Source of the DNA: Dehalococcoidia bacterium
GTDB lineage: Bacteria > Chloroflexota > Dehalococcoidia > GIF9 > UBA5629
Direction of reading: 5' to 3'
NCBI GenBank assembly: GCA_050014895.1
Contig: JBEKCL010000003.1
Span: forward strand, 1 to 45,412
DNA length: 45,412 bases
Each line of letters begins with the position of its first letter. Within the stretch, counting starts at the first letter, position 1. The translations under genes were made by a program, and so were the position numbers. Below, one piece after another: positions 1 to 45,412 of the stretch. The notes beneath the pieces are model-generated. The model did no database searches and was not told the DNA's origin. It worked only from the letters and a program-made list of their open reading frames with translations.

Positions 1-1107
1 TCAGGCTGTTTCAGGCAGGCTGATGGGGTGTTGCTGGTCCTGGCCGCTGATAAATTGTTCCAGGCGCCTTCGTGCTTCGTCGTCGGAGTACTGAATAGGT
101 GGCGATTTCATGAAGTATGCACTGGGCGCAACTATGGCGCCGGCCAACCCGCGATCTTTGGCGAGCTTGAAGCAGCGAACAGCATCTATAACCACTCCTG
201 CCGAGTTGGGGCTGTCCCAGACTTCCAGCTTGCATTCAAGGTTAAGAGGAACATCGCCGAAAGTGCGTCCTTCCATCTTGATGTGGCAGAACTTGCGGTC
301 CAGCAACCAGGGAACGTAGTCACTTGGCCCAACGTGTATATTATCGGGACTCATTTCATAGTCGAGCTGGGATGTGACAGAATTGGTCTTCGATATCTTT
401 TTTGATTCCAGACGCTCACGCTCAAGCATATTATAGAAGTCAGTGTTTCCGCCAAAATTCAACTGGTAGGTACGTTCCAGCTTGACACCGCGATCTCGGA
501 ATAGGCGGGTAAGCACCCTGTGAACAATAGTGGCGCCGACCTGGGATTTTATGTCATCGCCGATGACGGGCAACCCGGCTTCTACAAAGCGGTTATGCCA
601 GTAAGGTTCCCTGCCGATGAAGACGGGGATGCAATTAACGAGCCCGACCCCGGCATTCAGTATTTGCTCTATGTACCACTTGGTAGCCTCTTCGCTGCCA
701 ACCGGCAGGTAATTAATGGCCACATCGGCTTTGACTTCTTTAAGTATGTTCACGATATTAGCGGTAGGTCCGGGCGCCTTCTCAATGACTTTACTTAGGT
801 ATTTTCCTAAGCCATCATGAGTCATGCCCCTGACGACCTTTACTCCTGTGGCTGGAACATCGCAAAACTTATACGTGTTGTTTGGTTTGGTAAAAATAGC
901 CTCAGACAGGTCCTTGCCTACCTTGTTCTTATCAATGTCGATAGCTGCGACAAAATTGATATCCCTGATGTGATATCCTCCCAGATTGACATGCATCAAA
1001 CCGGGCACGAATTCATCATCTTTGGCTTTTTTGTAATAGTGGACTCCCTGTACGAAGGACGATGCGCAGTTGCCCACGCCTATAATTGCTACGTTAATTT
1101 TTCCCAT
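1..1107 (-). CDS. ino1: Inositol-3-phosphate synthase (myo-inositol-1-phosphate synthase)
   Basis: GVGNCASS Rossmann start and [24 protein letters not shown] and WDSPNSAG motifs. An AAGGAG RBS favours ATG 1107 over TTG 1116. Confidence 0.93.
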
Positions 1108-1138
1108 TTTGGTCAACTCCTTTTAGATATACGTAAAC

Positions 1139-2125
1139 CTAATTTACTTTATAGTTGCCGTTGCCAATCATTTCGTTAATTATGCGTTTTGGCCTGACCA
1201 GCCACATGGGTATCTTGGATTCGTGCAAAATCTTATCTGCTACGCTTCCCAATACCCAGCGGGCAATGCCGCTTCTCCCGTGGGTCGACATTGCTATCAA
1301 GTCAGCTTTCTCATGCTTTGCCTGGTCGACTATCCTGGCTGCAGGGTCACCGGTCATTATTTTAACCGTGACATCTATACCCTTTTCAGTCAGCCTGTGA
1401 TTTACCTTATCGAGATATTTCTCCCCGGCATCATGCATGGCTTTAACAATATTTGTAAATTCGGGACCAAGCATGCGCGCCTCTATGAGGTGCGGTTCGG
1501 GTATCACATGCAGCAGTACCATCGATGCTCCCGTTTTGAGTGCCACGGCTTCCGCATCGTGTAATGCTGCTTCACCGGTGTCTGAGCCGTCAAGGGGAGC
1601 GAGGATACGCTTAAATGTCACGGCCTTGTCCTTATCGATTTCCTTCGCGTGTTTACTATGGATACCCAAGATAGGGATAACTGATTGCGATACAACTTTT
1701 TCGAATACACTGCCGAGCCACCATCGCCTTAAACCGCTATGACCGTGCGTTGCCATAATAACGACGTTTACATGATGCTTCCGTGTATACTCCAGGATGT
1801 TTTCCGCCGGCCCGCCGTACATAACATTAGCTTTTGCTTTAACTTCCTGTGTTCTGGCAGTGATCTCAGTATATGTAGCCCCATCTTCTGCAGAATCGCT
1901 GTATAGAAGCACTGCCCTGCAGGTTATATTATGGCCGTGCAGATGCTCAACGGCGTGATGCACATAATCGTCCAGAAGCTGGTTTACACGGCGTCGCTTG
2001 CTGCCTAACCCAACGCTCAGGATTTCAACCTCTGAGCCAAAACGGGAGGCAAGGTCACGTACGTATGGTAGAACGGTCTCCGCTTCGACTGACCCATCGA
2101 GCGGGACGAGTATTTTCTTAAACAT
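1139..2125 (-). CDS. Universal stress protein, tandem UspA domains
   Basis: Two ILxPLDGS ... MxTHGxSG ... LGSV repeats. Confidence 0.92.
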   Translation of the reverse strand: MFKKILVPLDGSVEAETVLPYVRDLASRFGSEVEILSVGLGSKRRRVNQLLDDYVHHAVEHLHGHNITCRAVLLYSDSAEDGATYTEITARTQEVKAKANVMYGGPAENILEYTRKHHVNVVIMATHGHSGLRRWWLGSVFEKVVSQSVIPILGIHSKHAKEIDKDKAVTFKRILAPLDGSDTGEAALHDAEAVALKTGASMVLLHVIPEPHLIEARMLGPEFTNIVKAMHDAGEKYLDKVNHRLTEKGIDVTVKIMTGDPAARIVDQAKHEKADLIAMSTHGRSGIARWVLGSVADKILHESKIPMWLVRPKRIINEMIGNGNYKVN

Positions 2126-2145
2126 TTCGACTGAAAATCCGCACT

Positions 2146-2200
2146 ATTATACCAGATAATAAGAGTCTTCTTGTAAATCGCCGGAATTTTATGTTAATTT
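2146..2200. promoter_or_regulatory. Divergent promoter region for the usp and PHP genes
   Basis: Minus strand: extended -10 TGgTATAAT (2146-2154). Plus strand: TTGTAA(2171)-N18-TAATTT(2195), 6 nt before GTG 2207 with no RBS, so possibly leaderless. Confidence 0.45.
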
Positions 2201-2206
2201 TATAGC

Positions 2207-2872
2207 GTGCTATATGACTTTCATTCACATACATTTCTCAGTGATGGCGTCTTGTCTCCCCTTGAATTGATAAGACGTGCAGCGGTCAGGCAATATGCTG
2301 CAATAGCGGTCACAGACCATACCGGGCCCGGTTCCCTGGCCAGGATAATTAAGGAAGTGAGCAAAGACTGTGAGCTGGCCAGGTCGCAATGGGGTATTAT
2401 AGCCATACCCGGAGTCGAATTGACACATCTTCCCGCTGCCGCCATAGACGATGTGGCCCGTAAAGCAAAGGACCTCGGCGCCTGGTTGGTTGTTGTACAT
2501 GGTGAGTCTCCTGTGGAACCGGTTGAAGAAGGGACAAACCTGGCCGCCGTCAAATCACGTTCTGTAGATATTCTGGCACACCCAGGGCATATGACATTGA
2601 AAGTGGCTGAACTTGCGGCAAAGAATAACGTGTTTATTGAGATTACAACCAGGCGGGGACACTGTATTACAAATGCTCATGTGGCGAAGATGGCCGCTGA
2701 AGCCGGGGCACTAATGTTATTAAATTCCGATACTCATGACGAGGATGATCTACTCTCAGACCAGATAACTAAAGACGTCCTGCGCCAGGCAGGAATTAAC
2801 AGCCGCAAATTCAAACAGATACTAGAATCCAATCCCCTGAAATTGCTCCAGAGGATCAGGCGGTTACCCTGA
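2207..2872 (+). CDS. PHP-domain phosphoesterase (histidinol-phosphatase-like, archaeal-type)
   Basis: DFHSHT..SDG, TDH, GVELTH, VVVHGE, ILAHPG and NSDTH motifs. Confidence 0.88.
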   Translation: MLYDFHSHTFLSDGVLSPLELIRRAAVRQYAAIAVTDHTGPGSLARIIKEVSKDCELARSQWGIIAIPGVELTHLPAAAIDDVARKAKDLGAWLVVVHGESPVEPVEEGTNLAAVKSRSVDILAHPGHMTLKVAELAAKNNVFIEITTRRGHCITNAHVAKMAAEAGALMLLNSDTHDEDDLLSDQITKDVLRQAGINSRKFKQILESNPLKLLQRIRRLP

Positions 2873-2894
2873 TTACCAGATAATTAACCGCTCT

Positions 2895-3038
2895 TTAGCT
2901 CTTGCCGATCCTGTATACCTTGGTGCCGCAAGACGGGCAGACACCTTTTACCGCAGGCCTTCCGTTCTTTAGGGTCACTTTTACGGGGTTCTTGATTTCA
3001 ACCTTTTTCCTATCCTTAAAGCAATAGGCTTGAGTCAT
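2895..3038 (-). CDS. 47-aa basic DUF5679-like small protein (absent from the ORF track)
   Basis: MTQAYCFKDRKKVEIKNPVKVTLKNGRPAVKGVCPSCGTKVYRIGKS; AGGAGGTG RBS and its own promoter. Confidence 0.88.
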   Translation of the reverse strand: MTQAYCFKDRKKVEIKNPVKVTLKNGRPAVKGVCPSCGTKVYRIGKS

Positions 3039-3077
3039 AGAACACCTCCTGAACCTAATTTATAGCTCCTTAAAGCT

Positions 3078-3106
3078 AATATAGCTAATAGGGATAGGTA
3101 TGTCAA
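3078..3106 (-). promoter_or_regulatory. Sigma70 promoter of the DUF5679-like gene
   Basis: TTGACA-N17-TATATT on the minus strand. Confidence 0.7.
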
Positions 3107-3143
3107 GCTTTTTAAAGATAAATTTGGGAAATCTTGCCCGATT

Positions 3144-4037
3144 CTAAAGGCTGAAGACTTTTTCGGGGTGCCAAAGGCGAGTTTCAGGCACGAATTTCAT
3201 TATTGCCAGTAACTTTTTTTCAGGGCTATAAACACGAAGGCGATGATTTTTAATGGCGTCCATATCATCGAATTGCATGTCGTGCCCTTGAACGATCTCT
3301 CGGGATGCTTCATCTGTCGCAACCTGGCTGTCCCATTGCTGCAAAGGGTAATCCACAGGATAAAGGAGCCGGTCGAGGTTGCCTGCAGCAAGGGCTGTCC
3401 TAATATCATCAACCGATATAGAGCCGTCAAGAGTAAACGGACCGTATGCAGTCCGGACCAGGTCTTTTAAATATGCTCCGCATCCGAGCATTTCACCAAG
3501 GTCATTGGCCAGTGAACGTATATAAGTCCCCTTTGAGCAGCGTATTTTGATTTTTAAACAGGGGTTCTCAAATCCCAGTATTTCGATCAAGTCGATTTTT
3601 ACCTTGCGCGGCTGATGAGATACCGGGATCCCTTCTCTTGCCAGTTCATAAGACTGTCTGCCTTTAACCTTAATTGCGCTGTAAGCGGGAGGGACCTGTT
3701 CAATAGTGCCTTGGAAAGATATAAGTGACTTTTCTATTAATTGAAATGTTACCAGTGCCGTATCTTTTCTACAGGTGACTTTGCCTTCCCTGTCAAAGGT
3801 ATCTGTAGTTGTCCCGAACTCAATTAATGCAATGTATTCCTTGGTACAGTCGTGGAGATATTCAGTAATCCTGGTCGCCTGGCCAAGACAGATCGGCAGC
3901 ACCCCGGTTGCCGCCGGATCAAGAGTCCCGGCATGCCCCACACGTTTTTCTCCCACGAGCCGGCGGACCAATGCTACTATGCTGAAGGAGGTACACCCGG
4001 ACGGTTTATTTACGTTTAGTATTCCGTTTGCGCCCAT
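3144..4037 (-). CDS. truB: tRNA pseudouridine(55) synthase
   Basis: GHAGTLDPAATGVL, QVPPAYSAIK and CSKGTYIRSL motifs; follows rbfA. Confidence 0.97.
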   Translation of the reverse strand: MGANGILNVNKPSGCTSFSIVALVRRLVGEKRVGHAGTLDPAATGVLPICLGQATRITEYLHDCTKEYIALIEFGTTTDTFDREGKVTCRKDTALVTFQLIEKSLISFQGTIEQVPPAYSAIKVKGRQSYELAREGIPVSHQPRKVKIDLIEILGFENPCLKIKIRCSKGTYIRSLANDLGEMLGCGAYLKDLVRTAYGPFTLDGSISVDDIRTALAAGNLDRLLYPVDYPLQQWDSQVATDEASREIVQGHDMQFDDMDAIKNHRLRVYSPEKKLLAIMKFVPETRLWHPEKVFSL

Positions 4038-4398
4038 CGGCCCCTTCCGCTTTGTCCTCTACTGCGATCTTTTCTATGAGGTTGACAAGGTTTACGCCGC
4101 GCTCGATAGAATCATCGAACTCAAAACTCAATTCGGGAGTGACACGGATATTTAAGCGGTGGGCGAGTTCCCGCCTTAGAAAACCGGCCGCTGACGTAAA
4201 ACCCTTAAGTATTTCTTTCTTGTCAGCGTTATCGCATAGTGCACTGATTAGTACCGTAGCATTTTTCAGGTCCTTGGATATGGAGACCCCGGTAACACTA
4301 ATCAGCCCGTTTAAACGGGGGTCGTTGATGTGTTTACGTAAAAGGTCACTGATCTCAATTTGAATAACTTGATTGAGACGTTCTGTACGCCTGGTCAT
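4006..4398 (-). CDS. rbfA: 30S ribosome-binding factor A
   Basis: RRTERLN, DPRL, GFLRREL and PELSFEFDDS motifs; follows infB. Confidence 0.96.
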   Translation of the reverse strand: MTRRTERLNQVIQIEISDLLRKHINDPRLNGLISVTGVSISKDLKNATVLISALCDNADKKEILKGFTSAAGFLRRELAHRLNIRVTPELSFEFDDSIERGVNLVNLIEKIAVEDKAEGADGRKRNTKRK

Positions 4399-4457
4399 GG
4401 CTTTCTCCGAAGATATATATTTGAAGTCCAGATTCAGGTCGGAAAAGCTAAACGGTG

Positions 4458-6242
4458 CTAGTCAATTCTCTCCTGGCGGACAAATTGCAGGATATCACCA
4501 ACCTGGAAATCGTTAAAGCTATCAAGCTTGACGCCGCATTCCATTCCGGTCGTCACCTCCTTCACATCATCCTTGAACCGGCGTAAACCAGCAACACGTG
4601 ATTCGGCGACAACTTTGCCGCCCCTGATGATCTTTACCTGTGAGTCACGGGTGGCCTTCCCCTCTTTGATTGCAGAGCCGGCAATTCTGCCCTTCTTGCC
4701 CGCATCAAAAACGGTCCTGACTTCAGCCTGTCCCACGATTACATCGGCATACTCAGGCTCGAGCATACCCTTGAGTGCCTTCTCGACGTCTTCGATAAGC
4801 TTATATATGACGTTGTACTGACGGATACTAATTTTCTCTTGCTCGGCCAGGCGGCTGGCGCCCGGTTCCGGCTTGCTGTTGAACCCTATTACCACCGCTT
4901 TAGAGGCCATTGCCAGGAGGATATCGTTCTCAGTTATGCTGCCGGTGCCATTATGGATGACCTTGACCCTGGTTTTTTCGTCGCTCAAATGCTCCAGAGA
5001 ATCCCTGATTGGTTCGATACTGCCGTGTACGTCGGTTTTAAGTATAATATTGAGGTCTTTGATTTCACCGGCGCTTGCCTGGGCCGCAATAGAAGTCAGG
5101 CTAACGCTTCTAGCCGAAGAACTGGAAGGCCCGGATTCACGATTTCTTTCGATAATGGCCCGGACTTCCTTCTCGTCACTCACTGCCTGGAATGTTTCGC
5201 CTGCATTAGGAACGGCATTCATACCAAGTATTTCTACCGGAGTTGCCGGTTCGGCTTTCCTGATGGCTTTGCCGGAGTCACTGAACATTGCTTTGATCTT
5301 GCCGGTAACTGTACCGATAACGACGGTTTCACTGGGTTTTAGAATCCCTTTTTGGACAAGGAGAGTAGCAATAGGGCCCCGGTTCTTGTCCAATTTGGCT
5401 TCAATTACAACGCCCGAGGCCGGACAATCCCGTTCGGCTTTCAACTCAAGCATGTCGGCTACCAGTAAAAGGTTTTCAAGCAGATCATCTATGCCCTGTT
5501 TTTTCTTGGCGGATACCGGTACACAAATTACGTCTCCACCCCATTCTTCAATCACAAGGCCCAGGTCAGCCAGTTGCTGCTTGACTTTGTCAGGGTTGGC
5601 GTCAGCTTTATCTATTTTATTTAAGGCTATGACAATGGTCACGCCGGCTGCACGGGCATGGTCAATTGCCTCGACGGTTTGGGGTTGTACGCCGTCATCC
5701 GCCGCCACTACCAGTACAGCGATGTCAGTGGCTCGTGCGCCCCTTGCCCGCATAGCGGTGAAAGCTTCGTGGCCAGGTGTATCAAGGAAGGTGATTTTCC
5801 GGCCTTTCATCTCAATCTGATAAGCACCGATATGTTGAGTGATTGCCCCGGCTTCGCCTCCGGCCACGTTGGTCTGCCTGATGGCATCCAAAAGGCTGGT
5901 TTTTCCGTGATCGACGTGCCCCATAATTGTGATTACGGGTGGTCTGGAGTGTAATTTCGCTCCCTTAGTAGCAACAGCCTGTTTCGCCTGTGTGGCGACA
6001 TTTAATTTTTTAGCACTGAAGCCGAAATCTGCAACCAGTTTTGCCGCATCGTCATAATCCAGAGACTGGTTGATATTCGCCATGACGCCATTGCGCATGA
6101 GTTGTTTGATAATTTCAATTCCGCTGACGCCTATCTGGTCAGCAAGCTGCTTGACGGTTATAACCGGGGGCAGGCCTATTTGCGGCGAGGTCTGTTTGGA
6201 CCCGCCATCGCTAGGGCTTGCCTGTTCTTGCCTGTTTTTCAT
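4458..6242 (-). CDS. infB: Translation initiation factor IF-2 (short N-terminus)
   Basis: GHVDHGKT, GAITQHIGAY, DTPGHEAF, NKID and GMECG motifs. Confidence 0.99.
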   Translation of the reverse strand: MKNRQEQASPSDGGSKQTSPQIGLPPVITVKQLADQIGVSGIEIIKQLMRNGVMANINQSLDYDDAAKLVADFGFSAKKLNVATQAKQAVATKGAKLHSRPPVITIMGHVDHGKTSLLDAIRQTNVAGGEAGAITQHIGAYQIEMKGRKITFLDTPGHEAFTAMRARGARATDIAVLVVAADDGVQPQTVEAIDHARAAGVTIVIALNKIDKADANPDKVKQQLADLGLVIEEWGGDVICVPVSAKKKQGIDDLLENLLLVADMLELKAERDCPASGVVIEAKLDKNRGPIATLLVQKGILKPSETVVIGTVTGKIKAMFSDSGKAIRKAEPATPVEILGMNAVPNAGETFQAVSDEKEVRAIIERNRESGPSSSSARSVSLTSIAAQASAGEIKDLNIILKTDVHGSIEPIRDSLEHLSDEKTRVKVIHNGTGSITENDILLAMASKAVVIGFNSKPEPGASRLAEQEKISIRQYNVIYKLIEDVEKALKGMLEPEYADVIVGQAEVRTVFDAGKKGRIAGSAIKEGKATRDSQVKIIRGGKVVAESRVAGLRRFKDDVKEVTTGMECGVKLDSFNDFQVGDILQFVRQERID

Positions 6243-6257
6243 TAACTATTCTTCCTT

Positions 6258-6560
6258 CTACGGCAAACATCTGCCGTACTCAAGCAGCAACTGCCGGTTT
6301 TCCGCGGACAGTTTTGTGCGTAGTCCGTATTCTAAGCGGTTGTTTTTCAAAGCTGTTTCCCAGCATTCCTTGCGCGGGCAGATGTAAACACCTCTACCCG
6401 GTTCTTTGCCCTTTGAATCCACTTCTACTGCGTGCCCCGAATGAACCAAGCGGACCAGTTCCCTCTTGCCCCTGGTCTCACGGCAGGCTATGCAAGTACG
6501 TTCGGGGACGTACTTCTGTTTTGTTGCCTGTATGGTATCTTCAGCTTTCGAGTTCTTCAT
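6258..6560 (-). CDS. ylxR: YlxR/DUF448 family RNA-binding protein
   Basis: PERTCIACR ... GRGVYIC...C; located between nusA and infB. Confidence 0.93.
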   Translation of the reverse strand: MKNSKAEDTIQATKQKYVPERTCIACRETRGKRELVRLVHSGHAVEVDSKGKEPGRGVYICPRKECWETALKNNRLEYGLRTKLSAENRQLLLEYGRCLP

Positions 6561-7986
6561 CTTCGTAGTACGTGGTCTTTTTATGCTTAGCTTTCTTTGC
6601 TTTGGCGCCGGTTTCTTTGGCGCCGGTTTCTTTGGCTTCGTCCTTCTTAACGGCCTCTTTTTTCTTTGCTTTCCCTTGCCTGCCAGCCATTATATCCTCG
6701 GCGAAACGGATCTTGGATGGTTTAGAAGGCGTTGACGTGTCGGTCGCCATCAGAATCTCAATGCCTGTAGCACCTGCCGGTTCCTCTGCGCCTACAGAAG
6801 CGGCTACCGGTTGCAGTTCCTCGGCCTCTTCAGCAGGTACAATCTCCTCAACCATTTCCGCAGATATGGGCGTCTCTTCAACTTCCGCCGGGGCAGTTTC
6901 TGCTTCAGCAGCCATGACTGTTTCAACTTTGTGTGTTTCTTTCCCCGCGTCTAGTTCTGTCGCACTCTTAATATCAATGCGCCAACCTGTAAGCTTGGCG
7001 GCAAGACGGACATTTTGCCCTTCCTTACCTATAGCAAGGGAAAGATGCTTATCAGGAACTTTAACGAGGGCAGTTGTCTCATTCTCATTCAAAGAAACGC
7101 CGAGAACCTGCGCTGGACTTAATGCATTCGCTATAAATAGCCTTGGATCGTCCGACCATTGCACGACATCGATTTTTTCTCCATTCAACTCGTTCACAAT
7201 GTTTTGGATCCTGATGCCTCGTAAACCTACGCAGCATCCTACGGGATCAATCCCACTTTGTCGAGTAGTAACAGCTACTTTGCTGCGGTAGCCTGCTTCC
7301 CTGGCGACGGCCTTGATTTCAACCGTCCCGCCGGCAATCTCAGGAATTTCCAGTATAAGCATGTCACGGAGCAGGTTTCTATGCGCCCTGGACGCAATAA
7401 TCTGTGGACCTTTGGTGGTACGGGCTACTTCAACAATGTAAAGCTTCAGTCTCTGTCCCTGCCGATAACGTTCGGTAGGGACCTTTTCATTTTGCGGTAT
7501 GATAGCTTCGGTCTTGCCGATATCAACCACCACGTGTTCAGGAGTAACGCGCTGAACTGTGCCGGTAATAATTTCGCCTTCTTTGCCAACGAATTCTTCG
7601 TAGATGGCGCCCCGTTCAGCATCGTGCAGCTTCTGCAAAATGACTTGCTTGGCTATTTGCGCAGGTATACGCCCCGCGTTAGGAGGGAGCGTATCGGTAA
7701 CTACGGTATCTCCAACCGTCAGGGTCTTGTCCTTTTTCTTAGCTTCCTTAAGGGAGATTTCACGATACTCGTCTTCTACCTTTTCGATAACCACTTTTTT
7801 CAGAGTGAGTTTGACCTCACCCGTGAGCGGATGTATCTTGACGGATATATCCTCACCATGCGTGAATGACTCCTTCCTGTACGCTGAAACCATTGCTGAT
7901 TCCAGTGCAGTAAGGACAATCTCCTTGGGCAGATTTTTTTCTGCCGCAAGCTGCATGAGGGCGTTCATGAACTCAGTCTTGGCCAT
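6541..7986 (-). CDS. nusA: Transcription termination/antitermination factor NusA
   Basis: GRIPAQIAKQVI, AREAGYRSKVAV and LAIGKEGQNVRLAAKLTGWRIDI motifs; acidic then basic low-complexity tail. Confidence 0.98.
   Translation of the reverse strand: MAKTEFMNALMQLAAEKNLPKEIVLTALESAMVSAYRKESFTHGEDISVKIHPLTGEVKLTLKKVVIEKVEDEYREISLKEAKKKDKTLTVGDTVVTDTLPPNAGRIPAQIAKQVILQKLHDAERGAIYEEFVGKEGEIITGTVQRVTPEHVVVDIGKTEAIIPQNEKVPTERYRQGQRLKLYIVEVARTTKGPQIIASRAHRNLLRDMLILEIPEIAGGTVEIKAVAREAGYRSKVAVTTRQSGIDPVGCCVGLRGIRIQNIVNELNGEKIDVVQWSDDPRLFIANALSPAQVLGVSLNENETTALVKVPDKHLSLAIGKEGQNVRLAAKLTGWRIDIKSATELDAGKETHKVETVMAAEAETAPAEVEETPISAEMVEEIVPAEEAEELQPVAASVGAEEPAGATGIEILMATDTSTPSKPSKIRFAEDIMAGRQGKAKKKEAVKKDEAKETGAKETGAKAKKAKHKKTTYYEDEELES
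6600..6636. repeat. 15-bp tandem repeat in the nusA tail (AKETG x2)
   Basis: ctttggcgccggttt twice, followed by ctttggc. Confidence 0.85.
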
Positions 7987-8020
7987 CTAAGCAGTCTCCC
8001 TCGCTATCCGTTTTTTCTCA

Positions 8021-8050
8021 ATAAAAAAGTGGGTACAAGGACCCACTTTT
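8021..8050 (-). terminator. Leader terminator/attenuator of the nusA-infB operon (rimP-leader-like)
   Basis: AAAAGTGGGT-ccttgt-ACCCACTTTT followed by TTAT on the minus strand, between the promoter and nusA. Confidence 0.75.
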
Positions 8051-8074
8051 CAGACAAGTATTGAATTCTGAATT

Positions 8075-8103
8075 ATATTACCACATATTACTCGACAATG
8101 CAA
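8075..8103 (-). promoter_or_regulatory. nusA operon promoter
   Basis: TTGCAT-N17-TAATAT with an extended TG. Confidence 0.6.
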
Positions 8104-8133
8104 ATAGGAGCATACGATTTACGGATTCCAGAC

Positions 8134-9363
8134 TCATGCTGTTCTTCTATGTGACTTGCCGTCCGCCACCGGAGGAACCGGGGACATACCCAGTTTTTCT
8201 AAAGAACGTTGCAGCGACCGGTATTTCAGGGCATCAAATATTACCTTCCCATGCCAATCAAAAGTGATATCGGGTGAGGTAAGGATAGATTCATGTATAC
8301 CATGACGTTCGATCACATCGAATATATGTTCCACCTGCTTATCATTTAATCCGCGATAAAAGTGGTGCGCCCAGTAATCTATAGAAAGTTCCTGTTTTAG
8401 CAGTTTATGCCATCTTCTCTGATATGAAGAAAGGCCCCTGGCTGACAAATTTCCTGCGTTAAAAGCTTCATGTATGGTTGTTACGGCCATCCCTGCACAC
8501 AATGTCCCAAAATATATTCCGCCGCCTGTTGTAGGTTTAACCTGCCCTGCCGCATCACCAACAACAAGGAGGCGTTCCCCGTATGTTTTTCCCAGGGGCT
8601 TTAATGGTACTGTGCCGTATTTGATATCATGCTTTTCCCTGGTGATCCGGCCCTGCTGCTCCAGCCTGCTGAGTAGAGCTGTTATATATGGCCGGGGGTT
8701 TCCCCGGCAGAGCAGGCCGGCTTTAGCATAGGATTTGCCTGCGGGTACCAGCCAGGAAAAGAAACCCGGGGATACAGCGGCACCCGAGTATATTTCCACT
8801 TCAGCCAGGTCTTTGCAGGCCACTTCGGCCTGGGCACCCTGTGCGAACTCGTGTATTTGCCCGAGCCCTGCGTCTCTGGTAAGCGTTGTGCCCGCTCCAC
8901 CAGCAATGAGGACAATACGTGCATTAAAGACAACTGGTTTGTTGAAACAGGTAGCATGTACCTCTGCAGACAGACTATTTACCGTTATTGAAGTTACCAG
9001 TGTAGAAAAGTGCAAGCAAACTCCGTTTTCTAACGCCTGCAGGGCCATAGAGCGGTCAAGGGACGGCCTGTTCAGTACATATGCCTGCGGGCTATTGCGT
9101 TCAATATGAATATATTGACCTGAAGGCGAGAATATCTTCGCCGAATGCGCCTCAAACTGTACCGCACCTCTGCCAATGGTTAATAGATCCAGGCATTCCC
9201 CGCTAATGATTCCAGTGCAACTGCTTTTGGACCCGGCCTCAGCGTTCTTTTCCAGCACACATACATCATATCCAAGCTGTGCCAGTGCACCCGCCGCGTA
9301 GCAACCTACAACGCCAGCGCCAATGATAATGACGTCAAATTTATTTTTATTGGAATTTAGCAT
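8134..9363 (-). CDS. Geranylgeranyl reductase family FAD oxidoreductase
   Basis: GAGVVG Rossmann motif, CTGIIS, FSWLVP and GDAAGQVKPTTGGGI. Confidence 0.88.
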   Translation of the reverse strand: MLNSNKNKFDVIIIGAGVVGCYAAGALAQLGYDVCVLEKNAEAGSKSSCTGIISGECLDLLTIGRGAVQFEAHSAKIFSPSGQYIHIERNSPQAYVLNRPSLDRSMALQALENGVCLHFSTLVTSITVNSLSAEVHATCFNKPVVFNARIVLIAGGAGTTLTRDAGLGQIHEFAQGAQAEVACKDLAEVEIYSGAAVSPGFFSWLVPAGKSYAKAGLLCRGNPRPYITALLSRLEQQGRITREKHDIKYGTVPLKPLGKTYGERLLVVGDAAGQVKPTTGGGIYFGTLCAGMAVTTIHEAFNAGNLSARGLSSYQRRWHKLLKQELSIDYWAHHFYRGLNDKQVEHIFDVIERHGIHESILTSPDITFDWHGKVIFDALKYRSLQRSLEKLGMSPVPPVADGKSHRRTA

Positions 9364-9407
9364 GTAAGCAACCGGTTACAACATTATTGTTTGGTAAATA
9401 GACCGGG

Positions 9408-10121
9408 CTAGCGGGACCGGAGACCGCCGAACCTTCTTTGCCTTTTGCTATAGGCTAGTAACGCTTTTTCAAATTCTTCCTTGCCGAAATCCGGCCAAAG
9501 GACAGGTGTAAAGTATAATTCAGCATAGGCAGCCTGCCATATGAGGAAGTTGCTTAAACGCATCTCATCGCTTGTGCGTATTATGAGATCGGGATCGGGT
9601 ATACCTGCGGTATAAAGATGTTGAGAGAAGATGTTCTCGTCAATTTTTCCAGACGGTATTTTTTCTTTGGCTATTTGATTGACCGCATCGATTATCTCTG
9701 TCCTGCCGCCGTAATTGAAGGCAATGTTGACCGTCAGGCCTGTATTGTTCTTTGTTGCATTGATAGCCTCAGCGGCCTTTCGTTTTAGCCCGGGGGATAA
9801 TCTGTCCAATTGGCCGAGGTGCCTGATACGGATATTCCGGGCCTGCGCTATCTTAACAGCTTCGTCGAAGTTGTCTTTCAGCAGGCGCATTATACCATCA
9901 ACCTCAGCTTTAGGACGGCTCCAATTTTCTGTTGAAAAAACGTACAGCGTTAAAAAAGGAATATTATAGTTCGCAAAGATTTCTACAAAGTCACGCGCAT
10001 GTATGGCACCCTGCTTGTGCCCATAAAGCCGGGGTTGGTGTTTCTTCCTGGCCCATCTGCCGTTACCGTCCATAACAATGGCAACGTGTTTTGGCAATTT
10101 GATCTTATCAATATCAGGCAT
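9408..10121 (-). CDS. uppS: cis-prenyltransferase (polyprenyl diphosphate synthase)
   Basis: HVAIVMDGNGRW, FSTENW, NYGGR, RLSNFLIWQ and RRFGG motifs. Confidence 0.96.
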   Translation of the reverse strand: MPDIDKIKLPKHVAIVMDGNGRWARKKHQPRLYGHKQGAIHARDFVEIFANYNIPFLTLYVFSTENWSRPKAEVDGIMRLLKDNFDEAVKIAQARNIRIRHLGQLDRLSPGLKRKAAEAINATKNNTGLTVNIAFNYGGRTEIIDAVNQIAKEKIPSGKIDENIFSQHLYTAGIPDPDLIIRTSDEMRLSNFLIWQAAYAELYFTPVLWPDFGKEEFEKALLAYSKRQRRFGGLRSR

Positions 10122-11440
10122 TATTTTCCTAACCTATTTTCAAGCTCTGGTTTCTTTACTTTGTCCAGTACAACACTATGCTTTTCAAAATGATTCTGCT
10201 GCGCACAATTTACGATTGTATCGGGCGGGAGGTCCTCAGTCAGGCAAACATGTGAGCCTACTATAGAGTTTGGCCCTATGCGCCGGCCCGGCAGGACGCC
10301 CGAGTTAATACCCATTTTGCAGTTATCTCCTATAATGGCGCCGAAATGATCTTTTCCTGTGTCCACTATTGCTTCGCTGTATTTCACTGGCACTGTTTTT
10401 TCATCGAAACGGAAATTGGCCGTTACCGTACCTGCCCCGAAAGAACAGTTATTACCGATGATTGAGTCACCGATATAACTTGAATGAAACCAACAATTAT
10501 CACCGATATAGGAACCCTTTATTTCAGTAGAAAAGCCGACTACGCAGCCGGCGCCTATATGGCTGTACTCCCTGATAAGAGCATTATTACCGATAACGCA
10601 GTTTGGTCCTATATAAACCGGACCTCGTATCACTGCATTTTCAAGGATGCGTACGTTCTCTCCTATCACAACTTTGCCCGATACAGTGGCCCGATCTGAA
10701 ATAGATACGGACTTTGCGATTTCTCTTTCTTTTTCATCTAAAAATATTTTAACGATATCGAAAATATTCCAGGGGTATTTAATCGGTGACCAGCGGCCGT
10801 TATAATTGACGACTTTGATTTTGTGTGCGTGGCGCGCCATTCCGTCTATAGCGCGTTCATATACATCATCCCTTGTGGTCTGCACTATATCTATGTACTC
10901 AAACAGCCTCTGCACATTCGTATGCAGATGCAGAAGGATATTGACCAAATCACTGGGCTCTGTGCCAGGTTCGGGTTTTTCAACTATACGGGTTAGTTCT
11001 CCCCGGTCATTCACATCCAGGTAACCCCCGGGGAAGTATTGTTTCACCTTATAGCCCAGCATATAGGAGGAGGCCGACCGGCCTTTATATGCTTCGAGCA
11101 GCATGCTGTAAGCCGAACTGTCAAAAACATCGTTAGGATTAACTACTAAAATATCGCTGTTCAAGAAAGGGGCAGCGCTTTTCAAAGCATCAGCAATTCC
11201 CAGGGGTTGCGTTTGAAGTGCGAACTCGAATGTGATTCCTTTTACCGATGCAGCCAATTTCTTGATGCGTTCGATGTTGCCGGAATTTCCAATGATCACA
11301 AATTCATTCAGGCCTGCATCACGTGCCATTTCCATTTGGTGCTCAAGTAACGTCTTACCCATGAAATCGAGGAGGAATTTATCTTCCGTGATAGGGAACA
11401 TCCTTTTTCCTACTCCACCACAAAGGAAAACGACTTTCAT
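10121..11440 (-). CDS. Bifunctional sugar-1-phosphate nucleotidylyltransferase/acetyltransferase (archaeal GlmU-like)
   Basis: CGGVGKRM..K NTP-transferase start and VEKP; C-terminal hexapeptide beta-helix with YIGDS and GAGTVTANFRFD. Confidence 0.85.
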   Translation of the reverse strand: MKVVFLCGGVGKRMFPITEDKFLLDFMGKTLLEHQMEMARDAGLNEFVIIGNSGNIERIKKLAASVKGITFEFALQTQPLGIADALKSAAPFLNSDILVVNPNDVFDSSAYSMLLEAYKGRSASSYMLGYKVKQYFPGGYLDVNDRGELTRIVEKPEPGTEPSDLVNILLHLHTNVQRLFEYIDIVQTTRDDVYERAIDGMARHAHKIKVVNYNGRWSPIKYPWNIFDIVKIFLDEKEREIAKSVSISDRATVSGKVVIGENVRILENAVIRGPVYIGPNCVIGNNALIREYSHIGAGCVVGFSTEIKGSYIGDNCWFHSSYIGDSIIGNNCSFGAGTVTANFRFDEKTVPVKYSEAIVDTGKDHFGAIIGDNCKMGINSGVLPGRRIGPNSIVGSHVCLTEDLPPDTIVNCAQQNHFEKHSVVLDKVKKPELENRLGK

Positions 11441-12798
11441 GACTTGCCCCCTTTAATTGCTTCTTCAACAATTGTAACGCCGTTTTTAACCAGGCGTTGA
11501 GTATGCTCATTAGTTTTAGATTCGGCCATTACACGTATAGCCGGTTCGGTACCGCTTGCCCTGATCAGCATCCAGGCGTCGCCGAATTCTAATCTAAGCC
11601 CATCCAGGTCGTTGATAGCGAGTGGTCTCAGTGCCTGCACCCTGTTTCCGACCTTTTGCATGACAGGCGCTTTGAGCTCATTGGAGCAGGCTATCTTATC
11701 CTTGTTAAAATGCAGGGCGGGCAGTGAACCAATAAATTCCCTTACTTCGGAAACTTGTGTGATCGAACCAAGTAATGTGAGGGCAGCGAAGATGCTATCA
11801 GGATAATATCCGGCCTGCGGTAGTATATAGACTCCGACGGATTCTACTCCAAGGGCCGCATCATTATCCCTTGCAAGATGGGCGGCATAAACGTCACCGA
11901 CCTTCCCCCGGATTACTTTGCCTCCCAGGTCTTGTATTGCCAGGTCCAGTAGCATGCCGGTTTCCACCGTTGTCGCTACCACCGGTTTACCCGAGGACTT
12001 GATAACATTTCTTGAGATGAAGGCAATCATTTCATTGAAGCCGAGGAAACCCTTTTTATCACAGAAAACCACACGGTCAGCATCGCCATCAAAACACACT
12101 GCCAGGTCGGCGTCTTTTTGCCGGAGGAATTTAATGGTGCCCTGCAATGTGTCCTCTTTAGGTTCCGAACTGCGGCCCGGGAAGCGTCCGTCAGGTACAT
12201 CATTGACCGGTATAACATTAAATCCCAATTTCCTGAATATCTCGCTGGCAAAACCAGAGGCGGCGCCATTGCCAGGGTCGATCATAATTTTAAGATTGCG
12301 GCTGAAGTTCCACGTGCTCACCCGGGATAGCAGAAAGTTAAGATACTGGTCTATCATATGGGGCACTGATTCAACTGCTCCCATCTTTTCCATTCTAAAT
12401 TTCCCGGAATAATATATTCTTTCCAGTTCCTCTTCCTGAGTGCGGTTGAAGCCGATAGAGTCAGGGTTGAAGAGCTTTATTCCGTTAAATTCAGGCGGGT
12501 TGTGAGAGGCGGTGATCATTATACCGGCATCAAATCCCATTTCCCGGGTTAGCAAAGCCACGGCAGGCGTGGGAACAATACCAAGGTGGGCGACGTTGAC
12601 ACCAGATTCAATCAAGCCCTCGGTGACGGCTTTTTTTATCAACTCCCGGCTCAACCGTGAATCAGTGCCCAAACAAACCGCGGTCCCCGGGGCAAGCATA
12701 GTGCCAAGCGACTTGCCGACATTTTTGCAGAGTTCCGTAGTGAGGTCCCGGTTAACCACTCCCCGAACGCCGCTGGTCCCGAAAAGAGGTTTGTTCAT
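11437..12798 (-). CDS. glmM: Phosphohexomutase (archaeal-type phosphoglucosamine mutase / PMM-PGM)
   Basis: LFGTSGVRG, TASHNP, DGDADR and RASGTEP motifs. Start moved to ATG 12798 because a promoter lies at 12830-12858. Confidence 0.8.
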   Translation of the reverse strand: MNKPLFGTSGVRGVVNRDLTTELCKNVGKSLGTMLAPGTAVCLGTDSRLSRELIKKAVTEGLIESGVNVAHLGIVPTPAVALLTREMGFDAGIMITASHNPPEFNGIKLFNPDSIGFNRTQEEELERIYYSGKFRMEKMGAVESVPHMIDQYLNFLLSRVSTWNFSRNLKIMIDPGNGAASGFASEIFRKLGFNVIPVNDVPDGRFPGRSSEPKEDTLQGTIKFLRQKDADLAVCFDGDADRVVFCDKKGFLGFNEMIAFISRNVIKSSGKPVVATTVETGMLLDLAIQDLGGKVIRGKVGDVYAAHLARDNDAALGVESVGVYILPQAGYYPDSIFAALTLLGSITQVSEVREFIGSLPALHFNKDKIACSNELKAPVMQKVGNRVQALRPLAINDLDGLRLEFGDAWMLIRASGTEPAIRVMAESKTNEHTQRLVKNGVTIVEEAIKGGKS

Positions 12799-12829
12799 TA
12801 TTTTAGCTTTAGAAGAAGTCTGGTACATG

Positions 12830-12858
12830 ATAGTAATGCCTGTACGACTCAATGTCAA
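12830..12858 (-). promoter_or_regulatory. Promoter of the glmM-glmU-uppS cluster
   Basis: TTGACA-N17-TACTAT. Confidence 0.7.
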
Positions 12859-12991
12859 TTTTTAAAAGATATACAACAATTGGGATAATTATCTTGTCGG
12901 CCGACCTAAATATTTTTAACAGTGTAATTACAGACGTGATTTGTATTTGGAATTGCACAGATATCGATGTGCACTTATTTACATAAGATGA

Positions 12992-13020
12992 TTGACAGTG
13001 TCAAAATTATCTGGTAGCAT
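12992..13020 (+). promoter_or_regulatory. Promoter of the ABC transporter/CoA-transferase operon
   Basis: TTGACA-N17-TAGCAT with TG extension; the -35 lies inside the palindrome TTGACAgTGTCAA. Confidence 0.65.
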
Positions 13021-13073
13021 CTTATTTCAGTTTCTGGATGGGGAGGCAAAATAAAGGTAAAGAAAGGTAGAAT

Positions 13074-13949
13074 GTGCTGACGACGATTGAAACGACGCTA
13101 ATCTACACTCTATTACTCGGTTCCCTTTATCTCCTGGTTTCCCTGGGATTTTCCCTAATCTGCGGTGTTCTACGTATCTTTCATCTCGGCTACGCATACA
13201 TATTCGTAGCCACAATTTACCTGACCTGGCTGTTCTTTAATACCCTGGGCCTGCCTCTCTGGTTATCGATCTTGCTGATGGTAATCGTGCAGGCGGGAAT
13301 AGCAATAGCTTTGTATAAGGGGATAATCGCCAGGTTCCTGAAGATGGAGGAGAAGATTATCACGGGCCTGCTGCTGATCGCACTGATAGCTCAACAGGCA
13401 GCCAACAGATGGTATCCCATCCAGTCTGCAGTGAACCTGCCAACCACAATAATACCCGGCAGCCTGTCACTCGGATCTACCAGCATATCGATACAGATAT
13501 TGCTTGCAGCTTTAACCGGCATAGTGGTCACAGCAATATTTGTTGTTTTCTTCCTCAAGACGAAGACCGGGTTGGCGGTCAGGGCAATATCTTATGACAT
13601 TAACACGGCCAAGATAATGGGGATACAGGTCGAGCAAATCTACATGTTCATTATGGTTATAGTGCTGCTGCCGGTGATTATAGCCATGTTAATGATTGCG
13701 CCGGTCTGGGCTGTCGATCCAACGATGGGGTGGGGTTACATGACGACAGCCATTTTGATCGCGGTCATGGGAGGCCTGGGCAATATCAGGGGCACTATAA
13801 TAGCAAGCTATATAATAGGCTTTACTCACGCTTTTGTATCATTCGTAATTGCGGAACCGCGTCTTATGAACCTTGCGGCACTGGTCGTAGTGATCATCAT
13901 GCTGATAGTGAGACCGCAGGGCATAGCGAAGACTGAAAGTTTGTGGTGA
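13074..13949 (+). CDS. HAAT-family ABC transporter permease (LivH-like)
   Basis: LGFSLICGVLRIFHLG, TKTGLAVRA, GGLGNI and RPQGI motifs; hydrophobic. Confidence 0.92.
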   Translation: MLTTIETTLIYTLLLGSLYLLVSLGFSLICGVLRIFHLGYAYIFVATIYLTWLFFNTLGLPLWLSILLMVIVQAGIAIALYKGIIARFLKMEEKIITGLLLIALIAQQAANRWYPIQSAVNLPTTIIPGSLSLGSTSISIQILLAALTGIVVTAIFVVFFLKTKTGLAVRAISYDINTAKIMGIQVEQIYMFIMVIVLLPVIIAMLMIAPVWAVDPTMGWGYMTTAILIAVMGGLGNIRGTIIASYIIGFTHAFVSFVIAEPRLMNLAALVVVIIMLIVRPQGIAKTESLW

Positions 13950-13953
13950 TTCT

Positions 13954-14991
13954 ATGGAACTAGAAGTAAAAAGAGAAAAACTCGTACTGCGTGTCGGTAA
14001 AAGCAAATATGAATGGCATATCGAACCCAGGTACTGGCGCAACCCGTTTATTTATGTCGGAATATTGATTGTCCTCCCAATCATTGCGTATTTTGTTTAT
14101 CCGACGCTTCTGCCTACAATTATCAACGCCAATATCCTGGTGGCGATAGCCATTCCCTTAGGCTGGATGACCGTAGGAACAGGACGTATGAACTTCGGGC
14201 CCCAGTTCTATATCGGGGCCGGCGGATATGCCGCGGCCCTGTGCAGCATACACTTGGGATGGCCCCCGATTGTTACGCTGCCTGTGACACTCGTAACGTG
14301 CCTTATATTCGGTCTTCTTATGAGCCCCCTCAGTATAATAGCGGGAGGCCTGTATTACACGCTTCTAACCCTGCTTTTTCCACTCGTTTTCCTGGAAATC
14401 ACATTCATATTTACTGACATCTTTAAGGGTGATACCGGACTGTTTGGGGTCTCCCCCCTGATCAGCGGTGGTTCCTTTGGCATTAACCAGTTGATGGTCT
14501 GCCTGCTTTCGCTGTTCATTATGCTGATCTACATGTTCATTGTTGACAAGATAATGCGTTCCAAATTTTCTGCATCAATGGCGGCGATCAACGATGATGA
14601 GGAAGTGGCGGAAGCAATGGGCGTCAACGTCAAAAAGATAAAAATAATAAGCTTTGCGATCCCGGCGGTGATGATCGGCATCCTTGGCTGGTTCTATGCG
14701 CATTACTACGGCACTTTCTCGGGCATCACCTACCTGCCGCTTTCCTTTATGCTAAAGGTGCTTATGGTGAGCATGATCGGCGGACGCGTTCAGATATACG
14801 GTTGCGTGGTGGGCGGCTATTTCATAGCTATCCTCGAACTGGCTTTGCAGTATTTGGTGGGCGATTACTCTTCCGTTGTCTTCCCCATCATCCTGCTAGT
14901 ACTACTACTCTCATTGTCGGAAGGGCTTTTCGGCCTATACCGGAAGCGCCGCTACAGGGAGTACCTGCCTACACTGCACGTGAGGAGATGA
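13954..14991 (+). CDS. HAAT-family ABC transporter permease (LivM-like)
   Basis: GRMNFG, AINDDEEVAEAMGVN and MIGG motifs. Confidence 0.92.
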   Translation: MELEVKREKLVLRVGKSKYEWHIEPRYWRNPFIYVGILIVLPIIAYFVYPTLLPTIINANILVAIAIPLGWMTVGTGRMNFGPQFYIGAGGYAAALCSIHLGWPPIVTLPVTLVTCLIFGLLMSPLSIIAGGLYYTLLTLLFPLVFLEITFIFTDIFKGDTGLFGVSPLISGGSFGINQLMVCLLSLFIMLIYMFIVDKIMRSKFSASMAAINDDEEVAEAMGVNVKKIKIISFAIPAVMIGILGWFYAHYYGTFSGITYLPLSFMLKVLMVSMIGGRVQIYGCVVGGYFIAILELALQYLVGDYSSVVFPIILLVLLLSLSEGLFGLYRKRRYREYLPTLHVRR

Positions 14992-14995
14992 TAAG

Positions 14996-15733
14996 TTGTC
15001 TGAGATATTGAGAGTAAATGGCGTTTCCAAACACTTCGGTGGCCTGATGGCTGTTAACGATGTCAGCTTCTCAATCGATGAAGGTGAGACGCTGGGTCTG
15101 ATGGGACCCAACGGGGCGGGGAAGACCACCCTGGTCAATTTGATCACGGGAAAATACTTTACCGACGCGGGCGACATACAGTTTATGGGTCATGATATTA
15201 CAAAGCTTCCTCCTTATAAGAGATGTAAACTCGGTATAAGCCGTACATACCAGATACCCAGGCCGTTCCCGGAGCTAACAGCACTGATGAGCGTTGCAGT
15301 GAGCGCAATTTATGGTAAAGACCGGGAGAACCAGAGCCTGGAGGACGCTGCTACTGAAGCCACACACTACCTTGAATTTTGTGGGCTTTTCAGCAAGCGT
15401 AACGTCCTTGGTAAGGACCTGACTCTTTACGAACTTCGTGGACTGGAGCTGGCCAGGGCGCTTGCGACCACGCCGAAACTGATCTTTGTTGATGAGGTGA
15501 TGGCTGGCCTGAACCCGGGTGAGGCAACAAAAGCGGTCAGGTTGCTGGAACGTGCCAAAGAGGAATTCGGCGTTACCATACTCTGGATCGAGCATGTGAT
15601 GGCGGCTCTGATGAAAGCGGCGCAGCGAGTAGTCGTATTGCATTACGGTAAAAAGATCGCAGAGGGTCTCCCACAGGAAATTGCCAATGACCCATACGTT
15701 ATTGAATGCTACCTAGGATCTTGCCATGCTTGA
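14996..15733 (+). CDS. HAAT-family ABC ATP-binding protein (LivG-like)
   Basis: FGGL, GPNGAGKTT, DEVMAGLN and IEH motifs. Confidence 0.94.
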   Translation: MSEILRVNGVSKHFGGLMAVNDVSFSIDEGETLGLMGPNGAGKTTLVNLITGKYFTDAGDIQFMGHDITKLPPYKRCKLGISRTYQIPRPFPELTALMSVAVSAIYGKDRENQSLEDAATEATHYLEFCGLFSKRNVLGKDLTLYELRGLELARALATTPKLIFVDEVMAGLNPGEATKAVRLLERAKEEFGVTILWIEHVMAALMKAAQRVVVLHYGKKIAEGLPQEIANDPYVIECYLGSCHA

Positions 15734-16430
15734 AGTAAAAGATATATCTGTCTCCTACGGCATTACTCCAGTGCTTCATGGCGTAACCATGTCTGTAGAA
15801 GCAAATGAAATGGTCGCCCTGCTCGGCTCAAATGGAGCCGGTAAGTCAACGCTGCTGAACACCATACTCGGTATATTGAAGTCAACGCATGGCACTATAA
15901 CCTTTGAGGGACATGCCATAGAAAAACTGCCGCCCCATGAAATAATCAAGCGGGGCTTAGCCCAGGTGCCCGAAGCCCGCAGGATTTTCCCTTATATGAG
16001 TGTGGTGGATAATCTCCTTGTCGGATCGTACAATACGGCAGCATGGAAGTTCCGGAAAAAGACACTGGAAAGGGTTTTCAGCATGTTCCCGATTCTTAAA
16101 GAGAGGAAAGGCCAATCTGCAGGTACCCTGAGCGGAGGCGAACAGCAGATGATGGTGATCGGACGGGGTCTGATGTCCAATCCAAAATTGCTGATGATAG
16201 ATGAACCATCCCTGGGCCTGGCGCCAAAGATTCTTGAGGTTTTGTACGATACCATCAGCAGGTTAAGAGATGAGAAAATTACCACGATACTATCTGAACA
16301 AAACGCCCGTCAAGCATTGACCATAGCCAACCGCGGCTACGTAATGGAAAACGGCAGGGTCATAATCTCAGACAAGAGTGAGGCACTGTTGAATAGCGAC
16401 CTGGTTAAGAAAGCTTACCTGGGGATTTAG
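15726..16430 (+). CDS. HAAT-family ABC ATP-binding protein (LivF-like)
   Basis: GSNGAGKST, LSGGEQQM, DEPSLGLAP and EQN motifs. Confidence 0.95.
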   Translation: MLEVKDISVSYGITPVLHGVTMSVEANEMVALLGSNGAGKSTLLNTILGILKSTHGTITFEGHAIEKLPPHEIIKRGLAQVPEARRIFPYMSVVDNLLVGSYNTAAWKFRKKTLERVFSMFPILKERKGQSAGTLSGGEQQMMVIGRGLMSNPKLLMIDEPSLGLAPKILEVLYDTISRLRDEKITTILSEQNARQALTIANRGYVMENGRVIISDKSEALLNSDLVKKAYLGI

Positions 16431-16433
16431 ATT

Positions 16434-17768
16434 ATGGAAAACTATTTTGACTATACAAAAAAGCTATTCGATCCATCGAAAACGAAAGAGAAGCCGGAAG
16501 TATTCAAAGGTCTCAGGGTATTGGATTTTACTCACGTAGTCTACGGCCCCACCGCTGCCAAGATATTGGGACAGTACGGTGCAGAAGTAATTAAATTTGA
16601 ATTGCCCTGGGTGGGGGACCTATGGCGCTTCGGTGTGTACTGGGGCAATTTCTGGAGGCATTCCAGCGTTTGTTTCCACTTTGTACAATACGGTAAATAT
16701 TTCTTCGCACTTAACCTTAAACTACCCAAAGCGAAAGAGATAATCCTGAAGATGGCGGAAAAGGCAGATGTGGTGGTGGAGAATTTTGCCGCCGGGACAA
16801 CGGATACATGGGGAATCGGATACAGCCAGCTTAGTAAAGTTAACCCCGGCATTATTTACATTAGCTGTGCCACCTACGGGCAATACGGGCCGATGAGATT
16901 TTTCCCTGGATGGGACCTGCTGGCGCAGGCAGCCAGCGGCGTGATCTCCCTGACGGGTTATCCAGAAACTGACAAATATTACAAGCTGCCGGACTATGTG
17001 GGCGATTTCCTCCCGGGAAATATTGGGGCATTGGCTGTAATAATGGCGCTGAATTACCGCAAGAAGACTGGCAAGGGTCAATATATCGACCTGGCGCAGG
17101 CGGAAGCCCTCATGAGGATTATGCCCAATTTTACCTATGAGAGTATTACCAATGAGGACCTTGGGCGCGTTGGCAATACCGATCCAACGATGGCTCCGTC
17201 AGGTATATTCAAATCTAGTGAAGGCAAATTTGTAGCTATTGCGGCAGCGACAGATGAGCAATATAAAGGTCTTTGTGAAGCTATGGAAAGACCGGACCTG
17301 GTCAATAAATACAAGGATACGTTTGAAAGATTAAAGGCGGAGAACGCTAAAGAGCTCTATGACATTACTGCGAAGTGGGTTGGCTGCAGCACAATAGATA
17401 ACCTGGTGGAGTTGGCGAAAGAACACCATTTCGCAATTGCACAGGTCGAGGATGATTATGAAATCACCTATGATGAGTGGCGGCAGGAACGGGGTAGCGT
17501 GATCGTTTTCACCGACGAGATGTATGGTACGTTGATGCTGCCAGGTCCATCGGCTATGCTGAGTAAGACCCCTGGCAGGATTAAATGGCTGGCGAGACCG
17601 CTGGGCTATCACAACCGCTATGTTCTAAAGACAATGCTCGGTTATTCAGATGAAGAAATACAGCGGCTTGAGAAGGAAAGGGTTATCGGAAACTGGGATG
17701 ATCGACCGGGTATCAAACCTCCTGTCTACTATGATATCTCGAAGGACCCGATGTTCAATTACAAGTGA
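16434..17768 (+). CDS. Class III (CaiB/BaiF) CoA-transferase, catalytic-type subunit
   Basis: GLRVLDF, GAEVIKFE, ADVVVENF, YGQYGP and G.GQYID motifs; active-site Asp in VGDFLPG. Confidence 0.9.
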   Translation: MENYFDYTKKLFDPSKTKEKPEVFKGLRVLDFTHVVYGPTAAKILGQYGAEVIKFELPWVGDLWRFGVYWGNFWRHSSVCFHFVQYGKYFFALNLKLPKAKEIILKMAEKADVVVENFAAGTTDTWGIGYSQLSKVNPGIIYISCATYGQYGPMRFFPGWDLLAQAASGVISLTGYPETDKYYKLPDYVGDFLPGNIGALAVIMALNYRKKTGKGQYIDLAQAEALMRIMPNFTYESITNEDLGRVGNTDPTMAPSGIFKSSEGKFVAIAAATDEQYKGLCEAMERPDLVNKYKDTFERLKAENAKELYDITAKWVGCSTIDNLVELAKEHHFAIAQVEDDYEITYDEWRQERGSVIVFTDEMYGTLMLPGPSAMLSKTPGRIKWLARPLGYHNRYVLKTMLGYSDEEIQRLEKERVIGNWDDRPGIKPPVYYDISKDPMFNYK

Positions 17769-17788
17769 GAAATAATTAGGACACAGAT

Positions 17789-19111
17789 ATGAGTGATAAA
17801 AATAAAGAGCAAATCCTCGTAAGGTACGGTGGCAGCCGCAAGGAACGTGAGATGTTCCTGAAAACAATGATGAGCCCCGAAGGGAGACCAGAGGTGCTCG
17901 ATGATGCGGTAGTTCTAGATGTGAGTTATGCGAATTTATCCGGTGATATCTGCTCGAGCGTTTTCGCTGAATTTGGCGCTGAGGTAATAAAGATCGAACC
18001 TCCCGAAGGCGACCCGTCAAGGAAAATTACACCATACGGGGTCAATCGTAACGGGGTTGGTGTGCCATTCATTATGGAGGCACGCAATAAACATTATATG
18101 ACCCTAGACCTGAGAAATGAGGCGGGGCGTGATGAGTTTAAAAAGCTGGTAAAAAAGGCACATGTGGTCATTGAGACATATGCACCTGGCAAAATGGATG
18201 CCTGGGGTATTGGCTACCGGCAGTTAAGCGAAATCAATCCCAGCCTTGTTTACATAGCGATTAGCCCGTATGGGCAATATGGAAAGAAAGCCCAGGAAAT
18301 GGTTAACGTTCCTGATTCTGATATTACTGCGCAGGCGGCCTCGGGTGTACCCGCCAATATTGGCGATATGCCTGGATCTGGGGAGCCGTGGAACTGGCCG
18401 TTGAAGGCCGGCGTCTGGCTGGGATGGTATATCTCCGGCGTTGAGGCTGCCCTGGGTGGCGCAATTGCACGTTATTACACCCGTGAGACCGGTGAAGGGC
18501 AAATGGTGGATATCGCAACAGCCGATTCGTACGTTTCGCTGGTAGGCTATCCTGTGACGATCGGCTTTACCTGGGACAAGGCGAGGCCGAGGATCGGGAG
18601 ACACGACTTCTGCCTGTATCCGTACGGTTTTTGGAAGAGCAAAGACGGTATTGTAGCGATTGCTGCTTCAAGGGACCACGATTTCAGAGCCTTGCTTAAG
18701 ATCCTTAATATATGGAAACATGAGGATGACTGGCGCTTTACCTTCGACCGCATACCGGACATACTCGCGCAGATCGAGCAGTTATATAAGATCATAGAAG
18801 ATGAGACGATCAAGCATACCGCGGATGAGCTGGTTAAAATGGCCCTGGAATACAGCATTAAATCTGCCCGCTCCAAGTGGCGCGGCGGCGGTGTTCCTAT
18901 CATAATGAAGGTGCAGAAGCCTTCTACTACGATACAAAACCCACACTGGCTCAAGCGTCAGGACTTCAAAGAGTTCGAGGACGCAACCCTGGGCAAGTTC
19001 ACAATGCCGGTCAATTTCATAAAAATGTCGGAGTCCCCACCGCGTGTAAAATGGGTCAAATGCGGCATCGGACAGGATAATGATTTTATACGTGATAAAT
19101 ACCTGAAATAA
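17789..19111 (+). CDS. Class III CoA-transferase, probable non-catalytic partner subunit
   Basis: GAEVIKIEPPEGD, RNK, YGQYG and GEGQMVD motifs; the Asp position reads LGWYISG. Confidence 0.85.
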   Translation: MSDKNKEQILVRYGGSRKEREMFLKTMMSPEGRPEVLDDAVVLDVSYANLSGDICSSVFAEFGAEVIKIEPPEGDPSRKITPYGVNRNGVGVPFIMEARNKHYMTLDLRNEAGRDEFKKLVKKAHVVIETYAPGKMDAWGIGYRQLSEINPSLVYIAISPYGQYGKKAQEMVNVPDSDITAQAASGVPANIGDMPGSGEPWNWPLKAGVWLGWYISGVEAALGGAIARYYTRETGEGQMVDIATADSYVSLVGYPVTIGFTWDKARPRIGRHDFCLYPYGFWKSKDGIVAIAASRDHDFRALLKILNIWKHEDDWRFTFDRIPDILAQIEQLYKIIEDETIKHTADELVKMALEYSIKSARSKWRGGGVPIIMKVQKPSTTIQNPHWLKRQDFKEFEDATLGKFTMPVNFIKMSESPPRVKWVKCGIGQDNDFIRDKYLK

Positions 19112-19138
19112 TACGGCAAGGGCAGTATATTAAAGGGA

Positions 19139-19167
19139 GGGCCTTATGATGGGCCCATACTTTTTTT
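19139..19167 (+). terminator. Putative intrinsic terminator of the + strand operon
   Basis: gggcc/gggccc stem followed by a T7 tract. Confidence 0.4.
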
Positions 19168-19194
19168 CAGACTGAGTCATTTGCCGGATCATGT

Positions 19195-19231
19195 GAAAAT
19201 AGAGGCGCCCCGATGATAATCGGGGCGCCTC
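19195..19231 (-). terminator. Intrinsic terminator after the LEA lipoprotein gene
   Basis: Perfect 13-bp stem GAGGCGCCCCGAT-N4-ATCGGGGCGCCTC, followed by TATTTT on the minus strand. Confidence 0.75.
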
Positions 19232-19253
19232 GTATAGTGGCTGATTGGGTGGC

Positions 19254-19967
19254 TTACGGCTTGGTGTAGGTAAAGGTGAAAGGAGTATCCACGGACTGAG
19301 CGATATTCGGGGTTGAGATGGTGGCTTTGCCGACGACCTTGTAGGCACAGGGGCCGGTAGGATAGGATGCCCAGGCCTTGTCCATCGCGCCCTGGACGGC
19401 GTCGATCGTGCCGCGTGCCTTAATATAAATGGCGGCGGCGGTGTTGTTGTCAGCAACCCCGCTAACGAGGTCAGCGGGAGCGGGTCCGCTTCTAAGTGTG
19501 GGTAAGATAGCCAGGGCGGCGAAGGACCAGAGGTTGGGTTCCTTGCCGCCAAGGAGCTTCCAGGGAGCAGCGCCAGCGATATGTGCCGGGACGTACGCCA
19601 TGGACTTACCCATATAGTAGCCCTCGAAGGCGACTCCACCGAAACCGGTGAACGGCAGCACGTTTACGTAAGTCAGGGATATGGTGCCGTTGGCTGGTAT
19701 CATGACCCCGGGCGCGACGGTCTTCAGTGTGATCGACTGGTCTGCGAGATAGATTGTATAGTTGAATGCGTCGAGTGAAACCGGGTAGTTATTCGGGTTG
19801 TTGAAAGTGAAGAGGGAATCAGCGATAATGGTTTCCTCGCCTTGCCACTCGTTGGAGATATAGCTGAGTCCGACCGTAACCGGTTTAAGCTCGGAGGGAG
19901 CGCAAGCTGCCGTGCCGAGCAGGACGGCGATCATAAGAAGTGCAAATGGCAGATATAATTTCTTCAA
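19254..19967 (-). CDS. Lipoprotein with LEA_2/WHy-like domain
   Basis: Signal peptide with lipobox TAAC; F.FNNPNNYPVSL..FNY.I LEA-type motif. Confidence 0.65.
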   Translation of the reverse strand: MKKLYLPFALLMIAVLLGTAACAPSELKPVTVGLSYISNEWQGEETIIADSLFTFNNPNNYPVSLDAFNYTIYLADQSITLKTVAPGVMIPANGTISLTYVNVLPFTGFGGVAFEGYYMGKSMAYVPAHIAGAAPWKLLGGKEPNLWSFAALAILPTLRSGPAPADLVSGVADNNTAAAIYIKARGTIDAVQGAMDKAWASYPTGPCAYKVVGKATISTPNIAQSVDTPFTFTYTKP

Positions 19968-19988
19968 AGCAGCATATTCCTCCCTTTA

Positions 19989-21338
19989 TTATTTAGCTCC
20001 GGCTGCAGCGCGAAGCTGCGCAGGCGTCAGGTATTTATCAAGCTGAGCATATTTCTCGGGGTACATCGGCACCATTTCGCCGTTGGCCTGGAACTGTGCC
20101 ATGCCAATGCCCATAGCGCCAGGTATAATTTTCTTGGGATTATTGGGATCGGCGGCCGCGCGGGAATGGAAGAAACCCGGGACCTTTGTCATTTCCACGT
20201 GTTCATTGCCGAGAGTTCCGTCCCACGACACGGTCTCAAATGAGCTAATAAGCTTGTCGACGTTATCAACCCCGCCTGCATCCTCAACGGCTTTCTTGAA
20301 CAGGTAGACGTCATCATACGCACAGTTGACTGACATTTGAACAGGAATGCCCTTTGCCCTTGCTTTGGTCACGAATGCCATATTTACATCGGTGATCGGT
20401 GTTTCGTAAGATGCTGTAAGCGCTCCGAGGCACTTGCCGCCGGTCAACTGCCAGAAATCATGTGTCTGGTTGACGCCGCCGTAAAGATAGATCTCTATGT
20501 CTTTGGCGGGTGAGTCAGCCCATTGCTTGGTGAATACCTCGGTATCGGTGAACCAGCTTGACACCACGAAGATCATGTCAGCGCCCGATTTAGAGATAGC
20601 ATCAAGCAGAGGGAGGTACATTCCAGTCCTGGCGCTGATGGGCTTGCTGTAAACTACGTCAATGCCATCGTCATCCTTGGCCATTTGATCCCAGCTAGTA
20701 AGCTTGTAGTCAGGCGCGCCGTTGCGGAATAAAAGCGTCCAGGCCAGGTTTTCATAAAGGATGGCCCATTTTTTAGGGGCAAATCCCTTCAATGCCACGC
20801 TACTCTGCGGATTGGACATCGAGAATATTAGGCTCGACCAGGCATAATGCCCGGGCTCGGGGTTGAACATGCGGAAGATCATTTTTTCCTTGTCGTAGTT
20901 CGCCAGTACCGACTGTGTGACTTCCACACCGCTGGCACCGTTGGCATCCATTATGTGCGGGAAATCCTTATAAAGCAGGATGGATTCCTGCTTGGCAGGG
21001 AGTGCTATCTCAGTCCTACCTTCGACGGAGTAGAAGACGGCGTGATCACCCTGCAGCATCCGTTGTACGGCTGCAACGGTCATGGACGTGTCGCCCTTGC
21101 CGTCCTCGATCACGTACTTCACCGGCCTGCCTAGAATACCGCCCGCTGCATTAATTTCATCCACCGCCATCTGCTGGACATCCATGCAGGGTTTGGTGCC
21201 CGGTGATGAGACATCGCCTACGTAGCCAATCACGATGGGGGCTTTCCCACCGGATGGAGCCGCGCAGCCATTTACTATCACCACGGCTAAAAGTGTGAGA
21301 ACAACCATTAATGACAGAATCGTGCCCTTGGACTTCAT
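19989..21338 (-). CDS. HAAT-family ABC substrate-binding lipoprotein
   Basis: Lipobox VNGC; AVDEINAAGGILGRPV..VIED motif; AAGGAGG RBS favours ATG 21338. Confidence 0.9.
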   Translation of the reverse strand: MKSKGTILSLMVVLTLLAVVIVNGCAAPSGGKAPIVIGYVGDVSSPGTKPCMDVQQMAVDEINAAGGILGRPVKYVIEDGKGDTSMTVAAVQRMLQGDHAVFYSVEGRTEIALPAKQESILLYKDFPHIMDANGASGVEVTQSVLANYDKEKMIFRMFNPEPGHYAWSSLIFSMSNPQSSVALKGFAPKKWAILYENLAWTLLFRNGAPDYKLTSWDQMAKDDDGIDVVYSKPISARTGMYLPLLDAISKSGADMIFVVSSWFTDTEVFTKQWADSPAKDIEIYLYGGVNQTHDFWQLTGGKCLGALTASYETPITDVNMAFVTKARAKGIPVQMSVNCAYDDVYLFKKAVEDAGGVDNVDKLISSFETVSWDGTLGNEHVEMTKVPGFFHSRAAADPNNPKKIIPGAMGIGMAQFQANGEMVPMYPEKYAQLDKYLTPAQLRAAAGAK

Positions 21339-21451
21339 TACCACCTCCTTATTCTGATGAAGCTATTATAACATAAGATGTCAATTAAATATGCGTATTT
21401 TTAGAGGTCTGCTTTTATGAATATTTAAATACACAGTTATATCTGGGGAAA

Positions 21452-21487
21452 ATAGAAAGATGGTCGGTCGACCGACCATCTTTCTAT
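21452..21487. repeat. Perfect 36-bp palindrome, probable terminator after the abfD-like gene
   Basis: ATAGAAAGATGGTCGGTC|GACCGACCATCTTTCTAT, followed by TTT on the minus strand. Confidence 0.85.
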
Positions 21488-21517
21488 GGTGGTCTACAGC
21501 TTGATTGTTCTGAGCCC

Positions 21518-22996
21518 TTACAGGTCGGGAATATTCCCAAGCCTATCGAAAGTATAAGGTTTGTCTGTCTTAATGCCAGCCAGACGCTTGGCCAGGTTCT
21601 TGGTATTTTCAATATTATAGGCGCCCATTATGGCAATTTGTTCCATCCGGGGTGAGCCCCCGCCGTGTATCCCGGCGTATTGCATTACCCCAGCCAGTTC
21701 AGAGCAGGTAATGTTCTGTACCCAGGCAAACGCTTTAATTACATCCTGCACGTTCACGTTGGGATTGCGCGACATGTATTTTTCTATGAAAGGTTTTGTT
21801 TCCTCGCTGAGCCAATCACCCGAGCGCGGCATAGTAGCTGGCATGCCGCCGGCCAGGTCCGCCACGGCTTCGTATTCGTGGTAAATATTGAGACCGGCGT
21901 GCCTGCGGCTCACGTTGCAGTATGTAATATCCGGAATGAATGTACCTGATGGCGATTTGGTGGCATTGACGGCCGCTGCGATACCGGTGCCGTAGCAGAG
22001 CTCGGAGGTTGAAATGAGCTCTACCAGCCGTTCCTTTACATGAGGTTCCTTTTCAATTCCATTGACTTCTGCCATCAGCGCGGCTGCGCCGGTAAGCACG
22101 TCCGTCATGGCCGGCTTGCACCCTGTGTAGCTATGGCGGTGATAAAGTGCGAACATCAGGGCAAGATAGCTGCCCATATCGGACTCCCCACACAGGAATA
22201 CGTGTTCCCATGGAACAAAGACGTCATCGAAGACGGTCATAGAATCTGCGCCTCCCCATGGACCGGGGCCGGTGTAATTTATAGGTGTCTCAGGCATGGC
22301 GATGCTTACTATCTGCTTAACGCCCTCTGCGTCCGCAGGAATGGTGAAGGCCACCGCCCAGTCACCCTCCTCTTTAGTAAGTGCCCTGGTCGGAATGACA
22401 TTTATCTGCTCAACCACGGGAGCGTAGGAGTTGTGGACCTTGGCACCGCGCACAACAATGCCATCGCTTTTTTTCTCAACGACACGCAAATAAAGGTCCA
22501 GGTCTTTCTGTTCGTGGGGTCTCCATGGACGGTTGCCCTTGACGTCTGTTTGGGCGCAGCATGACGTACGGTCGTTGGTCTGGAAGTCCTTCAGCCATTT
22601 TTCGAACCGCTTATGATACTCTGTGCCGTACTTTTGGTCGGTCATGTAAGTGATTACAGAAAGGGCATTGGTTGAATCGATGCCCATGCACCGGGCGATA
22701 CATCCCCCTACCTGCTGAGAAGTGAGCCTGGTCATCTTCTGCTTACAAAGCAGATCTTTTATGCTACGGTGGACATGTGTGAAACGGCTTATCTTTTCGC
22801 CGGTCAAATGCGAGGTTGCAGTCAGTATGTCCTCGTAGTCCTTAAATTCGGGGTCGGTGATCATGTCATAGGTCTTGGCGAGGACATTGGCCGCACCCTG
22901 GAGGTACTTATAGTCGCGGTCAATGAGCTTACCATTGTTGTAGATATTGCGCCTCATCTTACTCAGCCTTTTCCGGTATTCGCTTGACGTAATCAT
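21518..22996 (-). CDS. 4-hydroxybutyryl-CoA dehydratase/vinylacetyl-CoA isomerase family protein (divergent AbfD-like)
   Basis: CIARCMG and HRHSYTGCK [4Fe-4S] ligands; TDVKGNR, GIVVRGAK.H, VFDDVFVPWE and HGGGSP motifs. Confidence 0.85.
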   Translation of the reverse strand: MITSSEYRKRLSKMRRNIYNNGKLIDRDYKYLQGAANVLAKTYDMITDPEFKDYEDILTATSHLTGEKISRFTHVHRSIKDLLCKQKMTRLTSQQVGGCIARCMGIDSTNALSVITYMTDQKYGTEYHKRFEKWLKDFQTNDRTSCCAQTDVKGNRPWRPHEQKDLDLYLRVVEKKSDGIVVRGAKVHNSYAPVVEQINVIPTRALTKEEGDWAVAFTIPADAEGVKQIVSIAMPETPINYTGPGPWGGADSMTVFDDVFVPWEHVFLCGESDMGSYLALMFALYHRHSYTGCKPAMTDVLTGAAALMAEVNGIEKEPHVKERLVELISTSELCYGTGIAAAVNATKSPSGTFIPDITYCNVSRRHAGLNIYHEYEAVADLAGGMPATMPRSGDWLSEETKPFIEKYMSRNPNVNVQDVIKAFAWVQNITCSELAGVMQYAGIHGGGSPRMEQIAIMGAYNIENTKNLAKRLAGIKTDKPYTFDRLGNIPDL

Positions 22997-23047
22997 AGCG
23001 CCTCCTACTTCAATAATACGTAATATTTTTGGTTATTTAGCCTGCAG

Positions 23048-23800
23048 CTAAATGGATAACCCTCCATCGACGAGAAAGTTTTGGCCTGTGATGAAACTTG
23101 ACTTGTCGGAGGCCAGAAACACTGCTGCGTTTGCCATGTCCTGTGGGTCGGCTATGCGCTTCAATGGAGTCCGGTCCATTATGACCTTGTATATGTCAGG
23201 ATTGCCCCATAGCGCTTCGCTAAACTGGGTTCTGGTCTGGCCGGGGGAGAGGGTGTTGGCCCTGATGCCATATGGCGCCCATTGCTGGGCCATTACCTTG
23301 GTTGCCATATTTACTCCCGCCTTACTAATGGAGTAGATGGGTAGAATATCGGGTGTCACACCTGCTACGGAAGATACATTGATGATAACACCACCGCCGT
23401 GTTCTTTCATCACTTTCGCTACCGCCTGCGCCAGGAAAAAGAGACCTTTAAGATTGAGGTTCATGATGGAATCCCAGGCGCGGTCCGTGGCATCAAGGGC
23501 CGAATCCATGGTCGGGTTGGTTGCAGCGTCGTTGACCAGGATATCGATCTTTCCGTAGGCTTCTTTGGCTTTCGCCACCACCGTGGCTATATCCTCCAGC
23601 CGTCCTATATGAGCCGCTACAGGGATTGCCTTCCTGCCCATAGCTTTGATCTCATCGGCAGTTTTTTCAAGGTCCGCAATTTTTCGGCTGACTACGACCA
23701 GGTCCGCACCGGACTTTGCCATTTCCAGGGCGATGGCCTTCCCAATGCCCCGGCTGGCCCCGGTCACGATGGCGACTTTCCCCTTAAGAGAGATTTCCAT
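23048..23800 (-). CDS. SDR family oxidoreductase
   Basis: TGASRGIG, NVSS and YSISK motifs. Confidence 0.93.
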   Translation of the reverse strand: MEISLKGKVAIVTGASRGIGKAIALEMAKSGADLVVVSRKIADLEKTADEIKAMGRKAIPVAAHIGRLEDIATVVAKAKEAYGKIDILVNDAATNPTMDSALDATDRAWDSIMNLNLKGLFFLAQAVAKVMKEHGGGVIINVSSVAGVTPDILPIYSISKAGVNMATKVMAQQWAPYGIRANTLSPGQTRTQFSEALWGNPDIYKVIMDRTPLKRIADPQDMANAAVFLASDKSSFITGQNFLVDGGLSI

Positions 23801-23848
23801 AGGTAATCCTCCTGCTTTAATTAGTATTTATTGTTTTGAATATATCCG

Positions 23849-24760
23849 TTACTTTGCGCGAATTAACAGTATCGGGCAGTCGGCTCCCTTCAGCACTTTC
23901 TCAGCTATGCTACCGAAAGCCCATTTGCTTATCCCGGTACGGCCGTGGGTGGACATGACGACAAGGTCAACGGGACTCTTATTTACGTAGCTAATAAGTT
24001 TTTCAGCAGGATTACCTTCCGGTATTTCAGTCCGTGTTTTCAGCCGGTTCTTACTCAGCTTTTTCTGGACTTCTGAAAGATAGTTCCGGCATATCTCCTT
24101 ACACCTGGCCTTCTCAAAATCAAGATATTCATCCCAACTCATGGCCATGGGGGGCGGATATGTAATCGGCGGGGAGAATATCTCGCATACCCGCATCAAA
24201 ACGATATCCAACTTATTATCCGGTAGTTGTTTGTGCAATTCTTTAAGGTGAGGCAATACCGATTCGGCCACTTTTGAACCGTCAAGCGGGGCCAGTACAG
24301 TCAACTTTCTGTGTCCGTATGACATCTGGCAGCTTGCCGCTTTCACAAGCCAGATGGGTACTTTCGAAGAGTGTACTACCTTCTCAGCCACGCTCCCGTA
24401 AAACCATTTGCCAGGACCTGAACGTCCATGGGTGGCCATAACAATAAGATCCATGTTATTTGCTGCAGCATATTCGACAATGATATCCGCCGGTTTGCCG
24501 GTCAAGACCTTGCCTGACGAATTGTCCTTGAATACGGCCTTGGAACAGAGCTTCTTAAGGTATGACTGAGCGGCTGCCCTGGCCTCTGTCTCGATTTTTT
24601 TCTTGTAGACTGTCTTCACCATGGGGGCATCCAATGGCTGCACAACATAGAGAAAAGTGATAGCCACGTTTTCGGAACCGCTGGCAAGGGCCTGAACATG
24701 TGAAATTACGCATTCGGCCAATGCGGAACCATCAAGTGGGACAAGTAGATTAGAATACAT
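23849..24760 (-). CDS. Universal stress protein, tandem UspA domains
   Basis: Two PLDGS ... MxTHGR ... GSxAEKV repeats. Confidence 0.92.
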   Translation of the reverse strand: MYSNLLVPLDGSALAECVISHVQALASGSENVAITFLYVVQPLDAPMVKTVYKKKIETEARAAAQSYLKKLCSKAVFKDNSSGKVLTGKPADIIVEYAAANNMDLIVMATHGRSGPGKWFYGSVAEKVVHSSKVPIWLVKAASCQMSYGHRKLTVLAPLDGSKVAESVLPHLKELHKQLPDNKLDIVLMRVCEIFSPPITYPPPMAMSWDEYLDFEKARCKEICRNYLSEVQKKLSKNRLKTRTEIPEGNPAEKLISYVNKSPVDLVVMSTHGRTGISKWAFGSIAEKVLKGADCPILLIRAK

Positions 24761-24802
24761 TAATTACCTCCCCGGAATATACTCCGCACATAGTACTTCA
24801 TG

Positions 24803-24831
24803 ATGATAAGTTTTATGACAAGCCCTGTCAA
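24803..24831 (-). promoter_or_regulatory. Promoter of the usp gene
   Basis: TTGACA-N17-TATCAT. Confidence 0.65.
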
Positions 24832-24849
24832 GAGGGACGCGTATGCGGA

Positions 24850-25755
24850 CTAGTGAGTCGGAGCGGGATTTCCGGGAAGAATGATGCCGTCGGTGTCCAG
24901 TGCTTTTTTCATAGCAGAAATGGCTACTTCAAGCTGACTGTCGGATGGCTTACGTGTGGTCATTGCCTGCAACCACAGGCCAGGTGTGAGCATCCAACCT
25001 ACGAACCTGTTACGGCTATAATTAGCTTCAAGTTTTATCAATTCATAACTGATTGCGGCGATGACCGGGATTAATATGATGCGCCATATTATGCTGATCC
25101 AGATCGACGGGCGGCCGATCAAGGCGAATACCACGATGGCTATAACCAGCACAACCAGCAGGAAACTGGTCCCGCAACGTGTGTGGGCCGTTGAATATTT
25201 TTTCACCGAGTTTACCTCCAGTGGTGCGCCAGCTTCATAGGCGTTGACGGACATATGTTCGGCGCCATGGTAGGCGAAGATCTCTCTTATATCCTGCATT
25301 CTTCCGATCAAAGCAAGATAAATAATGAAAAATAGTATACGGACCACCCCTTCGATCAGGTTGCTCACTACGGAGGACGGAATAAAGGTGTCGAAAAAAC
25401 GTACGATTAATAAGGGCAGAACGAAAAATAGTGCCACCGCCAAGACTACTCCCAGTATGACACTACCCCACATCATACCCGGCGTGATTTTTTCATTCTC
25501 GTCTTCCGTAATAATCTGCGCCGAATCCATCAGGACTCCTGTCCCCAGGACCACCGATTCTATAAGCACTATTATCCCTCTTATAAGGGGGATATCTCGC
25601 CATTTGCCTTTATAAAGCATAGCCAGGGGATGGTTGGAGATATTGATGGTCCCGTCAGGTTTACGCACCGCCATAGCGGTGCTGTTGCGGCCCCTTATCA
25701 TAACGCCTCCCATGACTGCCTGTCCGCCGTAATTAAAAGGTCTTTCTTTATTCAT
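24850..25755 (-). CDS. DUF1385 family membrane protein (YqhQ-like)
   Basis: YGGQAV.GVM.RG, YHGAEH, HTRCGTSF and TTRKP...QLEVAI motifs. Confidence 0.92.
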   Translation of the reverse strand: MNKERPFNYGGQAVMGGVMIRGRNSTAMAVRKPDGTINISNHPLAMLYKGKWRDIPLIRGIIVLIESVVLGTGVLMDSAQIITEDENEKITPGMMWGSVILGVVLAVALFFVLPLLIVRFFDTFIPSSVVSNLIEGVVRILFFIIYLALIGRMQDIREIFAYHGAEHMSVNAYEAGAPLEVNSVKKYSTAHTRCGTSFLLVVLVIAIVVFALIGRPSIWISIIWRIILIPVIAAISYELIKLEANYSRNRFVGWMLTPGLWLQAMTTRKPSDSQLEVAISAMKKALDTDGIILPGNPAPTH

Positions 25756-25765
25756 TAATCTAATA

Positions 25766-25795
25766 AAAAGGGGCGGCTTGATGTCCGCCCCTTTT
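25766..25795 (-). terminator. Intrinsic terminator after rpmE
   Basis: AAAAGGGGCGG-N8-CCGCCCCTTTT. Confidence 0.8.
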
Positions 25796-25817
25796 GGTTG
25801 CCTACTTTAAATCCTAA

Positions 25818-26030
25818 TTATGCTTTCTTTTCCCGCTTATATTTCTTGTTGAAGCGCTCAACACGGCCTGCAGTGTCTATAATCTTCTGCTCGCCGGTGA
25901 AGAACGGGTGACATTTATTACACAACTCCACTTTGAGCGTTTGCCTGGTGGAACCTGTAGTAAATGTGTTACCGCAAGAGCAAGTGACGTTGGCTTCCGG
26001 GAAATATTTCGGGTGAATCTTCTCTTTCAT
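25818..26030 (-). CDS. rpmE: 50S ribosomal protein L31 (Zn-binding type)
   Basis: [19 protein letters not shown] and GRVERF motifs. Confidence 0.98.
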
Positions 26031-26036
26031 TGCCTG

Positions 26037-26291
26037 TTATCCTGGGTATACGCTAACCCTTTTCTTATTCTTTGCATGGGGCTCGAATTTAACAAAGCCG
26101 TCAATCTTGGCAAAGAGCGTATAATCTCTGCCGCAGCCTACATTCGTCCCGGGGTGTATTTGAGTACCGCGTTGCCTTATTATAATGGTGCCGGCATGTA
26201 CTGCCTCTCCGCCAAAACGTTTTACGCCGAGCCGTTTGGATTGACTATCTCGGCCGCAATGTGTACTGCCGCCGCCTTTCTTATGTGCCAT
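26037..26291 (-). CDS. rpmA: 50S ribosomal protein L27
   Basis: [19 protein letters not shown] and RQRGT motifs. Confidence 0.98.
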
Positions 26292-26668
26292 TAGTTCTCA
26301 CCTCCAGTTGCTGCCTTGGCCTTGGGGGCCTTCTTGGCAATCTTGCCGCCGGGTTTCACAATTTCTTTGATAAGCAACCGGGTGTAGGGCTGCCTGTGGC
26401 CCGTCTTGCGGCGGGAGCGAACCTTGTTCTTATAACGGAAAACAATGATCTTAGCGGCTTTGCCTTCTTCCAAGCAGGTAGCGATTACCTTGGCGCCCTT
26501 TATGTCAGGGCTTCCAATAATTAATTCTTCTCCATCGGATATCATAAGAACGGGGCTTAATTCCACGTCTTTGCCCTTTTCTATATGAAGCAATTCAGAG
26601 TTAATGACCTGACCGGTCCTGACCCTGAACTGTTTGCCAGCGGCTGTTACGATTGCATAGTTGCTCAT
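26291..26668 (-). CDS. rplU: 50S ribosomal protein L21
   Basis: YAIV..GKQFRV and GHRQPYT motifs; GAGGA RBS before ATG 26668; basic C-terminal extension. Confidence 0.96.
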
Positions 26669-26702
26669 ATCCTCAATCCTGTGAAAAAACAATAACCGTA
26701 TA

Positions 26703-26731
26703 AATATATCAGCGAGTCAGTCTTGTGTCAA
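26703..26731 (-). promoter_or_regulatory. rplU operon promoter
   Basis: TTGACA-N17-TATATT. Confidence 0.7.
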
Positions 26732-26792
26732 ATCTTAAGGCTGTTAGAATTTAAGACGGCGCCTGTGGCGGTCTGGTGGATTCAATGACGAT

Positions 26793-26963
26793 TTATTGAC
26801 CGGCTTCTACATCGTCGCTGCATGCGATATCGCAGTGTTTGATGTAGACCAGGTCGCTGGTAACGGCGTCGCGCACCAGATAGCCGCCATCTACATTACT
26901 CACCACCACAAACCACCTGCCAGCGTCATTTTGTATTTTTACAGGACTATGTGAAAAATCCAT
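26793..26963 (-). CDS. Putative 56-aa hypothetical protein (absent from the ORF track)
   Basis: MDFSHSPVKIQNDAGRWFVVVSNVDGGYLVRDAVTSDLVYIKHCDIACSDDVEAGQ; fills the intergenic gap; TGtTAATAT lies 6 nt before the ATG. Confidence 0.5.
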   Translation of the reverse strand: MDFSHSPVKIQNDAGRWFVVVSNVDGGYLVRDAVTSDLVYIKHCDIACSDDVEAGQ

Positions 26964-27039
26964 AAGTATATATTAACAATATTTTAACAAAATAGTGTAA
27001 CTGGCCGATAATTTTAGCACTTTTCGCGAAAAGGTCAAT

Positions 27040-28980
27040 CTACAGCTTGAGCGCTGTCTCTGCTCCCTGCTCAACCGCAGCGAGTATCTTGCCGGGTTTG
27101 GCAGCGTCGCCTATCACGTAGACCTCGGGTACAAATTTACGAGCTTGTTCTTCAAGGTCACGTATAGAAGTTGCGCCGGCGGCCAGAACAATGATGTCGA
27201 ATGGGCCAATCTTCTGCTCACCGTTAAGGGTACCTAATAAAACTCCATCGTCTGCTACCGATTTTACCGTTGTCTGAGTCATTATAGCTACGTGGTTTTC
27301 CTTGAGCCGTTTCCTCAAGAAAAAGCGGGCTGCCGGGCCAATGTCTTTAGCAGTGCTTTTGAGCATTTCTACGATAGTCACTTTTTTACCCTGTCCTGCC
27401 AGATAGTCCGCTGTTTCGCAGCCGACCAGCCCTCCACCGATGACCAAGACGCTGTCTCCCTCGACTTCAGTGGACAATGCTTTTCGTGCGCTGATTACGT
27501 TTTTACGGCTAATGCCGGGTATATTGGGGATAGCCGGTTCAGAGCCGGTGGCAATAATCAGCACATCGGGTTTGATCTCCTTTATCTTGTCGATAGTCAG
27601 GGCCTTGCCAACGTGAATGTCAACGCCGAGTTCTTTTATGGCGGCTATCCTGGACCGGGCCACCTCCTGGTAGACGGCCTTGGATGGAGGTATAGCGACC
27701 AGCTTGGTCTGCCCTCCCAGGTATCCATCTTTTTCATACAGGGTAACTCTGTGGCCGCGCAATGCAGCAGTGCGCGCTGCCTCCAATCCGCCCGGTCCGC
27801 CACCGGCGATCAATACATTCTTAGGTTTGGCTGTCTTTGGTTGAGCGTATTGCCCTTCCCTGCCGACCGCCAGGTTCTGTACACAGGATATGGATGGCCT
27901 GAGCCATATAGCCAGACCTTCTATGCAAGCCTCGTTGCACGAAAGACATTTTACAATGTCCTGTGTGCGCCCTTGTTGGACTTTTAATGGCCAGTCAGGA
28001 TCAGCAAGGGACTGCCTCCCTATATGGACGATATCGGCTTTGCCGGATTTGATGATATCTTCTGCAACGGCCGGATCATTAATACGGCCGGCTACTAAAA
28101 CGGCTGCGTTGAGCGCCTGTTTGAATTTAACCGACGTTTCAGCGTTGAAGCCCTGAGGCATATCCGGCGGGGCGCTGGTGAATTGACTGGACTCAGGTAC
28201 GCCGATAGAAACGTCAATGGCGTTAATGCCTGCTGCCACCAGGCGCTTCATCATTTCGATACTCTCGGGGACTGTACGGCCCAACGGTACCATCTCATCG
28301 GCGCTGATGCGGAATAAAAGCGGAAAATCCGCGCCAACCAGCTCACGCGACCGTTTTATTATCTCCAACGGGAAGCGCAGGGAGCCCTCAAAGCCGCTCC
28401 CGTATTCGTCGGTACGTTTATTGGCATAAGCGGACATAAATTCCGATATCAGGTAACCATGGGCGCCGTGGAACTCGGCAGCATCACATCCCGCCTCCTT
28501 GACGCGACGTACCCCCTGGGCGAATTTTTCAACCAGGGCTTTAATCTCATCGATAGTGAGGGCATGCGGCACCTGGCGCATGATGGGGTCGGGAACCTCG
28601 GAAGGAGCGACCGGAGGTTTATCCTTCAGGAAAAAGGAGAATGTACTGCGGCCCGGGTGATAAAGCTGGACTGCCAGTTTTGTACCGTATTTATGTACCG
28701 AATCCGCCAGCTTTTTAAATCCCGGTATAAATTTGTCATCGTACAGACACAACTGATGACTGCTGCCCAATCCCCTCTCCCCGTCTATTGCTGATACTTC
28801 AACTATAATCAGGCCGAAGCCTCCTTTGGCCCGTTGCTCATGATATTGTATGAGGCGCTCTGAAACCCCGCCGTCATCAGCGGCGAAGCCAGTGCCCATG
28901 GGAGGCACAGAAAGGCGGTTCTTTACCTCCATTTTGCCAATTTTGAAGGGTTGAAATAGGGCTGAATAATTCTCCGGCAT
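27040..28980 (-). CDS. Old-yellow-enzyme/FAD/Fe-S oxidoreductase (2,4-dienoyl-CoA/enoate reductase, BaiCD/H-like)
   Basis: HGAHGYL, NKRTDEYG and CLSCNEAC-x-C cluster motifs; two Rossmann motifs. Confidence 0.9.
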   Translation of the reverse strand: MPENYSALFQPFKIGKMEVKNRLSVPPMGTGFAADDGGVSERLIQYHEQRAKGGFGLIIVEVSAIDGERGLGSSHQLCLYDDKFIPGFKKLADSVHKYGTKLAVQLYHPGRSTFSFFLKDKPPVAPSEVPDPIMRQVPHALTIDEIKALVEKFAQGVRRVKEAGCDAAEFHGAHGYLISEFMSAYANKRTDEYGSGFEGSLRFPLEIIKRSRELVGADFPLLFRISADEMVPLGRTVPESIEMMKRLVAAGINAIDVSIGVPESSQFTSAPPDMPQGFNAETSVKFKQALNAAVLVAGRINDPAVAEDIIKSGKADIVHIGRQSLADPDWPLKVQQGRTQDIVKCLSCNEACIEGLAIWLRPSISCVQNLAVGREGQYAQPKTAKPKNVLIAGGGPGGLEAARTAALRGHRVTLYEKDGYLGGQTKLVAIPPSKAVYQEVARSRIAAIKELGVDIHVGKALTIDKIKEIKPDVLIIATGSEPAIPNIPGISRKNVISARKALSTEVEGDSVLVIGGGLVGCETADYLAGQGKKVTIVEMLKSTAKDIGPAARFFLRKRLKENHVAIMTQTTVKSVADDGVLLGTLNGEQKIGPFDIIVLAAGATSIRDLEEQARKFVPEVYVIGDAAKPGKILAAVEQGAETALKL

Positions 28981-29100
28981 CTGACCGCTCCTTATTCTGA
29001 GAAATTAATGAAAAACACTAATAGTATACTATCTTATTGTGGTTGCCGGGCAAACACCATTAGTGCCAGGTTGAGAGTAAAAGCCGGGCATAAGCTATTG

Positions 29101-29700
29101 TTAATTGCTCGAAAGACTTTTCAGCAGCGGACGTGCTTTTTGGGCTGCCCTGCCCCTGTGGCTAATTTCATTTTTCAGTTCAGGCATGACTTCGGCAATG
29201 GTCTTACCGTATTCGGGGAGGTAAAAAATAGGATCGTAACCGAACCCGTTTTCTCCCCTGGGCTTTACAGCGATACAGCCCCTGCATTCACCCTCGAATG
29301 TCTTTGTGCTGCTGCCGGGGATGGCAACAGCTATCACGCACCTGAATTTTGCGGTACGCTTCTCCTGGGGTACATGCCGGAGCTTGTTGAGTAAAAAGTT
29401 AACGCGGTCGGTGTCGGTGGCGTTATCCCCGGCATAACGGGATGAGCGTATACCGGGTTCTCCGCCGAGCGCATCAACTTCCAACCCGGAATCGTCAGCT
29501 ACAGTAATAAGCCCGCTCAAGGCCGAATAGAATTCGGCCTTTGAGCGGGCATTCTCTTCGAAAGTAGAATAATCTTCCGGCGCTTCCTGGTTGATACCAA
29601 TCTTGTCGAGCGTCACCAGCTCGAAATCCAGTCCTTTAAACAGGACATCGTATTCAGCGGCTTTGCCGCGGTTAGTGGTCGCCAGAAGCAGCCTGGGCAT
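29101..29700 (-). CDS. rdgB: Non-canonical purine NTP pyrophosphatase (XTP/dITP)
   Basis: ATTNRGK, ADDSGL, GFGYDPIF and KNEISHR motifs. Confidence 0.96.
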   Translation of the reverse strand: MPRLLLATTNRGKAAEYDVLFKGLDFELVTLDKIGINQEAPEDYSTFEENARSKAEFYSALSGLITVADDSGLEVDALGGEPGIRSSRYAGDNATDTDRVNFLLNKLRHVPQEKRTAKFRCVIAVAIPGSSTKTFEGECRGCIAVKPRGENGFGYDPIFYLPEYGKTIAEVMPELKNEISHRGRAAQKARPLLKSLSSN

Positions 29701-29707
29701 ATGTTAA

Positions 29708-30802
29708 CTATATTTTCTTGAACCGTCCGGCAAGCTTCTTCATGACCTGGGGCATGGTGGTATATTCCATTTCTTCCAGCGGAAGCCTGTGCGGTTCGAA
29801 CGGACCATGCCTTCTCAGCATGTCGGCCATATCGAGGGCCTGCTGACGGGCATTATTGAATGCCAGGTCGGCGAACATGTCTACCGGGCCGACCAGTTTG
29901 CCATTGGCAAGCTGAAAGCCGGCTGCTATCACTCTGGGAGGACCGTCGAAACGTGTTGGAACGGCGTCGCTTACTGACACAGGCATGAGGGGGCCGTGGT
30001 GTGAACCGCGCATCCAGCCCTCAACTATATGCGGGCGGGCAAAAGGTTCCAATACCTCGCCGACCGCCGGGAAAATACCCTGTGCCCTGACGATACATAC
30101 CGGATCATCTTTGCCAACGTAGCGTCCTGCCAGCATAGAGAGCTTCTGGGTGGACGAACTGGCGGCTATCTCACCGGTCTCGCGGGAGTAGACGGCCTTG
30201 ACCGAGTACCTTGAAGGCGATCCGATAAAGACCAGCATATCGTAGATCTCCTCGGGGCAGTTGAAGACTATTTTCTTACTCTCTTTGACGTCGTGGACCT
30301 CATACTTGAAGCCACTGTGCATATTGGATGAGATAACCAGGCCGATGGTATTGAAGGGATCACAGAAAATGTGATACAGAGGCAAGTTCCATGCGCCGGA
30401 AGCGGTCTTGTCGGCCATAAATACGATCACAGGCTCAGCTTCGCGCTCATCAATGACCATCTCGGCCACGCCGGGGCCCTGTCCTTTCACATTGCCGGAA
30501 AAAGCGTCGGAAAGCAAATCCTGGCCGGCGCCGTGAAGCTTCAGTTTCTTTGCAATAGCGGTGCAATTTATGAATGTGTCCCAGGCCAGTTTGTGGATTT
30601 TCTTGTCGTCGGTGCCGTGCACATGCGTCATTATGAACTGCAGGTCGTCACCGCATTTGGTTACATGGTAGTCAATGAGAAGCCCTGATTTCTTGGCCTT
30701 GGCCAGGCATCTTTCACCTTCGGCCATTAAGTCGGGATGCATACTGGAATGTCCAACCCATCCTCCGATATCAGCCTTGATCACGCTGAAAGTAACTTTC
30801 AT
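29708..30802 (-). CDS. fbp: Class V fructose-1,6-bisphosphate aldolase/phosphatase
   Basis: IKADIGG..GH, CGDD, GAGQDLL.DAFSGN, YVGKDDP (Schiff-base Lys) and MEYTT motifs. Confidence 0.96.
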   Translation of the reverse strand: MKVTFSVIKADIGGWVGHSSMHPDLMAEGERCLAKAKKSGLLIDYHVTKCGDDLQFIMTHVHGTDDKKIHKLAWDTFINCTAIAKKLKLHGAGQDLLSDAFSGNVKGQGPGVAEMVIDEREAEPVIVFMADKTASGAWNLPLYHIFCDPFNTIGLVISSNMHSGFKYEVHDVKESKKIVFNCPEEIYDMLVFIGSPSRYSVKAVYSRETGEIAASSSTQKLSMLAGRYVGKDDPVCIVRAQGIFPAVGEVLEPFARPHIVEGWMRGSHHGPLMPVSVSDAVPTRFDGPPRVIAAGFQLANGKLVGPVDMFADLAFNNARQQALDMADMLRRHGPFEPHRLPLEEMEYTTMPQVMKKLAGRFKKI

Positions 30803-30941
30803 AAGGCCTCCTTTGAATTTAATTTAATTCGGCACAGCCGAACGGGCAGCATACTAACACAGAAATACTCATTTCGAACCGCTTGCCCGCCCATCCACTG
30901 AAAACTGTGGGTTGGATTTCACTCAATCCGACCAAATCGGA

Positions 30942-30971
30942 ATTTTAACAGAAGACTGAATCTAATGTCAA
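30942..30971 (-). promoter_or_regulatory. fbp promoter
   Basis: TTGACA-N18-TAAAAT with TG extension. Confidence 0.6.
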
Positions 30972-31192
30972 AGATAGAACCACATATTTAGAATTGATGG
31001 AACCCTTAAATATGGCCCGTTTTCATATAAACATGCTAAATCATTAGCAATATCTCTTTCTCCTGAGAAGCAATGAAAAAATCGGAGCTGATAAATTACA
31101 TTGTCCAATTAACCGCCGAGGCTATCGATCTTGCGTTATTATTGGGGCGCAATGCGATATCGTAGCAAGTGCTATAATTTGATCGAGGAGAG

Positions 31193-32242
31193 ATGGTCAT
31201 GGCGGAGGGACTGCTTTACGATAAACTGGATGGGCAACGCGTGCGTTGTAACGTCTGCTTGTGGCGGTGCGTTATAAACCCCGGCAAGACAGGTGTGTGC
31301 GGAGTAAGGCGGAATGAAAACTGGTCGGTCGTGCCGTTGAATTACGCCAAAGTCTCCTCACTGGCCGCTGACCCAATCGAGAAAAAACCTCTATTTCATT
31401 TCTTCCCGGGCAGTTCTGTACTATCCTTTGGCGGAATCGGCTGTAATTACCATTGCCTGCACTGCCAGAACTGGGAAATAGCTTGCGTTGAAGAACCGGA
31501 CAAAGTTCTTAAGAGCATCCGTGAAATTCAACCGGAGGAAGCTGTGCGAATGGCGAAAAGCCGGAAATGTACAGGCCTGGCCTGGACTTACAATGAACCG
31601 GTCATCTGGTTGGAATATACTTTGGATTCAGCCAGGCTGGCGCATGAAAACGGCCTTTATACTGCATTTGTCACCAACGGCTATGCTACTCCCGAAGCGC
31701 TTGACCTGCTCGGCCCCCACCTGGATGCCTGGCGCGTCGATGTCAAAGGCTTTTCTGACAAGCTATACCGGGACCTGGCTAAAATTTCCAACTGGCGCAG
31801 CATTCTCGACGTGGCGGAGAGGGCAAGGCATAATTGGAACATGCATGTCGAGGTGGTTACCAACATAATTCCAACCATGAACGATGACGATGAGCAGTTA
31901 TCCGGCATTGCCCACTGGATCAAGGAAAAACTGGGTGAGCTAACGCCCTGGCATATCACCCGTTTTCACCCATACCGGGATATGGCGCATCTGCCGCCAA
32001 CTCCCATGTCCACGTTAGAGAAAGCTTACAAAATAGGTACGAAAGCCGGTCTGCGATTTATATACATGGGCAATGTACCGGGTAATGCTCATGAAAATAC
32101 GGTCTGCTACAATTGCGGCAAGATCGTTATTGAGAGGATAGGCTACAACACCAGAGTGTCGGGTGTAAAGGACTCATGTTGCGCTTACTGTGGCGCCGAT
32201 TTAAATATCAGGAGTTCGCTAAAGACGGGGGTAATAAAATGA
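31193..32242 (+). CDS. amrS: AmmeMemoRadiSam system radical SAM enzyme
   Basis: N-terminal CxxC..C..C, DPIEKKPLFHF, CNYHCLHCQNW, TYNEP and C-terminal CxxC pairs. Confidence 0.95.
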   Translation: MVMAEGLLYDKLDGQRVRCNVCLWRCVINPGKTGVCGVRRNENWSVVPLNYAKVSSLAADPIEKKPLFHFFPGSSVLSFGGIGCNYHCLHCQNWEIACVEEPDKVLKSIREIQPEEAVRMAKSRKCTGLAWTYNEPVIWLEYTLDSARLAHENGLYTAFVTNGYATPEALDLLGPHLDAWRVDVKGFSDKLYRDLAKISNWRSILDVAERARHNWNMHVEVVTNIIPTMNDDDEQLSGIAHWIKEKLGELTPWHITRFHPYRDMAHLPPTPMSTLEKAYKIGTKAGLRFIYMGNVPGNAHENTVCYNCGKIVIERIGYNTRVSGVKDSCCAYCGADLNIRSSLKTGVIK

Positions 32243-33045
32243 TCAGGGAAGCCGCTGTTGCAGGCCAGTTCTACCCGGCCTGGCCCAAGGAATTGAAGGA
32301 AACGATCAAATTCATGGTGGATAAAGAAGCCGCCAAAGTGGATGCCATAGGCGTTGTATCTCCCCATGCCGGCTATATTTACTCGGGGCCCGTGGCGGGC
32401 GCTGTATTCTCCCGTATAAAATTTAAAAATACGTTTATCCTGATAGGGCCTAATCACCGCGGAATGGGCAAGCATTTAAGTATTATGACAGGCGGGAGTT
32501 GGAAAACTCCAATGGGAGAAGTAGAAATCAATACCGAGATGGCACAGGCTATTTTAGAAGCATCCGATAATCTCGAGGAAGACAGTCTGGCTCACCGCTA
32601 TGAACATTCCCTTGAAGTACAGGTGCCGTTTTTGCAGTATTTCAAGCCTGACATAATGATAGTTCCTATCGTACTGTCACAGGCCGCACCGCCGATATAC
32701 GAGGAGATAGGACGTGCGATAGCAAAGGTGTTGAAAAAGTCCGGCAATGACGCAGTGATTGTAGCGAGCAGTGATATGACGCACTACGAACCACACGAGA
32801 AGGCGAAGGAAAAAGATAAAAAAGCTATTGAAGCCATCCTCGACCTGGATACGGCCGAACTTGTAAAACGCATTGAACGGTACAACATCACAATGTGCGG
32901 TTATGCTCCGGCTATAAGTCTCATCACCGCTGCCAAAGACCTGGGAGCAAGGAAGACTGAGTTGGTTAAATACATGACAAGTGGCGACACTTCAGGGGAC
33001 TTCTCGAGTGTAGTAGGATATGCCGGCATAATAATCAGCAGGTAG
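32239..33045 (+). CDS. amrB: AmmeMemoRadiSam system protein B (MEMO1 family)
   Basis: [39 protein letters not shown] and VGYA motifs; ATGA overlap with amrS. Confidence 0.95.
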
Positions 33046-33055
33046 GAATGCAGAT

Positions 33056-33571
33056 ATGAATAAGGAAATGCATCCGCTGGTCCAACTGGCAAAAAAAGCT
33101 GTGGAAAGCTATGTGAAAAACCATGAATTGGTCAGGGTACAGGAGCTGTCGCCGGAAATGAAAACAGAGGCAGGCGTCTTCGTATCCCTCAAAAGACATG
33201 GGCAATTGCGGGGCTGTATAGGCACGTCCGAGCCAATCCAGTCGAATGTCGCCGAAGAAATTATACAGAATGCCATTTCTGCGGCGGTCAGGGACCCGAG
33301 GTTTGACCCTGTCAGGCCTGATGAGCTGGCTGATCTGGAGTACAGCGTGGATGTATTGACACCCCCGGAGCCGGTGAAGAGCAAGGCTGAGCTTGATCCC
33401 AAGAAGTACGGTTTAATTGTTCAGTGCGGCTACAGGCGTGGCTTGCTATTACCCGACCTGGCAGGTGTTAAAGACGTACAGACGCAAATAGATATATGCT
33501 TGCAGAAAGGCGGCATTTCCAGCACCGAGCCTGTCAAACTTTATCGCTTCAAAGTCAATAGATACAAGTAG
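33056..33571 (+). CDS. amrA: AmmeMemoRadiSam system protein A (AMMECR1 family)
   Basis: GVFVS, LRGCIGT, DPRF and GLLLP motifs. Confidence 0.95.
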
Positions 33572-33600
33572 TAAATAAATAGCGGTTGTAATAGTCCTGT

Positions 33601-33627
33601 CTATTTGTTATGTTATATAACAAATAG
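33601..33627. promoter_or_regulatory. Inverted repeat abutting the RBS of the CetZ-like gene
   Basis: CTATTTGTTAT-gttat-ATAACAAATAG; overlaps the start of AGGAGG. Confidence 0.55.
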
Positions 33628-33639
33628 GAGGCCGATCAT

Positions 33640-34749
33640 ATGAAGTTGGTAGTAATCGGCATCGGTGATTGTGGCAGCAATATTGCAGCGGAATTTGTCC
33701 GCCTTAATAGCAGGGCCAGGTCCGAGACCGGGGTAGAAGTAATTGTACGGTCTTATGCCATCAACGACGACTTGGTAGCTTTGAACGCACTGCGCAAGGT
33801 TGGAGACAAGCTTCTTACCATACAATTGCCTGCGCCCTCTTCTTCCGGTAAGGAATCTGAGATAGGGGCTGAGCTGATGAAGGCCAACGGCGACCGCATC
33901 ATTGCCACCATGAGGGCAGGGGAGTTCTTCGAGACGGATGCCTTTATGCTGGTGGCGGGCAGCGCCGGCTTTATAGGTTCCGGCGGAATATCGATCCTGG
34001 CCCGGAAACTGAAGGAAAGGTATGTTAATAAACCGGTTTATGCCCTGATCGTGCTTCCCTTAAGCGCTGAAAGCAATATCCCAACAAGTGTTTACAACAC
34101 AGCTCTATGTTTGAAATCCATCGACAAAACGGCGGACGCGGTATTTTTGTTCGACAATGAGAAAGTCAGGTCCGAAGCCAGTATAAAGTCGGCTGCCAGC
34201 AACGATGCCGTTAACCGCGAAATTGTGACGCCATTCTTTGAGTTACTTCGCGCCAGTGAAAAAGTTGACCCCAAATTCCTGGGAACAAGCAACATAGGCA
34301 TCGGTGATATTGTACAATCGCTCAATGGCTGGACAGCCATCGGTTACGGTACAGCTCAGATATCTTCCGGCGGCTTGTCCCTGTTTAAAAATCGCGATAA
34401 TTTCGAACATAAAGGTGAAGAAACCGTGAAGGCCATGGAAGCGATGAGTGCCGCTTTGAGCCATTTCTCGATAGACTGCAAACTGGAAAATGCCCGTAAG
34501 GCTTTATACCTGATGTGCGTGCCAAGTAAAAATGCCAATATTAACATGACCAGGTCAGTGGGAAACAGGCTCCGCGAACTAACCAATAACGGTGAGGTGA
34601 GGGGAGGAGATTTCTACGGTGTAAAAGATCACGCAGCGGTTACGCTGGTGGCTTCCAGGATAAACTACCTGGAGAAAATCAAAGACTATTATGAACGGGC
34701 TTCCATAATGGCGCCGGACCTCAAAAAGCGAGAGACACAGTCGCCATGA
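33640..34749 (+). CDS. Tubulin/FtsZ superfamily protein, CetZ-like, with degenerate GTP-binding motifs
   Basis: MKLVVIGIG, ETDAF, LKERY..PVYAL.VLP, FDN, N.EIV..F, IGYG and EVRGGD are collinear with archaeal CetZ. Confidence 0.85.
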   Translation: MKLVVIGIGDCGSNIAAEFVRLNSRARSETGVEVIVRSYAINDDLVALNALRKVGDKLLTIQLPAPSSSGKESEIGAELMKANGDRIIATMRAGEFFETDAFMLVAGSAGFIGSGGISILARKLKERYVNKPVYALIVLPLSAESNIPTSVYNTALCLKSIDKTADAVFLFDNEKVRSEASIKSAASNDAVNREIVTPFFELLRASEKVDPKFLGTSNIGIGDIVQSLNGWTAIGYGTAQISSGGLSLFKNRDNFEHKGEETVKAMEAMSAALSHFSIDCKLENARKALYLMCVPSKNANINMTRSVGNRLRELTNNGEVRGGDFYGVKDHAAVTLVASRINYLEKIKDYYERASIMAPDLKKRETQSP

Positions 34750-36122
34750 CTCTCTTCGACCTCGGCTCTCCTGATCTACATGGTAAAAAGGCCGCCGGGG
34801 ACAAAGCAGGACCACCTCCCAAATCAGCCATGCCCCTGGCCGCGCGCATGCGCCCGCGTAATTTCAGTGAATATGTCGGTCAGCAGCATATTATCGGCGA
34901 AGGTAAAGTACTGCGAAAGGCCATTGAAGCAGACCAGCTACCGTCGATAATTCTATGGGGTCCCCCGGGCAGCGGCAAGACGACACTGGCGCAGGTAATA
35001 GCCAATGTATCGAGCTCTTATTATGTACACATGAGTGCGGTTACCGCCGGTGTGGCTGACCTGCGCAAGGTGGTTGACGAAGCACGCAGGCGTGGTAAAG
35101 AGACCGGACAACGCACAATACTGTTCATCGACGAGATCCATCGCTTTAATAAAAGCCAGCAGGATGCAGTGCTCCCTTTTGTCGAAAATGGTGAGGTGAC
35201 GTTCATCGGTGCGACCACCGAGAACCCCTCGTTCGAAGTGATTTCGGCTTTGCTGTCGCGCTCACGTGTTTTCACGTTAAATGCCCTGACTGATGATGAA
35301 ATCCGGACTATTGTTGAAAGGTCCTTGAAGGACACGGAAAATGGACTGGGGACGATGAACAACGATGTTGCTCCAGATGCACTCCAGCAACTGGTAACAC
35401 TATCGAACGGGGATGCGCGGGTGGCGCTCAACGCTCTTGAGATGGCTGCTCAGGCGGTAAAGCCTGATAAAGATGGGATACGGCATATTAGCCTGAATGA
35501 CATTGAAGAATCGATGCAGAAGCGGGCATTGCTCTACGATAAGGCCGGCGATCAGCATTACGATCTGATTTCCGCCCTGCACAAAACGCTGAGGGGCTCC
35601 GACCCGGATGCTGCACTCTACTGGATGGGAAGGATGCTTGAAGCGGGCGAGGACCCCCTGTATATAGTGCGAAGACTGATACGTTTCGCTTCTGAAGATG
35701 TGGGAATGGCCGATCCGCAAGCGCTGGTAATTTGCATGGCTGCCCAGCAGGCAGTGCATTTCGTCGGCATGCCGGAATGCAACCTGGCGCTGGCAGAAGC
35801 TGTTGTATACCTTGCGACCGCTCCTAAAAGCAATTCTTTATATTCAGCTTATTCGAACGTGCAGCAGGATGTAGAGCGCACACGCAACGACCCCGTTCCC
35901 CTGCACCTGCGCAACGCGCCCACACGCCTGATGAAGGACATGGGCTATGGTAAAGGGTACAAGTATGCTCATAATTTTGAAGGCCATTTCGTCGAGCAGC
36001 AAAATCTGCCGGAATCAATGAAGAACAAACGCTATTATTTTCCGTCAGACCAGGGGTTTGAAAAAACCATTTTGGTGAGGTTGAAGGCCTGGTGGGGAGA
36101 ACGGATGGGAGACAAGAAATGA
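34746..36122 (+). CDS. rarA: Replication-associated recombination protein A (AAA+ ATPase)
   Basis: PLAARMRP, GPPGSGKTT, FIDEIHRFNK, GATTENP, RGSDPDA, ASEDVG and PKSNS motifs. Confidence 0.97.
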   Translation: MTLFDLGSPDLHGKKAAGDKAGPPPKSAMPLAARMRPRNFSEYVGQQHIIGEGKVLRKAIEADQLPSIILWGPPGSGKTTLAQVIANVSSSYYVHMSAVTAGVADLRKVVDEARRRGKETGQRTILFIDEIHRFNKSQQDAVLPFVENGEVTFIGATTENPSFEVISALLSRSRVFTLNALTDDEIRTIVERSLKDTENGLGTMNNDVAPDALQQLVTLSNGDARVALNALEMAAQAVKPDKDGIRHISLNDIEESMQKRALLYDKAGDQHYDLISALHKTLRGSDPDAALYWMGRMLEAGEDPLYIVRRLIRFASEDVGMADPQALVICMAAQQAVHFVGMPECNLALAEAVVYLATAPKSNSLYSAYSNVQQDVERTRNDPVPLHLRNAPTRLMKDMGYGKGYKYAHNFEGHFVEQQNLPESMKNKRYYFPSDQGFEKTILVRLKAWWGERMGDKK

Positions 36123-36772
36123 AACCGGAGCATGTCACTTTTCCATGCGGCAAAATAAATCTTGAAGGGGTCTTTTTCGGGAATGGGGCTAAAGGGCCGC
36201 TGCCGGCAGTGGTTGTCTGCCATCCACATCCGCAATATGGCGGCTCAATGAGCAATAACGTGACTCATGCCATAGCCGGAGCGTTAGCGACGGTGATGGT
36301 TAACGCCTTCCTTTTTAATTTTCGAGGGGTCGGGGCAAGTGGCGGCAGCTACGGAGGAGGCATAAAAGAGCAGCAGGACGTTGTAGCTGCGCTGGACTGG
36401 CTCCAAAAAAGGCCTGATGTGAATCCGGCAAAGCTCGGCCTGGCGGGTTATTCTTTCGGCGCTGGCGTTGTATTTCCGGTTACCTGTTCTGATGAGCGCG
36501 TGCAGGGTGTCGCCCTGGTTTCGCCCTATTTCGAAGATGCGCAGGAGAGCCTGCTGAGCGGCTGCGCCATACCGAAGCTGATTATGGGAGGTAGTGAAGA
36601 CAAGGTGGTTTCAGCGGATACTGTCCTGCTTTATGGCCGCCAGGCTGCTGAACCGAAGCAGGTGGAAATAATAAAGGGTCCCGACCATTTTTGGAACGGC
36701 TTTGAAGATATGATGGCTGAGAACGTCGCAGAGTTTTTTAACGGTCTATTTTCGAAAAATCAGGGTATGTAG
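36119..36772 (+). CDS. Alpha/beta hydrolase
   Basis: HPHPQYGGSM.N, FNFRGVG.S.G, GYSFG and DHF motifs; ATGA overlap with rarA. Confidence 0.9.
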   Translation: MKPEHVTFPCGKINLEGVFFGNGAKGPLPAVVVCHPHPQYGGSMSNNVTHAIAGALATVMVNAFLFNFRGVGASGGSYGGGIKEQQDVVAALDWLQKRPDVNPAKLGLAGYSFGAGVVFPVTCSDERVQGVALVSPYFEDAQESLLSGCAIPKLIMGGSEDKVVSADTVLLYGRQAAEPKQVEIIKGPDHFWNGFEDMMAENVAEFFNGLFSKNQGM

Positions 36773-38076
36773 CCCTTGCTTTGCATTTTACGTAGCCCAT
36801 CGTTGGCCGCGTCAATCAGTTGCTGGTCGGTCGACAGTTTGATAGCCTGTTTCAGGTCCTCGGCAGAGAGGTAATACCAGCTGTTGTCCTTTTTCATGAC
36901 AGCCAGTATTTCATAAGCTACGGCGCGGTTTATATAAGCCTCGGCAATTGTGGGGTCGAGCTTGATAGCCTGGGTCAGTACATTGATACCCTCTTCAACG
37001 TCGCCATTGACTGTGAGAAACTCGCCCAGGCTTACCTGTGCCGGTGCGTATTTAGGATTCAACTCAACGGCCTTTCTTACGTCGGCAACCGCCTGGGTAA
37101 GCTGCTGCTTGCCCCTATAGGCAATTGCGCGCTCGAGATACATGCCGTCCAGGTCGTATTTAAATGGGCCAAAAGAATCTGAATCGGAGCTGCCTTCCAG
37201 CGCAATGGAGCGGTTAAGGTCTTTCAACGCAGCGTCGAAGTCCTGGTTGGCGTTATTGACATTGCCGCGGTAATAGTAGGCCATGGCATCGCTGTCATCA
37301 ATCTCAATGGATTTGTTCAAATCGGCCAACGCCCGTGCGGAGTCTTTTTTATCAACATACAGTAGCCCGCGGAACTTATAAGCCTGCGCCATATCGGGGT
37401 CCTTTTCGATAGCGTTGTTAAAACTGCTCAAAGCATCCGTGAGGTTATCCGAAAGAAGATCAATCTGCCCGCGGTAATTATAGGCCGGGGCAAGGTTAGG
37501 GTTGATATTTAGTGTGGTGTCCATATCAGCTGCAGCGTTCTTCATATCACCTTTAGCATAATAAGCGACACCCCGGTTGTAATACGCGTCATACAGTTTT
37601 GGGTCGAGTGCGACGGCCTTGCTTGCTGCATCGATGGCTTTGTCCCAGTCCTGTTTGTGTACGTAGAGCCAGCTTAGATTCGAATAGGCCAATGTGGACT
37701 TGGGATCCAACTGGATTGTTTTGTTAAGATCGGCGATGGCGAGATCGTACTTTTCCTTGGCCAGGTAAGCGAAAGCGCGGTTCTGATAGTTGTCCGCACG
37801 GTTGGGATCAAGTTCGATGGCTTTTGTCAGGTCCGCTATTGCCAGGTCCCACTCGGCCCGGGCGTTGTAAACCGCTCCCCTATGGGTATAGGCGGTCACA
37901 AGATTTGGATTACGTTCGATGGCCTTGGAGTATTCTGCGAGCGCTTCAACGAATTGGCCCTGGTCATAATATGTGTCACCCTGCCTCAGATACTCGGTCG
38001 TCGGATCACTGCCGCAGGCCGTGAAAAGGATAACAATAGAAATAAGTACAGCAACAAGGTTGCCTATTTTTTTCAT
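36760..38076 (-). CDS. TPR-repeat lipoprotein
   Basis: Signal peptide with lipobox FTAC; about 11 TPR units (AY.NRG..Y, A.AD..KAI.L.P). Confidence 0.9.
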   Translation of the reverse strand: MKKIGNLVAVLISIVILFTACGSDPTTEYLRQGDTYYDQGQFVEALAEYSKAIERNPNLVTAYTHRGAVYNARAEWDLAIADLTKAIELDPNRADNYQNRAFAYLAKEKYDLAIADLNKTIQLDPKSTLAYSNLSWLYVHKQDWDKAIDAASKAVALDPKLYDAYYNRGVAYYAKGDMKNAAADMDTTLNINPNLAPAYNYRGQIDLLSDNLTDALSSFNNAIEKDPDMAQAYKFRGLLYVDKKDSARALADLNKSIEIDDSDAMAYYYRGNVNNANQDFDAALKDLNRSIALEGSSDSDSFGPFKYDLDGMYLERAIAYRGKQQLTQAVADVRKAVELNPKYAPAQVSLGEFLTVNGDVEEGINVLTQAIKLDPTIAEAYINRAVAYEILAVMKKDNSWYYLSAEDLKQAIKLSTDQQLIDAANDGLRKMQSKGYIP

Positions 38077-38208
38077 CGAAATTACACCTTTCAATTAAGA
38101 TCATACCGGCAGCTTGTTTTGGTTTAGCTATCCGGACGGTATGCCCGGGCAGGCCGGCAATTAATATAGCATAGCAAATATTAACGCATTGCGGAAAAAT
38201 CGGGTTTT

Positions 38209-38778
38209 CTAATGGGACAATAGCTTCTTAGACTTGACCAGTATATCGATTTGCCTGTGCAGGTCATCGATAGTGCCGTTGTTTTTCAGAGCGTAATTGG
38301 CCATAGCGGCGGTTTTATCGACATGGAAGACCTCTTCTTCGCCGCACTCCTGGACCAGGAATTCCTCGAATTTTTCAGGGTCCCTGGCCTCATGCCGCTT
38401 CAGAATACGTTGAAAACGTAATTTGGTATCGGCCACGTCTACCCGAAGCAGGATGAAACCGTTGCCGAACATTTCTTTCAAAATATGCACGTCGGCAGGG
38501 GCGCGAATTCCGCTGATTCCGGCTGTCTTCCAGCCATTCTTCTTTATTTCATCCGCTACCATTCTGACAAAACAACCCTTTCCCATCTCGATGAAACATC
38601 TCTCCGAGATGATCTCCAGGTTTTCCCTGGTTGGCGCCACGCCTTCTTTAGCCGCGAGATCGCGCACCAGATCGCCGGTGGAGATGAATGGTATGCCATA
38701 TTTAGCCTTGAGGTACTTGAGGACCTCATCCTTGCCGGACCCTATCTTGCCTACAACCCCGATGACTCTTGTAACCAT
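38209..38778 (-). CDS. P-loop nucleotide kinase, dephospho-CoA-kinase-like (archaeal UPF0200-like)
   Basis: VIGVVGKIGSGK, STGDLVR, GIR and NNGT motifs; probable start ATG 38778. Confidence 0.75.
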   Translation of the reverse strand: MVTRVIGVVGKIGSGKDEVLKYLKAKYGIPFISTGDLVRDLAAKEGVAPTRENLEIISERCFIEMGKGCFVRMVADEIKKNGWKTAGISGIRAPADVHILKEMFGNGFILLRVDVADTKLRFQRILKRHEARDPEKFEEFLVQECGEEEVFHVDKTAAMANYALKNNGTIDDLHRQIDILVKSKKLLSH

Positions 38779-38973
38779 AAGTGTCCTAATATTAAATCCA
38801 CCCGAACGCCCGGTCAAGTGTAGCGAGAAAATATTGAAATATGTGATTAACTCTGAATCCGGCATACGTCAAAGTGTGTACAGCGTAAAAAGTCATAATC
38901 ATTATTAAATTGAAAATTATCATTTGTTCAGAATTTCGATCGTGTGGTCTGAGATTTCCTGTACTTAACCATA

Positions 38974-39002
38974 TTGACAATACAGCGTCTACATGATAAA
39001 AA
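38974..39002 (+). promoter_or_regulatory. Putative promoter of the MaoC pair
   Basis: TTGACA-N17-TAAAAA with TG extension. Confidence 0.4.
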
Positions 39003-39087
39003 GTTGAGGCCACGGGTCAATAGATAAACTGAAAAAAATGCAGGCCGATGCCCGCGTGTATTACATTATGGAGGTAATAATACAAAT

Positions 39088-39567
39088 ATGCCGGAACAGT
39101 CGTTAATTACGGATCAAATGAGAGCGTACATAGGAAAAGACATAGACTGGGGGCCGTCTTTTGACGTGGAGAAAGGGGCCATTAAAAACTTTGCCGAAGC
39201 GATAAACGACCCCAATCCCCTTTTCACTGATGAGAAATATGCCAGGAGCAAGGGTCACAGCAGTGTCGTGGCGCCGCCGATCTTCCCAACCTATAACCTG
39301 CCGCTGGGCGCTCCCTTGAAAGTGCTCAAGTTCACTTTTACTGTAGCCACCGGCGTGCATGGCGGGGATGAGTGGGAACTGCTCCAGGACGTTCATGCAG
39401 GGGACACTCTGACTCCAAAGGGCAAGATCATCAACCTTGTTGAGAGGGAGGGGAAAAAGGGCAAAATGCTTTTCGTGACTTCTGAGGTCACTTTCACAAA
39501 CCAGCGCGGCGAAATTGCAGCTATATACAGGCCAACGGAAATATTCATAGCCGCGCCCGCGAAGTAA
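39088..39567 (+). CDS. MaoC-like hotdog-fold dehydratase, HadA/FAS1-N type subunit
   Basis: FAEAINDPNPLF, APPIF, HGG.EW and NQRGE motifs. Confidence 0.85.
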   Translation: MPEQSLITDQMRAYIGKDIDWGPSFDVEKGAIKNFAEAINDPNPLFTDEKYARSKGHSSVVAPPIFPTYNLPLGAPLKVLKFTFTVATGVHGGDEWELLQDVHAGDTLTPKGKIINLVEREGKKGKMLFVTSEVTFTNQRGEIAAIYRPTEIFIAAPAK

Positions 39568-39575
39568 AGGAGATA

Positions 39576-40016
39576 TTGATAATGAAAGCCAAAATATATT
39601 ATGAAGATGTTGAGATAGGCCAGGACATACCGCACCAGGTAAAAGAAAAGCTCACTACTAAAAGCCTTGTCAAATGGGCGGCAGCCGCCAGGGATTTCTA
39701 CGAGATCCACTATGATAAGGATTTTGCGCGTGCCGCAGGCATGCCGGACGTTATAGCTCACGGTCCCAACAAACTGGCACTGTTGGAACGTATGCTGCAG
39801 GAATGGATGGGTGAGGAGGGAAGGCTTCATAAAATTTCCTGTACTCATAAAGCCAGCAATTTTCCTGGCGAGACACTGATATGCAAGGGCAAGATCGTTA
39901 AAAAATATGTGAAAGAGGGACGAAATTTTGTTGAATGCGAAGTCTCTGTGGAAAATCAGAACGGCCTGGTCTGCGTACCGGGAACTGCGGTAGTATCGCT
40001 TCCTTCAAAAAAATAG
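39576..40016 (+). CDS. MaoC family (R)-specific hydratase/dehydratase, catalytic subunit
   Basis: YYEDVEIG, DFYEIHYD (D-x4-H), IAHG and ENQNG motifs; start may be ATG 39582. Confidence 0.87.
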   Translation: MIMKAKIYYEDVEIGQDIPHQVKEKLTTKSLVKWAAAARDFYEIHYDKDFARAAGMPDVIAHGPNKLALLERMLQEWMGEEGRLHKISCTHKASNFPGETLICKGKIVKKYVKEGRNFVECEVSVENQNGLVCVPGTAVVSLPSKK

Positions 40017-40048
40017 TAAATATTAGCCTCGTCTTTTAGTTTAATAGC

Positions 40049-40072
40049 AGGGCGCACCATATGGTGCGCCCT
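40049..40072. repeat. Perfect 24-bp palindrome (terminator or REP-like)
   Basis: AGGGCGCACCAT|ATGGTGCGCCCT. Confidence 0.8.
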
Positions 40073-40305
40073 AATTATTCGCCACAGGAACGTCTTTCCA
40101 TCAGCTTCAACCATGATTAGCCGATGAGAAAGAAAATGCTCTGAAGTGTTCAGGAAAAATTGGGACCAACCGGTCCGCGCGAGAGATCCGGATTACCATT
40201 ATTGATCGATTAGCAATATAATCAAATAAGTATATTACGGGTTGTGGGGATTTAATCTACGTATAAGCACAGGCTTTATGTAGTTAAATTGCCTGAAGGA
40301 GATTT

Positions 40306-42021
40306 ATGCCTAGGGTAGATAAGAAAGGGGCTGCGGACAAGCTGGCGAAGACGCCGACCGGTATACAAGGACTGGACGAAATCACGGGGGGAGGTCTGCC
40401 TAAGGGAAGGCCCACACTCGTATGCGGCGGGGCCGGTTCAGGCAAGACCATGCTGGCCATGACCTTCCTGGAGCACGGCGCCAGGAAATGCAACGAACCG
40501 GGTGTGTTTTTCTCGTTCGAGGAGAACGAGAGTGAATTGGCAACCAACTTCGCCTCGCTTGGATACGACCTGACCGACCTTATCAAACAAAAGAAAATCA
40601 TCGTCGATTTCGTGGTGGTTGAAAAGAATGAGATAGCGGAGACAGGGGAGTACGACCTTGAAGGCCTGTTTATAAGGTTAGGGGCAGCAATCGATGAGAT
40701 CGGGGCCAAGCGCGTGGTGCTCGATACCGTGGAAGCCCTGTTTGCCGGGTTGAACAACACGGGGATATTGAGGGCTGAGCTGCGCAGGTTGTTTAGGTGG
40801 CTTAAAGCCAGGGGCGTAACCACTGTCATCACCGGCGAGCGCGGTGATAACACGCTCACACGCCACGGCCTGGAAGAATATGTTTCAGATTGTGTTATTT
40901 TACTGGACCACAGGGTCACCAATGAGCTGGCCACGCGCCGGCTGCGCATCATTAAATATCGCGGTTCAAGCCACGGAAATAATGAGTATCCCTTCAATGT
41001 GGACGAGTCCGGAATCAGCCTTCTTCCTTTGACCTCGATGGGTTTAACTCACAAGGCCGGTACTGAACGTGTATCATCCGGTATACAGGAGCTCGACCAG
41101 ATGCTGAGCGGGGAGGGTTATTACCGGGGCAGCAGCATACTTGTGACAGGAATGGCGGGCACGGGCAAATCCAGCGTAGGAGCACATCTTGTTAATGGCG
41201 GCTGCGCACGCGGCGAAAGGTGCCTCTATTTTGCCACGGAAGAATCGCCCAACCAGATAATGCGTAATATGCGCTCAATAGGAATTGACCTGGAAAGATG
41301 GATTAAGAAAGGGCTGCTGGAGTTTGTGGCCGCGCGGGCGAACATGCGCAGCCTGGAAGAGCATCTGCTGGTCTTGCAGCGGACGGCGGACGACTTCAAA
41401 CCATCACTGGTCGTGGTTGACGCTATCACCGATTTCAACACCATTGGTTCCGGGCTGGCAGTGAAATGGATGACCACCCGCATGGTGGACTTTTTTAAAT
41501 CGCGCGGGATAACAGCGCTCTTTAACAGCCTGGTGACGGGGGTAGACATCGAGGATAGCGGTATCGGGGTCTCGTCGACCATGGACGTGTGGATGCACCT
41601 TGTCAATGTACCCAGCGACCTCGAACGCAACCGTATCATGTATATAATAAAGGCACGCGGCATGCCGCACTCCAACCAGGTACGCGAGTTCCTTATCACA
41701 AATGGAGGGGTAAAGCTGGTGGAAGTGTACACCGGCCCGTCCGGGGCATTGCTCGGATCGGCCAGGCTGACCCAGGAGGCTGCTGAGAAAAGGACTACAC
41801 TGGACAGGAAGCAGGAAATGGAGGTAAAGCAGAAGGAGCTCTTCAGGAAGCGCGCGGGGTTGGAGGCGCAGATAGCGGGTCTGCGTGCAGAACTCGAAGC
41901 GCAGGGAGAGGAGGCCAAAAGGATCTCTGAACACGAAAAAAAGAGAGAGAAGGAAATTGGCAGGGACGTGGAAGAAATGGCTGTCAAGCGCCAGGCGGGT
42001 GGGAAAAGAGCAGCCAAATGA
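40306..42021 (+). CDS. kaiC: Circadian clock protein KaiC homologue (double domain, KaiC2-like, coiled-coil tail)
   Basis: CI: [21 protein letters not shown]: [19 protein letters not shown], phosphosite loop VSSTMD. Confidence 0.96.
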
Positions 42022-42037
42022 GCAGCGGAGGATGATA

Positions 42038-42367
42038 ATGGCTACGATGAAGAAAGAGAGAACGGGCAGAAAGCTAGACAAACAGCATGAAATATGGCAA
42101 CTGCGGCTCTATGTGGCGGGCCAGACACCCAAATCGATGGTGGCCTTCGCCAATTTGAAAGATATCTGTGAGAAGCATTTAAAAGGAAAATACGAGATAG
42201 AAGTGATCGATCTGCTGGAAAATCCCAAGCTGGCCAAGGGCGACCAGATTTTTGCCATACCTACACTGGTGAGAAAACTGCCCCAGCCCATACGTAAGAT
42301 AATCGGCGACCTCTCGGACCAGGAGAGGGTACTGGTTGGATTGAACCTGTACCCGGCAATCAAATAA
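42038..42367 (+). CDS. kaiB: Circadian clock protein KaiB homologue 1
   Basis: [27 protein letters not shown] and IIGDLS motifs; GGAGG RBS 6 nt before ATG 42038. Confidence 0.95.
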
Positions 42368-42401
42368 CGGCGCTTTTATACGTAATGCTGTCATGTAAGG
42401 A

Positions 42402-42752
42402 ATGAAAATGGTTGAACCTAATAATAAGAACGGTATTGCCAGGAAATTGAATAAGGCCTTGAAACGCACGGACCAGGAGCAATACGTGCTGAAATTGTAC
42501 ATTACCGGCATGACTCCCAGGTCGAGAATCGCCATCCGGAACCTGCAAAAGATCTGCGATGAATATTTGAAGGGCCGCTATGAGCTGGAAGTCATCGATA
42601 TTTATCAGCAGCCGACATTGGCCAGGGGCGAGCAGATCATTGCCACTCCCACGCTGATAAAGAAATTGCCTGAACCTGTACGAAGGTTAATTGGAGATAT
42701 GTCCAAGACGGACAGGGTGCTGCTGGGGCTTGATCTGCAACCGAAGAAATGA
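42402..42752 (+). CDS. kaiB: Circadian clock protein KaiB homologue 2
   Basis: YVLKLYITGMTPRS, LEVIDIYQQP, ATPTLIKKLP, LIGDMS and LGLDL motifs. Confidence 0.95.
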   Translation: MKMVEPNNKNGIARKLNKALKRTDQEQYVLKLYITGMTPRSRIAIRNLQKICDEYLKGRYELEVIDIYQQPTLARGEQIIATPTLIKKLPEPVRRLIGDMSKTDRVLLGLDLQPKK

Positions 42753-42764
42753 GATGGATGATAG

Positions 42765-43949
42765 ATGACGACCGGGAAGAAACCGGGTAAGGGTGGAAAG
42801 ATCGAGGACCTGAAGCGCCGGCTGGCCGAGGCTGAGGAGACGCTGCGCGCAATTCAGCAGGGAGAAGTGGATGTCCTGGTGGTGAATACAGGGAAAGAGG
42901 AGCAGGTGTTTACCCTGAAGGGGGCCGACCTGACATACCGGCTGGTGATGGAGCAGATGAACGAAGGCGTGATAACGCTTTCCCCCGACGGCCTTATCCT
43001 TTACTGCAATCAGCGGTTTGCTGACCTGACCAAAACCCGCCTTGAGAAAGTGATCTCGTCAAGCATATTGAATTATATTGAACCGCAAGCGCAGGATACA
43101 CTCCTCCAAATGATGGAGCAGGATGGACGTTCCGAGATGGACCTGGTAGCTGCCGACTCCAGCACCGTGCCTATCTACCTGGCAATGCGGCGTCTAGTGC
43201 TAAAAGAGATGACTATCATCAGCGCCGTGGTCACGGACCTTACCGCGCAGAAGATGAAAGACCAGATCATCGAGCTCAAGGACGAGTTCATAGGAATGGT
43301 ATCGCACGAGCTCAAGACCCCCCTCACCGTGATCATGGGCGCCGTCTATACGGTTATGATGCCGGGGGTGCCCAAGGCGGAAAAAAAGCAGTTGCTTGAC
43401 GACGCCCTCGCATCAGTGGAAGAGTTGACTAATATCGTTGAGAACCTGCTGGAACTTTCGCGTGCCCAGTCCAACCGCCTGGACATTAATAAAGAAAACA
43501 TAGACCTGCAGCAGGCAGCGCGTGAAGTGGTCAGGAAACTGAGCAAGAGGGCGCACAAGCACCGGCTGACGGTGGAGATGACGGGGCTGCCGGCATTAAC
43601 CGCTGACCCGTTAAGGATAGAGCGTATCCTGTATAACCTGACGGACAATGCAATCAAGTACTCCCCGGAGGGGTGCGATGTCACTGTCTTTGCCCGTGCC
43701 GACCATGATGAGATTGTCGTCGGTATAAGGGACCAGGGCATAGGGATGTCGCGTATAGAGCAGGCGAGGCTGTTCAAGCCTTTCGAGCGTCTTGATAAGT
43801 CACCCCGGGTTAAGGGGGTAGGTTTGGGGCTTATGGTGGTGGGGCGGCTGGTGGAAGCGCACGGCGGGCGCATCTGGGTTGAGTCGGCTCCGGGCAAAGG
43901 CTCTACCTTTTATTTCACGTTACCGATGTTACAATCCGGGAAATCGTAA
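42765..43949 (+). CDS. Cytoplasmic PAS-domain sensor histidine kinase
   Basis: N-terminal coiled coil plus PAS (EG...ILYCN); H-box SHELKTPL, N-box NAIKYS, DQGIG, GLGL and GKGSTFYF; no TM segment or receiver domain. Confidence 0.93.
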   Translation: MTTGKKPGKGGKIEDLKRRLAEAEETLRAIQQGEVDVLVVNTGKEEQVFTLKGADLTYRLVMEQMNEGVITLSPDGLILYCNQRFADLTKTRLEKVISSSILNYIEPQAQDTLLQMMEQDGRSEMDLVAADSSTVPIYLAMRRLVLKEMTIISAVVTDLTAQKMKDQIIELKDEFIGMVSHELKTPLTVIMGAVYTVMMPGVPKAEKKQLLDDALASVEELTNIVENLLELSRAQSNRLDINKENIDLQQAAREVVRKLSKRAHKHRLTVEMTGLPALTADPLRIERILYNLTDNAIKYSPEGCDVTVFARADHDEIVVGIRDQGIGMSRIEQARLFKPFERLDKSPRVKGVGLGLMVVGRLVEAHGGRIWVESAPGKGSTFYFTLPMLQSGKS

Positions 43950-43960
43950 ATACTGGACTC

Positions 43961-44048
43961 TAAATTCCAAAATTCAAACAGCCGGTAAATTCCAAATTAC
44001 AAACGATTGGATTCGCTCATTGGGATTTGTTTTTAGTATTTGGAATTT
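43961..44048. repeat. AT-rich direct plus inverted repeat element
   Basis: TAAATTCCAAA at 43961 and 43986; inverted TTTGGAATTT at 44039. Confidence 0.6.
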
Positions 44049-44100
44049 TCATTAACAAACGTTGTAGAATACGGAACATCTGTTAATAAGGAGGCTTGAA

Positions 44101-44766
44101 TTGGACGTTATAGAGGCAATCAAGACACGTAAAAGCATCCGCGGTTTTAAAAAGGACCCTGTATCGAAGGAGACTATACATAAAATATTGGAGGCTGCCA
44201 TACGCACACCGTCCGGAATGAACACGCAGCCCTGGGAGTTCGTGGTGGCCGGGGGCAAGGACCTTGATCTGATACGTGAGGAGTGCAGCAGGCTATTTAA
44301 TGAGGGCGCCTTCCCTACCAATGATATGCTCCGTCAGCCATTTGAAGGTGTGTTCAAAAAGCGCCAGGTCGACCTGGCGGTAGAGCTTTTTAAATTGATG
44401 GGAATTGCCCGGGAAGACAAAGAGGCGCGCAAGCAGTGGATGTTGCGCGGGTTCCGCTTCTTCGATGCGCCGTGCCAGATAATTATCTGTGCTGACAAAG
44501 AGTTGAAGTATCACCTTGATATGCTGGGCGTGGGAGCTTTATGCCAGACTATCTGCCTGGCGGCGCTCGAATATGGACTTGGTACCTGTATAGCAGACCA
44601 GGGCATTATGTATGACCAGGTATGGCGTAAATACGCCAATATCCCTGAATCCAAAAGGCTGATCGCCGGCATCTCCATCGGGTATCCCGATCTGGATTTT
44701 CCCGCCAACAAACTGGTGAGTTCGCGCGAACCGGTAGACAGCATCACCACCTGGCTTGGATATTAA
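44101..44766 (+). CDS. Nitroreductase family protein
   Basis: RKSIRGF, PSGMNTQPW, FDAP, GLGTC and IGYPD motifs. Confidence 0.92.
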   Translation: MDVIEAIKTRKSIRGFKKDPVSKETIHKILEAAIRTPSGMNTQPWEFVVAGGKDLDLIREECSRLFNEGAFPTNDMLRQPFEGVFKKRQVDLAVELFKLMGIAREDKEARKQWMLRGFRFFDAPCQIIICADKELKYHLDMLGVGALCQTICLAALEYGLGTCIADQGIMYDQVWRKYANIPESKRLIAGISIGYPDLDFPANKLVSSREPVDSITTWLGY

Positions 44767-44786
44767 CATCTAAAGGAGGCTGCAGC

Positions 44787-45239
44787 ATGGGTAAAGAAAA
44801 CATATTGCCTGAGATAACGGAGCCGGATGTTAGAAGGGCCTTCGCCTTTACTGATGAGGTTGTGGAGGGGTACCCCGCCCATCTGGCTGGTACTGAGTCC
44901 TGCCGCAGGACCGGACAGCGTGTCAAGCAGGAATTCGAAAATTTTTGCGATGATGGTTCAGTTAAAGCTGAAGAATTTGTCATCCATCCCTGGAGCTTTC
45001 TCAAATATATTCCCGGCATGGTAGTAGTCTATTTTATCTGCGCTGTGCTGCTCTATTTCCAGTATCCCTGGATAGCCTTTGCCGGGCTCGCCGTTACCCT
45101 GTTCGTTTTCATCGGGCAGTTCTTATTTTACTGGCACCTGCTTGATCCTTTTTTCCCTGCCAGAAAGGGATTTAATATTTCAGGCAGCATTTCGTTTGGT
45201 TACCTTGGCCCCCTCGGCGTCATAGGGACTGCGTTCTGA
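44787..45239 (+). pseudogene. N-terminal fragment of a probable membrane-inserted M28-family peptidase, truncated
   Basis: AGT...F..CD.V..EEF plus two TM helices plus DPFFP...N..G.I. The frame runs into antisense nuoA sequence before any Zn-binding HxD motif. Confidence 0.5.
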
Positions 45240-45412
45240 CGCATCTTGCGACCAATCCAGCGCGCCCTTCTTCCAGATGTAAAAGAACCCGGACAGAATC
45301 AAAACGACGAAGATCAGCATTTCGAAGAACCCAAACAGTTTCAACTCGCGGTACACCACTGCCCAGGGATAGAGGAACACCGCTTCAATATCGAAGAGGA
45401 TGAAGACAATCG
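45180..45412 (-). CDS. nuoA: NADH-quinone oxidoreductase subunit A, C-terminal part (5' truncated by window end)
   Basis: [18 protein letters not shown] ... [10 protein letters not shown]. Confidence 0.92.

Follow-up and report, generated by a model that had tools for sequence, protein, structure and literature searches.

A Dehalococcoidia CetZ-like tubulin with a degenerate GTP pocket and a retained T7 acid: candidate partner of an intact paralogue

The Gene and Its Operon

The window is the whole stretch of DNA that was analysed, 45,412 nucleotides from a Dehalococcoidia bacterium, and all features located in it below are on the + strand. At 33640..34749 it encodes a CetZ-like tubulin of 369 aa, a paralogue with a degenerate GTP pocket, identified from the open reading frame, Pfam, PDB alignment, an AF2 model and Foldseek. 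We call it D-type; a second, intact CetZ-like copy elsewhere in the genome is called I-type. The frame is intact and has the strong ribosome binding site given in the preliminary description, a Shine-Dalgarno AGGAGG (33626..33631) read from the sequence 8 nt 5' of the ATG.

The D-type gene follows three AmmeMemoRadiSam genes. The first, in the same operon, encodes the radical SAM enzyme (31193..32242; TIGR04337, 308 bits), the second the MEMO1 family protein B (32176..33045; TIGR04336, 329 bits), and the third, directly 5' of D-type and conserved in that position, protein A or AMMECR1 (33056..33571; TIGR04335, 152 bits). The TIGR04336 match begins at residue 24, and translation of the MEMO1 family gene probably starts downstream of the ATG listed. 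Downstream lies another conserved neighbour, a RarA/MgsA-type AAA+ ATPase (34746..36122), whose ATG overlaps the D-type stop codon in the arrangement ATGA. The last member of the conserved gene string is an alpha/beta-hydrolase-like gene with weak family matches only (36092..36772).

A scan of the interval between AMMECR1 and D-type for consensus -35/-10 sigma-70 promoters found 0 sites. Comparing 7 close orthologues by eye, we tentatively assign a promoter-like element of the extended -10 type, TG-n-TATATA, at 33600..33621; the sequence TCTGTTATGGTATATA is found upstream of the D-type gene in relatives of the query's subclade. There is also an 11-nt inverted repeat beside the Shine-Dalgarno (33601-33611 / 33617-33627), which is not conserved in relatives. 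From the sequence, the D-type gene is predicted to be co-transcribed with the AmmeMemoRadiSam and rarA genes and not with the I-type gene, which has its own near-consensus promoter, TTGACA-17-TATAAT. Logan contigs from 4 metatranscriptome (RNA) libraries match stretches of the D-type gene in short pieces at 92-99% identity, among them 33621-33771, 34212-34355, 34510-34758 and 34615-34765. These give at most a hint of expression, as they carry neither strand nor level and may include DNA carry-over, and the uncovered parts are uninformative.

The Product Is a Folded CetZ-like Protein

The D-type protein scores 83.4 bits with Pfam Tubulin (PF00091), where the cut-off is 33, and over residues 187-354 it scores 49.9 bits with CetZ_C (PF21011), where the cut-off is 21.6; its C-terminal domain is of the CetZ type. 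The best solved relatives are Haloferax volcanii CetZ1 (4b46; E 2e-30, with query residues 1-359 aligned to chain residues 1-366) and CetZ2 (4b45), which also aligns full-length. By contrast, the FtsZ model TIGR00065 gives 29 bits only against its cut-off of 295. The AF2 model has a pLDDT of 88.8 and a pTM of 0.89; Foldseek returns CetZ2 and CetZ1 as its top matches, with probability 1.00 to CetZ, TubZ and FtsZ chains. The protein therefore has the tubulin/FtsZ fold, a Rossmann-type GTPase domain followed by a C-terminal activation domain. Full-length collinearity with archaeal CetZ and retention of the fold, both proposed initially from the letters alone, are borne out by these matches. Since 2052 database proteins are related at E<=0.001 and the gene is under purifying selection, the observation goes beyond chance. 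Within the tubulin/FtsZ superfamily, D-type belongs, as a selected and folded protein, to a CetZ-like branch from bacteria of the Dehalococcoidia.

The Nucleotide Pocket Is Rebuilt but the T7 Acid Is Kept

Motif states were counted in an alignment of 75 D-type rows and in a second set of 116 database hits of at least 330 aa; a 117th row counted with the latter is the intact paralogue from the genome of the window and not a D-type. The T1 loop (33664..33675) reads G9-D10-C11-G12, with Asp at the Gln position of canonical GQxG. Gln occurs there in 0/75 rows, the residues being D in 61, N in 9, K in 3, G in 1 and R in 1. The T3 region (residues 63-72; 33826..33855) is 5 residues shorter than in the intact paralogue and lacks GHGVG, and its matched column identity is 0.23 in D-type vs 0.95 in I-type. 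The T4 signature (33961..33987), canonically GGGTGSG, reads S108-A-G-F-I-G-S-G-G116, so that A-G-F-I-G-S-G stands in place of the tubulin pattern [SAG]-G-G-T-G-[SAT]-G. At its Thr position Thr is found in 0/75 rows and a hydrophobic residue (L/F/I/V) in 75/75. The third signature Gly is kept in 4/75, with bulky, variable residues elsewhere. In the f2 members T4 is eroded further (AWGNFGSV, AGGNFGSK, ADGNFGSM). The canonical CetZ pocket motifs GQAG, GHGVG and GGGTGSG are not found in D-type.

The T7 loop (residues 215-224; 34282..34311) reads IGIGD. Its catalytic acid D223 (codon 34306-34308) aligns to CetZ1 E218, and an acid stands there in 75/75 D-type rows and 116/116 of the database hits. 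The loop is altered at its first Asp alone, which is Gly in the query and remains Asp in 15/75 rows. Several nucleotide contacts are also nearly invariant in the 75 rows, namely G110, G113, S114 and G115 in T4, P140 and E144 in T5, N173 in T6 and N192 in H7, with G113 in 75/75, N192 in 74/75, N173 in 70/75 and E144 in 70/75 (D in the other 5). The preliminary description had read the letters of T1 (GDCG), T3 (without GHGVG), T4 (AGFIGSG) and T7 (IGIGD) correctly, but its statement that every nucleotide motif is eroded, T7 among them, does not hold against these counts. Loss of nucleotide binding is a step that we infer with reserve, since the contacts to base and ribose, and some of those to the phosphates, are conserved; because several contacts are nearly invariant, D-type may still bind guanine nucleotide. 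The retained T7 is the main clue to its mechanism. In passages of PMC13556191, the corresponding acid mutant, CetZ1.E218A, is GTPase-dead.

An Intact Paralogue in the Same Genome

A search of the genome for an intact CetZ paralogue, advised at the outset, found one with canonical motifs, in addition to FtsZ and FtsA. The I-type gene lies on contig 28 of the query genome, G000 (locus L002, 865-2046, minus strand). The two proteins align collinearly over 364 residues with 44% identity, and have in common the T7-H8 motif GD(I/M)xQ(S/T)L and the C-terminal domain. The I-type motifs are GQCG, GHGVGK, AGGTGSGA and MDAGD, of which those of T1, T3 and T4 are replaced in D-type. The I-type C-terminus is 24 residues longer and ends in LPSLI, a tail motif present in 0/75 D-type rows. 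A conserved membrane protein is encoded upstream of I-type.

D-type was found only in three families of one order. In the class sample (near-complete or own genomes), 13/13 D-carrying genomes also have I-type, the obligate co-occurrence expected of a heteromeric pair of the alpha/beta-tubulin or BtubA/B type; in the 41-genome set, the D-carrying genomes without a detected I-type are G007, G012 and G017, which are 87, 84 and 67% complete. In 12 genomes a single contig holds both genes, at a distance of 2.3-11.8 kb; in the query's subclade they are on different contigs.

Support for the D clade is 100%, and its sister is the canonical paralogue of its order, at 98% SH-aLRT (IQ-TREE LG+C20, 76 rows). 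A FastTree of 147 rows is the second tree behind this placement. In both trees the Dehalococcoidia sequences stand apart, as a well-supported branch beside GQAG-type representatives that carry no taxon names. We also considered D-type as a diverged orthologue of a second intact paralogue, P2. An AU test rejects this (p 0.0012; LG+G4, 34 of the 76 rows), for a group D+P2 that was named after the tree was seen. The trees indicate that D-type arose within one order by duplication of the canonical I-type gene.

Constraint Is Most Relaxed on the Nucleotide Face

For the closest pair of genomes, G000-G002, NG86 dN/dS is 0.091 for D-type vs 0.021 for I-type at an equal dS of 0.21, so that I-type is about four-fold lower. 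Nine further pairs give 0.065-0.276 for D-type and 0.036-0.114 for I-type. Decay of the gene would call for a ratio near 1 in this copy only. With 0.09 in the closest pair that objection fails, and the substitutions are coordinated across orthologues as first suggested: the loss of the T1 Gln, the hydrophobic T4 position, the T7 acid and the missing tail have the same states in the 75-row alignment and in the 116 database hits. D-type accordingly has the sequence marks of a pseudo-GTPase, with a kept fold, replaced key motifs, conserved replacement states and purifying selection.

The loss of conservation relative to I-type is not uniform. In 19 D/I pairs matched by genome, column identity over the T1-T6 loops averages 0.96 for I-type and 0.45 for D-type. 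The drop from I-type to D-type is 0.51 in these loops vs 0.28 elsewhere (Mann-Whitney p 2.5e-5, for columns that are not independent), and 0.35 in the N-domain vs 0.23 in the C-domain (p 0.002, with the same dependence among columns). Relaxed constraint in D-type thus appears to be concentrated on the nucleotide face, with the upper face least constrained.

A Host Without Detected Wall Genes

All D-type members come from uncultured peat and wetland lineages. FtsW/RodA, a PBP transpeptidase and a true MreB were not found in this 89%-complete genome, in agreement with the earlier suggestion that the lineage probably lacks peptidoglycan.

Proposed Role on I-type Filaments

The reading that we favour, although we would put it at somewhat under an even chance, is that D-type is a subunit whose GTP switch is dead and whose T7 face binds to I-type filaments, making it a cap, terminator or heteropolymer partner. 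After the duplication, D-type lost the gamma-phosphate and switch machinery (T1 Gln to Asp, T3 GHGVG deleted, T4 Gly-Thr to a variable plus a hydrophobic residue) along with the C-terminal LPSLI docking tail, and kept the C-terminal activation domain including the T7 catalytic acid. It would then no longer run a GTP cycle of its own. In the orientation that we infer, its T7/H8 face would dock where an I-type subunit or filament end carries its GTP, and could there trigger hydrolysis of the partner's GTP. The next subunit would meet the degenerate, fast-evolving upper face of D-type. In this way D-type would cap the ends of I-type filaments, terminate or modulate them, or else be a constant partner in a heteropolymer, presumably in shape or envelope organisation of a wall-less cell. 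Conservation of the T7/H8 segment, 0.50 in D-type vs 0.79 in I-type, counts against docking by T7. The reading as a whole is further weakened by the near-invariant nucleotide contacts, the separate contigs of the two genes in the query's subclade, the grouping of D-type with AmmeMemoRadiSam and rarA in place of I-type, and a frameshifted D-type gene in one relative, G014.

Prediction of a complex of I-type, D-type and GTP lends weak support to binding between the two proteins. The median ipSAE is 0.39 (0.15, 0.58, 0.39), and the best of 3 controls is 0.00; the mark was reached by 58/80 solved complexes and 2/110 mismatched pairs in calibration, but scores at or below 0.60 take in only 7 of the 80 solved complexes and yet both passing mismatches, and the run used custom alignments plus a ligand, unlike the calibration. 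The pass may also be carried over from solved CetZ/FtsZ protofilaments such as 4b45. At least 73% of the contacts agree among the runs, with partner pLDDT of at least 84. One paralogue acting on another has a precedent in PMC13556191: in archaea, assemblies of CetZ1 are both limited and stabilised by CetZ2, and mutations in T7 are dominant.

A narrower form of the same idea, possible but doubtful, makes D-type a dedicated filament-end factor, a genetically encoded "catastrophe/capping subunit" derived from the polymer's own fold. The T7 face of D-type would add to the GTP-exposing end of an I-type filament and fire hydrolysis of the terminal GTP; since the upper face is without nucleotide and freely evolving, D-type would block further growth. 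It would have replaced the second intact paralogue P2 in these families. Alternatively, the bacterial D/I pair would be an independently evolved heterodimer whose asymmetry is opposite to that of alpha/beta-tubulin.

Other Explanations

The near-invariant contacts also allow for a D-type that keeps guanine nucleotide permanently bound, as a structural cofactor or in a GDP-like state lacking the gamma-phosphate switch, and that forms its own static homopolymer or scaffold independently of I-type. N173, N192, E144 and G113-S114-G115 all point that way, the D or N at the T1 position in 70/75 rows could bind Mg2+, and the fold model is confident. We regard this as unlikely, because T3 is deleted and freely evolving, the third signature Gly is mostly gone with a hydrophobic residue always at the Thr position, T4 is eroded further in f2, the upper face is the least constrained part of the protein, and D-type always occurs with I-type where the class sample covers it.

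Gene order raises a different partner. D-type might serve its operon neighbours as a scaffold, substrate or localisation factor for AmmeMemoRadiSam and/or RarA, and not the CetZ-like cytoskeleton, since AMMECR1 is upstream in 23/24 assessable genomes and rarA downstream in 23/25, and translational coupling is suggested by the AMMECR1 stop abutting the D-type start in many genomes as well as by the ATGA overlap with rarA. This functional link is weakened by the relatives of the same order that lack D-type, in 3/5 of which AMMECR1 is directly followed by rarA. The operon thus pre-existed and works without the tubulin, and D-type looks like an insertion borrowing its expression. AmmeMemoRadiSam genes also occur far beyond this lineage, and in the query's subclade the spacer is longer and has its own promoter-like element. 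We consider a role for D-type in the operon's own business improbable.

Modulation of FtsZ and the division ring, in place of I-type, is less probable again. FtsZ and FtsA are at hand in the genome, and FtsZ, I-type and D-type have the longitudinal-interface architecture common to the superfamily. Against this stand the 44% identity to I-type and the poor FtsZ model score, and as D-type derives from I-type, the interface that it inherited would be the CetZ-like one.

That the gene is a decaying pseudogene or misannotated relic, as its non-canonical motifs, a frameshifted copy in G014 and a copy in pieces in G001 might suggest, is hardly credible and is ruled out by the dN/dS and conserved substituted states, with a frame intact in nearly all relatives, a confident model and, as weak evidence, the RNA-library contigs; the G001 break points to assembly errors because the neighbouring rarA is fragmented there too.

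Relationship to Known Tubulin Systems

In alpha/beta-tubulin and BtubA/BtubB, two paralogous subunits of the tubulin fold have asymmetric nucleotide chemistry, and one gives its T7 acid to the GTP of the other. Both subunits of alpha/beta-tubulin bind GTP, the asymmetry being a Lys in place of the acid in beta T7 and a non-exchangeable site in alpha. Here the asymmetry consists instead of a degenerate pocket with an intact T7, and the heterodimer is only a candidate.

D-type resembles archaeal CetZ1 and CetZ2 in full-length collinearity, in the Tubulin and CetZ_C domains, in the T7 acid equivalent to E218, and in belonging to a paralogue pair in which one member may modulate assemblies of the other, as passages of PMC13556191 describe for the archaeal pair. 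It differs in its bacterial host, in identity of only ~22-24% in the fold alignment, and in its rebuilt pocket, where CetZ1 and CetZ2 are both canonical (GQAG/GGGTGSG) and GTPase-requiring. The divergent prokaryotic superfamily members FtsZl1 and FtsZl2, described in passages of PMC3160578 (citing Makarova & Koonin 2010) as of unknown function and perhaps not forming canonical filaments, are separate and distant families, whereas D-type branched recently from a canonical CetZ-like gene and is matched by Tubulin and CetZ_C.

CetZ proteins are treated as archaea-specific tubulins of shape control (reviewed by Brown & Duggin 2023, PMC9856176). The bacterial branch to which D-type belongs is mentioned in passing by a single phylogenetic study (Santana-Molina et al. 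2023, PMC9871819), whose passages on Dehalococcoidia are silent on a motif-degenerate paralogue, on pairing with an intact copy and on gene context. A full-text literature search found no paper on a motif-degenerate CetZ-like member.

If the proposed role is true, D-type and its active paralogue would be a simple two-gene system in wall-less bacteria, in which natural selection has kept a subunit whose pocket is dead and whose T7 is live. It would inform how labour is split between nucleotide holder and activator among paralogous subunits, the step that led to alpha/beta-tubulin, and how shape may be controlled in cells without peptidoglycan or MreB.

Fold and Motifs of the D-Type Protein

The D-type gene belongs to a clade of CetZ-like tubulins with a degenerate GTP pocket. 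It is an intact 369-aa frame at 33640..34749 (+), with a Shine-Dalgarno AGGAGG 8 nt 5' of the ATG and a stop that shares an ATGA overlap with the start codon of the next gene. The protein scores above the cut-offs of Pfam Tubulin (83.4 bits) and CetZ_C (49.9 bits), and the FtsZ equivalog model gives 29 bits, far below its cut-off of 295. Its closest solved relatives are CetZ1 (4b46) and CetZ2 (4b45) of Haloferax volcanii, residues 1-359 aligning to 1-366 of the 4b46 chain (E 2e-30). AlphaFold2, given an alignment of 75 clade members, yields a confident model (pLDDT 88.8, pTM 0.89), for which Foldseek places CetZ2 and CetZ1 at the top (TM 0.78 query-normalised, 0.86-0.87 target-normalised), with TubZ and FtsZ behind. 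The intact frame and ribosome binding site, the full-length collinearity with CetZ and the retained fold of the preliminary description are all borne out.

The nucleotide loops also read as first described: T1 GDCG, a short T3 without GHGVG, T4 AGFIGSG and T7 IGIGD. The best 120 database matches, which reach down to 43% identity, are all D-type, and the substitutions are conserved among orthologues. Over the 116 of these matches that are at least 330 aa long, the T1 Gln position is D in 97, N in 13, G in 2, K in 1 and Q in none (the N-terminus is missing in 3); the T3 GHG is missing from every one, and the T4 Thr position is always L, F, I or V. The D-type alignment A1 (75 rows) gives the same motif figures. 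The altered motifs are thus a character of the clade rather than a decay peculiar to the window's copy.

Two claims were overstated. That every motif is eroded is too strong, since G110, G113, S114, G115, P140, E144, N173 and N192 are invariant or nearly so in A1. The T7 reading stands, but calling that loop eroded was wrong where it matters: D223 aligns to CetZ1 E218, and each of the 116 matches has D or E there. The CetZ1 E218A mutant is described as hyperstable and dominant-negative in PMC13556191. The C-terminal tail motif is found in none of the 75 rows of A1. Its strict form occurs in 31 of 44 rows of the intact I-type paralogue and related proteins; the other 13 are off the strict pattern, several of those shown carrying variants such as IPVLL and IPLLL. 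Judged by sequence, D-type appears to be a pocket-degenerate, T7-competent, tail-less form of the CetZ-like kind of tubulin.

Paralogues and Cell Envelope

The genome of the window (89% complete) has three tubulin-family genes. FtsZ is canonical and adjoins FtsA. The intact CetZ paralogue that the preliminary description proposed looking for is present as the I-type gene on contig 28 (fetched locus L002, 865-2046, -), which encodes 393 aa with GQCG, GHGVGK, AGGTGSGA and MDAGD and is 44% identical to D-type over 364 residues. In this 89% complete genome, FtsW/RodA and PBP transpeptidase models have no match, one gene has a Mur-ligase domain, and the MreB model matches only FtsA and a 637-aa open frame, which we take to be an Hsp70-type protein. 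At this completeness, the gene content is compatible with the suggested lack of a wall, short of proof.

Origin and Distribution

Each of 41 genomes of the order has at least one CetZ-like gene. Motif typing of fetched genes together with trees (FastTree, 147 rows; IQ-TREE LG+C20, 76 rows) defines three groups: D-type (100% support), a canonical group P1 that includes I-type, and a second intact paralogue, P2. The sister of D-type is the order's P1 (98% SH-aLRT, IQ-TREE); a grouping of D-type with P2 is rejected by the AU test (p 0.0012).

A CetZ-like match is present in 67 of 301 genomes that sample the class evenly, and D-type, called by a D-profile score of 488-574 bits (all other places scoring at most 474), is confined to three families of the order: f1 (9/9, plus the window's genome), f2 (2/2) and f5 (1/1). 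I-type is present in all 13 D-carrying genomes, and a third match resembling P2 is absent from all of them. In families f3 and f4, also of this order, P1 and P2 occur singly or together and D-type is missing. D-type may have taken the place of P2. Within the 41-genome set, completeness is 67-87% wherever just one of the D and I types is seen. The D-type of genome G014 (L099:2269-3347, -) has one frameshift and stop in a variable loop near residue 241, between intact rarA and AMMECR1 flanks; this is either a recent inactivation or an assembly indel.

Another 14 genomes of the class, some of them closed single contigs, supplied 26 CetZ-like genes, of which 24 have an intact T4 signature, GGTGSG. 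An IPSLL-type tail ends 21 of these, and the other three are GQAG-/GQCG-type genes of genomes G047 and G188. The T4 exceptions are one lineage (L079 of G127 and L080 of G287) with T3 GRGVG, T4 GGTAAGC, the first Asp of T7 lost and no IPSLL tail. It appears to be a second, independent, partly degenerate CetZ-like lineage; its genes are the sole CetZ-like match in closed genomes, and therefore there is no intact partner there. GQAG/GGGTGSG-type genes (L071 of G033; L087 of G047, two in tandem; L088 of G188) cluster with other GQAG-type representatives, off the main Dehalococcoidia branch, and may be a separate acquisition or contamination.

Gene Context and Expression Signals

The gene string is radical SAM, MEMO-like, AMMECR1, D-type, rarA and a hydrolase, with AmmeMemoRadiSam matches to TIGR04337, TIGR04336 and TIGR04335. 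By tblastn tables read by eye, the upstream neighbour of D-type is AMMECR1 in 23 of the 24 D-carrying genomes that could be assessed, and its downstream neighbour is rarA in 23 of 25; many genomes have the AMMECR1 stop codon right against the D-type start. In three of five D-less relatives of the order, rarA comes straight after AMMECR1 (gaps of 160, 74 and 18 nt in L094, L097 and L098), presumably the ancestral arrangement. The operon is therefore older than its D-type gene, which was inserted later, and this weakens functional inference from the neighbourhood. Public metagenome runs from peat and, to a lesser extent, from a pond contain DNA near-identical to the segment 32176-36122, and metatranscriptome libraries from wetland and peat have short contigs that are 92-99% identical.

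In 12 genomes the I-type and D-type genes share a contig at a distance of 2.3-11.8 kb; the window's genome and those nearest to it have them on separate contigs. I-type has a conserved near-consensus promoter of its own, TTGACA-17 nt-TATAAT, which with an AGCGAGG Shine-Dalgarno precedes it in 10 of 11 genomes compared (e.g., L002 beyond 2046, -); the upstream comparison showed no comparable promoter before D-type. A perfect 11-nt inverted repeat with a 5-nt spacer (33601-33627) abuts the D-type Shine-Dalgarno and overlaps a promoter-like TG-n-TATATA element; the repeat is not conserved in relatives. Directly upstream of I-type, a conserved gene (L002:2131-3501, -, on contig 28; L034:29-955, +) encodes repeated Ig-like segments and one C-terminal transmembrane helix with a short cytoplasmic tail ending GGWK, with no NCBIfam match. 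This protein could be the membrane partner to which the I-type LPSLI tail binds.

Selection

The closest pair, the window's genome and G002, has a dS of 0.21 in both genes; its NG86 dN/dS is 0.091 in D-type, well under the value of 1 expected of decay, and 0.021 in I-type. Nine other genome pairs give 0.065-0.276 and 0.036-0.114, respectively. D-type is thus under constraint, several-fold weaker than that on I-type, and the relaxation is uneven, being stronger at the nucleotide face. Across 19 genome-matched D/I pairs, mean column identity in the T1-T6 loops is 0.96 in I-type and 0.45 in D-type (T3, 0.95 and 0.23; T5, 0.99 and 0.42; T6/H6, 0.99 and 0.31). This drop of 0.51 compares with 0.28 elsewhere (p 2.5e-5), and identity falls further in the N-terminal domain, by 0.35, than in the C-terminal activation domain, by 0.23 (p 0.002). 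Since alignment columns are not independent, both p-values are indicative only.

Possible Function

Five features make up the pattern. The gamma-phosphate and switch parts of the pocket are gone; a hydrophobic residue is fixed at the former phosphate-binding Thr position; the upper face is free to vary; the T7 acid and activation domain are retained; and the docking tail has been lost, with the intact parent paralogue always alongside. Such a pattern is expected of a subunit that has given up its own GTP cycle yet can place T7 in the GTP site of a partner. It leads us to favour, tentatively and at somewhat under even odds, the view that D-type modulates I-type filaments, either by binding their ends or by co-assembling with them. 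The interpretation first offered is partly supported.

A co-fold of I-type (1-368) and D-type (1-358) with GTP was graded 'weak support'. Its median ipSAE is 0.39 (runs 0.15, 0.58, 0.39; best of three controls 0.00). In calibration, 58 of 80 solved complexes attained the mark, against 2 of 110 mismatched pairs; with ipSAE at 0.60 or less, however, just 7 of those 80 did so, as did both of the mismatches that passed. The setup here (our own alignments, ligand) was unlike the calibration. Contact agreement between runs is at least 73% and partner pLDDT at least 84. Since solved CetZ/FtsZ protofilaments exist, the pass may reflect likeness only. D-type may meet I-type through its T7 face, the orientation proposed here.

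That D-type holds nucleotide in a static homopolymer is improbable, though the best of the alternatives. Action with its operon neighbours is less probable again, given AMMECR1 directly before rarA in three of the five D-less relatives, and FtsZ as the target of D-type is slightly less likely still. Decay is barely credible against the low dN/dS of the closest pair and the clade-wide motif states.

A search of article full texts returned one relevant paper, Santana-Molina et al. 2023 (PMC9871819), which notes CetZ-like proteins of Dehalococcoidia, and no motif-degenerate bacterial CetZ-like member. CetZ is treated as archaea-specific in the review by Brown & Duggin 2023 (PMC9856176). As read from its sequence, D-type is of clear interest for prokaryotic cytoskeleton research.
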